Assembly: GCA_039679455.1 (NCBI GenBank)
Contig: JBDKUX010000135.1
Coordinates: 1 to 26,332, forward strand
Direction: 5' to 3'
Length of the DNA: 26,332 nucleotides
From: Smithella sp.
GTDB lineage: Bacteria > Desulfobacterota > Syntrophia > Syntrophales > Smithellaceae
Part shown: piece after piece, positions 1-26,332 of the stretch
Position numbering within the stretch: position 1 is the stretch's first letter
Layout of the letters: each line of letters starts with the position of its first letter
Notes under the pieces: model-generated
What the model was told of the DNA's origin: nothing
The model's input: the letters and a program-made list of their open reading frames with translations, nothing else
The model's database searches: none
Program-made: the position numbers and the translations under genes

Positions 1-308
1 ATCAGGGAGCGTTCGGCGAAAATGGATTCATCATGCATGGAAACGACAAGTACCGGCATGTTTTTATAGTTTTTGGAAATATCTTTAATCAGACTGATGC
101 CTTCTCCATCTTTCAGCGACAAGTCCAGAATTACCAGATCCGGCTTCAGGCGCTGGATTTCACTCCAGCCGTGGATCTTGTCTTCGGCCTCCCCGCAAAC
201 AACAAGATCGGGTTCCTGGTTGATCAGTTCGCGCAGACCGAGCCGAAAAATAGGATGATCTTCCACGATCATAATTCTGCGCTTTTCGCTTGATGATAAG
301 CCATTCAT
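1..308 (-). CDS. Response regulator, NarL/LuxR (FixJ) family, N-terminal receiver domain. Partial: C-terminus lies beyond the window start
   Basis: Reverse-strand translation from the ATG at 308-306 gives MNGLSSSEKRRIMIVEDHPIFRLGLRELINQEPDLVVCGEAEDKIHGWSEIQRLKPDLVILDLSLKDGEGISLIKDISKNYKNMPVLVVSMHDESIFAERSL..., a typical CheY-like receiver with acidic pocket and conserved Lys region. Its ATG overlaps the TGA of the upstream HisKA_3 kinase (ATGA). It is missing from the ORF track because it runs off the window edge. Confidence 0.8.
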   Translation of the reverse strand, partial: MNGLSSSEKRRIMIVEDHPIFRLGLRELINQEPDLVVCGEAEDKIHGWSEIQRLKPDLVILDLSLKDGEGISLIKDISKNYKNMPVLVVSMHDESIFAERSL

Positions 309-2518
309 ACTTTTCTGTCCTTTTCTTCCGGATTCCTCAATGAACAGGAAACGATGGTTCCTCCTTCGGGGCCGCCTTCGATATTCAGTTCCGCGTGGAT
401 CATTTTGGCACGATAGCTCATGATACGCAAGCCCATTCCTTTTGTCGAACCCGCATTTGATATGCCGCTGCCGTTGTCCGTAATTCGCAAAGTGATTTTC
501 CCTCCGCTGGATGACAGGTCAATGTTGATCAGTTTTGCCCTACCATGTTTAATGGCGTTCTGGGTTGCCTCCTGGGCAATGTAAAATAGATGGGTAGCCA
601 GGGCGTTGTCGTTGATTAAAACAGGCTCATCACATTCGAAAAGGCATGTGACTCCAAACGTTTTTTCAGTATTTTCAGCCAGTTCCATTAAGGCTGATTC
701 CAGACCGCTGGCCATCATATGAACGGGGCAGAGTCCCCGGGCCAACCCTCTCGTTTTTTCCACCGCTTCACTTATAAGGCTTCTGATTTTTTCCGTGTAG
801 ACATTATGACCTCCGGCCAGATCCCTCTCCTTGTCCGATAAAACCTTGCTTAAAACCTCGATGCCGATCAGATGGGCGCAGAGATCATCGTGAAGATCCT
901 GACCGATCTTTTGACGTACGCCGTCTGCAATATTCATAACTTCCTGTTCCAGGCGTCTCCACTCGGTAATATCTTCAATGGTAGTAAGAATACATTGCTC
1001 ACCGCGAAGCTCAATCCATTCACCGGAAAGCAGACAGGTACGGGCTTCACCGGATTTGGTTCGTAATTCAATTTCCTTGCCGCGCAGATGTTCCTTACTC
1101 TCCAGCTGGGTTCCCAGCATTAAGGTATCTTCGCGACTCGTGAACAATTGCAACTCAACAGGGGTCTTGCCGAGTACCTCCTCAGCAGAATAACCTGTTA
1201 AACGTAAAAAGGTTTCATTGATGCTGATGAATCGCTTTGTCGCGAGCGAGGCAATGCATATGGAATTCGGGCTTGATTGAAAGGCCTTCGAAAGAACTTC
1301 TTCGGAATGCCGGAGTGCCTCCTGAGTATGCTTGTGTTCCTTGATTTCATCCTGAAGATTCCGACTGTATTTCTCCAGCCATTCCATAAAGGTATTGAAA
1401 TATGATGCAAGTTGACCCATTTCATCCCGGGACGCATTATTCATTCGGACGGAAAAATCTCCCGTAGCGCCGGTCGCAAACCGGTCCATGAGATTTTGTA
1501 TAGGCCGGGTGATGGACGAACTGATGCGTAAAGTAATCGGTATGAACAACAACAGAGATATGACAACCGTGAAGAAAATGATGTTGCGCACGGTGACGAG
1601 TGGAGCATAAAATTCATCAAGATAACTGGAAGAAACCACAATCCAGTCTAATTCGGGTATATAATTGAATATGACGAATTTTAGGCGTGGAGTCGATTCA
1701 TCAGGGTTTTTCCAGGAATAGATGATTTTTCCATTCTTGCGCTGGCACATCTCCTGGATGAAATAACGTCCGTTGGCGTCTTTCTCATTGAAGAGATTTT
1801 TTTCGTCAATCTTGGGATGAATTACTACATTTCCTTTGCTGTCGACGATAAAAGAGTATCCCGTTTTGCCGAAGCGCGGCGATAGGATGCTGTCCCGGAA
1901 ATCGTTCACATTAATGAGCCGGTTGAATTCCTCGCGATAGGAAGTGGCGGTGATGATCCAGTCCCAGGGAGCAAAATAGGTCATATAAAGGGCTTTGGGC
2001 TTGGGTTTGGCTTCATCAGGGTTTTTCCAGTCGTATTCAAGATAGCCTTCCCTCATCGATTTCTGCTTCCGGACGAATTCATAATCGGAAACATTTCTCT
2101 TAAGAAGTGCCTGCTGGGGATGAACAACAATAACTCCTTTGCTGTCCAGGCAATAGAGATAGGTCATCCCTTCTATTGTCTGGCTGAGGAGAACAGCTGT
2201 CGCCTGGGCCTTTGCCTGGGCTTCCGTTAACTTTCCCATCTTGTATTGTCGATAGAAATGATCGGCAATTTCACGGTTTTTTAAAGCCATGGCCCGAAGG
2301 TGGCTCTTAATCGACACGGTTACGGATGATCTGACCGTATTCAGGATACTTGCGGTGGAATTATTCAACTCGTTTTCGATATTGTTTTCGACTGTTTTCA
2401 GGACGAGATAGTAGATACTGGAGTAACCCAGGGCTATAGCCAGAACAAATACCAGGGAGTAACTGAATAAAAGTTTGTAGCGAATACGCAGGTGCTGTAA
2501 TGGATTAAATTTACGCAT
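305..2518 (-). CDS. Sensor histidine kinase: N-terminal TM, periplasmic double Cache (two 'Y(D/S)WKNPDE' repeats), second TM, HAMP, PAS, HisKA_3 (IGQDLHDDLCAHL) and HATPase_c (ITDNGSGI)
   Basis: 737-aa ORF. Hydrophobic segments at residues ~15-38 and ~330-350. The HisKA_3 H-box and G1/G2 ATPase motifs are visible. It is paired by ATGA overlap with a NarL-type receiver gene downstream. SD GGAG lies 9 nt upstream of the ATG. Confidence 0.9.
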   Translation of the reverse strand: MRKFNPLQHLRIRYKLLFSYSLVFVLAIALGYSSIYYLVLKTVENNIENELNNSTASILNTVRSSVTVSIKSHLRAMALKNREIADHFYRQYKMGKLTEAQAKAQATAVLLSQTIEGMTYLYCLDSKGVIVVHPQQALLKRNVSDYEFVRKQKSMREGYLEYDWKNPDEAKPKPKALYMTYFAPWDWIITATSYREEFNRLINVNDFRDSILSPRFGKTGYSFIVDSKGNVVIHPKIDEKNLFNEKDANGRYFIQEMCQRKNGKIIYSWKNPDESTPRLKFVIFNYIPELDWIVVSSSYLDEFYAPLVTVRNIIFFTVVISLLLFIPITLRISSSITRPIQNLMDRFATGATGDFSVRMNNASRDEMGQLASYFNTFMEWLEKYSRNLQDEIKEHKHTQEALRHSEEVLSKAFQSSPNSICIASLATKRFISINETFLRLTGYSAEEVLGKTPVELQLFTSREDTLMLGTQLESKEHLRGKEIELRTKSGEARTCLLSGEWIELRGEQCILTTIEDITEWRRLEQEVMNIADGVRQKIGQDLHDDLCAHLIGIEVLSKVLSDKERDLAGGHNVYTEKIRSLISEAVEKTRGLARGLCPVHMMASGLESALMELAENTEKTFGVTCLFECDEPVLINDNALATHLFYIAQEATQNAIKHGRAKLINIDLSSSGGKITLRITDNGSGISNAGSTKGMGLRIMSYRAKMIHAELNIEGGPEGGTIVSCSLRNPEEKDRKV

Positions 2519-2674
2519 GGACTTCTTGCTCCATCAATAAAATTTTTACGCGAGGCTTTAACCTGCCTGCGTATATGCTTGTCATTATATATCAGTCAGC
2601 GGGCAGGAAATGTTCCTGAAGAGAGGATTAGAACAATAAATGGAACTCTGATTAGCAAATATAATAAAGATTGT

Positions 2675-3292
2675 TTAAAAAGGCAAATCATCGTGGTTCA
2701 GGATGCGAATTCCCCGTTCTTTCATGATCTGAACGGTGTCAGCGATATTTCCTGCCGGCACATCAACGCCCCGACAGGCATCCAGAATAACACTGACATT
2801 AAATCCCATATTCTTTGCATCCACGGCGCTGTAATAGACACAATAATCAGTGGCGAGACCGCAAAAAAATAAATCCTGAACGGCGAACCCTTGCAGGTAT
2901 GAGTGCAGACCGGTGAAGGTCTTCTTGTCGTTTTCCATAAAAGTTGAATAGGAATCGATATTTATATGACCGCCTTTGCGGATGATCAGATCGACGGGGC
3001 GCAAGTCCAGATCTTTGTGAAAATCAGCGCCAAAGGAGCCTTGGACGCAATGAACAGGCCACATGACCTGTTGAATATCACCTATGGAGATAATGTCGTA
3101 AAGTTCTTTATTGTGGGTAGCAGCAAAAGAGACATGGCCCGTGGGATGCCAATCCTGGGTGGCGACTACTTTATCAAACTTTTGCGTAAGCGAGTTCACA
3201 ACCGGAATAATCTCGTTGCCTCCCGCCACAGCCAGCGCGCCGCCGGGACAGAAATCATTTTGTATATCCGTAATGATCAGGCAATTTTTCAT
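2675..3292 (-). CDS. pncA: Nicotinamidase/pyrazinamidase (isochorismatase-like hydrolase family)
   Basis: MKNCLIITDIQNDFCPGGALAV... with the catalytic-Cys context ...FFCGLATDYCV, typical of PncA/isochorismatase folds. The likely start is the ATG at 3292 (MKNCLI), 1 nt after the pyrG stop (TGAaATG). The ORF track's extended 3319 start would overlap pyrG by 26 nt. Confidence 0.8.
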   Translation of the reverse strand: MKNCLIITDIQNDFCPGGALAVAGGNEIIPVVNSLTQKFDKVVATQDWHPTGHVSFAATHNKELYDIISIGDIQQVMWPVHCVQGSFGADFHKDLDLRPVDLIIRKGGHINIDSYSTFMENDKKTFTGLHSYLQGFAVQDLFFCGLATDYCVYYSAVDAKNMGFNVSVILDACRGVDVPAGNIADTVQIMKERGIRILNHDDLPF

Positions 3293-3293
3293 T

Positions 3294-4955
<1,662 letters not shown>

Positions 4956-4971
4956 CTAAAAATACGAACGA

Positions 4972-6321
4972 TCAGCCGATTTCAGTTTTCACCACATCGG
5001 CGATCATCCGGCAGTATCTGTCCGTAACGCCGTCAGACGGTCCTTCCACCATGACGCGGCACATATTCTGCGTACCGGAATATCTGACCAGAACCCGCCC
5101 TTCATCACCCAATTCCTGCTCCACCTGCCCGATGACTTCCACAAGCCTGGGAACGTCGGAAATCTCCGGTTTGCTTTTCACGTCGATGTTAATCAGCTTC
5201 TGCGGAAAAATATCCATGAGGCGCGCCAGTTCGGACAGCGGCTTGCCTTCTTTGAGCATGGCGGCAATGAGCTGCATGGCCGCAATAATGCCGTCTCCGG
5301 TTTTGTGGTGTTCAAGAAAAATCATGTGCCCGGCATCTTCACCGCCAACGATGGCGCCCAGGCGCAGCATGTCCGCCAGGACGTAGCGATCCCCTACATT
5401 GGAGGCATGATGTTGAAATCCATACTTTTTACAGGCCAGTTTAAATCCCAGGTTGCTCATAACTGTGCTGACAACAAGATCATTCTTCAGCCGGTCTTCT
5501 TTTTTTAACATATATGCGCAGATGATGAGCAGCTGATCTCCTGAAATTTCATTTCCTTTTTCATCTACGGCAATCAAACGATCTCCATCCCCGTCAAAGG
5601 CCAGCCCGACTGCCGCCCCGGTTTGAATCACCTTATTTTTCAAATCCTGGGTATGCTGAGAACCGCACCCGTCGTTGATATTAATACCGTTGGGGGTATT
5701 GTGAATAACAGTAACGTCGGCGCCGAGTTCGTCAAACGCGTCGGGTGCGACCCGGTAAGTGGCGCCGTTGGAGGTATCCAGCACAATTTTCATTCCTTCC
5801 ATGGACAGTTCGCGGGGAAAGGAATTTTTTAGAAACACGATGTATCTGCCGTGGATGTCATTGATGCGGATGGCTTTGCCCATAGCTTTCGCAGGCGGCA
5901 GAAGATCAGCGAGATTACCGTCTAAAATCATATCTTCGATTTTGTTTTCCTGCTCATCGGTCAGTTTAAAACCATTGGCATCGAAGATTTTGAGCCCGTT
6001 GTCCTGAAAAGGGTTGTGGGATGCGGAAATAACAATGCCGGCATCGGCGCGCATACTCTGCGTGATGAAGGCGATTCCCGGAGTGGGCAGCACACCGACC
6101 AGATAGGAGTCTCCCCCCATGGAAGTAATACCCGCTTCCAGGGAACTCTCCAGCATATAGCCGGAAATACGGGTATCTTTTCCGATAATTACTCGAGCCC
6201 GGTGACTGTTTCTTTTAAATAGATATGCTACGGTTTGTCCGACTTTAAAGGCGATTTCCGCATTCATCGGATAGCGGTTGGCCTCTCCTCTGATCCCGTC
6301 GGTTCCGAATAATTTTCCCAT
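4972..6321 (-). CDS. glmM: Phosphoglucosamine mutase
   Basis: MGKLFGTDGIRGEANRYPM... N-terminus, active-site phosphoserine loop ISASHNPFQDNG, and metal-binding DGDGDR motif. 449 aa, typical length. GGAAG SD upstream. Confidence 0.93.
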   Translation of the reverse strand: MGKLFGTDGIRGEANRYPMNAEIAFKVGQTVAYLFKRNSHRARVIIGKDTRISGYMLESSLEAGITSMGGDSYLVGVLPTPGIAFITQSMRADAGIVISASHNPFQDNGLKIFDANGFKLTDEQENKIEDMILDGNLADLLPPAKAMGKAIRINDIHGRYIVFLKNSFPRELSMEGMKIVLDTSNGATYRVAPDAFDELGADVTVIHNTPNGININDGCGSQHTQDLKNKVIQTGAAVGLAFDGDGDRLIAVDEKGNEISGDQLLIICAYMLKKEDRLKNDLVVSTVMSNLGFKLACKKYGFQHHASNVGDRYVLADMLRLGAIVGGEDAGHMIFLEHHKTGDGIIAAMQLIAAMLKEGKPLSELARLMDIFPQKLINIDVKSKPEISDVPRLVEVIGQVEQELGDEGRVLVRYSGTQNMCRVMVEGPSDGVTDRYCRMIADVVKTEIG

Positions 6322-6347
6322 GAGTATTAACTTCCATCAGTATTGAA

Positions 6348-7655
6348 CTAGATCGTTCTAAATAAACCTGTGGATGATAGCACTCTTGATATTCTTTGGC
6401 AATAGTAATCAACAATACTCTGAAGCCATTTAACTCCTTTTGTGGATATATCAGGCGGGAGTTGATGAATTGATTCGATATACGGCATGGCGCCGTTTCT
6501 TCCGGATTGCAAGAAGCACTCGAGAAATACTTCTTGATTTCGCTGGATTACGCCATCATTTATTTTCCCGGAAAAGACGCCTGCAACACCATCCATGTGT
6601 TCAAACAAGGCCTGTTTTTCATCAAGCGGCTGTGCTTCCACTTGCCGGGCCGGCATGGAAACGGCTTTTTCCGCCATAATTTTAAGGCGTTTGAGGCGTT
6701 CTTGCATCGCCAGGGAAAGATTCTCCATCGCCCCGTCATAAATCAATAAGCCGAATTCCCGAGTCTCAAAAAACTGTTTTCTTACATGGGCATACCATGC
6801 TTCCAGGGCTTTAAGATTGGCCAAGTAGAGAATATTGTTTTCCAGAATATGCCGGAAACCGGGGTAGGCCGCAGGAATAAATTCCCGGACCTCCCGGGGC
6901 TGCGGTATATCGAATATCAATTGATTGCCTTGAGGATAGTCTTTTCTTAAGATGGAGCCAGCCGCCACAACAGCGCCGTAGCCGACGCGCAGCGGGCCGA
7001 CCATTCCACCCTGTCCGCCCAGAAAAATGGGGGGTTGGTTCAACATAACCCCCCGGGGAACATCGCCAATCAAAGAGGGGGTGGTTTTGTCGGCGTTAGG
7101 AGTAAAGTTAAAGTGAATGTAAGAACTTCCCACTTCACTGTGATTGCTGCGGCTTGTGCCCCCGGCCATCAGACAGTCACAGAAATTAATCAGGCTGCCC
7201 AGTGTGACAAACGGGAAAAGAATCGTCTGCTTCAACCCGACGCAGTGCGCTCCAACCGTCTGTTCCTCCAGAATGCATCCGTCGCGAACATGCGCGCCCA
7301 TTCCCATGCCGGCATCGTCGAGAAAAACGGAGTGAGAAAAGTAGCCGCCTTTCAACTCGACTTTCGAGCCCAGCTGGCAGTTATCGATGGTAACGGGAGC
7401 CTCATAACCGATGATACTCCCTGCCGATATGACCGTGTTTTTGCCGTAAATTCTACAGCCCGGATATATTTTAACATTGGAAGACGAGATGTTGTCAATA
7501 TTGACCTCGTCTCCTATATCAAGACTTTCAGGATTTCTTATACTTACACCTTTATCGAGCAGTTGGTGTATTTTTTCATAAGATTTTGGTTTAAAATCCA
7601 TCCAGTCTACCTGTTTGCGGGAGCGAATAATCTTTGGGCATAACCTTTGGATCAT
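6348..7655 (-). CDS. Hexapeptide-repeat (left-handed beta-helix) protein with a C-terminal alpha-helical domain. Possible acyl/acetyltransferase-like. Function unknown
   Basis: N-terminal two-thirds is rich in imperfect [LIV]-G-x-x-x-x hexad repeats (IGDEVNIDNISSSNVKIYPGCRIYGKNTVISAGSIIGYEAPVTIDNCQLGSKVELKGG...). No NTP-transferase G-x-G-T-R motif is visible. The true start may be the internal ATG at 7601 (MDFKPK). It sits between glmM and gdhA, 21 nt from the gdhA stop. Confidence 0.6.
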   Translation of the reverse strand: MIQRLCPKIIRSRKQVDWMDFKPKSYEKIHQLLDKGVSIRNPESLDIGDEVNIDNISSSNVKIYPGCRIYGKNTVISAGSIIGYEAPVTIDNCQLGSKVELKGGYFSHSVFLDDAGMGMGAHVRDGCILEEQTVGAHCVGLKQTILFPFVTLGSLINFCDCLMAGGTSRSNHSEVGSSYIHFNFTPNADKTTPSLIGDVPRGVMLNQPPIFLGGQGGMVGPLRVGYGAVVAAGSILRKDYPQGNQLIFDIPQPREVREFIPAAYPGFRHILENNILYLANLKALEAWYAHVRKQFFETREFGLLIYDGAMENLSLAMQERLKRLKIMAEKAVSMPARQVEAQPLDEKQALFEHMDGVAGVFSGKINDGVIQRNQEVFLECFLQSGRNGAMPYIESIHQLPPDISTKGVKWLQSIVDYYCQRISRVLSSTGLFRTI

Positions 7656-7676
7656 CGCCCCCGCGCCAGAAATTAA

Positions 7677-9035
<1,359 letters not shown>

Positions 9036-9104
9036 TTACTCCCCCTCTAAAAAATTTGTTATTTAATTTTGCGCATCAATCTGTGCATTACATCTTAAAA
9101 TTAT

Positions 9105-10106
9105 TTAAAGCTTCTCGATATCCTGAAGATTTTCATATTCCATCATCGTGGACATGGCTTTATTGTCCACTTCAAAACCTGCTTCATAGGCTGCCGCGAC
9201 CGGATTGAGGCCGCCGACCAGAATCATGCCGATTTTGTTAATATCCACGTGAGTTTGACAAATGGGATGACCGATACCACCTATTGATAAAACGCCATTG
9301 ATGCCGACCTCGTTAAAATCATCTATAATATCATCAACTAATGGACGGCTCAGTGCGGGAATTTCACGGAAGTTGGCCAGAATTTTACCCTCGCCTTCTT
9401 CCACGACTTGCCTGACGGAGGTCATTTTGCCGCGGATAAAGATTTCCGACGGATCAAGGGAGGAACCGGCGTAATGGATCAACTCCACAAATCTCAGGCT
9501 TTCTCCTTTTCTCATCTGGAGAATGCCGCCGAATTTGGAATCAATGGGGATGCCGTGCCTCAGGAGAACGCCGTTTATCACAATGCTGCAGACCGTCGCC
9601 AATCCGACTTTGCCCGGCGGCACCACAAGCTCGCCCAGAGTTTTTCCGGCCTCGGCTACGGCAATGCGGGAAGATACCGCCAGCTTTTTGGAAAAAACAG
9701 GTTTCATCACTTGCAGCGCAGCGGAAAATTGATCCTCCGGAAAAAAAGAAACATTTACCGGCACGAGGCCGCGCTTCTTCTTGATGTCAAATGTTGTTTT
9801 AAAAGAAAGAATGTCTATTCGGGAAATGGAAAGCCCCATCTTGTCCTGTACACGGGCGTCGGTAATTTCACTGAGACCCTGCTCTGTGACTACACGGCCG
9901 TCACGCCTGCCCACCAGGCGGGTGAGCCCGCGTTCATCCATGATCTTAAGATGATAGCGGACAGTCCTTTCACTGAGCTGTACATCGCGCTCCGACATCT
10001 TGCGGGCGATAACGCGCGCTCCCAGCGGCCCGGGACTTTCGTGCAGAATTTTCAAGATCAGGAGAACTTTGCGCTCAATGTCCTCCGGTTTAAAAAGCTC
10101 TTTCAT
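9105..10106 (-). CDS. nrpR: NrpR-like nitrogen regulatory protein: N-terminal winged HTH plus one DUF128/NRD domain
   Basis: MKELFKPEDIERKVLLILKILHESPGPLGARVIARKMSERDVQLSERTVRYHLKIMDERGLTRLVG... matches my recollection of the NrpR wHTH, followed by ~250 aa consistent with a single NRD (DUF128) domain. The track's ORF starts at a TTG at 10151 (MPIRQ...). The ATG at 10106 with GGGAGG immediately upstream is the more likely start. Length (333 aa) fits a one-NRD NrpR form. Confidence 0.72.
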   Translation of the reverse strand: MKELFKPEDIERKVLLILKILHESPGPLGARVIARKMSERDVQLSERTVRYHLKIMDERGLTRLVGRRDGRVVTEQGLSEITDARVQDKMGLSISRIDILSFKTTFDIKKKRGLVPVNVSFFPEDQFSAALQVMKPVFSKKLAVSSRIAVAEAGKTLGELVVPPGKVGLATVCSIVINGVLLRHGIPIDSKFGGILQMRKGESLRFVELIHYAGSSLDPSEIFIRGKMTSVRQVVEEGEGKILANFREIPALSRPLVDDIIDDFNEVGINGVLSIGGIGHPICQTHVDINKIGMILVGGLNPVAAAYEAGFEVDNKAMSTMMEYENLQDIEKL

Positions 10107-10113
10107 GCGCCTC

Positions 10114-10148
10114 CCAATACGGCAATCGGCTATCATTTGCCGTATTGG
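10114..10148. promoter_or_regulatory. 12-bp perfect inverted repeat CCAATACGGCAA-N11-TTGCCGTATTGG abutting the nrpR ribosome-binding site. Candidate operator or 5'-UTR stem-loop
   Basis: Arms at 10114-10125 and 10137-10148 are exact reverse complements. On the coding (minus) strand the proximal arm is followed directly by GGGAGGcgcATG (SD plus nrpR start at 10106). Confidence 0.35.
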
Positions 10149-10155
10149 CAATACT

Positions 10156-10189
10156 TACAAATTACTTTTTTGTCAAATACAAATTTGTA
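10156..10189. promoter_or_regulatory. AT-rich palindromic elements upstream of nrpR: TACAAATT half-site (10156-10163) and 12-bp perfect palindrome TACAAATTTGTA (10178-10189), flanking a TTGACA -35-like hexamer on the minus strand
   Basis: Read directly from the sequence. TACAAATTTGTA is self-complementary. The same half-site recurs 22 bp away in direct orientation. Minus-strand TTGACA corresponds to plus 10171-10176. Confidence 0.3.
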
Positions 10190-10323
10190 ACTTTTTTAAT
10201 TTTTTAGGCTCAATTTTGTATCATTGACAGGGACGCAAACCGGCGTCGAATACGCCTTAAAAGAAAACATCTTAAATATTAACTACATATTATCAGATAC
10301 TGAGAGGATGGTTGTCTATGGTA

Positions 10324-13300
10324 TTATTGATTAAGTCGTGCTTTTATCCGTTCGGCTATCACTTCAACCTGCTCGCTGAAAAGCACTTCCAGAGAAATGG
10401 ATTCCAGACATTCATCATTCCAGGGCAAATTGTATTCGTTGATGAGGTTCCGGATATCCTGGTAACGATAACCCAGCACTTTTATCTTTTCCCTGAGCGG
10501 CAGTGCTTCATTATAGAGGATATGAATCAAAAGCAGGTTAATTACTATGTTGTTCTCTCCCAAAAGGGGAATGATAACAAGGGGTACACCGTCGGATTTG
10601 CCTCGTCCAACATAGGCGTGGCCGGAACTGACGATCATTTTTTTCGTGCCCATCAGCGTTGCCGGCTGGTCGGCGCGTGACTGCATATACATAGCCACAC
10701 CGCCTTTAGCTTTGATGGCAATTGTCGAATTTTCCATTGGATTTCCCTGTTCGTCCAGTCCGCTTACATCGTAGGCGGTATATCCCCGTACAGTCGCAAT
10801 GGCCGGCTGGATACGTTTAATCGTCATGATATTGCGATAAGTCAAATTTTTCACAGAGAAATTAAGTGATTCCAGTAAATTATAAATAATGCCCTCAAGT
10901 TTTTTCTCCTTGCGGCTGGTGCCCACCGTAACCGTTTTCGCCTGATGGCGAATGGCATCTATCGGACGGGTAAGTTCGTCAATGGCCGTTCCCAACGTTA
11001 CATCCAGAAGATCAAAAGGAGAAATAAAGTCTCCCTTAATTTTAAATTCCTGACGAATGTCGTGCAGCGGCAGTTTGCCCACCACATATTTGAGCAAGAG
11101 CGGCAGATCGGCGATTGTTTTAGCCTCCATCAGACCAAACGCACCGTTTAGACGACGATTATTGAACTGTAAATAAAAATCATTGATAATCCGATGGAAG
11201 GAAGCATCGGCAATCATATCAAAAACTGATAATTTCCTTTGCATTCTCTGCGCGAGTTCCACCGCCAGGCGACCGCGGAATTCACGAAAGATCTGCGCCT
11301 CTTCATCGATGGCGCGCGCCGCAAAATAACCCCACAAATGACCGGCCATTGTATTCAGGATAACCGGCAGGGGAGCGGGTGCGACGGGTATGGGAATGAC
11401 GGCATCGGCAATTTGATGAAAACGGTTCTCTCCTTCATCAGCAAAGACAATCACTGAAGCTTTATGGGCTTTAAAAATCGCCACATCCTTAACGACATCT
11501 TCCACGACGGTTGCCGGATTGCCGGCGGCGCAGACAAGAATTAAAGGTTCGGAAGACAAATCGATATGCTTTTTATTTTCAACAATGTCGGATGAAATGG
11601 TTTTATAGCAGAGCTCACTGAGTTTTATGCGCACTTCATCAGCCGCCGCCTTATTGGGGCCGCTGCCGACGATAGCCCAGTATCTTTTATCTGCGGCTTT
11701 TTTCACCGAGGCGGCGATATCGTCACGCCGTGCGAACAGCTGATCCATCAGGCCGGGTACGGATTCCAGCCGGAGTAATTGCCGGGCGATGTCATCGTTG
11801 GACCGCGTCCCCAGAAGTTGCGCAAAAAATAAAGCCAGCACCTGTCCGGCAACGATCTGGGCATAAAAAGCTTTGGTCGAAGCGACGGACATTTCTATGT
11901 CGCGTCCGTCGCTGGTATAAAATACGCCATGCGATATAGCGGTAATGTCGGACTGCCGGCGATTGACAATGGATATAATATGCGCGCCGCGTTCCCTGGC
12001 CATGGCCACAGCCCTGTTGGTGTCGGTAGTGGTGCCGGACTGCGTGATGGGAATGACCAGCGTGTCGGGACCTTCGGCATTCAGCCCGAATCCACTCAAT
12101 TCGGAGGCAACCCGGGCCAGAATATTAAGATGCCTGCTCTGGAGGTAATATGACAATGCGTCGGCCACCACCTGTCCCGCAACTGCCGCCGTTCCGTGAC
12201 CGACGACGACGATGTTCTTTAGCATGCCGTTTACCAGGGCTTTGCGCACCGCATCGGGAACTATATCCGTTCCCATGTTGAAATCGACATGCGCAGAGGA
12301 GTTATTGAAGCCGGTGATACGGTATTTGCCGCGCAGCGTTCTTTTGATCGACAGGGCGGATTCGGAAATTTCCTTGAGGAAAAAATGCGGATAACCGCCG
12401 CGGTCGATATCCCGTGTAGTAATCTCCGCCGTTTGCAGATTGTTTTCCGTTAACTCAATCATTTTGCCGTCATAGCAACAGACGGACAGCCCCGCTAGAC
12501 CGCTATTGCAATTCTGATCCAGAACAAATATCTGGCCGGCAACCCCGCCACTGCCCGCCTCACCGTTCATCTTGATGAAACGCGGCATGACCTCCACCAG
12601 GCCGTAAAGTTCCGAAGAAAACATGTATTGGTCAGCGTTTAAACCGACGTAGATCGACTGGCCGCTGCCTTTGAGCGCCAAAAACATTTTACCGGGCTCG
12701 AGAGCACTGGTCATGGCAATAGCATGCGATCCTTCAAAATCATTGACGGCCAGACGGAATGCCTCCGCAAGATTTTGCCCCGCCTTCAGATACTTCTCGA
12801 TCTGCAGCGGTATGATTTTTGTGTCCGTTGTTACCTGTTGGGCAATCAGGTCGCCACCAGCCTCCAGGTCCTGCCGCAAAGCCGGGTAGTTATCTATATC
12901 GCCATTTAAAACAGCATTAATCTGCGCCTGGGCACCGGGATAAAAGGGATAAACAGGCGTGGACGGAACTGTTGTGTAATTGTTTACCGGATGGCAATTT
13001 TCTTCGGTGATGGAACCGACGGACGCCCAGCGTGTATGCGTCAACGCCGTTTCACAAGCTGCTTCCGATGCACAGAAACATTGCAGTATCCGGTCGCTTT
13101 GAATGAATTTTCTCAGTTCAGCGACATTACGCCCCAGTTCGCCGACAATAGAAAAGGTTTTATAGGTAAACGCAACGCTGATCCCGCCGGAGCAGCCCGT
13201 TTGATCGTTGGAAATAAAAATGGAGCGGTTAAGCAAATCACTTTTTTTAGTCCGTTGCTGATATTCCTCAGTCAACCCGTTTTCCCTAATTAGAAGAACA

Positions 13301-14040
13301 ACATCCTGCAGTTCTGTTTCATTTTTCAGTTCAAAAACCAGCTGGATACCCGCCGAATCTCTTCCCCGGACTTCCAGACGATCCAGGGCATTTAGAAGAA
13401 GATTGAATTTTCTGTATTTTCGGAAAGCATCAGGTTGTACTAAGGCATGTTTTTCCGCATCGGACAATGCCAGCACTTTCTGTATATTGGCCAGAACATC
13501 TTTCTCCAGCATCCAGCAAACATCTTTGAGCAGAAGAATACGACTGTTGATTATCTCCAAATCGACGGAGCCAATTACAACAGCTTGATTTTCAAGCCAT
13601 TTTTCTTCATCTACCAGAAACCGCTTCATTTCACCGGCAACATTAACCAGATCCGCCGCACGTTGCGTGTGGAAAAAAAGAAATTCCTGTGCATCCTCGC
13701 GTTTAAGTTCCAAAACGGCCGCATTCATGGCTTCGACAGTATCCATGCCGTTTAAGTAACCGGTTACGGAACCTTTGGGGGCAACAGTTTGCAAGCCGTT
13801 TGCCCTGACTTTTTTCCACAATTCGTTTATTGTCAGATCAGCCGTCGTATCCGCATCTTTTTTCGCCAGACGGCAAGTCATTAAGCCTGCGAAACCGCAA
13901 TTGAGCTGCCCGGAAAGCAGCGGAAAAAAGATAATCGCCGGTCCTTGAACGTAAGCAGGATGCCGGCCGATATAAATTCGGCAACTGGAAATTAGACAAA
14001 GAAAAGTTTTTATAATATTGAATATTTTTATATAAAACAT
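10324..14040 (-). CDS. Giant GlmS-like glutamine amidotransferase: class-II (Ntn) GATase domain with large insertion, tandem SIS domains, ~400-aa C-terminal extension of unknown function
   Basis: 1238-aa ORF. A CGFAGL nucleophile motif sits at residue 48, matching the MCGIVG pattern of GlmS/PurF/AsnB. GlmS-like motifs follow: RLEVRGRDSAGIQ, HTRWASVGS, LNGDIDNY. Two SIS domains are present: VVVGHGTAAVAGQ...IPITQSGTTTDT and YWAIVGSGPNKAAADE...LILVCAAGN. There is no canonical start codon directly before Cys48, so a propeptide is implied. An AGGAT SD lies 5 nt upstream of the ATG at 14040. Confidence 0.8.
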   Translation of the reverse strand: MFYIKIFNIIKTFLCLISSCRIYIGRHPAYVQGPAIIFFPLLSGQLNCGFAGLMTCRLAKKDADTTADLTINELWKKVRANGLQTVAPKGSVTGYLNGMDTVEAMNAAVLELKREDAQEFLFFHTQRAADLVNVAGEMKRFLVDEEKWLENQAVVIGSVDLEIINSRILLLKDVCWMLEKDVLANIQKVLALSDAEKHALVQPDAFRKYRKFNLLLNALDRLEVRGRDSAGIQLVFELKNETELQDVVLLIRENGLTEEYQQRTKKSDLLNRSIFISNDQTGCSGGISVAFTYKTFSIVGELGRNVAELRKFIQSDRILQCFCASEAACETALTHTRWASVGSITEENCHPVNNYTTVPSTPVYPFYPGAQAQINAVLNGDIDNYPALRQDLEAGGDLIAQQVTTDTKIIPLQIEKYLKAGQNLAEAFRLAVNDFEGSHAIAMTSALEPGKMFLALKGSGQSIYVGLNADQYMFSSELYGLVEVMPRFIKMNGEAGSGGVAGQIFVLDQNCNSGLAGLSVCCYDGKMIELTENNLQTAEITTRDIDRGGYPHFFLKEISESALSIKRTLRGKYRITGFNNSSAHVDFNMGTDIVPDAVRKALVNGMLKNIVVVGHGTAAVAGQVVADALSYYLQSRHLNILARVASELSGFGLNAEGPDTLVIPITQSGTTTDTNRAVAMARERGAHIISIVNRRQSDITAISHGVFYTSDGRDIEMSVASTKAFYAQIVAGQVLALFFAQLLGTRSNDDIARQLLRLESVPGLMDQLFARRDDIAASVKKAADKRYWAIVGSGPNKAAADEVRIKLSELCYKTISSDIVENKKHIDLSSEPLILVCAAGNPATVVEDVVKDVAIFKAHKASVIVFADEGENRFHQIADAVIPIPVAPAPLPVILNTMAGHLWGYFAARAIDEEAQIFREFRGRLAVELAQRMQRKLSVFDMIADASFHRIINDFYLQFNNRRLNGAFGLMEAKTIADLPLLLKYVVGKLPLHDIRQEFKIKGDFISPFDLLDVTLGTAIDELTRPIDAIRHQAKTVTVGTSRKEKKLEGIIYNLLESLNFSVKNLTYRNIMTIKRIQPAIATVRGYTAYDVSGLDEQGNPMENSTIAIKAKGGVAMYMQSRADQPATLMGTKKMIVSSGHAYVGRGKSDGVPLVIIPLLGENNIVINLLLIHILYNEALPLREKIKVLGYRYQDIRNLINEYNLPWNDECLESISLEVLFSEQVEVIAERIKARLNQ

Positions 14041-14208
14041 TATTCATCCTATGCCACAGGATTTTGTTTTTTAAAGGTACGCCTGCGGTGATTTTTTAAT
14101 GCTATTTACTGTCTGTTGGAAAAGAATACAAGATATGCAATTACTGTGCGCTGCCGTGTATTCGACAACAATTTAAATATTGTCAGATATAAATAATTTT
14201 GGTTGTGT

Positions 14209-14514
14209 TTATTTATTTTTCCCATTGTTTATGCCCACCCTGGCCATTTTATCCGTAAATGTATTGCGATTCATGCCGAGAAATGCCGCCGCAGTACTTT
14301 TCACATTGTTTGACCGTCGTAAGGCAACCTTGAACAAACCTTTTTCCACCATTGTCATAACTTCTTCATAAAGTTTGCTTTTGCGGCCATCAGACGCTGA
14401 TAAAAATGTAACAAGTTCTTCCAGTCTTTTTTCTATCAATCTTTCCACAACCAACTTCGGAGGTTCCTTAACTTCTTCAGTTTGAACTTGATCGTTTTGC
14501 ATTTCCGGCCGCAT
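14209..14514 (-). CDS. Small Fis-family DNA-binding protein (Fis/NtrC C-terminal-type HTH)
   Basis: C-terminus ...LYEEVMTMVEKGLFKVALRRSNNVKSTAAAFLGMNRNTFTDKMARVG is a classic Fis-type HTH. The track ORF starts at a GTG at 14544 with no SD. The ATG at 14514 (MRPEMQ...) has AGAGGAA 8 nt upstream, so that start is chosen. Confidence 0.6.
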   Translation of the reverse strand: MRPEMQNDQVQTEEVKEPPKLVVERLIEKRLEELVTFLSASDGRKSKLYEEVMTMVEKGLFKVALRRSNNVKSTAAAFLGMNRNTFTDKMARVGINNGKNK

Positions 14515-14568
14515 TTTTGAAGTTCCTCTCTTTTCGAATTCCACTTTTAAAACCAGTATTTATCGAGG

Positions 14569-15090
14569 CTAAATCTGAGTTTCCGATATTTTTAAAATTA
14601 TAACACCGATTATAATCCCGACAGCAACCCAACTCATCACTATCAGTGAAAGCCGCTCCAGGGGATGATCCAGATATTTTTTTACTTCAACTTCCACCTT
14701 TTCCTCATCCAACCTGTCCATAATGGAGCTTACAAGTAAAGCATGATTCTCGAATAGATTGGAAAAAATATAAAAGCCTTTTGTCGTCGTCAGCAGGAAA
14801 TAAACTTTCTTTTTCAAAACAACTACAGCCAGATGCGTAATTTCCATCCATCCGAATTCTTTAGAACGGAAAAAATTTTTAATTTTCAATCCCTGATCGT
14901 GAACAATTATTTCTCTTTTCACCATACCCATGCCCACAGCCAGAGAAGCCAGAAAAAGAACCGCCGCAGCTATGATCTCCCAGCGCTGGCCATTGATCAG
15001 ACTGATGAAAAAAAGTAAAAATAAAAGCATTACTATCAAGAACAAAGGTATAAGAAATGCTTTCCTGATTTTAAAAAAAGTCTCGTTCAT
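14569..15090 (-). CDS. Small integral membrane protein (2 N-terminal TM helices, soluble middle, C-terminal TM). Function unknown
   Basis: 173-aa ORF with hydrophobic stretches LIPLFLIVMLLFLLFFISLI, IIAAAVLFLASLAVGMGMV and VMSWVAVGIIIGVIIL. Co-directional with, and immediately upstream of, the Fis-like gene. No recognisable catalytic motif. Confidence 0.5.
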   Translation of the reverse strand: MNETFFKIRKAFLIPLFLIVMLLFLLFFISLINGQRWEIIAAAVLFLASLAVGMGMVKREIIVHDQGLKIKNFFRSKEFGWMEITHLAVVVLKKKVYFLLTTTKGFYIFSNLFENHALLVSSIMDRLDEEKVEVEVKKYLDHPLERLSLIVMSWVAVGIIIGVIILKISETQI

Positions 15091-15308
15091 ACTTAATTAA
15101 TAACACTTTGGGGAAGCCGTAGACTCTGCCAACGTTAGATTCCCATTATAAGGGGTAGCAAGATTTGGATAGCTTTCTTTGGTAACTTTAGCATAGGGAA
15201 GATTTGGAGTCAAGGAAGTCAAGCAAGTTAACAATAAATTATATTTCTTGATATCTGCAACCGGATTGACTAGTATTTTTCAGCTAAAAAATCATTGGAG
15301 TATGATAG

Positions 15309-16838
15309 GTGTTCGTTAAAGTTTTTGGCATGAGTATCATCGGCATGGAATCTTACCCTGTTGCCGTGGAAGTTGATATATCCGACGGCTTGCCCCAGTT
15401 CTCCACGGTCGGCCTGCCTGATGCTTCTGTTAAAGAAAGCCGGGACAGAATCAAAGCTGCAATAAAAAACTCCGGTTACCGCTTCCCGCGCAGCCATGTG
15501 ACAATAAATTTGGCACCGGCTGATATAAAAAAAGAAGGCACCGGCTTTGACCTGCCGATTGCCGTCGGAATTCTCTCCGCTGAAGAGTTGATTAAAGAAG
15601 ATTCTTTCGAAAATTGTTTTTTCATCGGCGAACTTTCTCTTGACGGCAGCATTAAAAGCGTGCGGGGTGTACTACCTGCCGCCCTGAAAGCAAAGGAACT
15701 GGGCTTTAAAAAAGTTTTTGTCCCTGAAGAAAATGCCGCTGAAGCGGCGATAGTCGAAGGGATTTCCGTCTTTGGGGTAAACACTCTGCCGGATGTTGTC
15801 GAATTTTTAAATAACCGGAAAATCATAGAACCGCTTGTTTTGGATATCAGCAACATTTTCCGGGAACATCGCCAATATGAAATTGATTTCAATGAAATCA
15901 AGGGGCAGCGGCAGGCTCTTCGCGCTCTGGAAATCGCCGCCGCCGGGGGTCATAATGTAATCATGATCGGCCCTCCCGGCTCCGGAAAAAGCATGCTGGC
16001 CAAAAGAATGCCCACAATTCTGCCCGACCTCAATTTTGAGGAAGCCATCGAAGTAACAAAAATCTTTTCTGTTTCCGGATCATTAAGTAAAACAGACACT
16101 TTGATTGCCGTGCGTCCTTTCCGGGCGCCTCATCATACAATTTCGGATGCCGGACTAGTTGGCGGCGGGCAGACACCGCATCCCGGCGAAATCAGCCTCT
16201 CCCATCTGGGAGTCCTTTTTCTAGATGAGCTGCCGGAGTTCAGAAGAAATGTTCTGGAAGCTCTCAGACAGCCTTTGGAAGAAGGTACCATAACAATTAC
16301 GCGCTCTTCGGTTACGGCATCATTTCCCGCCAGGTTTATGCTGATTGCCGCCATGAATCCCTGCCCCTGCGGGTATTTCGGTGACAGAATCCGCACTTGC
16401 CGCTGCTCCCCCCAGCAGATTCGGCAATATCAGGCAAAAATATCAGGCCCCCTGCTGGATCGGATCGATTTGCACATCGAAGTTCCCTCGATTAAATACC
16501 GCGCCCTGTCCAACAAGGAAGAGGGAGAATCCTCCGCGACGATAAAGGAACGCGTCAATGCAGCGCGCAACCGGCAGATAAAACGGTATGAAGGCAGCGG
16601 CATCTTTTGCAACGCCCGGATGACCGAAATGCAGATCAAAACTTACTGCTCCATTGATGAAGAATCGCACAGGCTTTTGGAAATGGCGATTGAAAAGCTG
16701 GGCTTAAGCGCCCGCGCCATCAACCGCATTTTAAAAGTCTCCCGCACTATTGCCGATCTGGAAAATAAAAAAGCCGTTGAACCGGCTCATGTTGCCGAAG
16801 CAATTCAATATCGAAGCCTTGATCGCAGTTTAATTTAG
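15309..16838 (+). CDS. comM: YifB/ComM family Mg-chelatase-like AAA+ ATPase
   Basis: N-terminal Lon-like/ChlI domain, Walker A GPPGSGKSM, Walker B LFLDELPEF, and the C-terminal zinc-ribbon-like CPCGYFGDRIRTCRCS. GTG start at 15309 with a GGAG SD 9 nt upstream. An alternative ATG lies at 15330. Confidence 0.9.
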   Translation: MFVKVFGMSIIGMESYPVAVEVDISDGLPQFSTVGLPDASVKESRDRIKAAIKNSGYRFPRSHVTINLAPADIKKEGTGFDLPIAVGILSAEELIKEDSFENCFFIGELSLDGSIKSVRGVLPAALKAKELGFKKVFVPEENAAEAAIVEGISVFGVNTLPDVVEFLNNRKIIEPLVLDISNIFREHRQYEIDFNEIKGQRQALRALEIAAAGGHNVIMIGPPGSGKSMLAKRMPTILPDLNFEEAIEVTKIFSVSGSLSKTDTLIAVRPFRAPHHTISDAGLVGGGQTPHPGEISLSHLGVLFLDELPEFRRNVLEALRQPLEEGTITITRSSVTASFPARFMLIAAMNPCPCGYFGDRIRTCRCSPQQIRQYQAKISGPLLDRIDLHIEVPSIKYRALSNKEEGESSATIKERVNAARNRQIKRYEGSGIFCNARMTEMQIKTYCSIDEESHRLLEMAIEKLGLSARAINRILKVSRTIADLENKKAVEPAHVAEAIQYRSLDRSLI

Positions 16839-16935
16839 TGATATGGCAATAATATTTTACAGTTCAGATCAAACAGATTCTTCCGGGAGCAAAAACTCCA
16901 TTCCGAAGAAGACTACTTGGAGGAAGAGAAAAATT

Positions 16936-18033
16936 ATGGAAATCAAAATTAAAAAAGCGTCGCCCACGAAAAGGAAAGTTAAACCAACTGATGAATCAAA
17001 GCTTGGCTTTGGCAAGATATTTACCGACCATTTTTTCAACATTAAATATAAGACAGGAAAAGGCTGGTATGATCCGATTATTGAACCTTACCGTCCCCTG
17101 CAATTAGAGCCGACGGCCATGTGTCTGCATTACGCCCAGGAAATTTTTGAAGGACTGAAAGCATACCGCGGTCAGGATGGATCAATTTATCTTTTCCGTC
17201 CCATCGAAAACATTAAAAGAATGAGCGTTTCCGCGGAAAAATTGTGCATGCCGCCCATGGATGAAGAAATCTTTTACGATGCCATCAAAAAACTGGTTAT
17301 TTTGGAAAAGGACTGGATACCCCGCGGTGAAGGCACATCCCTTTATATCCGCCCCACAATGATCGCTACGGAGGCCGCTTTGGGCGTTCATCCAGCCAAT
17401 GAATTTCTCTTTTTTATTGTGGTGGGACCGGTGGGAGCCTATTATCCGCAGGGATTTTCCCCGACCAAGATGTATGTATCCGAAGAATATGTCCGGGCAA
17501 CCAAGGGTGGGACAGGCAACATTAAAGCGGCAATTAATTATGCAGCAAGTCTCTATGCCAGTCAACTTGCCACAAAAATGGGTTATACCCAGGTCTTATG
17601 GCTGGATGCCGTCGAAAAGAAGTATGTGGAAGAAGTGGGCACCAGCAACATTTTCTTCGTTATCGGCGATGAATTAATCACTCCGCCTCTGGCCGGCACC
17701 ATCCTGCCGGGAGTCACTCGTAATTCGGTCATCAAACTGGCGGACTTCCTGGGAACAAAAGTCGTCGAAAGACCGATTACTATTCAGGAAGTCATTTCAT
17801 CATCCGAAAATGGAACACTCCGGGAAGCTTTCGCCTCAGGGACCGCCGCGGTCATTTCTCCGGTCGGACAACTTTATTTCCGCGGCAAAGAATATTTAAT
17901 CAACGGCGGTAAATCCGGTCCATTAGCCGAAAAATTGTATACCGAAATTTTGCAAATCCAGTATGGCCGGAAAGAAGATCCCTTTGGCTGGCGCGTCAAA
18001 ATTTTGGACGGGAAAAAAGTTAAAAAGGGGTGA
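16936..18033 (+). CDS. ilvE: Branched-chain amino acid aminotransferase (long, class IV; YwaA/IlvK/eukaryotic-BCAT type)
   Basis: MEIKIKKASPTKRKVKPTDESKLGFGKIFTDHFFNIKYKTGKGWYDPIIEPYRPLQLEPTAMCLHYAQEIFEGLKAYR... aligns with the ~363-aa BCAT family. PLP-Lys region ...TKGGTGNIKAAINYAAS. The track ORF begins at 16843 (MAIIF...) without an RBS. The MEIKIK ATG at 16936 has a GGAGGAAGAGA purine-rich SD. Confidence 0.88.
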   Translation: MEIKIKKASPTKRKVKPTDESKLGFGKIFTDHFFNIKYKTGKGWYDPIIEPYRPLQLEPTAMCLHYAQEIFEGLKAYRGQDGSIYLFRPIENIKRMSVSAEKLCMPPMDEEIFYDAIKKLVILEKDWIPRGEGTSLYIRPTMIATEAALGVHPANEFLFFIVVGPVGAYYPQGFSPTKMYVSEEYVRATKGGTGNIKAAINYAASLYASQLATKMGYTQVLWLDAVEKKYVEEVGTSNIFFVIGDELITPPLAGTILPGVTRNSVIKLADFLGTKVVERPITIQEVISSSENGTLREAFASGTAAVISPVGQLYFRGKEYLINGGKSGPLAEKLYTEILQIQYGRKEDPFGWRVKILDGKKVKKG

Positions 18034-18084
18034 ATTGAGTTTTTTTCCCTTGTATACAAGCACTTGGATTTGTATTCCACAACA

Positions 18085-18120
18085 TTGTGGAAAAACTTGT
18101 GGATAACCTTGTGGATAATA
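18085..18120 (+). promoter_or_regulatory. Array of three same-orientation DnaA-box-like 9-mers (TGTGGAAAA, TGTGGATAA, TGTGGATAA) at ~11-12-bp phasing
   Basis: TGTGGATAA is the reverse complement of the consensus DnaA box TTATCCACA. Perfect copies lie at 18098-18106 and 18110-18118, with a 1-mismatch copy at 18087-18095. A weaker opposite-orientation TATTCCACA lies at 18073-18081. An AT-rich tract follows at 18175-18230. Confidence 0.4.
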
Positions 18121-18327
18121 TTCGCAAGTATGCAATTGTTAGTAGATTACACCAAATTGCATAAAATTTGAGCAACGATATTTATTTAATATTATCAATT
18201 ACATATAAATATATTCTTTATTCATGGCCACTTAGGGCAATATCGGTCAAAGGATATAAACTATATTAAAAAAGAAATATTTCTCGGGGATGTTTTCCCG
18301 GTTTTTTTCATAAGGAAAAGCAATAAA

Positions 18328-19026
18328 ATGTTTTTAAAAAGAAATAAACAGCTTATTATCACTGTGGCAGCCATTTGGTTGTTCTGTACTTTATTCATTT
18401 TTTTGGCGCCGAAAACCGCCATAACTTTGACGACTGCGCCGATAAGTGAGGTGGTCGCCCGGCTGCAGCAGAAGTACGAAAAAACCCGGGACTTCAAAGC
18501 CGGTTTCATTCAACAAACGACAATAAAATCCATAAAGAAAACAGATACAGAAGAAGGAACGGTCTTCTTTAAAAGCCCCCAGAACATGCTTTGGAACTAT
18601 TCCCGTCCCAAAGCTAAAAAACTGGTAATCAATTCCCGCAAAGCCTGGCTTTACCTTCCCCAGGAAAAAGTCGCCTATGTCCAGGAAGCCGATAACATTC
18701 TTAAATCGAGAACCTTAATTAAGTTTTTATCCGGCTTGGGTAAATTAGAAAATGATTTCACTATTCAATATGCCGCACCCCAGGCTCTGGACAAACAAGG
18801 CAATTATTTACTTTACTTAATCCCACGGGAGAAAGCGCCCACTTTACAGCCTTTTCAGGTAACGGTTGATAAGAACACTTATCTGATTTTACAGGTCAGC
18901 TTTGCCGACGCCTTGGGCAATACTACATTGCTGAAATTTTCCAATATTTCCACCAATATTGGCATTGCTGAAAAGATGTTCCAGTTCCAGCCGCCCAAAG
19001 GAGTCTCCATTTTTAATATGCCTTAA
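18328..19026 (+). CDS. lolA: Outer-membrane lipoprotein carrier protein LolA-like (periplasmic chaperone)
   Basis: N-terminal signal peptide (KQLIITVAAIWLFCTLFIFLAP), ~230 aa. Text typical of the LolA family: ...FKAGFIQQTTIKSIKK...TVFFKSPQNMLWNY... Strong AT-rich leader with AAGGAAAAG before the ATG. Confidence 0.8.
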   Translation: MFLKRNKQLIITVAAIWLFCTLFIFLAPKTAITLTTAPISEVVARLQQKYEKTRDFKAGFIQQTTIKSIKKTDTEEGTVFFKSPQNMLWNYSRPKAKKLVINSRKAWLYLPQEKVAYVQEADNILKSRTLIKFLSGLGKLENDFTIQYAAPQALDKQGNYLLYLIPREKAPTLQPFQVTVDKNTYLILQVSFADALGNTTLLKFSNISTNIGIAEKMFQFQPPKGVSIFNMP

Positions 19027-19098
19027 CAGTACCTGCACGACCATCAGGGAGAAAGTAACCAGCCATATTAACATTTTGACTTATATGCGAGGTATGAA

Positions 19099-19866
19099 GT
19101 GCAACAGTATGTTCTTACACCGGCCGCCGGAAAACGTTTAATCGGAAAAGCGCTGGTTTTTCACCCCGTGGTATCATCCGTTCTGAAAACAGGAACTATT
19201 GTTATTATAGCCGGAACGACGAATGGCTATGTTGCCGAGGAGATACTGACGTCCATCGGACAGGCGCAGGGCTTCTCCCGGCGGCGATTTTTCCGGGGAA
19301 TCACTCTTCCTCCGCATCGACCGGCAAGTGAAAGCGGGCGTTTGCCCGACGAAAGCGAGTTTCCCGGTGATGTGGTCATCACCAACGGAATCTGGCAAAA
19401 AGGCAAAACGATTTTCGATGTTATAAACGACCTGAAGGAGGGGGATCTCATCCTGAAAGGCGCCAATGCCCTGGATTTACGTCATCAGCGAGCGGCCATT
19501 CTGATCGGGCATCCCCAGGCGGGAACAATCGGCGCGGCATTCCAGGCAGTTGTGGGAAGGCGCGTTCATCTCCTTCTGCCCATCGGACTGGAGAAGCGCA
19601 TCGATGGGGATTTAGACGCCATCGCCCGGCAGCTCAATGCTCCCGCAGCAAAAGGACCGCGCTTTTTTCCCGTTCCAAGTCCGGTTTTTACCGAAATCGA
19701 TGCTATTGCCCTTTTAACAAGAGCTAAAGCAGAGATAATTGCCAGCGGGGGAGTATGCGGCGCAGAGGGAAGCATCTGGCTGGCAGTCAACGGAACCGAT
19801 CAGCAGATGAATGACGCCGACGCGCTCATTAAGGCGATTATTTCGGAACCGCCGTTCACATTCTAA
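19099..19866 (+). CDS. Conserved hypothetical protein (255 aa). No family recognised
   Basis: Clean ORF with coding-like composition, [50 protein letters not shown]...[13 protein letters not shown]. Convergent with the radical SAM gene (10-nt gap between stops). Confidence 0.5.
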
Positions 19867-19876
19867 TCTTCTTTCC

Positions 19877-20803
19877 TTAACCAAACGGTTTGTCGCTTGC
19901 AAAATCGGGCGTCAATTCAATGTCGCTGACTTCCTGAATAAAAAGATTATCAAAGCCCAAATCCAGGGCGTAATCCAGTACCTGCTGATACTCCTCGGCG
20001 GTAATCCGGCGCCCCAGCAGTGGATGATTGCGCACCTTGTCAATGGGAGTATATTGCGACATTAAACTGATTGTCACCGACGTTGATATCTCCTTTTTAA
20101 TTAAGCGAAAGACCTCCTTCGAATTTTCCAGTTTGCCCGGCAGAACCAGATGGCGCACGATAACTCCCCTTTTGGCCAAACCATTTTCCATTTCCAGACC
20201 GTCACCCAGCTGCCGCACCATTTCCTTCAAGGAATCGAGGGCGTAGCGCGGATAGTCAAAAACGCCGGAAAACTCGGCGCCGTCTTCCGCAATGCCGTAT
20301 TTGAAATCAGGCAGATAAATATCCACCATCTTATCGAGCATTTTTATAATACTGGGGCTTTCATATCCGCCGCAGTTGTAGATAAAGGGAATTTTCAGCC
20401 CCTGCTCCCGCGCCAGCAGAAGCGCTTCCATGATCAACGGCGTCTGGGGAGTGGGCGTCACGGCATCGATATTGTGGCAGCCGCGCTTCTGCAGATCAAG
20501 CATTACCTGCGCAAGCGCCGGAGGATCAAGTTCCTGTCCTTCCACCTGATGGGAAATCTGGTAATTCTGGCAGTAAATACAGCGTAAATTACAGGAGGAG
20601 AAAAAAATAGTTCCGGCTCCCCCCGTTCCCGAGAGAGGCGGCTCCTCTCCATGATGGGGCAAGGCGCAATCCATGATAATCTTCGCTGGCAGGCGGCAGA
20701 AACCAAGCTCCCCCTGTGTACGGTCAATGTGGCATTGCTGCGGACAAAGCCAGCAATCTTTTAAAACTTTTTTCAGAAAAGATATCTTTTCCGTCAGTTC
20801 CAT
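19877..20803 (-). CDS. Radical SAM protein of the pyruvate-formate-lyase-activating-enzyme-like family (CX3CX2C plus N-terminal auxiliary Cys cluster). Possibly the AmmeMemoRadiSam-system type
   Basis: Radical-SAM core GTIFFSSCNLRCIYCQNYQIS (cf. PflA CLMRCLYCHN). N-terminal CWLCPQQCHIDRTQGELGFC extra cysteines. A GAGGAG SD lies 5 nt upstream of the ATG at 20803 (MELTEK...). The track start at 20824 adds 7 residues. Confidence 0.78.
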   Translation of the reverse strand: MELTEKISFLKKVLKDCWLCPQQCHIDRTQGELGFCRLPAKIIMDCALPHHGEEPPLSGTGGAGTIFFSSCNLRCIYCQNYQISHQVEGQELDPPALAQVMLDLQKRGCHNIDAVTPTPQTPLIMEALLLAREQGLKIPFIYNCGGYESPSIIKMLDKMVDIYLPDFKYGIAEDGAEFSGVFDYPRYALDSLKEMVRQLGDGLEMENGLAKRGVIVRHLVLPGKLENSKEVFRLIKKEISTSVTISLMSQYTPIDKVRNHPLLGRRITAEEYQQVLDYALDLGFDNLFIQEVSDIELTPDFASDKPFG

Positions 20804-20840
20804 TATGACTCCTCGGCTAAGCATGAAAGAAGAAGCGGTA

Positions 20841-21908
20841 TCATAGTCTTTCGACTATATCCCTTATTTTACCACTGGCGACAAGCTCCAGAAATTCTTC
20901 ACCCAAGGGAGCGGAAAGTTCCACCGTCTGGCGCCAATTTTTAACTCGTGTCTCGTGATCATCAATATAAGTGAGAAAATCCGTTCGGTCGGGAATCTTT
21001 TTCCCTGGAAGCTTTTCCACAAAACCTGGCGAAGGAAAGATCATCAGGACGTTGCTTAAGGTATCCGCATCCGGCGCCCGGCGCACTAATTTCTTATCCA
21101 GCCAGCCTGGAATGATTCGTTCATCGTGATGAAAAAACAGTACCATGTCATTTTCCCCGGCGGCAAACTGATGGGTTAAATGATAGTCAATCAGGCCGCC
21201 GTCCCGGTAAACTCCGTAAGGAGCGTCGTAAATATCATGCACACCGGCCACAACCAGAGGAACAGCGCCGCTGGCCATGACGGCATGTTTAAAATTAATT
21301 TCATTTATACGGACCAATGAACCCCGAAAGCGGGGACGAAAACAAAAGGGTGGCGGCTTCGAACCCTGATAAAAAACAACGCGGTCGGCAAATCGATAGA
21401 TATTGTTCCGGCTGAAAAAATTCAATAAAAAACAAGCGGCCAAACCTGTTTTCTGCAGCCATGTTTTTTCTGAAGCGACCAGATGGCGTGTGCGGGCGGT
21501 AATTACACTTAAACGGTATTTCTTGTTAGCCAGGGCAAAGTGCAGTGCGTCATCTTCCACGTACGAATTGATTATTTTTTTTAACTTCCCCAGAACTGTT
21601 GCGGGAGTATCGGCTTTTGTAAATTTAACATTAATATAGGCATCGATCAATTTTCGATAGCTCAGAGGTGCAGCCGGCTGAAGCCAGGCGGCAAACCGCC
21701 AGGCGCCGGCTGAAGAACCGATTAAATGGACAAGCCGCTTACGGCCTAAAATATTTCCGTTGATCAGGGTCAAGTCAAAACCACTGGTGACGAGCCAGCG
21801 GGGGCCGACAGCCGGTCCGAAATAGGCCGAGATGGAATCAAAATTAAATCCGCCGTCTTTAATAATTTTATAGGCCCGCTTACCGGCTTTAATTCTTAGT
21901 TGACTCAT
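20841..21908 (-). CDS. Patatin-like / alpha-beta serine hydrolase (GxSxG nucleophile elbow plus DGG Asp motif). Probable (phospho)lipase
   Basis: HLIGSSAGAW (G-x-S-x-G) at residue ~65 and YRDGGLIDY (patatin-type catalytic Asp motif) ~180 residues later. The canonical GGGxR/KG oxyanion box is not clear, which lowers confidence. It lies 16 nt upstream of the radical SAM gene on the same strand. Confidence 0.55.
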   Translation of the reverse strand: MSQLRIKAGKRAYKIIKDGGFNFDSISAYFGPAVGPRWLVTSGFDLTLINGNILGRKRLVHLIGSSAGAWRFAAWLQPAAPLSYRKLIDAYINVKFTKADTPATVLGKLKKIINSYVEDDALHFALANKKYRLSVITARTRHLVASEKTWLQKTGLAACFLLNFFSRNNIYRFADRVVFYQGSKPPPFCFRPRFRGSLVRINEINFKHAVMASGAVPLVVAGVHDIYDAPYGVYRDGGLIDYHLTHQFAAGENDMVLFFHHDERIIPGWLDKKLVRRAPDADTLSNVLMIFPSPGFVEKLPGKKIPDRTDFLTYIDDHETRVKNWRQTVELSAPLGEEFLELVASGKIRDIVERL

Positions 21909-21931
21909 TTATGTTCCACCAGGCAAAGGCC

Positions 21932-21960
21932 TTGACATGAAAACTTTTGTCTTGTAAATA
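21932..21960 (+). promoter_or_regulatory. Candidate sigma70-type promoter for proA-nadD (TTGACA-N17-TAAATA)
   Basis: TTGACA at 21932-21937, a 17-nt spacer, TAAATA at 21955-21960. Located ~135 nt upstream of the proA ATG in the divergent patatin/proA intergenic region. Confidence 0.45.
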
Positions 21961-22092
21961 TGCTAAGTTTTTTTGACTAAAGCTGAAGATCGCTGCGTTT
22001 TAAATTTATCAACGATTATGACAGCAGGAGCGGCTTTTACCAATAATTGCGAAAAAAGCAAACAGTTTTATCTCTTGGCATAGGATAATCAA

Positions 22093-23349
22093 ATGGATAT
22101 AAAAAATTCCGTAAGGACAATAGCCCAGAATGCACAGGAGGCATCCCGGCGGTTGGCCCGTGTTTCCTGTCCGGCCAAAAACAACGCCCTCACGCAGATG
22201 GCTGATGAACTGATAAAAAATACCGATCAACTTATCGCCGAAAACACCCGCGATGTCGCGGGCGCAAAAGAGAGAGGACTCTCTCCAGCCATGATCGACC
22301 GTCTCACCCTGAAAAAGGAGACAATCACAAGCATGGCGCAGGGCCTGAGAGAAGTCGCCACACTGCCCGATCCCCTGGGCAAGGTAACATCCATGTGGCG
22401 CAGGCCCAACGGCCTTCTGGTCGGCCGGATGCGCATTCCCCTGGGTGTAATCGGCATCATCTATGAGTCCCGTCCCAATGTGACGGCCGATGCCGCCGCG
22501 CTCTGCCTGAAATCGGGAAATGCGGTAATTTTAAGGGGAGGATCGGAAGCAATAAACTCGAATATGGCAATCTGCACAATTCTCCGGAAAGTTCTGCGTG
22601 ACAATTCGCTGCCGGAAGAAGCAATTCAGCTGATTCCGATGACCGACCGGGAAGCGGTTCATGAAATGCTGCAGCTGGAAGAATATATCGATTTAATCAT
22701 CCCCCGCGGCGGCGAGGAATTGATCCGGGCCGTAGTCGCCCAGTCCAAAATACCGGTGATCAAGCATTACAAAGGCGTCTGCCATGTTTTTGTTGACGCC
22801 CATGCAGACATGGAAATGGCCGTAAATATCTGCTGCAACGCCAAGGCCCAGCGCCCCGGTGTCTGCAATGCCATGGAAACCCTGCTCGTGCATAAAGATA
22901 TCGCCCGCAAATTTCTGCCGCTGGTTGCCGAGGCATTAAATAAATTAAATGTCCAGTTGATCGGCTGTGCTAAAACCAGAAAGATCTTAAAAGATATTGC
23001 AACAGCTACCGAAGCGGACTGGTATACGGAATATCTTGATTTGATCCTGGCGGTACGCGTAGTCGACGGCATCGACGAGGCAATGGCGCATATTGAGAAA
23101 TACGGTTCTCTGCATACGGAATCCATCATCACCACCGATTATACAAATTCGCAGCGTTTCTTAAACGAAGTGAATTCATCGACAGTGCTGGTCAATGCCT
23201 CAACCCGTTTCAGCGACGGCTTCGAGCTGGGGCTGGGTGCGGAAATCGGCATTTCGACGACCAAGCTGCATGCTTTCGGCCCGATGGGTCTGGAAGAATT
23301 AACAACTTCAAAATTTATCATTTACGGCAACGGGCAGGTGCGCACATGA
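22093..23349 (+). CDS. proA: Gamma-glutamyl phosphate reductase (glutamate-5-semialdehyde dehydrogenase)
   Basis: 418 aa. ...[36 protein letters not shown]... and catalytic Cys context ...KGVCHVFVD / ...[12 protein letters not shown], typical of ProA. Stop overlaps the nadD start (ATGA). Confidence 0.93.
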
Positions 23350-23996
23350 AATGGGGTTTATTGGGAGGAACATTTGATCCGATTCATTTCGGTCATTTGC
23401 GGGCAGCAGAAGAAATGCTGAAAATTTTCGATTTAAATCGCATTTTCTTTATCCCTTCCTCACGTCCGCCTCACAAGCTGGAAGCTCAAATCACCTCTTT
23501 CTATCATCGCGAGCAGATGGTGCGGGCAGCCATTGACGGCAATGTTTCTTTTTCCTTTTCTGATGTGGAAAATTTAAAATCGGGTAAATCTTATTCCGTG
23601 GAAACAGTCGAATATATATTGAACAAGTACATGGAAGACCTGGAACTTTATTTCATCCTCGGTCAGGATGCTTTTCAGGCGATCACCACCTGGAAAGACT
23701 GGGAAAAACTTCTCCTGCTCTGCAATTTTGCCGTGATGACCCGCCCCGGTTATAAGCAGGAAGGTCTGGAGAAAATTCTTCCCGCCGATTTTTCGTCCCG
23801 CTTTGTATTTGATAAGGAAATCGACGGATATCGAGGGCCAACCGGGCATTTTATCTATTTCCGCCATGTAACTTTTCTGGATATATCCTCTTCCCGCATC
23901 CGCGAAATGGCAAAAACCGGCCAATCCATTCGTTACCTTACCCCGGACAGTGTCCGCAACTATATCATTAAGAATTCGCTATACAAGAATACTTGA
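23346..23996 (+). CDS. nadD: Nicotinate-nucleotide adenylyltransferase
   Basis: [23 protein letters not shown]... (HxGH nucleotidyltransferase motif) and a C-terminal ISSSRIRE (ISSTxxR) motif. 216 aa. Confidence 0.9.
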
Positions 23997-24048
23997 TTAT
24001 TTTTATTTGATTTAATTTTACAGTCGCCAGCACACCCTTTGTCTAATA

Positions 24049-25980
24049 TTATACAGCCGTTGTAATTTCTTTTTGCTCACTTTTCGGTACGTTTTGAGAA
24101 ATCATTTGAGATAACCAGGCATTGAACAAATTGCCACTTGTTGAGGCATCCCCGCTACTCACCAGAACCTGGGGCACAATTTGAATCTTACCGGCCGCTA
24201 TCTCCTGTATGAGTTTAATGACCGCTACATTCTTCTGACCAATGGCCTCACTCTGGGCAATGTAAGCAGCGGCAACACCGTCACCCTCAATCTTGCTTTT
24301 GTAAGAGTTGCCGTCAGCCACCAGTATGGTAGATTCTTTGGTTCCCTGGGCAGTTAGTATGGTAGATTCCTTAGTTCCCTGGGCCTGGAGAATCGCGGAA
24401 CGCCTGTTTCCATCAGCTTCCCTGACCTTGGCTTCGGCTCTGTCATTATTTATATCGATAGATAATTTGGCATCAATAACATCTTTCTGCTTATCCGCCC
24501 GGGACGATTTCTCCATAACTGCAATGCGCTTTTCCTGAGCCAGCGCCTCCTGGTCGTACTGTGCTTGCTGCTGATTGGCAATCTCCTTCTTGGTCTGAGT
24601 GTCCAGCAAATCCTTGGGTATATCGATATAGGCAATGAGTAAGTTTTGAGCTTCTACGTTATACTCGGAAAATCTTTCTTTGGCATGTGCCAGTGCTTCG
24701 GTCTGCAAGTCCGTCCGGCTTTGGAAAAAATCAATTGCTTTCTTTTCGCCTGCTTTATTTCTAAAGGACGAATCAATAAGCGGATGTACGATCTGATCGA
24801 TCAAATTGGCGACGGACCCGAATCTGGCTATAATATACGCCGCATTGCCGGGTTGAATTCGAATCACCATCCGAACGTTGACTTCCAGTTGGAAGCCGTC
24901 TTTGGAAGTCACCTTCAGGGGATCAAAACTGTATAAAACGGCCGCAGCCTTAGTCTCTGTTGATTTAATTCCCTTTACCTCTGTTCCGATTTTTCCCTCG
25001 CTTGCCCAGTCAATGGTCACGGCGGAAGTAGGTACCTGATAGGCTGAAAAAGCAATCGTGTTCAGATTGTATTTCCCCGGTGCTATGGGTTCTCTCCAAA
25101 TGCCGCGTGTGAATTTATCCGTTATCAGAATTTTTTCTACATCTTCATGGATCGGTCCCCCGAGTTTCCCTTCCCCGGTAGTTTTCTCGGGTCCCTGAAT
25201 CGTTCTTTCCAGCTCCAGCCCTACGTTGGACCTGATGACCGCCACATATCCCGGCAAAACTTCGGCTACATTTTCAATTTTAATATCAAACAGGTTGGGA
25301 TTGATGAAATATATGCCGGGCTGCAGGGTATCCAATTGCGGCCCCCTGTATCCTTTGCTGTCGATAAAGCGCTGACCGTTTTGATATGCTTTATGATCTA
25401 CTTCAGTACCGTCATTATTCAGAGCCTTCGGGGCTATGACATAGCCGCTCGGCAACGGAATGCCGTCTTTAGCAATGGCTATACCAACGGTATTCTCCGC
25501 TATTTTTATCGCCGGAGCTCTCGTAATATGGAACAGGACGGAATTGATCCGGTAGGTACCTGGACGTAAAATTCCAACCTGAGGTCCCTTTTTCCCATGG
25601 TTGGCTAAGAACATCTCCGCATCTTGAAATTGATTACTCTCGACTTCATCGGCCAGTACTCTACCTTTAGGCAACGGCTCGCCGTCGATAGCCTCGACGA
25701 TGCCGATACCGGCATTATCAATAGTTACGACCGGAACTTTTGTAAACGACCAAATCAGGGGCATTCTCCAATAGAGCCCCGGCATCAAAGTACTTGCCTG
25801 AACCCCTATTTCCCCATGACGTGCGATAATTTGTCCTTCAGGCATTTTTTTGCCAAACATGTTTTTAGTAAGGATGCCGACTTGATTGGACCCAATCAAA
25901 CAAAAACCTTGGAAGATAATCAGCAGAACAAGTACAATAATTACAATTAAACCGATACATTCTATCATTCCTGTTATCAT
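24049..25980 (-). CDS. Flotillin-like SPFH/band-7 family membrane protein (YqiK/FloT-like) with N-terminal TM, repeated PG-x-Y modules, SPFH domain and a C-terminal coiled-coil/Ala-Glu-rich flotillin tail
   Basis: 643 aa. N-terminal TM IECIGLIVIIVLVLLIIF. Four degenerate 'L(R/Q)PG(T/I)Y..N..(L)F' modules. The SPFH core is around ...LEVNVRMVIRIQPGNAAYIIARFG.... C-terminal EA/Q-rich tail (ANQQQAQYDQEALAQEKRIAV...) with a duplicated AQGTKESTIL(T/V) unit. GGAGAA SD before the ATG at 25980. Confidence 0.8.
   Translation of the reverse strand: MITGMIECIGLIVIIVLVLLIIFQGFCLIGSNQVGILTKNMFGKKMPEGQIIARHGEIGVQASTLMPGLYWRMPLIWSFTKVPVVTIDNAGIGIVEAIDGEPLPKGRVLADEVESNQFQDAEMFLANHGKKGPQVGILRPGTYRINSVLFHITRAPAIKIAENTVGIAIAKDGIPLPSGYVIAPKALNNDGTEVDHKAYQNGQRFIDSKGYRGPQLDTLQPGIYFINPNLFDIKIENVAEVLPGYVAVIRSNVGLELERTIQGPEKTTGEGKLGGPIHEDVEKILITDKFTRGIWREPIAPGKYNLNTIAFSAYQVPTSAVTIDWASEGKIGTEVKGIKSTETKAAAVLYSFDPLKVTSKDGFQLEVNVRMVIRIQPGNAAYIIARFGSVANLIDQIVHPLIDSSFRNKAGEKKAIDFFQSRTDLQTEALAHAKERFSEYNVEAQNLLIAYIDIPKDLLDTQTKKEIANQQQAQYDQEALAQEKRIAVMEKSSRADKQKDVIDAKLSIDINNDRAEAKVREADGNRRSAILQAQGTKESTILTAQGTKESTILVADGNSYKSKIEGDGVAAAYIAQSEAIGQKNVAVIKLIQEIAAGKIQIVPQVLVSSGDASTSGNLFNAWLSQMISQNVPKSEQKEITTAV
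24323..24388. repeat. Perfect-frame 33-bp tandem duplication inside the flotillin-like gene (encodes AQGTKESTIL(T/V) twice)
   Basis: AGTATGGTAGATTCTTTGGTTCCCTGGGC at 24323-24351 and AGTATGGTAGATTCCTTAGTTCCCTGGGC at 24356-24384 (3 mismatches), period 33 nt = 11 codons. Confidence 0.8.
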
Positions 25981-26332
25981 TAATGTTCTCCTTCTTTTTT
26001 TTACTCATCATTTCCTTCGGTACCGGATTATTTAAACTTGAGCGGGATTGAAAGTTAACACCCTTTTTATCGCAGCATAAGCATGGAAAAACATAGCCAA
26101 TGTGACCGCAGGCGACAAGCCATGCCTTAAAATTACAATAAGCTGCTTCCCCAACCCATTTGATCGGGTCAAATTTCTTTAGAATGATGGGCATGCGAGT
26201 CGCATATAGCTTCCTCTTCTAAGGAAGATGTCAAGAATATTTCTTTATACAGATCGTTAAAGCTGAAAATGGTTGTGATGGTACTTCAACCTTTTTTCCT
26301 TTTCACCTAACCTCTTTTATTCTACGGGCCCT

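Follow-up and report, generated by a model that had tools for sequence, protein, structure and literature searches.

The question raised by this locus is whether a GlmS-like amidotransferase, a phosphoglucosamine mutase and a GlmU-like protein, encoded side by side with a nitrogen regulator and a glutamate dehydrogenase, belong to a pathway of their own or to an unusual version of the ordinary hexosamine route. The window, that is, the whole stretch of DNA analyzed, comprises 26,332 nt from Smithella (Syntrophales), and seven ORFs, all on the minus strand, tile positions 4972-15090. In the direction of transcription, they encode a small membrane protein (ORF call, 14569-15090; 173 aa, three hydrophobic segments), a Fis-like HTH_8 protein (14209-14544; 111 aa from GTG 14544; PF02954, E 2.1e-9), a long-form GlmS-like amidotransferase/sugar-phosphate isomerase of 1238 aa (10324-14040; GATase_6/7 and SIS), an NrpR-type repressor (9105-10151; PF01995, E 1.3e-81; PF08461, E 1.1e-20), the NADP-specific glutamate dehydrogenase GdhA (7677-9032; NF006929, ELFV_dehydrog domains), an LbH protein with a GlmU C-terminal-like region (6348-7655) and the phosphoglucosamine mutase GlmM (4972-6321; TIGR01455, four PGM_PMM domains). 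We will refer to the long-form GlmS as the “giant”. The minus-strand run extends past 4972 into pyrG, encoding CTP synthase, itself a glutamine amidotransferase (3294-4931; NF003792, 861.5 bits), after a 40-nt spacer, then pncA (2675-3319), which shares 26 nt with pyrG, and a gene for a Cache/PAS histidine kinase (305-2518). Spacers from the membrane-protein gene to glmM measure 54, 168, 172, 72, 21, and 26 nt, the first of them being 54 nt with an ATG 14514 start of the Fis-like gene and 24 nt with GTG 14544; no credible extra ORF was found in the two long spacers. An earlier note on this DNA had counted nine genes, of which its own title named seven, with six spacers; seven is the number found, while its spacer lengths were reproduced and its gene and domain identities proved correct by profile search.

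The giant resembles GlmS (EC 2.6.1.16; E. coli b3729; TIGR01135) in its Ntn class-II glutaminase, two SIS subdomains and Lys-bearing C-tail. With these GATase II and SIS domains it scores below both curated cut-offs (TIGR01135, 237 bits vs. 418; NF001484, 260.8 bits vs. 381), the match to the curated GlmS model spanning residues 324-910 only. Unlike the 609-aa E. coli enzyme, it has 47 leader residues ahead of the nucleophile Cys, inserts at ~56-215 and ~236-330, a helical insert of ~120 aa that separates the second SIS subdomain from the C-tail (residues ~912-1030; 10951-11307, minus strand), and a C-terminal alpha/beta domain of ~190 aa (residues 1045-1238; 10327-10908, minus strand), for which weak fold matches point to a GAF/PAS-like fold. 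Aligned with E. coli GlmS, the giant keeps every catalytic and substrate-binding residue examined (Cys1, the RGxDS motif, HTRWA, Asn98-Gly99, Asp123, SQSGxT, VASTKAF, Lys485, Glu488, His504, and Lys603 of the tail). The glutaminase catalytic residues are Arg73, Asn98, Gly99, and Asp123 in E. coli numbering; the glutaminase residues HTRWA 335-339, N379-G380, and D406 of the giant are invariant in the alignment, and so are the SIS residues Q667-S668-G669-T671, V719-F725, K806, E809, and H825. The equivalent of the GlmS C-tail, HQAKTVTVGT (10921-10950, minus strand), aligns Lys1035 with E. coli Lys603, and A1034, K1035, V1037, T1038, and V1039 are invariant in E. coli GlmS and 33 diverse family members.

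The leader (13900-14040, minus strand) is conserved at the protein level in Syntrophales, with the consensus CRIxIGxxPxxVxAPAIIFFP...QLNCGFAG, and Cys48 (codon 13897-13899) lies in its LNCGFAG motif, aligned to MCGIVG of E. coli GlmS. Distant homologues lack the leader and start at MCG, and no start codon stands in frame immediately ahead of the Cys48 codon; with Cys48 placed behind 47 residues, catalysis by the giant would need processing. Upstream of the gene, neither a glmS ribozyme nor another Rfam element was found. Full-length homologues share 54-93% identity across Syntrophales, within a wide, unnamed family with members of ~1150-1260 aa in Syntrophales, Desulfobacterales, Planctomycetota, and others. 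The family search (E<=1e-30) returned 606 clusters at 50% identity, canonical GlmS possibly among them; the top 150 of these 606 are long-form proteins or fragments, and 474 stretches matching the giant occur among GTDB species genomes.

In the LbH ORF (6348-7655), a GlmU-acetyltransferase-like beta-helix (residues ~27-245) is followed by a helical C-terminal domain, and translation probably starts at 7601, which yields 417 aa and agrees with NCBI model P0121. The protein is homologous to the acetyltransferase domain of GlmU (E. coli b3730; TIGR01173): hhalign places it on GlmU residues 241-443, where the linker helix and the acetyltransferase LbH domain lie, and the match to the GlmU model begins at model position ~239 (56.6 bits vs. 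a cut-off of 366.85). As with glmU, the LbH gene adjoins glmM and long glmS. Unlike GlmU, the protein has an extra helical C-terminal domain and no N-terminal nucleotidyltransferase (uridylyltransferase) domain, the remainder of the protein being helical, and therefore it cannot carry out the uridylyltransferase reaction of GlmU. For the same reason, the public name “UDP-N-acetylglucosamine pyrophosphorylase” is unjustified. The AF2 model of the LbH protein is poor (pLDDT 59).

The GlmM of the block reaches equivalog level (TIGR01455, 572 bits vs. a cut-off of 447.55) with the phosphoserine loop ISASHNP (residues 99-104) and, judged by its sequence, is an ordinary, true GlmM. The block thus brings together an amidotransferase of GlmS type, a genuine GlmM and a homologue of the GlmU acetyltransferase domain, in support of the hexosamine-type module of the earlier note. 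The Fis-like protein, whose start is probably ATG 14514 behind GAGAGG, was rejected as a Fis equivalog, since it matches the HTH_8 domain only (42 bits vs. 122 for NF002517; 31.4 vs. 99 for NF001659). The membrane protein has no Pfam match at E<=0.001; at a relaxed threshold, it weakly resembles bacterial-PH/DUF6585.

Synteny was counted over 49 well-flanked Syntrophales loci. The LbH gene is linked to the giant in 48 of them, the Fis-like gene is a same-strand neighbor of the giant/LbH pair in 47, and pyrG is present in 45 (44 on the same strand); these three genes are the fixed partners of the giant. The membrane-protein gene precedes the Fis-like gene in 39 loci, glmM is found in 29, nrpR in 19, and gdhA in 16, always directly after nrpR. 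Dozens of Syntrophales genomes repeat the core order, so the arrangement goes beyond chance; the gene order described in the earlier note is borne out for this core, outside which nrpR and gdhA fall (19/49 and 16/49). Whether it lies upstream, downstream or inverted nearby, and with or without glmM, the LbH gene keeps its place beside the giant across no fewer than four rearrangements, which argues for selection on the pair.

The nrpR-gdhA pair is a clade-restricted cassette, inserted in one Smithellaceae sub-lineage. GdhA is at equivalog level (NF006929, 750 bits vs. a cut-off of 536), and the start of nrpR is probably ATG 10105 behind GGGAGG. Its promoter region (10106-10180, minus strand) shows TTTGACA, a weak -10 and then a palindrome with arms CCAATACGGCA (10138-10148 and 10114-10124), unique in the window. 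The promoter and the ACGGCAA-N4-TTGCCGT site are conserved before nrpR in related loci, and this site occurs only at nrpR itself, with the exception of one locus (L003), where an nrpR-type promoter and palindrome stand directly ahead of LbH-glmM. By profile search, the Smithella protein consists of a winged HTH and an NRD domain, as in methanogen NrpR; it differs in that the NRD domain is single, like that of Methanosarcina NrpRI. The operator of methanogen NrpR is GGAA-N6-TTCC, of which no copy was found in the relevant intergenic regions, the candidate Smithella site being ACGGCAA-N4-TTGCCGT. According to a passage in PMC9765008 (citing Lie and Leigh, 2003; Lie et al., 2005), NrpR is a 2-oxoglutarate-responsive repressor of nif/glnA in methanogens. 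Unlike these archaeal counterparts, the Smithella NrpR is bacterial, and whereas methanogen nrpR has been reported not to be nitrogen-regulated (PMC9765008), the candidate operator is here at nrpR itself, the palindrome overlapping its own promoter region next to the nitrogen-assimilation gene gdhA. No literature pairing NrpR with Syntrophus or Deltaproteobacteria was found; those papers found that name bacteria alongside NrpR deal with the methanogen protein or refer to NrpR in passing.

Regarding transcription, no intrinsic-terminator-like site lies in the minus-strand spacers, the overall count being at the shuffled level (17 found vs. 15.5 expected), and no promoter-like element was found in the gdhA-LbH spacer. 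A conserved promoter region of its own, free of the palindrome, precedes the giant, and where a locus lacks nrpR, a separate promoter-like TTGACC element stands ahead of LbH. The conserved promoter-like elements before the giant and before nrpR suggest at least three transcription units in 15090-4972. From the spacing, the absence of terminators and the layout of L003, nrpR-gdhA-LbH-glmM-pyrG is probably one transcript, the nrpR promoter probably reading also into LbH-glmM-pyrG. The link to nitrogen drawn in the earlier note is consequently plausible, given the conserved nrpR promoter and palindrome, the short terminator-free spacers, L003, and the position of long GlmS homologues elsewhere next to glnA/gltB or amt, but it is lineage-specific.

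The reading that we consider moderately probable is that of a hexosamine neighborhood built on long-form GlmS, with the nrpR-gdhA cassette inserted in one Smithellaceae sub-clade. The GlmS core of the giant (Ntn-glutaminase and two-SIS isomerase) would convert fructose-6-phosphate and glutamine to glucosamine-6-phosphate, and the modules added to it (a cleavable leader, the glutaminase-domain inserts, the four-helix insert before the C-tail, and the C-terminal GAF/PAS-like domain) would most likely serve allosteric control. GlmM would turn GlcN-6-P into GlcN-1-P, and the block would then probably lead to GlcNAc-1-P; the LbH protein, as constant partner of long GlmS, may acetylate GlcN-1-P, or else act on or with long GlmS. 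Placed between long glmS and LbH-glmM, the cassette would bring a sigma-70-type promoter of its own and an operator-like palindrome, which would probably put nrpR-gdhA-LbH-glmM-pyrG, as a single transcript, under 2-oxoglutarate-responsive NrpR autoregulation, with long glmS and the membrane-protein/Fis-like pair on separate promoters. In keeping with a housekeeping place, long GlmS adjoins rpmH-rnpA-yidC in L081 and a NagB-family gene in L087. UDP-GlcNAc precursor genes are clustered in the E. coli-type glmUS operon and in the Firmicutes cdaA-cdaR-glmM-glmS neighborhoods, and the Smithella block likewise groups consecutive steps toward this precursor. It differs from them in lacking a full glmU, in its order and partners (Fis-like, LbH-only protein, pyrG), in the inserted regulator/dehydrogenase cassette, and in having several promoters.

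A dedicated nitrogen-regulated pathway whose product is an amino sugar or some new aminated metabolite, with housekeeping UDP-GlcNAc made by canonical glmS/glmU elsewhere, appears distinctly improbable. It would account for two proteins of atypical architecture, the giant and LbH, that score under the curated GlmS/GlmU cut-offs, for the sensor-like extra domains of the giant, and for the recurrence of nitrogen genes around long GlmS (nrpR-gdhA here; glnA, gltB, hisHF, and nadE in L084; amt in L022), as well as for the L087 neighbors (FGGY kinase, class III aminotransferase, formyltransferase). Against it, the substrate-binding and catalytic residues of GlmS are all unchanged, the adjoining GlmM is ordinary, most loci keeping the giant, LbH, and pyrG lack nrpR and gdhA, and the Syntrophales block has no tailoring enzymes. 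Furthermore, in L090, the order rplM-rpsI-glmM-[long GlmS]-acpS-nnr-alr-tsaE-tsaB-rimI-tsaD-groES puts the long form, between glmM and acpS, in what, judging from actinobacterial gene order, would be the canonical glmS slot, which, for this one distant genome, argues for a housekeeping GlmS. The earlier contention that the module is something other than housekeeping is therefore not sustained, in view of the intact catalytic set, the broad family and this position. At the opposite extreme, vertically inherited co-directional housekeeping genes (long glmS, glmM, pyrG, gdhA) might merely share a neighborhood, NrpR controlling itself and gdhA without any hexosamine coupling. Order-wide synteny reaching from comM past pyrG is what stable chromosome segments typically show, and the palindrome-free promoter region of the giant, the TTGACC element and distant long GlmS genes with unrelated neighbors fit this picture; we still regard it as somewhat unlikely, because the LbH-giant adjacency outlives its rearrangements, neither promoter nor terminator separates gdhA from LbH-glmM-pyrG in the window, and L003 has an nrpR-type operator directly before LbH.

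The role of the LbH protein admits a further alternative, namely that the protein, without catalytic activity of its own, partners or regulates long GlmS, for instance by binding UDP-GlcNAc, acetyl-CoA or GlcN-1-P and modulating that enzyme. The catalytic base of GlmU is His363 (E. coli numbering), which is not conserved in the alignments: Phe140 or Ser136 aligns there, with low confidence in this stretch. This absence, the added helical C-terminal domain and the attachment of the LbH gene to long GlmS (48/49) rather than to glmM (29/49) speak for such a role. However, several acetyltransferase-site positions of GlmU are kept in the HMMER alignment (Asn386 as N165, Lys392 as K172), the family has three invariant His residues (H119, H154, H163) that could serve as base, and among the called neighbors of long GlmS outside Syntrophales, no LbH gene is recognizable by Pfam labels and lengths, the LbH family itself having no Pfam match. 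On balance, the non-catalytic role seems unlikely.

If the same genomes also encode a canonical GlmS of 610 aa and a complete GlmU, long-form GlmS may serve a different function. As it stands, the giant is an uncharacterized, double-length version of GlmS, and the block is most likely an unusual form of the ordinary pathway and not a new one.

ORF calling gave seven minus-strand genes across 4972–15090. The earlier note had counted nine in this block, although its own title and its six spacers also imply seven; the spacer lengths that it listed were reproduced from the ORF coordinates. The genes encode a 173-aa membrane protein (14569–15090) with three hydrophobic segments and no Pfam family (nor any meaningful Pfam match even at E ≤ 10), a small Fis-family HTH_8 protein (14209–14544; likely true start ATG at 14514), a 1238-aa glutamine amidotransferase (GATase II) plus SIS protein (10324–14040), referred to here as the long GlmS, the repressor NrpR (9105–10151; PF08461 and PF01995; likely true start ATG at 10105 behind GGGAGG), NADP-GdhA (7677–9032; NF006929, 750 bits vs. 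a cut-off of 536), a left-handed β-helix (LbH) protein (6348–7655; likely start at 7601, giving 417 aa, in agreement with the public model P0121) and GlmM (4972–6321; TIGR01455, 572 bits vs. a cut-off of 447.55; SASHNP at residue 99). The three likely starts of the Fis-like, nrpR and LbH genes deviate from the longest ORFs, and the long spacers of the block contain no credible small ORF. The co-directional run goes on past 4972 with pyrG (3294–4931) and the nicotinamidase gene pncA (2675–3319; NF008623, 222 bits; 26-nt overlap with the pyrG 3′ end), followed on the same strand by a dCache/HAMP/PAS NarX-like histidine kinase gene (305–2518). The rest of the contig (15309–25980), much of it syntenic across Smithellaceae, begins with a comM-like Mg-chelatase ATPase gene divergent from the block, after which come, in order, a class IV aminotransferase, lolA, an unannotated 255-aa ORF, a radical-SAM protein, an unannotated 355-aa ORF, aldehyde-dehydrogenase-family (proA-like) and cytidylyltransferase-like (nadD-like) genes, these last named provisionally from Pfam domains alone, and finally a 643-aa SPFH protein.

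The long GlmS carries an intact GlmS catalytic set within a protein of unusual architecture. In an alignment with E. coli GlmS and four distant family members, the nucleophile Cys (C48), R-G-x-D-S (225–229), HTRWA (335–339), N379-G380, D406, QSG-T (667–671), VASTKAF (719–725), K806/E809/H825 (E. coli K485/E488/H504) and the C-tail A-K-x-V-T-V (1034–1039; E. coli K603) are all invariant, the roles of these residues being presumed from the E. coli enzyme. Scores fall under the curated GlmS cut-offs (237 vs. 418; 260.8 vs. 381), and public records list the protein simply as “SIS domain-containing protein”, or as GlmS at JGI. A leader of 47 aa (13900–14040) precedes the Ntn nucleophile Cys and is kept in Syntrophales; distant homologues are without it and start with MCG. 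This leader, seen in Syntrophales only, implies that the protein would undergo proteolytic or autocatalytic maturation, which would be unusual for GlmS. Compared with E. coli GlmS, there are inserts at about residues 56–215 and 236–330, another of ~120 aa that separates the second SIS subdomain from the C-tail, and a ~190-aa C-terminal domain; Pfam searches at E ≤ 10 found nothing for the 56–215 insert, the insert before the C-tail or the C-terminal domain. A confident AF2 model of residues 905–1238 (pLDDT 90.3) starts with a helical bundle and ends in an alpha/beta domain; the C-tail between them is disordered, as would be expected of a tail not docked on the SIS domain. Foldseek ranked GAF, Cache and LOV domains on top for the C-terminal part, weakly (best E 3.5e-3). 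On the basis of the modeled fold and this ranking, the C-terminal domain can be called GAF/PAS-like with moderate confidence, and its residues S1121, R1122, K1133 and D1150, invariant over 33 diverse members, would fit a ligand pocket.

This architecture is widespread. HMMER, run over all 1.84 billion cluster representatives, returned 606 clusters at E ≤ 1e-30, and canonical GlmS may be among these; the best 150 are long-form proteins of ~1100–1260 aa (33–52% identity) or their fragments, with Desulfobacterales and Planctomycetota among the named members. In GTDB species genomes, relatives are encoded by 474 stretches, the best 80 of which all belong to Syntrophales (Smithella, Smithellaceae, Syntrophaceae and Syntrophus, including S. 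buswellii). Outside this order the gene contexts are varied and mostly housekeeping: the long GlmS gene adjoins rpmH-rnpA-yidD-yidC-mnmE-mnmG at one locus (L081) and purH at another (L089), or immediately follows a NagB-family gene (L087). In a Desulfobacterales locus (L084, 524–15413) it lies within a run of glutamine-handling enzymes, preceded by glnA, a class-I GATase gene and a split gltB, and followed by hisH, hisF and a glutamine-dependent nadE. The most telling of the contexts is L090 (5624–18340), with the order rplM-rpsI-glmM-[long GlmS]-acpS-nnr-alr-tsaE-tsaB-rimI-tsaD-groES, where the gene sits between glmM and acpS of a housekeeping cluster, a slot which we take to be that of canonical glmS in the gene order of Mycobacterium and Streptomyces. 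Given this placement and the intact catalytic set, a functional GlmS is the most economical reading of the protein. The earlier suggestion of a novel aminated-metabolite pathway, as opposed to a housekeeping one, fares worse on the evidence, which favors an unusual housekeeping GlmS. Searches of the flanks of the fetched loci with the E. coli proteins (tblastn) found no copy of canonical GlmS or GlmU. The Smithellaceae MAG STF1_233 has a long GlmS gene on two contigs, one with a PPDK_N-domain gene (L019) and the other with nrpR (L051); their unequal coverage (6.0x vs. 12.6x) makes strain mixing as likely as paralogues.

The neighborhood of the gene in Syntrophales was compared by tblastn of every window protein against 80 loci, with counts taken from the 49 having at least 3 kb upstream and at least 6 kb downstream. 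The LbH gene was found in 48/49 loci (44 on the same strand), followed by the Fis-like gene (47/49), pyrG (45/49), a divergent comM (43/49), the membrane protein gene (39/49), glmM (29/49), nrpR (19/49) and gdhA (16/49). The layout Fis-LbH-giant-pyrG, “giant” denoting the long GlmS, occurs at 18 loci, the window's own giant-nrpR-gdhA-LbH-glmM at 16, giant-LbH-glmM at five and giant-nrpR-LbH-glmM at three; at five more, in Syntrophus and others, LbH(-glmM) lies near the giant on the opposite strand. These counts and layouts define a conserved unit made of the Fis-like protein, the long GlmS and LbH (plus pyrG); glmM accompanies LbH in many lineages, and nrpR-gdhA is a cassette restricted to one Smithellaceae sub-clade. 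The hexosamine module proposed by the earlier note is therefore present and conserved, and its gene order is kept in relatives, but this does not extend to the nitrogen genes embedded in it. The proposed link to nitrogen is plausible within the sub-clade, and is echoed by the glnA/gltB and amt contexts, but the nitrogen genes are not part of the core. At several loci (L015, L018, L019, L022, L045, L049, L056, L057) an ATP-grasp, PEP-utilizing-type gene with a PPDK_N domain (863–885 aa) stands directly upstream of the long GlmS gene, with a gap of 1–50 nt or an overlap, and its product may act on the enzyme as a kinase-type regulator; in L022 the ammonium transporter gene amt is found just upstream of this pair.

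The almost constant companion, the LbH protein, has no Pfam match at default thresholds, and its C-terminus gave nothing meaningful at E ≤ 10. It matches GlmU models over the C-terminal third of those models only (TIGR01173 positions 239–433, E 2e-15, 56.6 bits, cut-off 366.85), a profile of its family retrieves PDB chains of GlmU (5vmk, E 9.4e-7), and hhalign places it on E. coli GlmU 241–443 with 95% probability, linker helix included. These three matches relate the protein to acyltransferases, as first proposed. The catalytic His363 of GlmU aligns with Phe140 or Ser136, and the protein may be either a GlcN-1-P acetyltransferase or a non-catalytic partner. Since no nucleotidyltransferase domain is present, P0121 is probably over-annotated under its public names, “UDP-N-acetylglucosamine pyrophosphorylase” or bifunctional GlmU, and the former could lead metabolic reconstructions of syntrophic degraders of alkanes and fatty acids astray.

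Upstream of nrpR (10106–10180, minus strand), a conserved TTTGACA and a weak −10 are followed by the palindrome ATACGGCAA-N4-TTGCCGT, with the core ACGGCAA-N4-TTGCCGT and 11-bp arms at 10138–10148 and 10114–10124. Promoter and palindrome recur at the nrpR 5′ end in essentially every nrpR-bearing locus (L002–L066); elsewhere in 1.58 Mb of related sequence, they appear only in a conserved glmM coding stretch and as scattered weak matches. We regard it as a candidate bacterial NrpR autoregulatory operator. It differs in sequence from the methanogen operator, which we take to be GGAA-N6-TTCC, but has a 14-bp GG...CC frame in common with it. GGAA-N6-TTCC itself was rejected as an operator here, its matches being in coding regions or irrelevant, with one exact site in an unrelated ORF. 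In L003 (13718–13900), a locus without nrpR-gdhA, an nrpR-type promoter and palindrome stand immediately ahead of LbH, and the opening codons of this gene (MKQLFKP) are akin to those of nrpR (MKELFKP); both likenesses suggest that a deletion fused LbH to the nrpR start, putting LbH-glmM under an nrpR-type promoter. Where nrpR was never present, LbH is preceded by another promoter-like element, TTGACC. In the window, neither promoter nor terminator was seen between gdhA and LbH (75 nt to the probable start), between LbH and glmM (26 nt) or between glmM and pyrG (40 nt), which makes read-through from the nrpR promoter into LbH-glmM-pyrG likely; terminator-like hairpins were absent from every spacer of the block. 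The long GlmS gene has its own conserved upstream element, with no palindrome and, by eye, no convincing sigma-54 −24/−12 elements. Three transcription units are thereby predicted: mem-fis, long glmS and nrpR-gdhA-LbH-glmM-pyrG(-pncA). Rfam searches of the whole window at gathering thresholds gave no match, and thus no glmS ribozyme or glutamine riboswitch.

Synthesis of amino sugars and cell-wall precursors is committed at the GlmS step, which is usually essential and whose control varies by lineage: Firmicutes use a ribozyme, enterobacteria the sRNAs GlmY/GlmZ, and eukaryotes phosphorylation together with feedback by UDP-GlcNAc. Taken jointly, the features described here could be read, somewhat improbably in our judgment, as a self-regulating hexosamine gate. 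The GAF/PAS-like domain and the four-helix insert of the long GlmS would sense some signal of nitrogen or hexosamine status, for instance 2-oxoglutarate, glutamine, UDP-GlcNAc or GlcN-6-P, its activation would need cleavage of the leader, and the LbH protein would serve it as a dedicated partner; in Smithella, bacterial NrpR would tie LbH-glmM-pyrG transcription to 2-oxoglutarate via the new operator. If true, nitrogen status and the flux of cell-wall precursors would be linked in a previously undescribed way, at both protein and transcription level, and this link would replace the ribozyme or sRNA control of other bacteria.

Literature searches on large GlmS forms, and on NrpR in Syntrophus or Deltaproteobacteria, returned nothing relevant, and a bacterial GlmS of double length, widespread and equipped with sensor-like domains and a constant LbH partner, appears to be undescribed in the literature searched. 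As far as these searches show, this architecture and its partner, only generically named in databases, are the most novel element of the locus. The conserved palindrome at the bacterial nrpR promoter offers a concrete candidate for an NrpR operator outside Archaea. Should Syntrophales and other anaerobes have no GlmS but the long form, this protein would point to a new allosteric mode of control for GlmS.

Follow-up and report, generated by a model that had tools for sequence, protein, structure and literature searches.

The nrpR gene and its product

The window, that is the whole 26,332-nt (26-kb) stretch of DNA that was analysed, belongs to a Smithellaceae (Syntrophales) MAG and carries on its minus strand a gene for a protein of the NrpR family, followed by a gene for NADP-specific glutamate dehydrogenase (GDH). 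Pfam and NCBIfam searches and the list of open reading frames gave the following genes and protein features, of which the first four are probable distal members of an operon.

2675-3319, minus strand: isochorismatase-family protein (Pfam/NCBIfam)
3294-4931, minus strand: CTP synthase PyrG (Pfam/NCBIfam)
4972-6321, minus strand: phosphoglucosamine-mutase-like GlmM (Pfam/NCBIfam)
6348-7655, minus strand: LbH/GlmU-C-terminal-like protein (Pfam/NCBIfam)
7677..9032, minus strand: gdhA, 451-aa NADP-specific glutamate dehydrogenase, with predicted co-transcription from nrpR
9033..9104, minus strand: nrpR-gdhA spacer, 72 nt, with the gdhA ribosome-binding site (RBS) GAGGGGGAG
ATG 10106 to stop 9105-9107, minus strand: nrpR coding sequence, 333 aa (start set from RBS and orthologue N-termini)
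9123..9836, minus strand: single NrpR regulatory domain (NRD), residues 91-328, presumed 2-oxoglutarate sensor (PF01995)
9864..10058, minus strand: winged helix-turn-helix (wHTH) DNA-binding domain, residues 17-81 (PF08461 HTH_12)
10110..10115, minus strand: nrpR RBS, GGGAGG
10324..14040, minus strand: GlmS-like protein, 1238 aa, class-II amidotransferase and SIS domains, upstream neighbour

The longest open reading frame at nrpR, counted from the first TTG, covers 9105..10151 on the minus strand (348 aa) and contains the peptide SERTVRYHLKIMDERGLT, which had been quoted in a preliminary description of this DNA. ATG 10106 is almost certainly the true start, because GGGAGG lies just ahead of it and all orthologues start MKELFKPED. 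The interval 9105-10200 originally assigned to the gene thus holds a real minus-strand reading frame but also takes in the promoter/operator region, the coding sequence ending at 10106.

The same description had identified the product as an NrpR with a wHTH and one NRD, and had named a search with DUF128/NrpR models as the check. That search gave a strong match: PF01995 (NrpR regulatory domains NRD1 and 2) scored 273.8 bits (cut-off 25; E=1.3e-81), with model positions 2-237 of 238 covered once only, and PF08461 HTH_12 matched the N-terminus with E=1.1e-20 (residues 32-96 in the numbering of the 348-aa frame). The NRD of the NrpR family (PF01995/COG1693) is therefore present, and so is a preceding N-terminal wHTH, as in the DNA-binding form NrpRI. 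The sole sequence match in the PDB was 3NEK, the nitrogen repressor-like protein MJ0159, with E=1e-25 over residues 89-330. No NCBIfam model matched NrpR at E<=0.01; this library is without a matching model, so the result is not counter-evidence to membership. Two tandem NRDs in one chain, as in the Methanococcus-type protein of about 540-580 aa, were not found in the 333-aa product, which has one PF01995 stretch; such two-stretch forms are a minority among the family representatives.

When diverse bacterial homologues were aligned, wHTH residues K13, L18, G29, I33, E46, R47, R50 and H52 were invariant and the ER-x-VRYH recognition segment was near-invariant. In the NRD, Cys173 and 20 further residues were invariant, MJ0159 included. 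A cysteine in each NRD of Methanococcus maripaludis NrpR is reportedly required for induction. The 333-aa protein is a true NrpR family member encoded by a bacterium, built of an N-terminal winged helix and one regulatory domain.

The region upstream of nrpR

Two further elements could be placed between the GlmS-like gene and nrpR, which are 217 nt apart.

10148..10176, minus strand: putative sigma-70-type nrpR promoter, with TTGACA at 10171-10176, a 17-nt spacer and the -10-like hexamer TATTGC at 10148-10153
10117..10145, no strand: predicted NrpR operator of three half-sites, ATACGGCAA at 10137-10145, TAGCCG at 10127-10132 and TTGCCGTAT at 10117-10125

Essentially all orthologous nrpR upstream regions have the sequence TTTGACAAA conserved, which points to 10148..10176 as the putative promoter of nrpR. 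A consensus promoter scan did not report it because its -10 element, TATTGC here and TAGGGA in relatives, is weak. Between the conserved TTGACA box and the nrpR start, nearly all orthologous promoters carry the palindrome ATACGGCAA-N4-T(T/A)GCCG-A-TTGCCGTAT, its half-sites invariant and its 4-nt spacer variable. In the window, the predicted operator begins 2 nt downstream of the -10-like hexamer and ends just ahead of the nrpR RBS, within a full inverted repeat at 10114-10148. A reading of CGGCAA-N4-TTGCCG as a sigma-54 promoter was rejected, the spacing being GG-N9-GC and not GG-N10-GC.

Searches of the window with CGGCAA-N4-TWGCCG returned 18 matches at <=2 mismatches. The one exact site is that at the nrpR promoter, the single other site at <=1 mismatch (25450) falls within an ORF, and no further operator targets could be named inside the 26-kb window. 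Among 66 related loci, 44 contained CGGCAA-N4-TTGCCG at <=1 mismatch and <=150 nt upstream of nrpR, and GGAAA/GGTAA variants were seen upstream of nrpR in others. The general form GG[ACT]AA-N4-TT[AGT]CC occurred 66 times in 876 kb of loci, against ~7.5 occurrences expected from base-independent odds. The recognition helix SER-x-VRYHL, which was compared against the variable operator base for covariation, is nearly invariant.

The experimentally defined operator consensus of archaeal NrpR is GGAAN6TTCC (PMC2723118). In the bacterial lineages L049-L053 and L060, CGGAAA-N4-TTTCCG stands at the same position of the nrpR promoter and satisfies this consensus exactly, and the Smithellaceae form differs from it by one base per half-site while keeping the 14-bp GG...CC span. 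The nrpR promoter of the window thus has a predicted NrpR operator of the GGAA-N6-TTCC type, GGCAA-N4-TTGCC, placed after the -10 region and ahead of the RBS. The consensus itself has one match in the window, at 19297 inside an ORF (0.87 expected by chance), and at this chance level the canonical archaeal operator is not used here. The bacterial palindrome fits a close relationship to the archaeal NrpR operator.

An inverted repeat ahead of an RBS could also work in RNA, as a 5'-UTR hairpin that masks the nrpR RBS or stabilises the transcript, with NrpR binding elsewhere. The predicted hairpin (-21.7 kcal/mol, z=-3.8) ends beside GGGAGG, and a change at the third position of one half-site (C/A/T) often has its counterpart in the opposite arm, so that base pairing is preserved. 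However, the stem sequence itself is invariant across proteins that are 40-50% identical, while the loop varies freely, and hybrid sites with broken pairing occur (GGCAA/TTTCC in L043, GGCAA/TTACC in L045 and GGAAA/TTACC in L053). The element fits the DNA operator consensus in some lineages, is found in the shared intergenic regions of divergent genes, down to 31 and 33 nt from the two start codons, and would contain within its left arm the transcription start expected from the putative promoter. No Rfam family matched it or any other part of the window, and a glmS ribozyme or leader is thus absent. We regard a role in RNA as very unlikely.

It also seems very unlikely that the palindrome is the site of another transcription factor, such as a two-component response regulator or the nearby small Fis-type HTH protein, with NrpR merely a target. 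NtrC-type or OmpR-type regulators do adjoin nrpR in several loci (L039, L063, L111), and a conserved 111-aa HTH_8 protein is encoded two genes upstream in the window. These regulators are inconsistently present, however, whereas the HTH-bearing nrpR is there in cis in three gene arrangements; the site fits the archaeal NrpR operator consensus, and its GG-N9-GC spacing is unsuited to a sigma-54 promoter.

Genes associated with nrpR and its predicted operator

The GDH gene lies 72 nt downstream of nrpR and is co-directional with it, exactly as first described; its product matched NF006929 with 750 bits (cut-off 536) as well as Pfam ELFV_dehydrog and its N-terminal domain. In most orthologous loci the nrpR-gdhA spacer is 28-85 nt long, with the RBS as the sole conserved element, which argues for co-transcription. 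A separate gdhA promoter or operator inside the 72-nt spacer was rejected, since conservation there is limited to the RBS. No minus-strand terminator-like site was found in 7500-10500. Downstream of gdhA, gaps of 21, 26, 40 and -26 nt separate the successive genes at 2675..7655, which are probable members of the same operon, and the order nrpR-gdhA-LbH-glmM-pyrG is tightly packed and conserved in relatives.

Comparative genomics strongly backs the functional pairing of nrpR and gdhA that had been proposed from the window. The two genes are adjacent in 31 of the 40 Smithellaceae/Syntrophales loci with readable context; nrpR adjoins GDH or Glu_synthase genes in MAGs of Syntrophales, Dehalococcoidales and Chloroflexia, standing beside a GDH of a different class in Chloroflexota and in a divergent arrangement in other genomes. 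The pairing needs qualifying in that gdhA is one gene of a longer string and is absent from it in 9 related genomes, in which LbH(-glmM) directly follows nrpR. GDH is not an obligatory partner of nrpR. A Smithellaceae nrpR paralogue accompanies a GOGAT cluster at three loci (L039/L046/L056), where the DNA examined ends short of the operon start.

In metagenomes, the exact 22-bp palindrome ATACGGCAA-N4-TTGCCGTAT was found with diverse spacers (matches with a spacer of 5-11 consisted mostly of unrelated hairpins that recur, and were set aside). Nine contigs have it in the interval between divergent gdhA and nrpR, and the NrpRs encoded there share just 47-54% identity with other bacterial NrpRs. 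In split GOGAT operons it precedes the first gene, for a 4Fe-4S protein, by 19-32 nt, with nrpR as the last gene in both contigs read through (L111, L098). It is also found 207 nt upstream of amtB. By genomic association, the gene and/or its operator is thus found beside the nitrogen-assimilation genes gdhA, split GOGAT and amtB.

These associations also bear on whether NrpR here might regulate amino-sugar and pyrimidine supply, with a core of nrpR-LbH-glmM(-pyrG), another ligand (e.g. glutamine or glucosamine-6-phosphate) and gdhA as a later insertion. The order GlmS-like gene, nrpR, LbH, glmM is conserved in Smithellaceae, the 9 genomes without gdhA between nrpR and LbH have gaps of 0-18 nt in 5 cases, and every neighbour makes or uses glutamine or glutamate. 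Outside Smithellaceae, however, no amino-sugar gene is linked to nrpR, and the recurring partners of gene and operator are GDH, GOGAT and amtB. The NRD residues are conserved with archaeal NrpR, and no operator was found upstream of the GlmS-like gene, the interval next to nrpR containing the nrpR promoter. We consider this reading unlikely.

The reading that we favour, and hold to be fairly probable, is that NrpR is a 2-oxoglutarate-responsive autorepressor of the nrpR-gdhA(-glmM-pyrG) operon, acting via the palindromic operator. An NrpR dimer would bind ATACGGCAA-N4-T(T/A)GCCG(-A-TTGCCGTAT) just downstream of the -10 element of nrpR's own TTGACA-type promoter and block RNA polymerase, silencing what is predicted to be one transcript of nrpR, gdhA and probably LbH-glmM-pyrG. 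When 2-oxoglutarate rises, as ammonium becomes scarce relative to carbon, the ligand would occupy the regulatory domain and lower its affinity for DNA; in archaeal NrpR, 2-oxoglutarate releases the repressor from DNA, and a like response of the bacterial protein is suggested by the conservation of NRD residues, Cys173 among them. Derepression would then raise the amounts of both the repressor and NADP-GDH, an enzyme that consumes 2-oxoglutarate and ammonium, and so close a negative-feedback loop. Induction of a low-affinity GDH at high 2-oxoglutarate is the reverse of the enterobacterial pattern. At other loci of such genomes, the ammonium transporter and a split glutamate synthase are probably under operators of the same type as well. 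The weak -10 element, the RNA-foldable repeat, the absence of gdhA in 9 genomes, the contrast with the enterobacterial GDH pattern, the reported lack of nitrogen regulation of archaeal nrpR genes and the single operator in the 26-kb window count against this mechanism.

NrpR homologues have been noted before in "certain Bacteria" (PMC2723118). The preliminary description had called them sporadic there, which is too low an estimate, since nrpR is conserved in syntenic position throughout Smithellaceae (68 species-level genomes). Its statement that no bacterial NrpR regulon has been characterised experimentally agrees with a search of the available literature, which found no such paper, although this is absence of evidence only. 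The family is thus known and bacterial homologues are already annotated, but their targets have apparently never been worked out; what is added here is a conserved operator-like palindrome and, from it, a testable regulon prediction.

We give about an even chance to the wider proposal that NrpR is more than an archaeal factor, and that several lineages of strictly anaerobic bacteria (Smithellaceae/Syntrophales, Dehalococcoidia and other Chloroflexota) have it as a principal nitrogen regulator responding to 2-oxoglutarate. It would control GDH, split archaeal-type GOGAT, AmtB and itself through an archaeal-homologous operator, GGnAA-N4-TTnCC, in some genomes with an NRD-only partner as in Methanosarcina, and methanogens and their syntrophic bacterial partners would share one sensor-operator-regulon module. 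Smithella, Dehalococcoidia and other syntrophic, energy-starved anaerobes are hard to grow, and their nitrogen control is essentially unstudied; the prediction is concrete: a named regulator, a 22-29-bp operator and the targets gdhA, split GOGAT, amtB and nrpR itself. If it is true, a regulator known so far from work on methanogens alone would act at bacterial sigma-70 promoters, bacteria could be given a compact repressor/operator pair that responds to 2-oxoglutarate, and the finding would bear on gene transfer between methanogens and the organisms living in syntrophy with them. If the regulon prediction fails, the locus is a correctly annotated family member beside gdhA.

Comparison with known nitrogen regulators

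NrpR of M. maripaludis, the euryarchaeal repressor of nif, glnA and glnK-amtB, combines HTH_12 with NRD as the Smithella protein does, and its nitrogen-assimilation targets, amtB among them, resemble those predicted for the bacterial protein; the archaeal protein has 2-oxoglutarate as its established inducer. Its operator GGAA-N6-TTCC and the GGCAA-N4-TTGCC seen here have a common 14-bp GG...CC frame, and the exact archaeal consensus occurs in some bacterial relatives. The M. maripaludis protein differs in having two NRDs in one chain, against the single NRD here, and in acting at a TATA/BRE promoter, whereas the putative bacterial promoter is of the TTGACA type. Its regulon list is without gdhA, which is predicted to be operonic with nrpR here. 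Archaeal nrpR genes, that of M. maripaludis among them, are reported not to be nitrogen-regulated (PMC9765008), so the autoregulation predicted for the Smithella protein would be a departure.

Methanosarcina divides NrpR between two genes, one of which encodes the DNA-binding NrpR1. The likeness to Methanosarcina NrpRI that had been pointed out from the window fits, given that NrpRI of Methanosarcina mazei and M. acetivorans consists of an HTH and one NRD (about 330 aa) and that the named archaeal proteins closest to the one here, from Methanoperedens/Methanosarcinales, are about 330 aa long and 40% identical over their full length. The Methanosarcina targets are glnA1, nif and glnK1. No NRD-only partner of the NrpRII type is visible in this 26-kb window; NrpRII-like, NRD-only paralogues are present in related bacterial genomes (L046, L056, L063, L064). 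NrpRII is said to contact archaeal general transcription factors, which are absent from bacteria.

The NRD of MJ0159 (3NEK) shares Cys173, G194, R205, F206, Y212, D218, P219, E248, G299, N301 and E308 with the Smithella protein. Unlike that protein, 3NEK is an NRD on its own and has no DNA-binding domain. The identity between the two is low, and relative to the Smithella protein 3NEK has one deletion of 10 residues and one of 9.

PII/NtrBC and cyanobacterial NtcA respond to the same signal and have overlapping targets (amtB, GOGAT and GDH), but this is functional analogy only, as their folds and mechanisms are unrelated to those of NrpR. NtcA, of the CRP family, is an activator, and NtrC is a sigma-54 enhancer-binding protein, whereas NrpR is a repressor with a ligand-binding domain unique to its family.

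nrpR and the genes around it

In Pfam searches, such as the preliminary description had called for, the window protein matched the NrpR regulatory domain (NRD; PF01995) once, over its full length (E=1.3e-81), and carried a winged helix (PF08461, E=1.1e-20) at its N-terminus, which upholds the NrpR/DUF128 assignment and the proposed winged-helix, single-NRD layout. No NCBIfam model matched it. Among solved structures, sequence similarity was limited to 3NEK (E=1e-25), the archaeal stand-alone NRD MJ0159, labelled "nitrogen repressor-like protein", and Cys173 and the other NRD residues that are invariant among diverse bacterial homologues and MJ0159 are also retained. Every family-membership test that could be run came out positive, and on sequence criteria the protein almost certainly belongs to the NrpR family. 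The relevant features are as follows.

10151..9105, minus strand: nrpR open reading frame as called mechanically, TTG start, 348 aa
10106, minus strand: chosen nrpR start codon (ATG), 333 aa
10110-10115, minus strand: nrpR ribosome-binding site, GGGAGG
10145..10117: predicted operator, ATACGGCAA-ATGA-TAGCCG-A-TTGCCGTAT
Minus strand, after gdhA: left-handed-beta-helix (LbH) protein resembling the GlmU C-terminus
Minus strand, after LbH: GlmM, phosphoglucosamine-mutase-like
Minus strand, after GlmM: PyrG, CTP synthase

The 333-aa product, the size originally given, was taken as the true one because a ribosome-binding site precedes ATG 10106 and every orthologue aligned begins with MKELFKPED. MAGs of Smithellaceae/Smithella (order Syntrophales) supplied the closest proteins (<=95% identity) and the closest loci, and NCBI names the protein there "NrpR regulatory domain-containing protein"; base composition is even throughout the window.

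As first described, a gene for NADP-specific glutamate dehydrogenase (GDH; NF006929, 750 bits against a cut-off of 536) lies 72 nt 3' of nrpR on the same strand. The full minus-strand order is 1238-aa GlmS-like protein, nrpR, gdhA, LbH, GlmM, PyrG, isochorismatase-family protein and sensor kinase, with gaps of 72, 21, 26, 40 and -26 nt starting at nrpR, and the window scan found no minus-strand terminator-like site around nrpR-gdhA. The nrpR-gdhA spacer measures 28-85 nt in most orthologues (28-35 nt in eight), and its sole conserved element is the gdhA ribosome-binding site. These short spacers, together with the tight spacing downstream, support a single transcript from the nrpR promoter, on which the genes would be co-transcribed.

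The GlmS-like protein (10324-14040, minus strand) has class-II amidotransferase and SIS domains in its middle, scores 237 bits, under the glmS equivalog cut-off of 418, and bears extensions of ~320 aa (N-terminal) and ~330 aa (C-terminal) without a Pfam match; it is kept at 62-92% identity, always directly upstream of nrpR, in Smithellaceae. The 435-aa LbH protein (6348-7655, minus strand), between gdhA and glmM, matches only the acetyltransferase half of GlmU, leaving ~190 further residues unmatched. The two genes suggest an unusual UDP-GlcNAc-type pathway cluster around nrpR. Upstream of the GlmS-like gene, a 111-aa protein (Fis-type HTH_8 only) and a 173-aa protein without a Pfam match (14209-15090, minus strand) are kept together as a pair in nearly all Smithellaceae loci.

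A candidate operator in the nrpR promoter

When the upstream regions of nrpR orthologues were aligned, two conserved blocks emerged: TTTGACAAA and, ~20 nt downstream, a palindrome. In the window the left arm of this predicted operator begins 2 nt past a weak -10-like TATTGC, itself placed 17 nt after TTGACA, and the right arm stops 1 nt short of the nrpR ribosome-binding site, a position that implies repression by occlusion. Relatives carry either a simple 22-bp ATACGGCAA-N4-TTGCCGTAT or a version with a duplicated 7-bp half-site. Sequences matching CGGCAA-N4-TTGCCG with <=1 mismatch were found <=150 nt upstream of nrpR in 44 of 66 related loci, and about ten more elsewhere in the 902 kb of fetched loci, apparently inside coding sequence; the nrpR-promoter site is the sole exact operator match in the window.

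Lineages that lack this form carry a sister form at the equivalent promoter position: CGGAAA-N4-TTTCCG in L049-L053 and L060, GGTAA-N4-TTGCC in L054 and L055, and the hybrid GGCAA-N4-TTTCC in L043. Methanococcus maripaludis NrpR binds the consensus GGAA-N6-TTCC (PMC2723118), which the bacterial GGAAA-N4-TTTCC form satisfies, so that the Smithellaceae and archaeal operators differ by one base per half-site within the same 14-bp frame. The general pattern GG[ACT]AA-N4-TT[AGT]CC was counted 66 times across 876 kb of loci, where by our own calculation ~7.5 would be expected by chance; the majority are the nrpR promoter sites. This match to a known DNA operator, the constancy of the arm sequence itself across deeply diverged lineages, in contrast to the variable loop, the hybrid sites that disrupt pairing at the variable position, the use of the palindrome by divergent gene pairs and the lack of a matching Rfam family make it very unlikely that the repeat functions as an RNA hairpin, although it is predicted to fold well (-21.7 kcal/mol, z=-3.8). 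Ownership by another transcription factor is likewise very unlikely: genes for NtrC-type, OmpR-type and small Fis-type HTH proteins are inconsistently linked to the palindrome, unlike nrpR.

Other elements were seen near these genes. An A/T-rich palindrome, TACAAATTTGTA, is flush with the -35 box (10178-10189), and a second ACAAAATTGA copy lies ~35 nt farther upstream (about 10210-10222); their ACAAAwwTG(T/A) form recurs in many orthologous nrpR promoters and may be a second regulator's site or an UP-like element. A sequence close to the operator, GACGG(A/C)AAA-N4-TTGCC(G/A)G, recurs near the glmM 3' end of several Smithellaceae loci (L020:13094, L031:11716, L036:11700, L058:11231). Conservation of the coding sequence probably accounts for it, with an internal operator ahead of pyrG as a possible alternative.

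In methanogens, NrpR is operator-bound under nitrogen sufficiency and released when 2-oxoglutarate accumulates. In M. maripaludis NrpR, induction reportedly requires a cysteine in each of the regulatory domains. We consider it probable that the window NrpR is an autorepressor of nrpR-gdhA(-LbH-glmM-pyrG), relieved by 2-oxoglutarate. GDH would then be induced by its own substrate in a homeostatic loop, and ATP-free assimilation would suit an energy-limited syntroph.

Gene linkage and a predicted nitrogen regulon

NrpR relatives are present in 68 species-level genomes, 31 of which have gdhA (>80% identity) directly after nrpR, and the pairing persists where the NrpR orthologue shares no more than 58-63% identity with the window protein. 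In nine Smithellaceae genomes without gdhA, nrpR abuts LbH-glmM, as would be expected if NrpR regulated amino-sugar/CTP synthesis with gdhA as a passenger; that reading conflicts with the associations of nrpR outside Smithellaceae and is improbable. NrpRs 46-53% identical in Dehalococcoidales and Chloroflexia MAGs adjoin a GDH of a different class, other distant NrpRs adjoin glutamate-synthase (GOGAT; Glu_synthase) genes, and a Smithellaceae nrpR paralogue is preceded by a NuoF-GltD fusion, ferredoxin and Glu_synthase and followed by an NtrB/NtrC-like pair. The recurring bacterial nrpR neighbours are therefore the two enzymes that convert 2-oxoglutarate to glutamate.

When public metagenomes were scanned for ATACGGCAA-N{4,11}-TTGCCGTAT, at least 120 contigs matched. 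The spacer-4 class (at least 34 contigs) has many different spacer sequences, as expected of a protein site and not of one repeated sequence. On at least nine contigs the palindrome occupies the short region between divergent gdhA and nrpR (31 and 33 nt from their start codons in L153), and the NrpRs there share no more than 47-54% identity with other bacterial ones. At least 11 contigs have it directly upstream (mostly <=32 nt) of a gene for a ~148-aa 4Fe-4S protein; on one, L111, the order is Fer4, class-I amidotransferase, pyridine-nucleotide oxidoreductase, class-II amidotransferase, HisF-like, Glu_synthase, GXGXG and nrpR, which is, judged by its domains, a split glutamate synthase with the regulator gene last, and L098 mirrors it. 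On L084 the palindrome lies 207 nt upstream of amtB (ammonium transporter, E=1e-129). The palindrome thus accompanies nrpR in three gene arrangements and precedes GDH, GOGAT and Amt genes, and is predicted to mark a nitrogen regulon.

The split GOGAT of L111 (640-8349; L098 likewise) is of "archaeal type", with HisH-like and HisF-like genes interleaved with those for the amidotransferase, FMN (Glu_synthase) and GXGXG subunits; the operon has an NrpR-type palindrome at its head and nrpR and an OmpR-type regulator at its end. Separately, an identical 27-nt hairpin, ATACGGCAAGGATTTTACTTGCCGTAT, occurs in both orientations on L070, L075, L076, L078 and at least ~20 more metagenome contigs. It contains the NrpR half-site sequences, spaced 9 nt apart, and nrpR, gdhA and GOGAT are all absent from its vicinity.

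Comparison with archaeal NrpR

NRD-only paralogues (PF01995, no HTH) were noted at L046:7941-8762, L056:7806-8750, L063:7953-8750 and L064:3599-4411. Those of Smithellaceae come after a glutamate-synthase cluster; those of Chloroflexota precede GDH and have their own GGTAA-N4-TTACC palindrome ~92 nt upstream. These paralogues seem to be the bacterial equivalents of Methanosarcina NrpRII.

The identification of NrpR itself is not new, since the literature mentions homologues in "certain Bacteria" (PMC2723118) and databases already name the protein. Within an incomplete coverage of the literature, no paper was found that deals with the operator or regulon of a bacterial NrpR; what is added here is a specific, testable prediction of such a regulon.

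With 711 clusters (50% identity) among 1.84 billion representatives the family is small, and one-NRD forms of ~330 aa prevail in it; the window protein, as anticipated, shares this architecture with Methanosarcina NrpRI. The nearest named archaeal relatives, from Methanoperedens/Methanosarcinales, have 40% identity with the window protein, about as much as a Chloroflexota homologue (38%). In contrast to the archaeal systems studied, the window nrpR has a bacterial-type promoter, is predicted to be autoregulated where its archaeal counterpart is reportedly constitutive, and appears to be operonic with its own target. The predicted target classes are close to those of methanogen NrpR, but the bacterial set would be centred on GDH and GOGAT, which here replace nif and glnA.

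Follow-up and report, generated by a model that had tools for sequence, protein, structure and literature searches.

A conserved array of putative DnaA boxes in the ilvE-lolA spacer of Smithella and related bacteria

The intergenic spacer described here lies in a contig of 26,332 nucleotides from Smithella sp., which was analysed as a whole and is called the window in the following. The first part of the window is occupied by minus-strand genes, namely, in this order, a sensor kinase gene, pncA, pyrG, glmM, an acetyltransferase gene, gdhA and a gene for an NrpR-type regulator, followed by genes for a GlmS-like protein of 1238 residues, a small Fis-family protein and a hypothetical protein. After this block, yifB and ilvE, then the spacer, then lolA and a gene for a hypothetical protein lie on the plus strand. 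A radical-SAM gene, another hypothetical gene, proA, nadD and a gene for an SPFH-domain protein follow thereafter. The stop codon of ilvE occupies positions 18031-18033 and lolA starts at 18328, which leaves 294 bp between the two genes. In agreement with the earlier note on this DNA, the gene annotation contains neither dnaA nor dnaN in the 26-kb window, and tRNA genes and known RNA families are absent from it as well. The longest frame of ilvE (396 aa) runs some 36 codons 5' of the point at which the family model and the relatives start to align, and the true start is probably near 16950. Farther upstream, the minus strand at 9105-10151 encodes a bacterial homologue of NrpR, the nitrogen repressor of archaea, with a winged helix and a match to Pfam NRD1_2 (E = 1e-81), which is flanked by gdhA and the GlmS-like gene (1238 aa, GATase-SIS), and this group looks like a nitrogen-control cluster. 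The features of the spacer and its two neighbouring genes are the following:

16843-18033, plus strand: ilvE, a branched-chain amino acid aminotransferase gene, the upstream neighbour (NCBIfam PRK13357, E = 4e-143)
18049-18060, no strand: palindrome CTTGTATACAAG, from the sequence and anchored alignments
18073-18081, plus strand: box a, TATTCCACA, opposed to boxes b-d and separated from b by 4 bp
18086-18094, minus strand: box b, TTTTCCACA (TGTGGAAAA on the plus strand), an exact match to TT[A/T]TNCACA
18098-18106, minus strand: box c, a perfect TTATCCACA, also an exact match to TT[A/T]TNCACA
18110-18118, minus strand: box d, a perfect TTATCCACA, likewise an exact match to TT[A/T]TNCACA
18129-18137 and 18155-18163, no strand: inverted repeat TATGCAATT-N17-AATTGCATA, from an inverted-repeat scan and alignments
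18147-18160, plus strand: the near-invariant 14-mer TTACACCAAATTGC, used as alignment anchor
18161-18215, plus strand: AT tract (87% AT, by composition), 45-100 bp downstream of the boxes
18193-18205, plus strand: IHF-consensus site TATCAATTACATA with 1 mismatch, by consensus match
18253-18261, plus strand: conserved motif GATATAAAC (-10-like TATAAA) in the 3' half of the spacer, which is otherwise less conserved
18284-18308, plus strand: hairpin and T-run, just 5' of the ribosome-binding site of lolA and about 20 nt from the start of this gene
18328-19026, plus strand: lolA, the downstream gene, for a periplasmic lipoprotein chaperone (NCBIfam TIGR00547, E = 6e-37, above the cutoff)

The four 9-mers lie within 46 bp, with gaps in the order a-4-b-3-c-3-d, and the array as a whole sits 210-255 bp 5' of the lolA start codon. 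Boxes b, c and d follow each other at exactly 12 bp and are returned by Tandem Repeats Finder as a repeat of period 12 with 3.2 copies. Box a deviates at two positions from TTATCCACA and at one from TTWTNCACA, the DnaA consensus as quoted in PMC8682772 (there TT[A/T]TNCACA), and together with box b it forms an 8-bp inverted repeat, TTCCACAA / TTGTGGAA, with 2 nt in between. There are no further boxes with up to two mismatches in the 294-bp spacer, and c and d are the only perfect boxes in the 26 kb. Over the whole window, 15 boxes with at most one mismatch were counted where 5.6 were expected, and TTWTNCACA matches nine times instead of the expected 2.6, three of these nine matches being in the spacer. 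A same-strand triple at 10-12 bp spacing occurred in none of 1000 Markov simulations. The earlier note had thus described the arrangement well: its two perfect boxes and one box with a single mismatch in the same orientation are present, the spacing being exactly 12 bp where 11-12 bp had been given, and its weaker inverted box upstream is box a at 18073-18081. The 9-bp inverted repeat with N17 at 18129-18163 is present as described, the downstream AT-rich tract of about 55 bp and more than 80% AT corresponds to the 87% AT over 18161-18215, and the palindrome exists and is perfect, but it begins one base farther left than had been noted, at 18049-18060 instead of 18050-18061. Elsewhere in the window, two opposed TTTTCCACA sites at 13668-13676 (minus strand) and 13812-13820 (plus strand), 144 bp apart from start to start, fall into the 5' part of the GlmS-like gene, and three more matches of the TTTTCCACA type are scattered over the window.

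For a comparison, species-representative genomes were scanned for LolA, which gave seven loci, five of them labelled Smithellaceae or Smithella and two from unclassified deltaproteobacterial MAGs, and the order yifB-ilvE-spacer-lolA is kept in all seven. A metagenome scan with a LolA alignment contributed 51 more loci, so that 58 were available in total; each reaches at most 10 kb to either side of lolA, and no dnaA is found in any of them. Lone perfect TTATCCACA boxes exist in some of these relatives at positions 4577 of locus L005, 5708 of L006, 5727 of L036, 5876 of L045 and 2226 of L033 (minus strand), those of L005 and L006 being inside a 173-aa hypothetical gene 5' of yifB. Other clusters of the motif were not found in 570 kb of related loci.

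About 45 related loci have preserved the 294-bp spacer over its whole length, with its spacing unchanged. The 14-mer TTACACCAAATTGC is present 5' of lolA with at most two mismatches in 46 of the 58 loci, and the 12 others include six contigs that are too short, two with a diverged 14-mer and two unrelated contexts. Anchoring the sequences at the 14-mer gives an alignment that is gap-free for about 200 bp and has few gaps across the full spacer. The neighbouring spacers, including the one with the proA promoter, keep promoter-sized blocks of about 40 bp only, which is far shorter than the ilvE-lolA block. In 37 unique related sequences the box array is free of insertions and deletions, and the 9-mers are kept, whereas the intervening stretches of 2-4 bp are free to vary; this is the footprint-like pattern expected of protein contacts. 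The opposed a/b pair, TTCCACA-N4-TGTGGAA, is the most constant part of the array: box a is identical in 35 of the 37 sequences, and the distance of 4 bp between a and b is shared by the window, all 37 sequences and the diverged loci L052 and L054. Changes that do occur in the pair are never compensatory, as for example in L005, where TAGTCCACA goes with TGTTGAAAT. Boxes c and d most often read TTATCAACA (26/37 and 23/37, respectively), and the perfect TTATCCACA at both places is particular to the clade of the window. The sixth position of these two boxes can thus be C or A and the fifth is near-invariant; in the DnaA consensus it is the other way round, with a free fifth position. Throughout the family, each of the four sites differs from a DnaA box by no more than one or two bases.

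Boxes c and d change together between clades, the clade of the window having TGTGGATAA twice and most relatives having TGTTGATAA twice, with mixed states in L055 and L052, and this joint change suggests either a concerted evolution of the tandem repeat or a protein that is indifferent to G or T at this position. The spacer of L055 (Ga0182022_1158802) appears twice in inverted orientation, at about 770-1180 and 3050-3480 and with differences in homopolymer lengths, and the second copy is most likely an artefact of a palindromic long read that was assembled as an inverted duplicate.

Among the loci in which ilvE is still found 5' of lolA, L052 and L054 are the two that have diverged most. They retain the arrangement a-4-b-3-c-3-d and an equivalent of box a, and their boxes have other recognised DnaA-box spellings, namely TTGTCCACA, TTACCCACA and the perfect TTATCCACA. 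As these loci keep the boxes while the 14-mer is lost or diverged, the oldest layer of the spacer is the box array rather than the sequence around it.

The other elements of the spacer are conserved to very different degrees. The palindrome is perfect only in the clade of the window, with the family consensus being CTTGTATACAGG, from which variants exist, and in the inverted repeat at 18129-18163 the right arm is conserved, in contrast to the left arm, which drifts and shows no compensating changes. In its composition the AT tract does not stand out, since comparable tracts occur elsewhere in the window, at 13990-14044 (89%) and 10152-10206 (85.5%). It contains a weak sigma-70-like pair, TTGAGC (18168-18173) and TATTAT (18190-18195) with a spacer of 16, which in a sigma-70 scan scores no better than its own shuffles, and the plus-strand scan of L033 and L005 gave no match; many relatives have TATAAT at the place of TATTAT, but with a 15-bp spacer. 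Overlapping with this best -10-like hexamer is the IHF-type site, which is found as the consensus WATCAANNNNTTR at a fixed position, 45 bp from the anchor, in 24 of the 37 unique relatives, with ATCAA and TTR being conserved and the four middle bases variable. Within 18216-18263, in the 3' half, two more conserved blocks with the family consensus sequences ATATAGCCTTTTATCATCGTCACTTAT and AGATATAAACTT are separated by about 20 variable bases. A sigma-54 promoter at the 14-mer was considered and discarded, as judged by eye the -24 element lacks GG and the spacing is off.

What kind of element could this be? The earlier note had left the choice between a non-canonically located origin, a regulatory or titration site for DnaA, and a control of lolA by DnaA. 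The regulatory and titration readings, with DnaA as the putative binder, agree with the box geometry that is conserved throughout the family, whereas the origin reading is disfavoured by the GC skew, the side of the AT tract and the number of boxes. The explanation that we regard as the best, and to which we would give about an even chance, is that of a non-origin DnaA-box array that constitutes the upstream half of a control region of about 290 bp, conserved in the family, in front of lolA, with DnaA as the presumed binder. We prefer this explanation because the boxes are near-canonical, because the deep branches have the spellings described above, and because gaps and box order are similar to those of the E. 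coli locus DARS1. The identity of the binding protein, the place of the promoter and the direction of the regulation are inferred here, whereas the existence of the boxes, their statistical significance, conservation and fixed geometry, and the lack of a skew switch and of RNA covariation, are shown by the analysis.

Mechanistically, the four boxes would load a short DnaA oligomer, with the molecules on a and b in a face-to-face position and a head-to-tail extension over c and d. The AT tract would then be no unwinding element, but would represent the lolA promoter together with a region of DNA bending, with the TATAAT/TATTAT hexamer and the IHF-type consensus as the respective candidate elements. 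As the occupancy by DnaA would follow the readiness of the cell to initiate replication, it could tune the transcription of lolA, which is an envelope-biogenesis gene, and the same complex might in addition sequester some of the DnaA. The exact matches of b, c and d to TT[A/T]TNCACA, the phasing, the gap-free conservation and the DARS1-like order all count in favour of a DnaA array. Against it counts that the TTATCAACA at c and d in most relatives breaks the C at position 6 of the stringent consensus. Moreover, a fully conserved spacer of 290 bp is more than a simple DnaA-repressed promoter would need, and the promoter assignment is weak, as the scan in the window is at chance level.

DnaA-box clusters outside of origins are a known kind of element, of which the ilvE-lolA array is a new example. 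It is similar to DnaA-regulated promoters such as that of nrdAB in E. coli in having a few consensus or near-consensus boxes 5' of a gene, outside the origin, that are conserved among relatives, and it differs from them by its position in an unusually long and fully conserved spacer. The E. coli dnaA and mioC promoters and the DnaA-box clusters of Bacillus subtilis are further examples of such sites, the B. subtilis clusters containing more boxes than the array described here, and to our knowledge it is otherwise mainly in B. subtilis that non-origin DnaA-binding loci have been worked out. Our searches of the literature returned nothing that connects lolA with DnaA or a DnaA box, and nothing on this element in Syntrophales; for the replication origin and dnaA of Syntrophus aciditrophicus, too, they gave unrelated papers only. 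Being deeply conserved among uncultured syntrophic bacteria, the array is a target for asking whether DnaA couples the replication status to the trafficking of outer-membrane lipoproteins.

A serious alternative, albeit one that we regard as unlikely, is that the array serves as operator for a factor other than DnaA. In such a constellation, TTCCACA-N4-TGTGGAA would be bound by a dimer and the 12-bp repeats TGTKGATAA either by this protein or by a second one, with lolA under their joint control, and the likeness to DnaA boxes would be a coincidence. The family consensus of boxes c and d is indeed TTATCAACA and no canonical box, and as position 6 is broken in most sequences and position 5 is near-invariant, another protein that recognizes WTC[C/A]ACA would fit equally well. 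Furthermore, the a/b pair, with its invariant sequence, has the form of a classic palindrome for a dimer, and invariant motifs without any likeness to DnaA boxes adjoin, such as TTACACCAAATTGC. A coincidence, however, would have to account for the fact that none of the four sites departs by more than one or two mismatches from the DnaA box anywhere in the family, and that the deepest branches revert to canonical spellings, up to the perfect TTATCCACA. The gaps of 3 bp between boxes of the same direction and of 4-5 bp between opposed boxes also match the core of DARS1, which is a known DnaA-binding site. There is, in addition, no candidate regulator gene adjacent to the array, and the site is no parS.

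Operators of several known regulators were compared with the array. The operator consensus sequences of Rex and of CRP/FNR-type regulators have their half-sites in the order opposite to that of the array, and these candidates were discarded. NrpR was considered because its homologue is encoded nearby, and the NrpR operator (GGAA-N6-TTCC) was discarded as well, due to the mismatch in half-site order and spacing.

It could also be that the adjacency to lolA is incidental and that the locus acts on DnaA itself, as a functional counterpart of DARS, or of datA, in Syntrophales, which we consider improbable. According to such a mechanism, DnaA molecules on the opposed boxes a and b would interact via their AAA+ domains, c and d would stabilize the oligomer, and a bend at the IHF-type site would modulate the complex, resulting either in an altered nucleotide state of DnaA or in titration. 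The roles of the boxes in the E. coli DARS1 core are described in PMC6868365, where boxes I and II form the essential part of DARS. Reading the core from NC_000913.3 gives TTATCCACT-5-TGTGGATAA-3-TGTGTATTA, and the counterpart in the window is TATTCCACA-4-TGTGGAAAA-3-TGTGGATAA-3-TGTGGATAA. In both cases, a plus-strand box (I or a) is opposed to a minus-strand box (II or b) in the same order, and box III follows II in the same direction at a 3-bp gap, as c and d follow b at 3-bp gaps, so that order and orientation agree up to a fourth, flanking box comparable to III'. The part that is most conserved here, the opposed pair a/b, corresponds to the essential boxes I and II, and both in E. coli and in the window the elements are located in an intergenic spacer away from oriC. 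DARS2, the core of which is activated through IHF and Fis sites, requires IHF, and an IHF consensus with a variable middle is conserved at a fixed distance in most relatives, i.e. the 24 of 37 mentioned above; datA, too, combines a DnaA-box cluster with an IHF site outside of oriC. That the conserved block by far exceeds that of the proA promoter spacer nearby also speaks for a role like that of DARS or datA.

The agreement with DARS1 is nevertheless incomplete. The a-b gap has 4 bp and not 5 bp, the strongest boxes of the window are the distal ones (c and d) and not the central one, and beyond the boxes there is no sequence homology between the loci, which belong to different phylum-level lineages. 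The IHF-type site moreover overlaps the best -10-like hexamer, and the copy in the window carries a mismatch. Finally, a DARS-like locus has a low prior probability outside enterobacteria, as in the literature that we surveyed a DARS function and the conservation of DARS2 are documented for E. coli and closely related gammaproteobacteria only. If the comparison with DARS should hold, non-origin loci for DnaA cycling would exist far outside enterobacteria, and the array of about 50 bp offers a concrete target for the question whether initiator recycling of the DARS type has a greater age and a wider distribution than currently assumed.

The lowest probability belongs to an origin and to a structured RNA. 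It is very improbable that the spacer is an oriC of Smithellaceae that is located away from dnaA and uses the AT tract as unwinding element, although a cluster of DnaA boxes beside a tract with 87% AT, a possible IHF site and a long spacer that is conserved in the family speak for it, and although origins away from dnaA do exist, for example in E. coli. An origin is expected to give opposite signs of skew on its two flanks, and the strand-corrected GC skew has no such sign switch at the site. When four-fold degenerate sites were used, which separates the effect of the coding strand from the positional skew, the strand-corrected skew of the window was -0.039 +/- 0.033 for the left flank and -0.049 +/- 0.038 for the right flank. 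Across 13 related loci, subtracting left from right gave a pooled difference of 0.007 +/- 0.016, and the two sides were correlated with r = 0.58, several lineages having a clearly non-zero skew of the same sign on both flanks; because only 10 kb on each side are covered and the loci are related, this is moderate evidence and no proof. The cumulative GC skew of the window steadily declines through the site.

The surroundings of the site are no more origin-like. The two nearest genes on its left side, yifB and ilvE, have their transcription directed at the site, dnaA, dnaN and parS are all missing nearby, and four boxes in the spacer are a low count for an origin. As to parS, the search gave no match at the site and one chance-level match with three mismatches elsewhere in the window. 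By convention, sequence records begin at dnaA, and origin modules close to the record start in related genomes are therefore presumably located beside dnaA. A published module table based on DoriC lists such modules within 2 kb of the record start for three related deltaproteobacteria, namely at 1598-1630 in Syntrophus aciditrophicus, 1822-1855 in Desulfobacca acetoxidans and 1504-1546 in Geobacter sulfurreducens.

The position of the AT tract also does not fit. It is on the 3' side of TGTGGATAA, whereas unwinding elements and DnaA-trios lie on the 5' side: in the box-trio module, at least three NAN trios within 16 bp are located 5' of TGTGGATAA and lead into the AT-rich unwinding element (PMC8287927). 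In the window, the 5' side of TGTGGATAA is taken up by box a and the end of ilvE. With the box-trio pattern as in PMC8287927, neither the window nor its closest relatives gave a match, while the E. coli control was recovered; matches in other relatives are an artefact, as box c was read as trios. The array thus shares with the box-trio origin (Pelliciari et al. 2021, PMC8287927) the tandem boxes of the same direction with 3-bp gaps near AT-rich DNA, but it differs in having no trios 5' of TGTGGATAA, the AT tract on the opposite side, no skew switch and no dnaA nearby. The non-canonical origin that had been proposed in the earlier note is for these reasons disfavoured, by the missing local skew switch, the wrong side of the AT tract, the presence of only four boxes and the location of the modules in related genomes. 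As a general caution, an origin should not be called from phased consensus DnaA boxes next to AT-rich DNA alone.

That the spacer encodes a small RNA or a structured leader of lolA, with the boxes being part of the RNA, would explain the long conservation of the primary sequence, the hairpin and T-run just before lolA and the a/b inverted repeat as a possible second hairpin, but it is hardly credible in view of the absence of an Rfam match even at E values up to 10, RNAalifold covariation terms of just -0.55 and -0.25 kcal/mol for the two strands of 18040-18270, a 3' half of the spacer in which RNAalifold gave no consensus structure, a/b stem changes that do not compensate each other, and a hairpin before lolA that is weak or absent in most clades. 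This hairpin at 18284-18308, which has an A-run upstream, is strong in the clade of the window only. Within that clade, its stem has compensatory changes (CGGGGA/TTCCCG versus CGGAAA/TTTCCG), and together with the T-run it looks like a terminator or attenuator.
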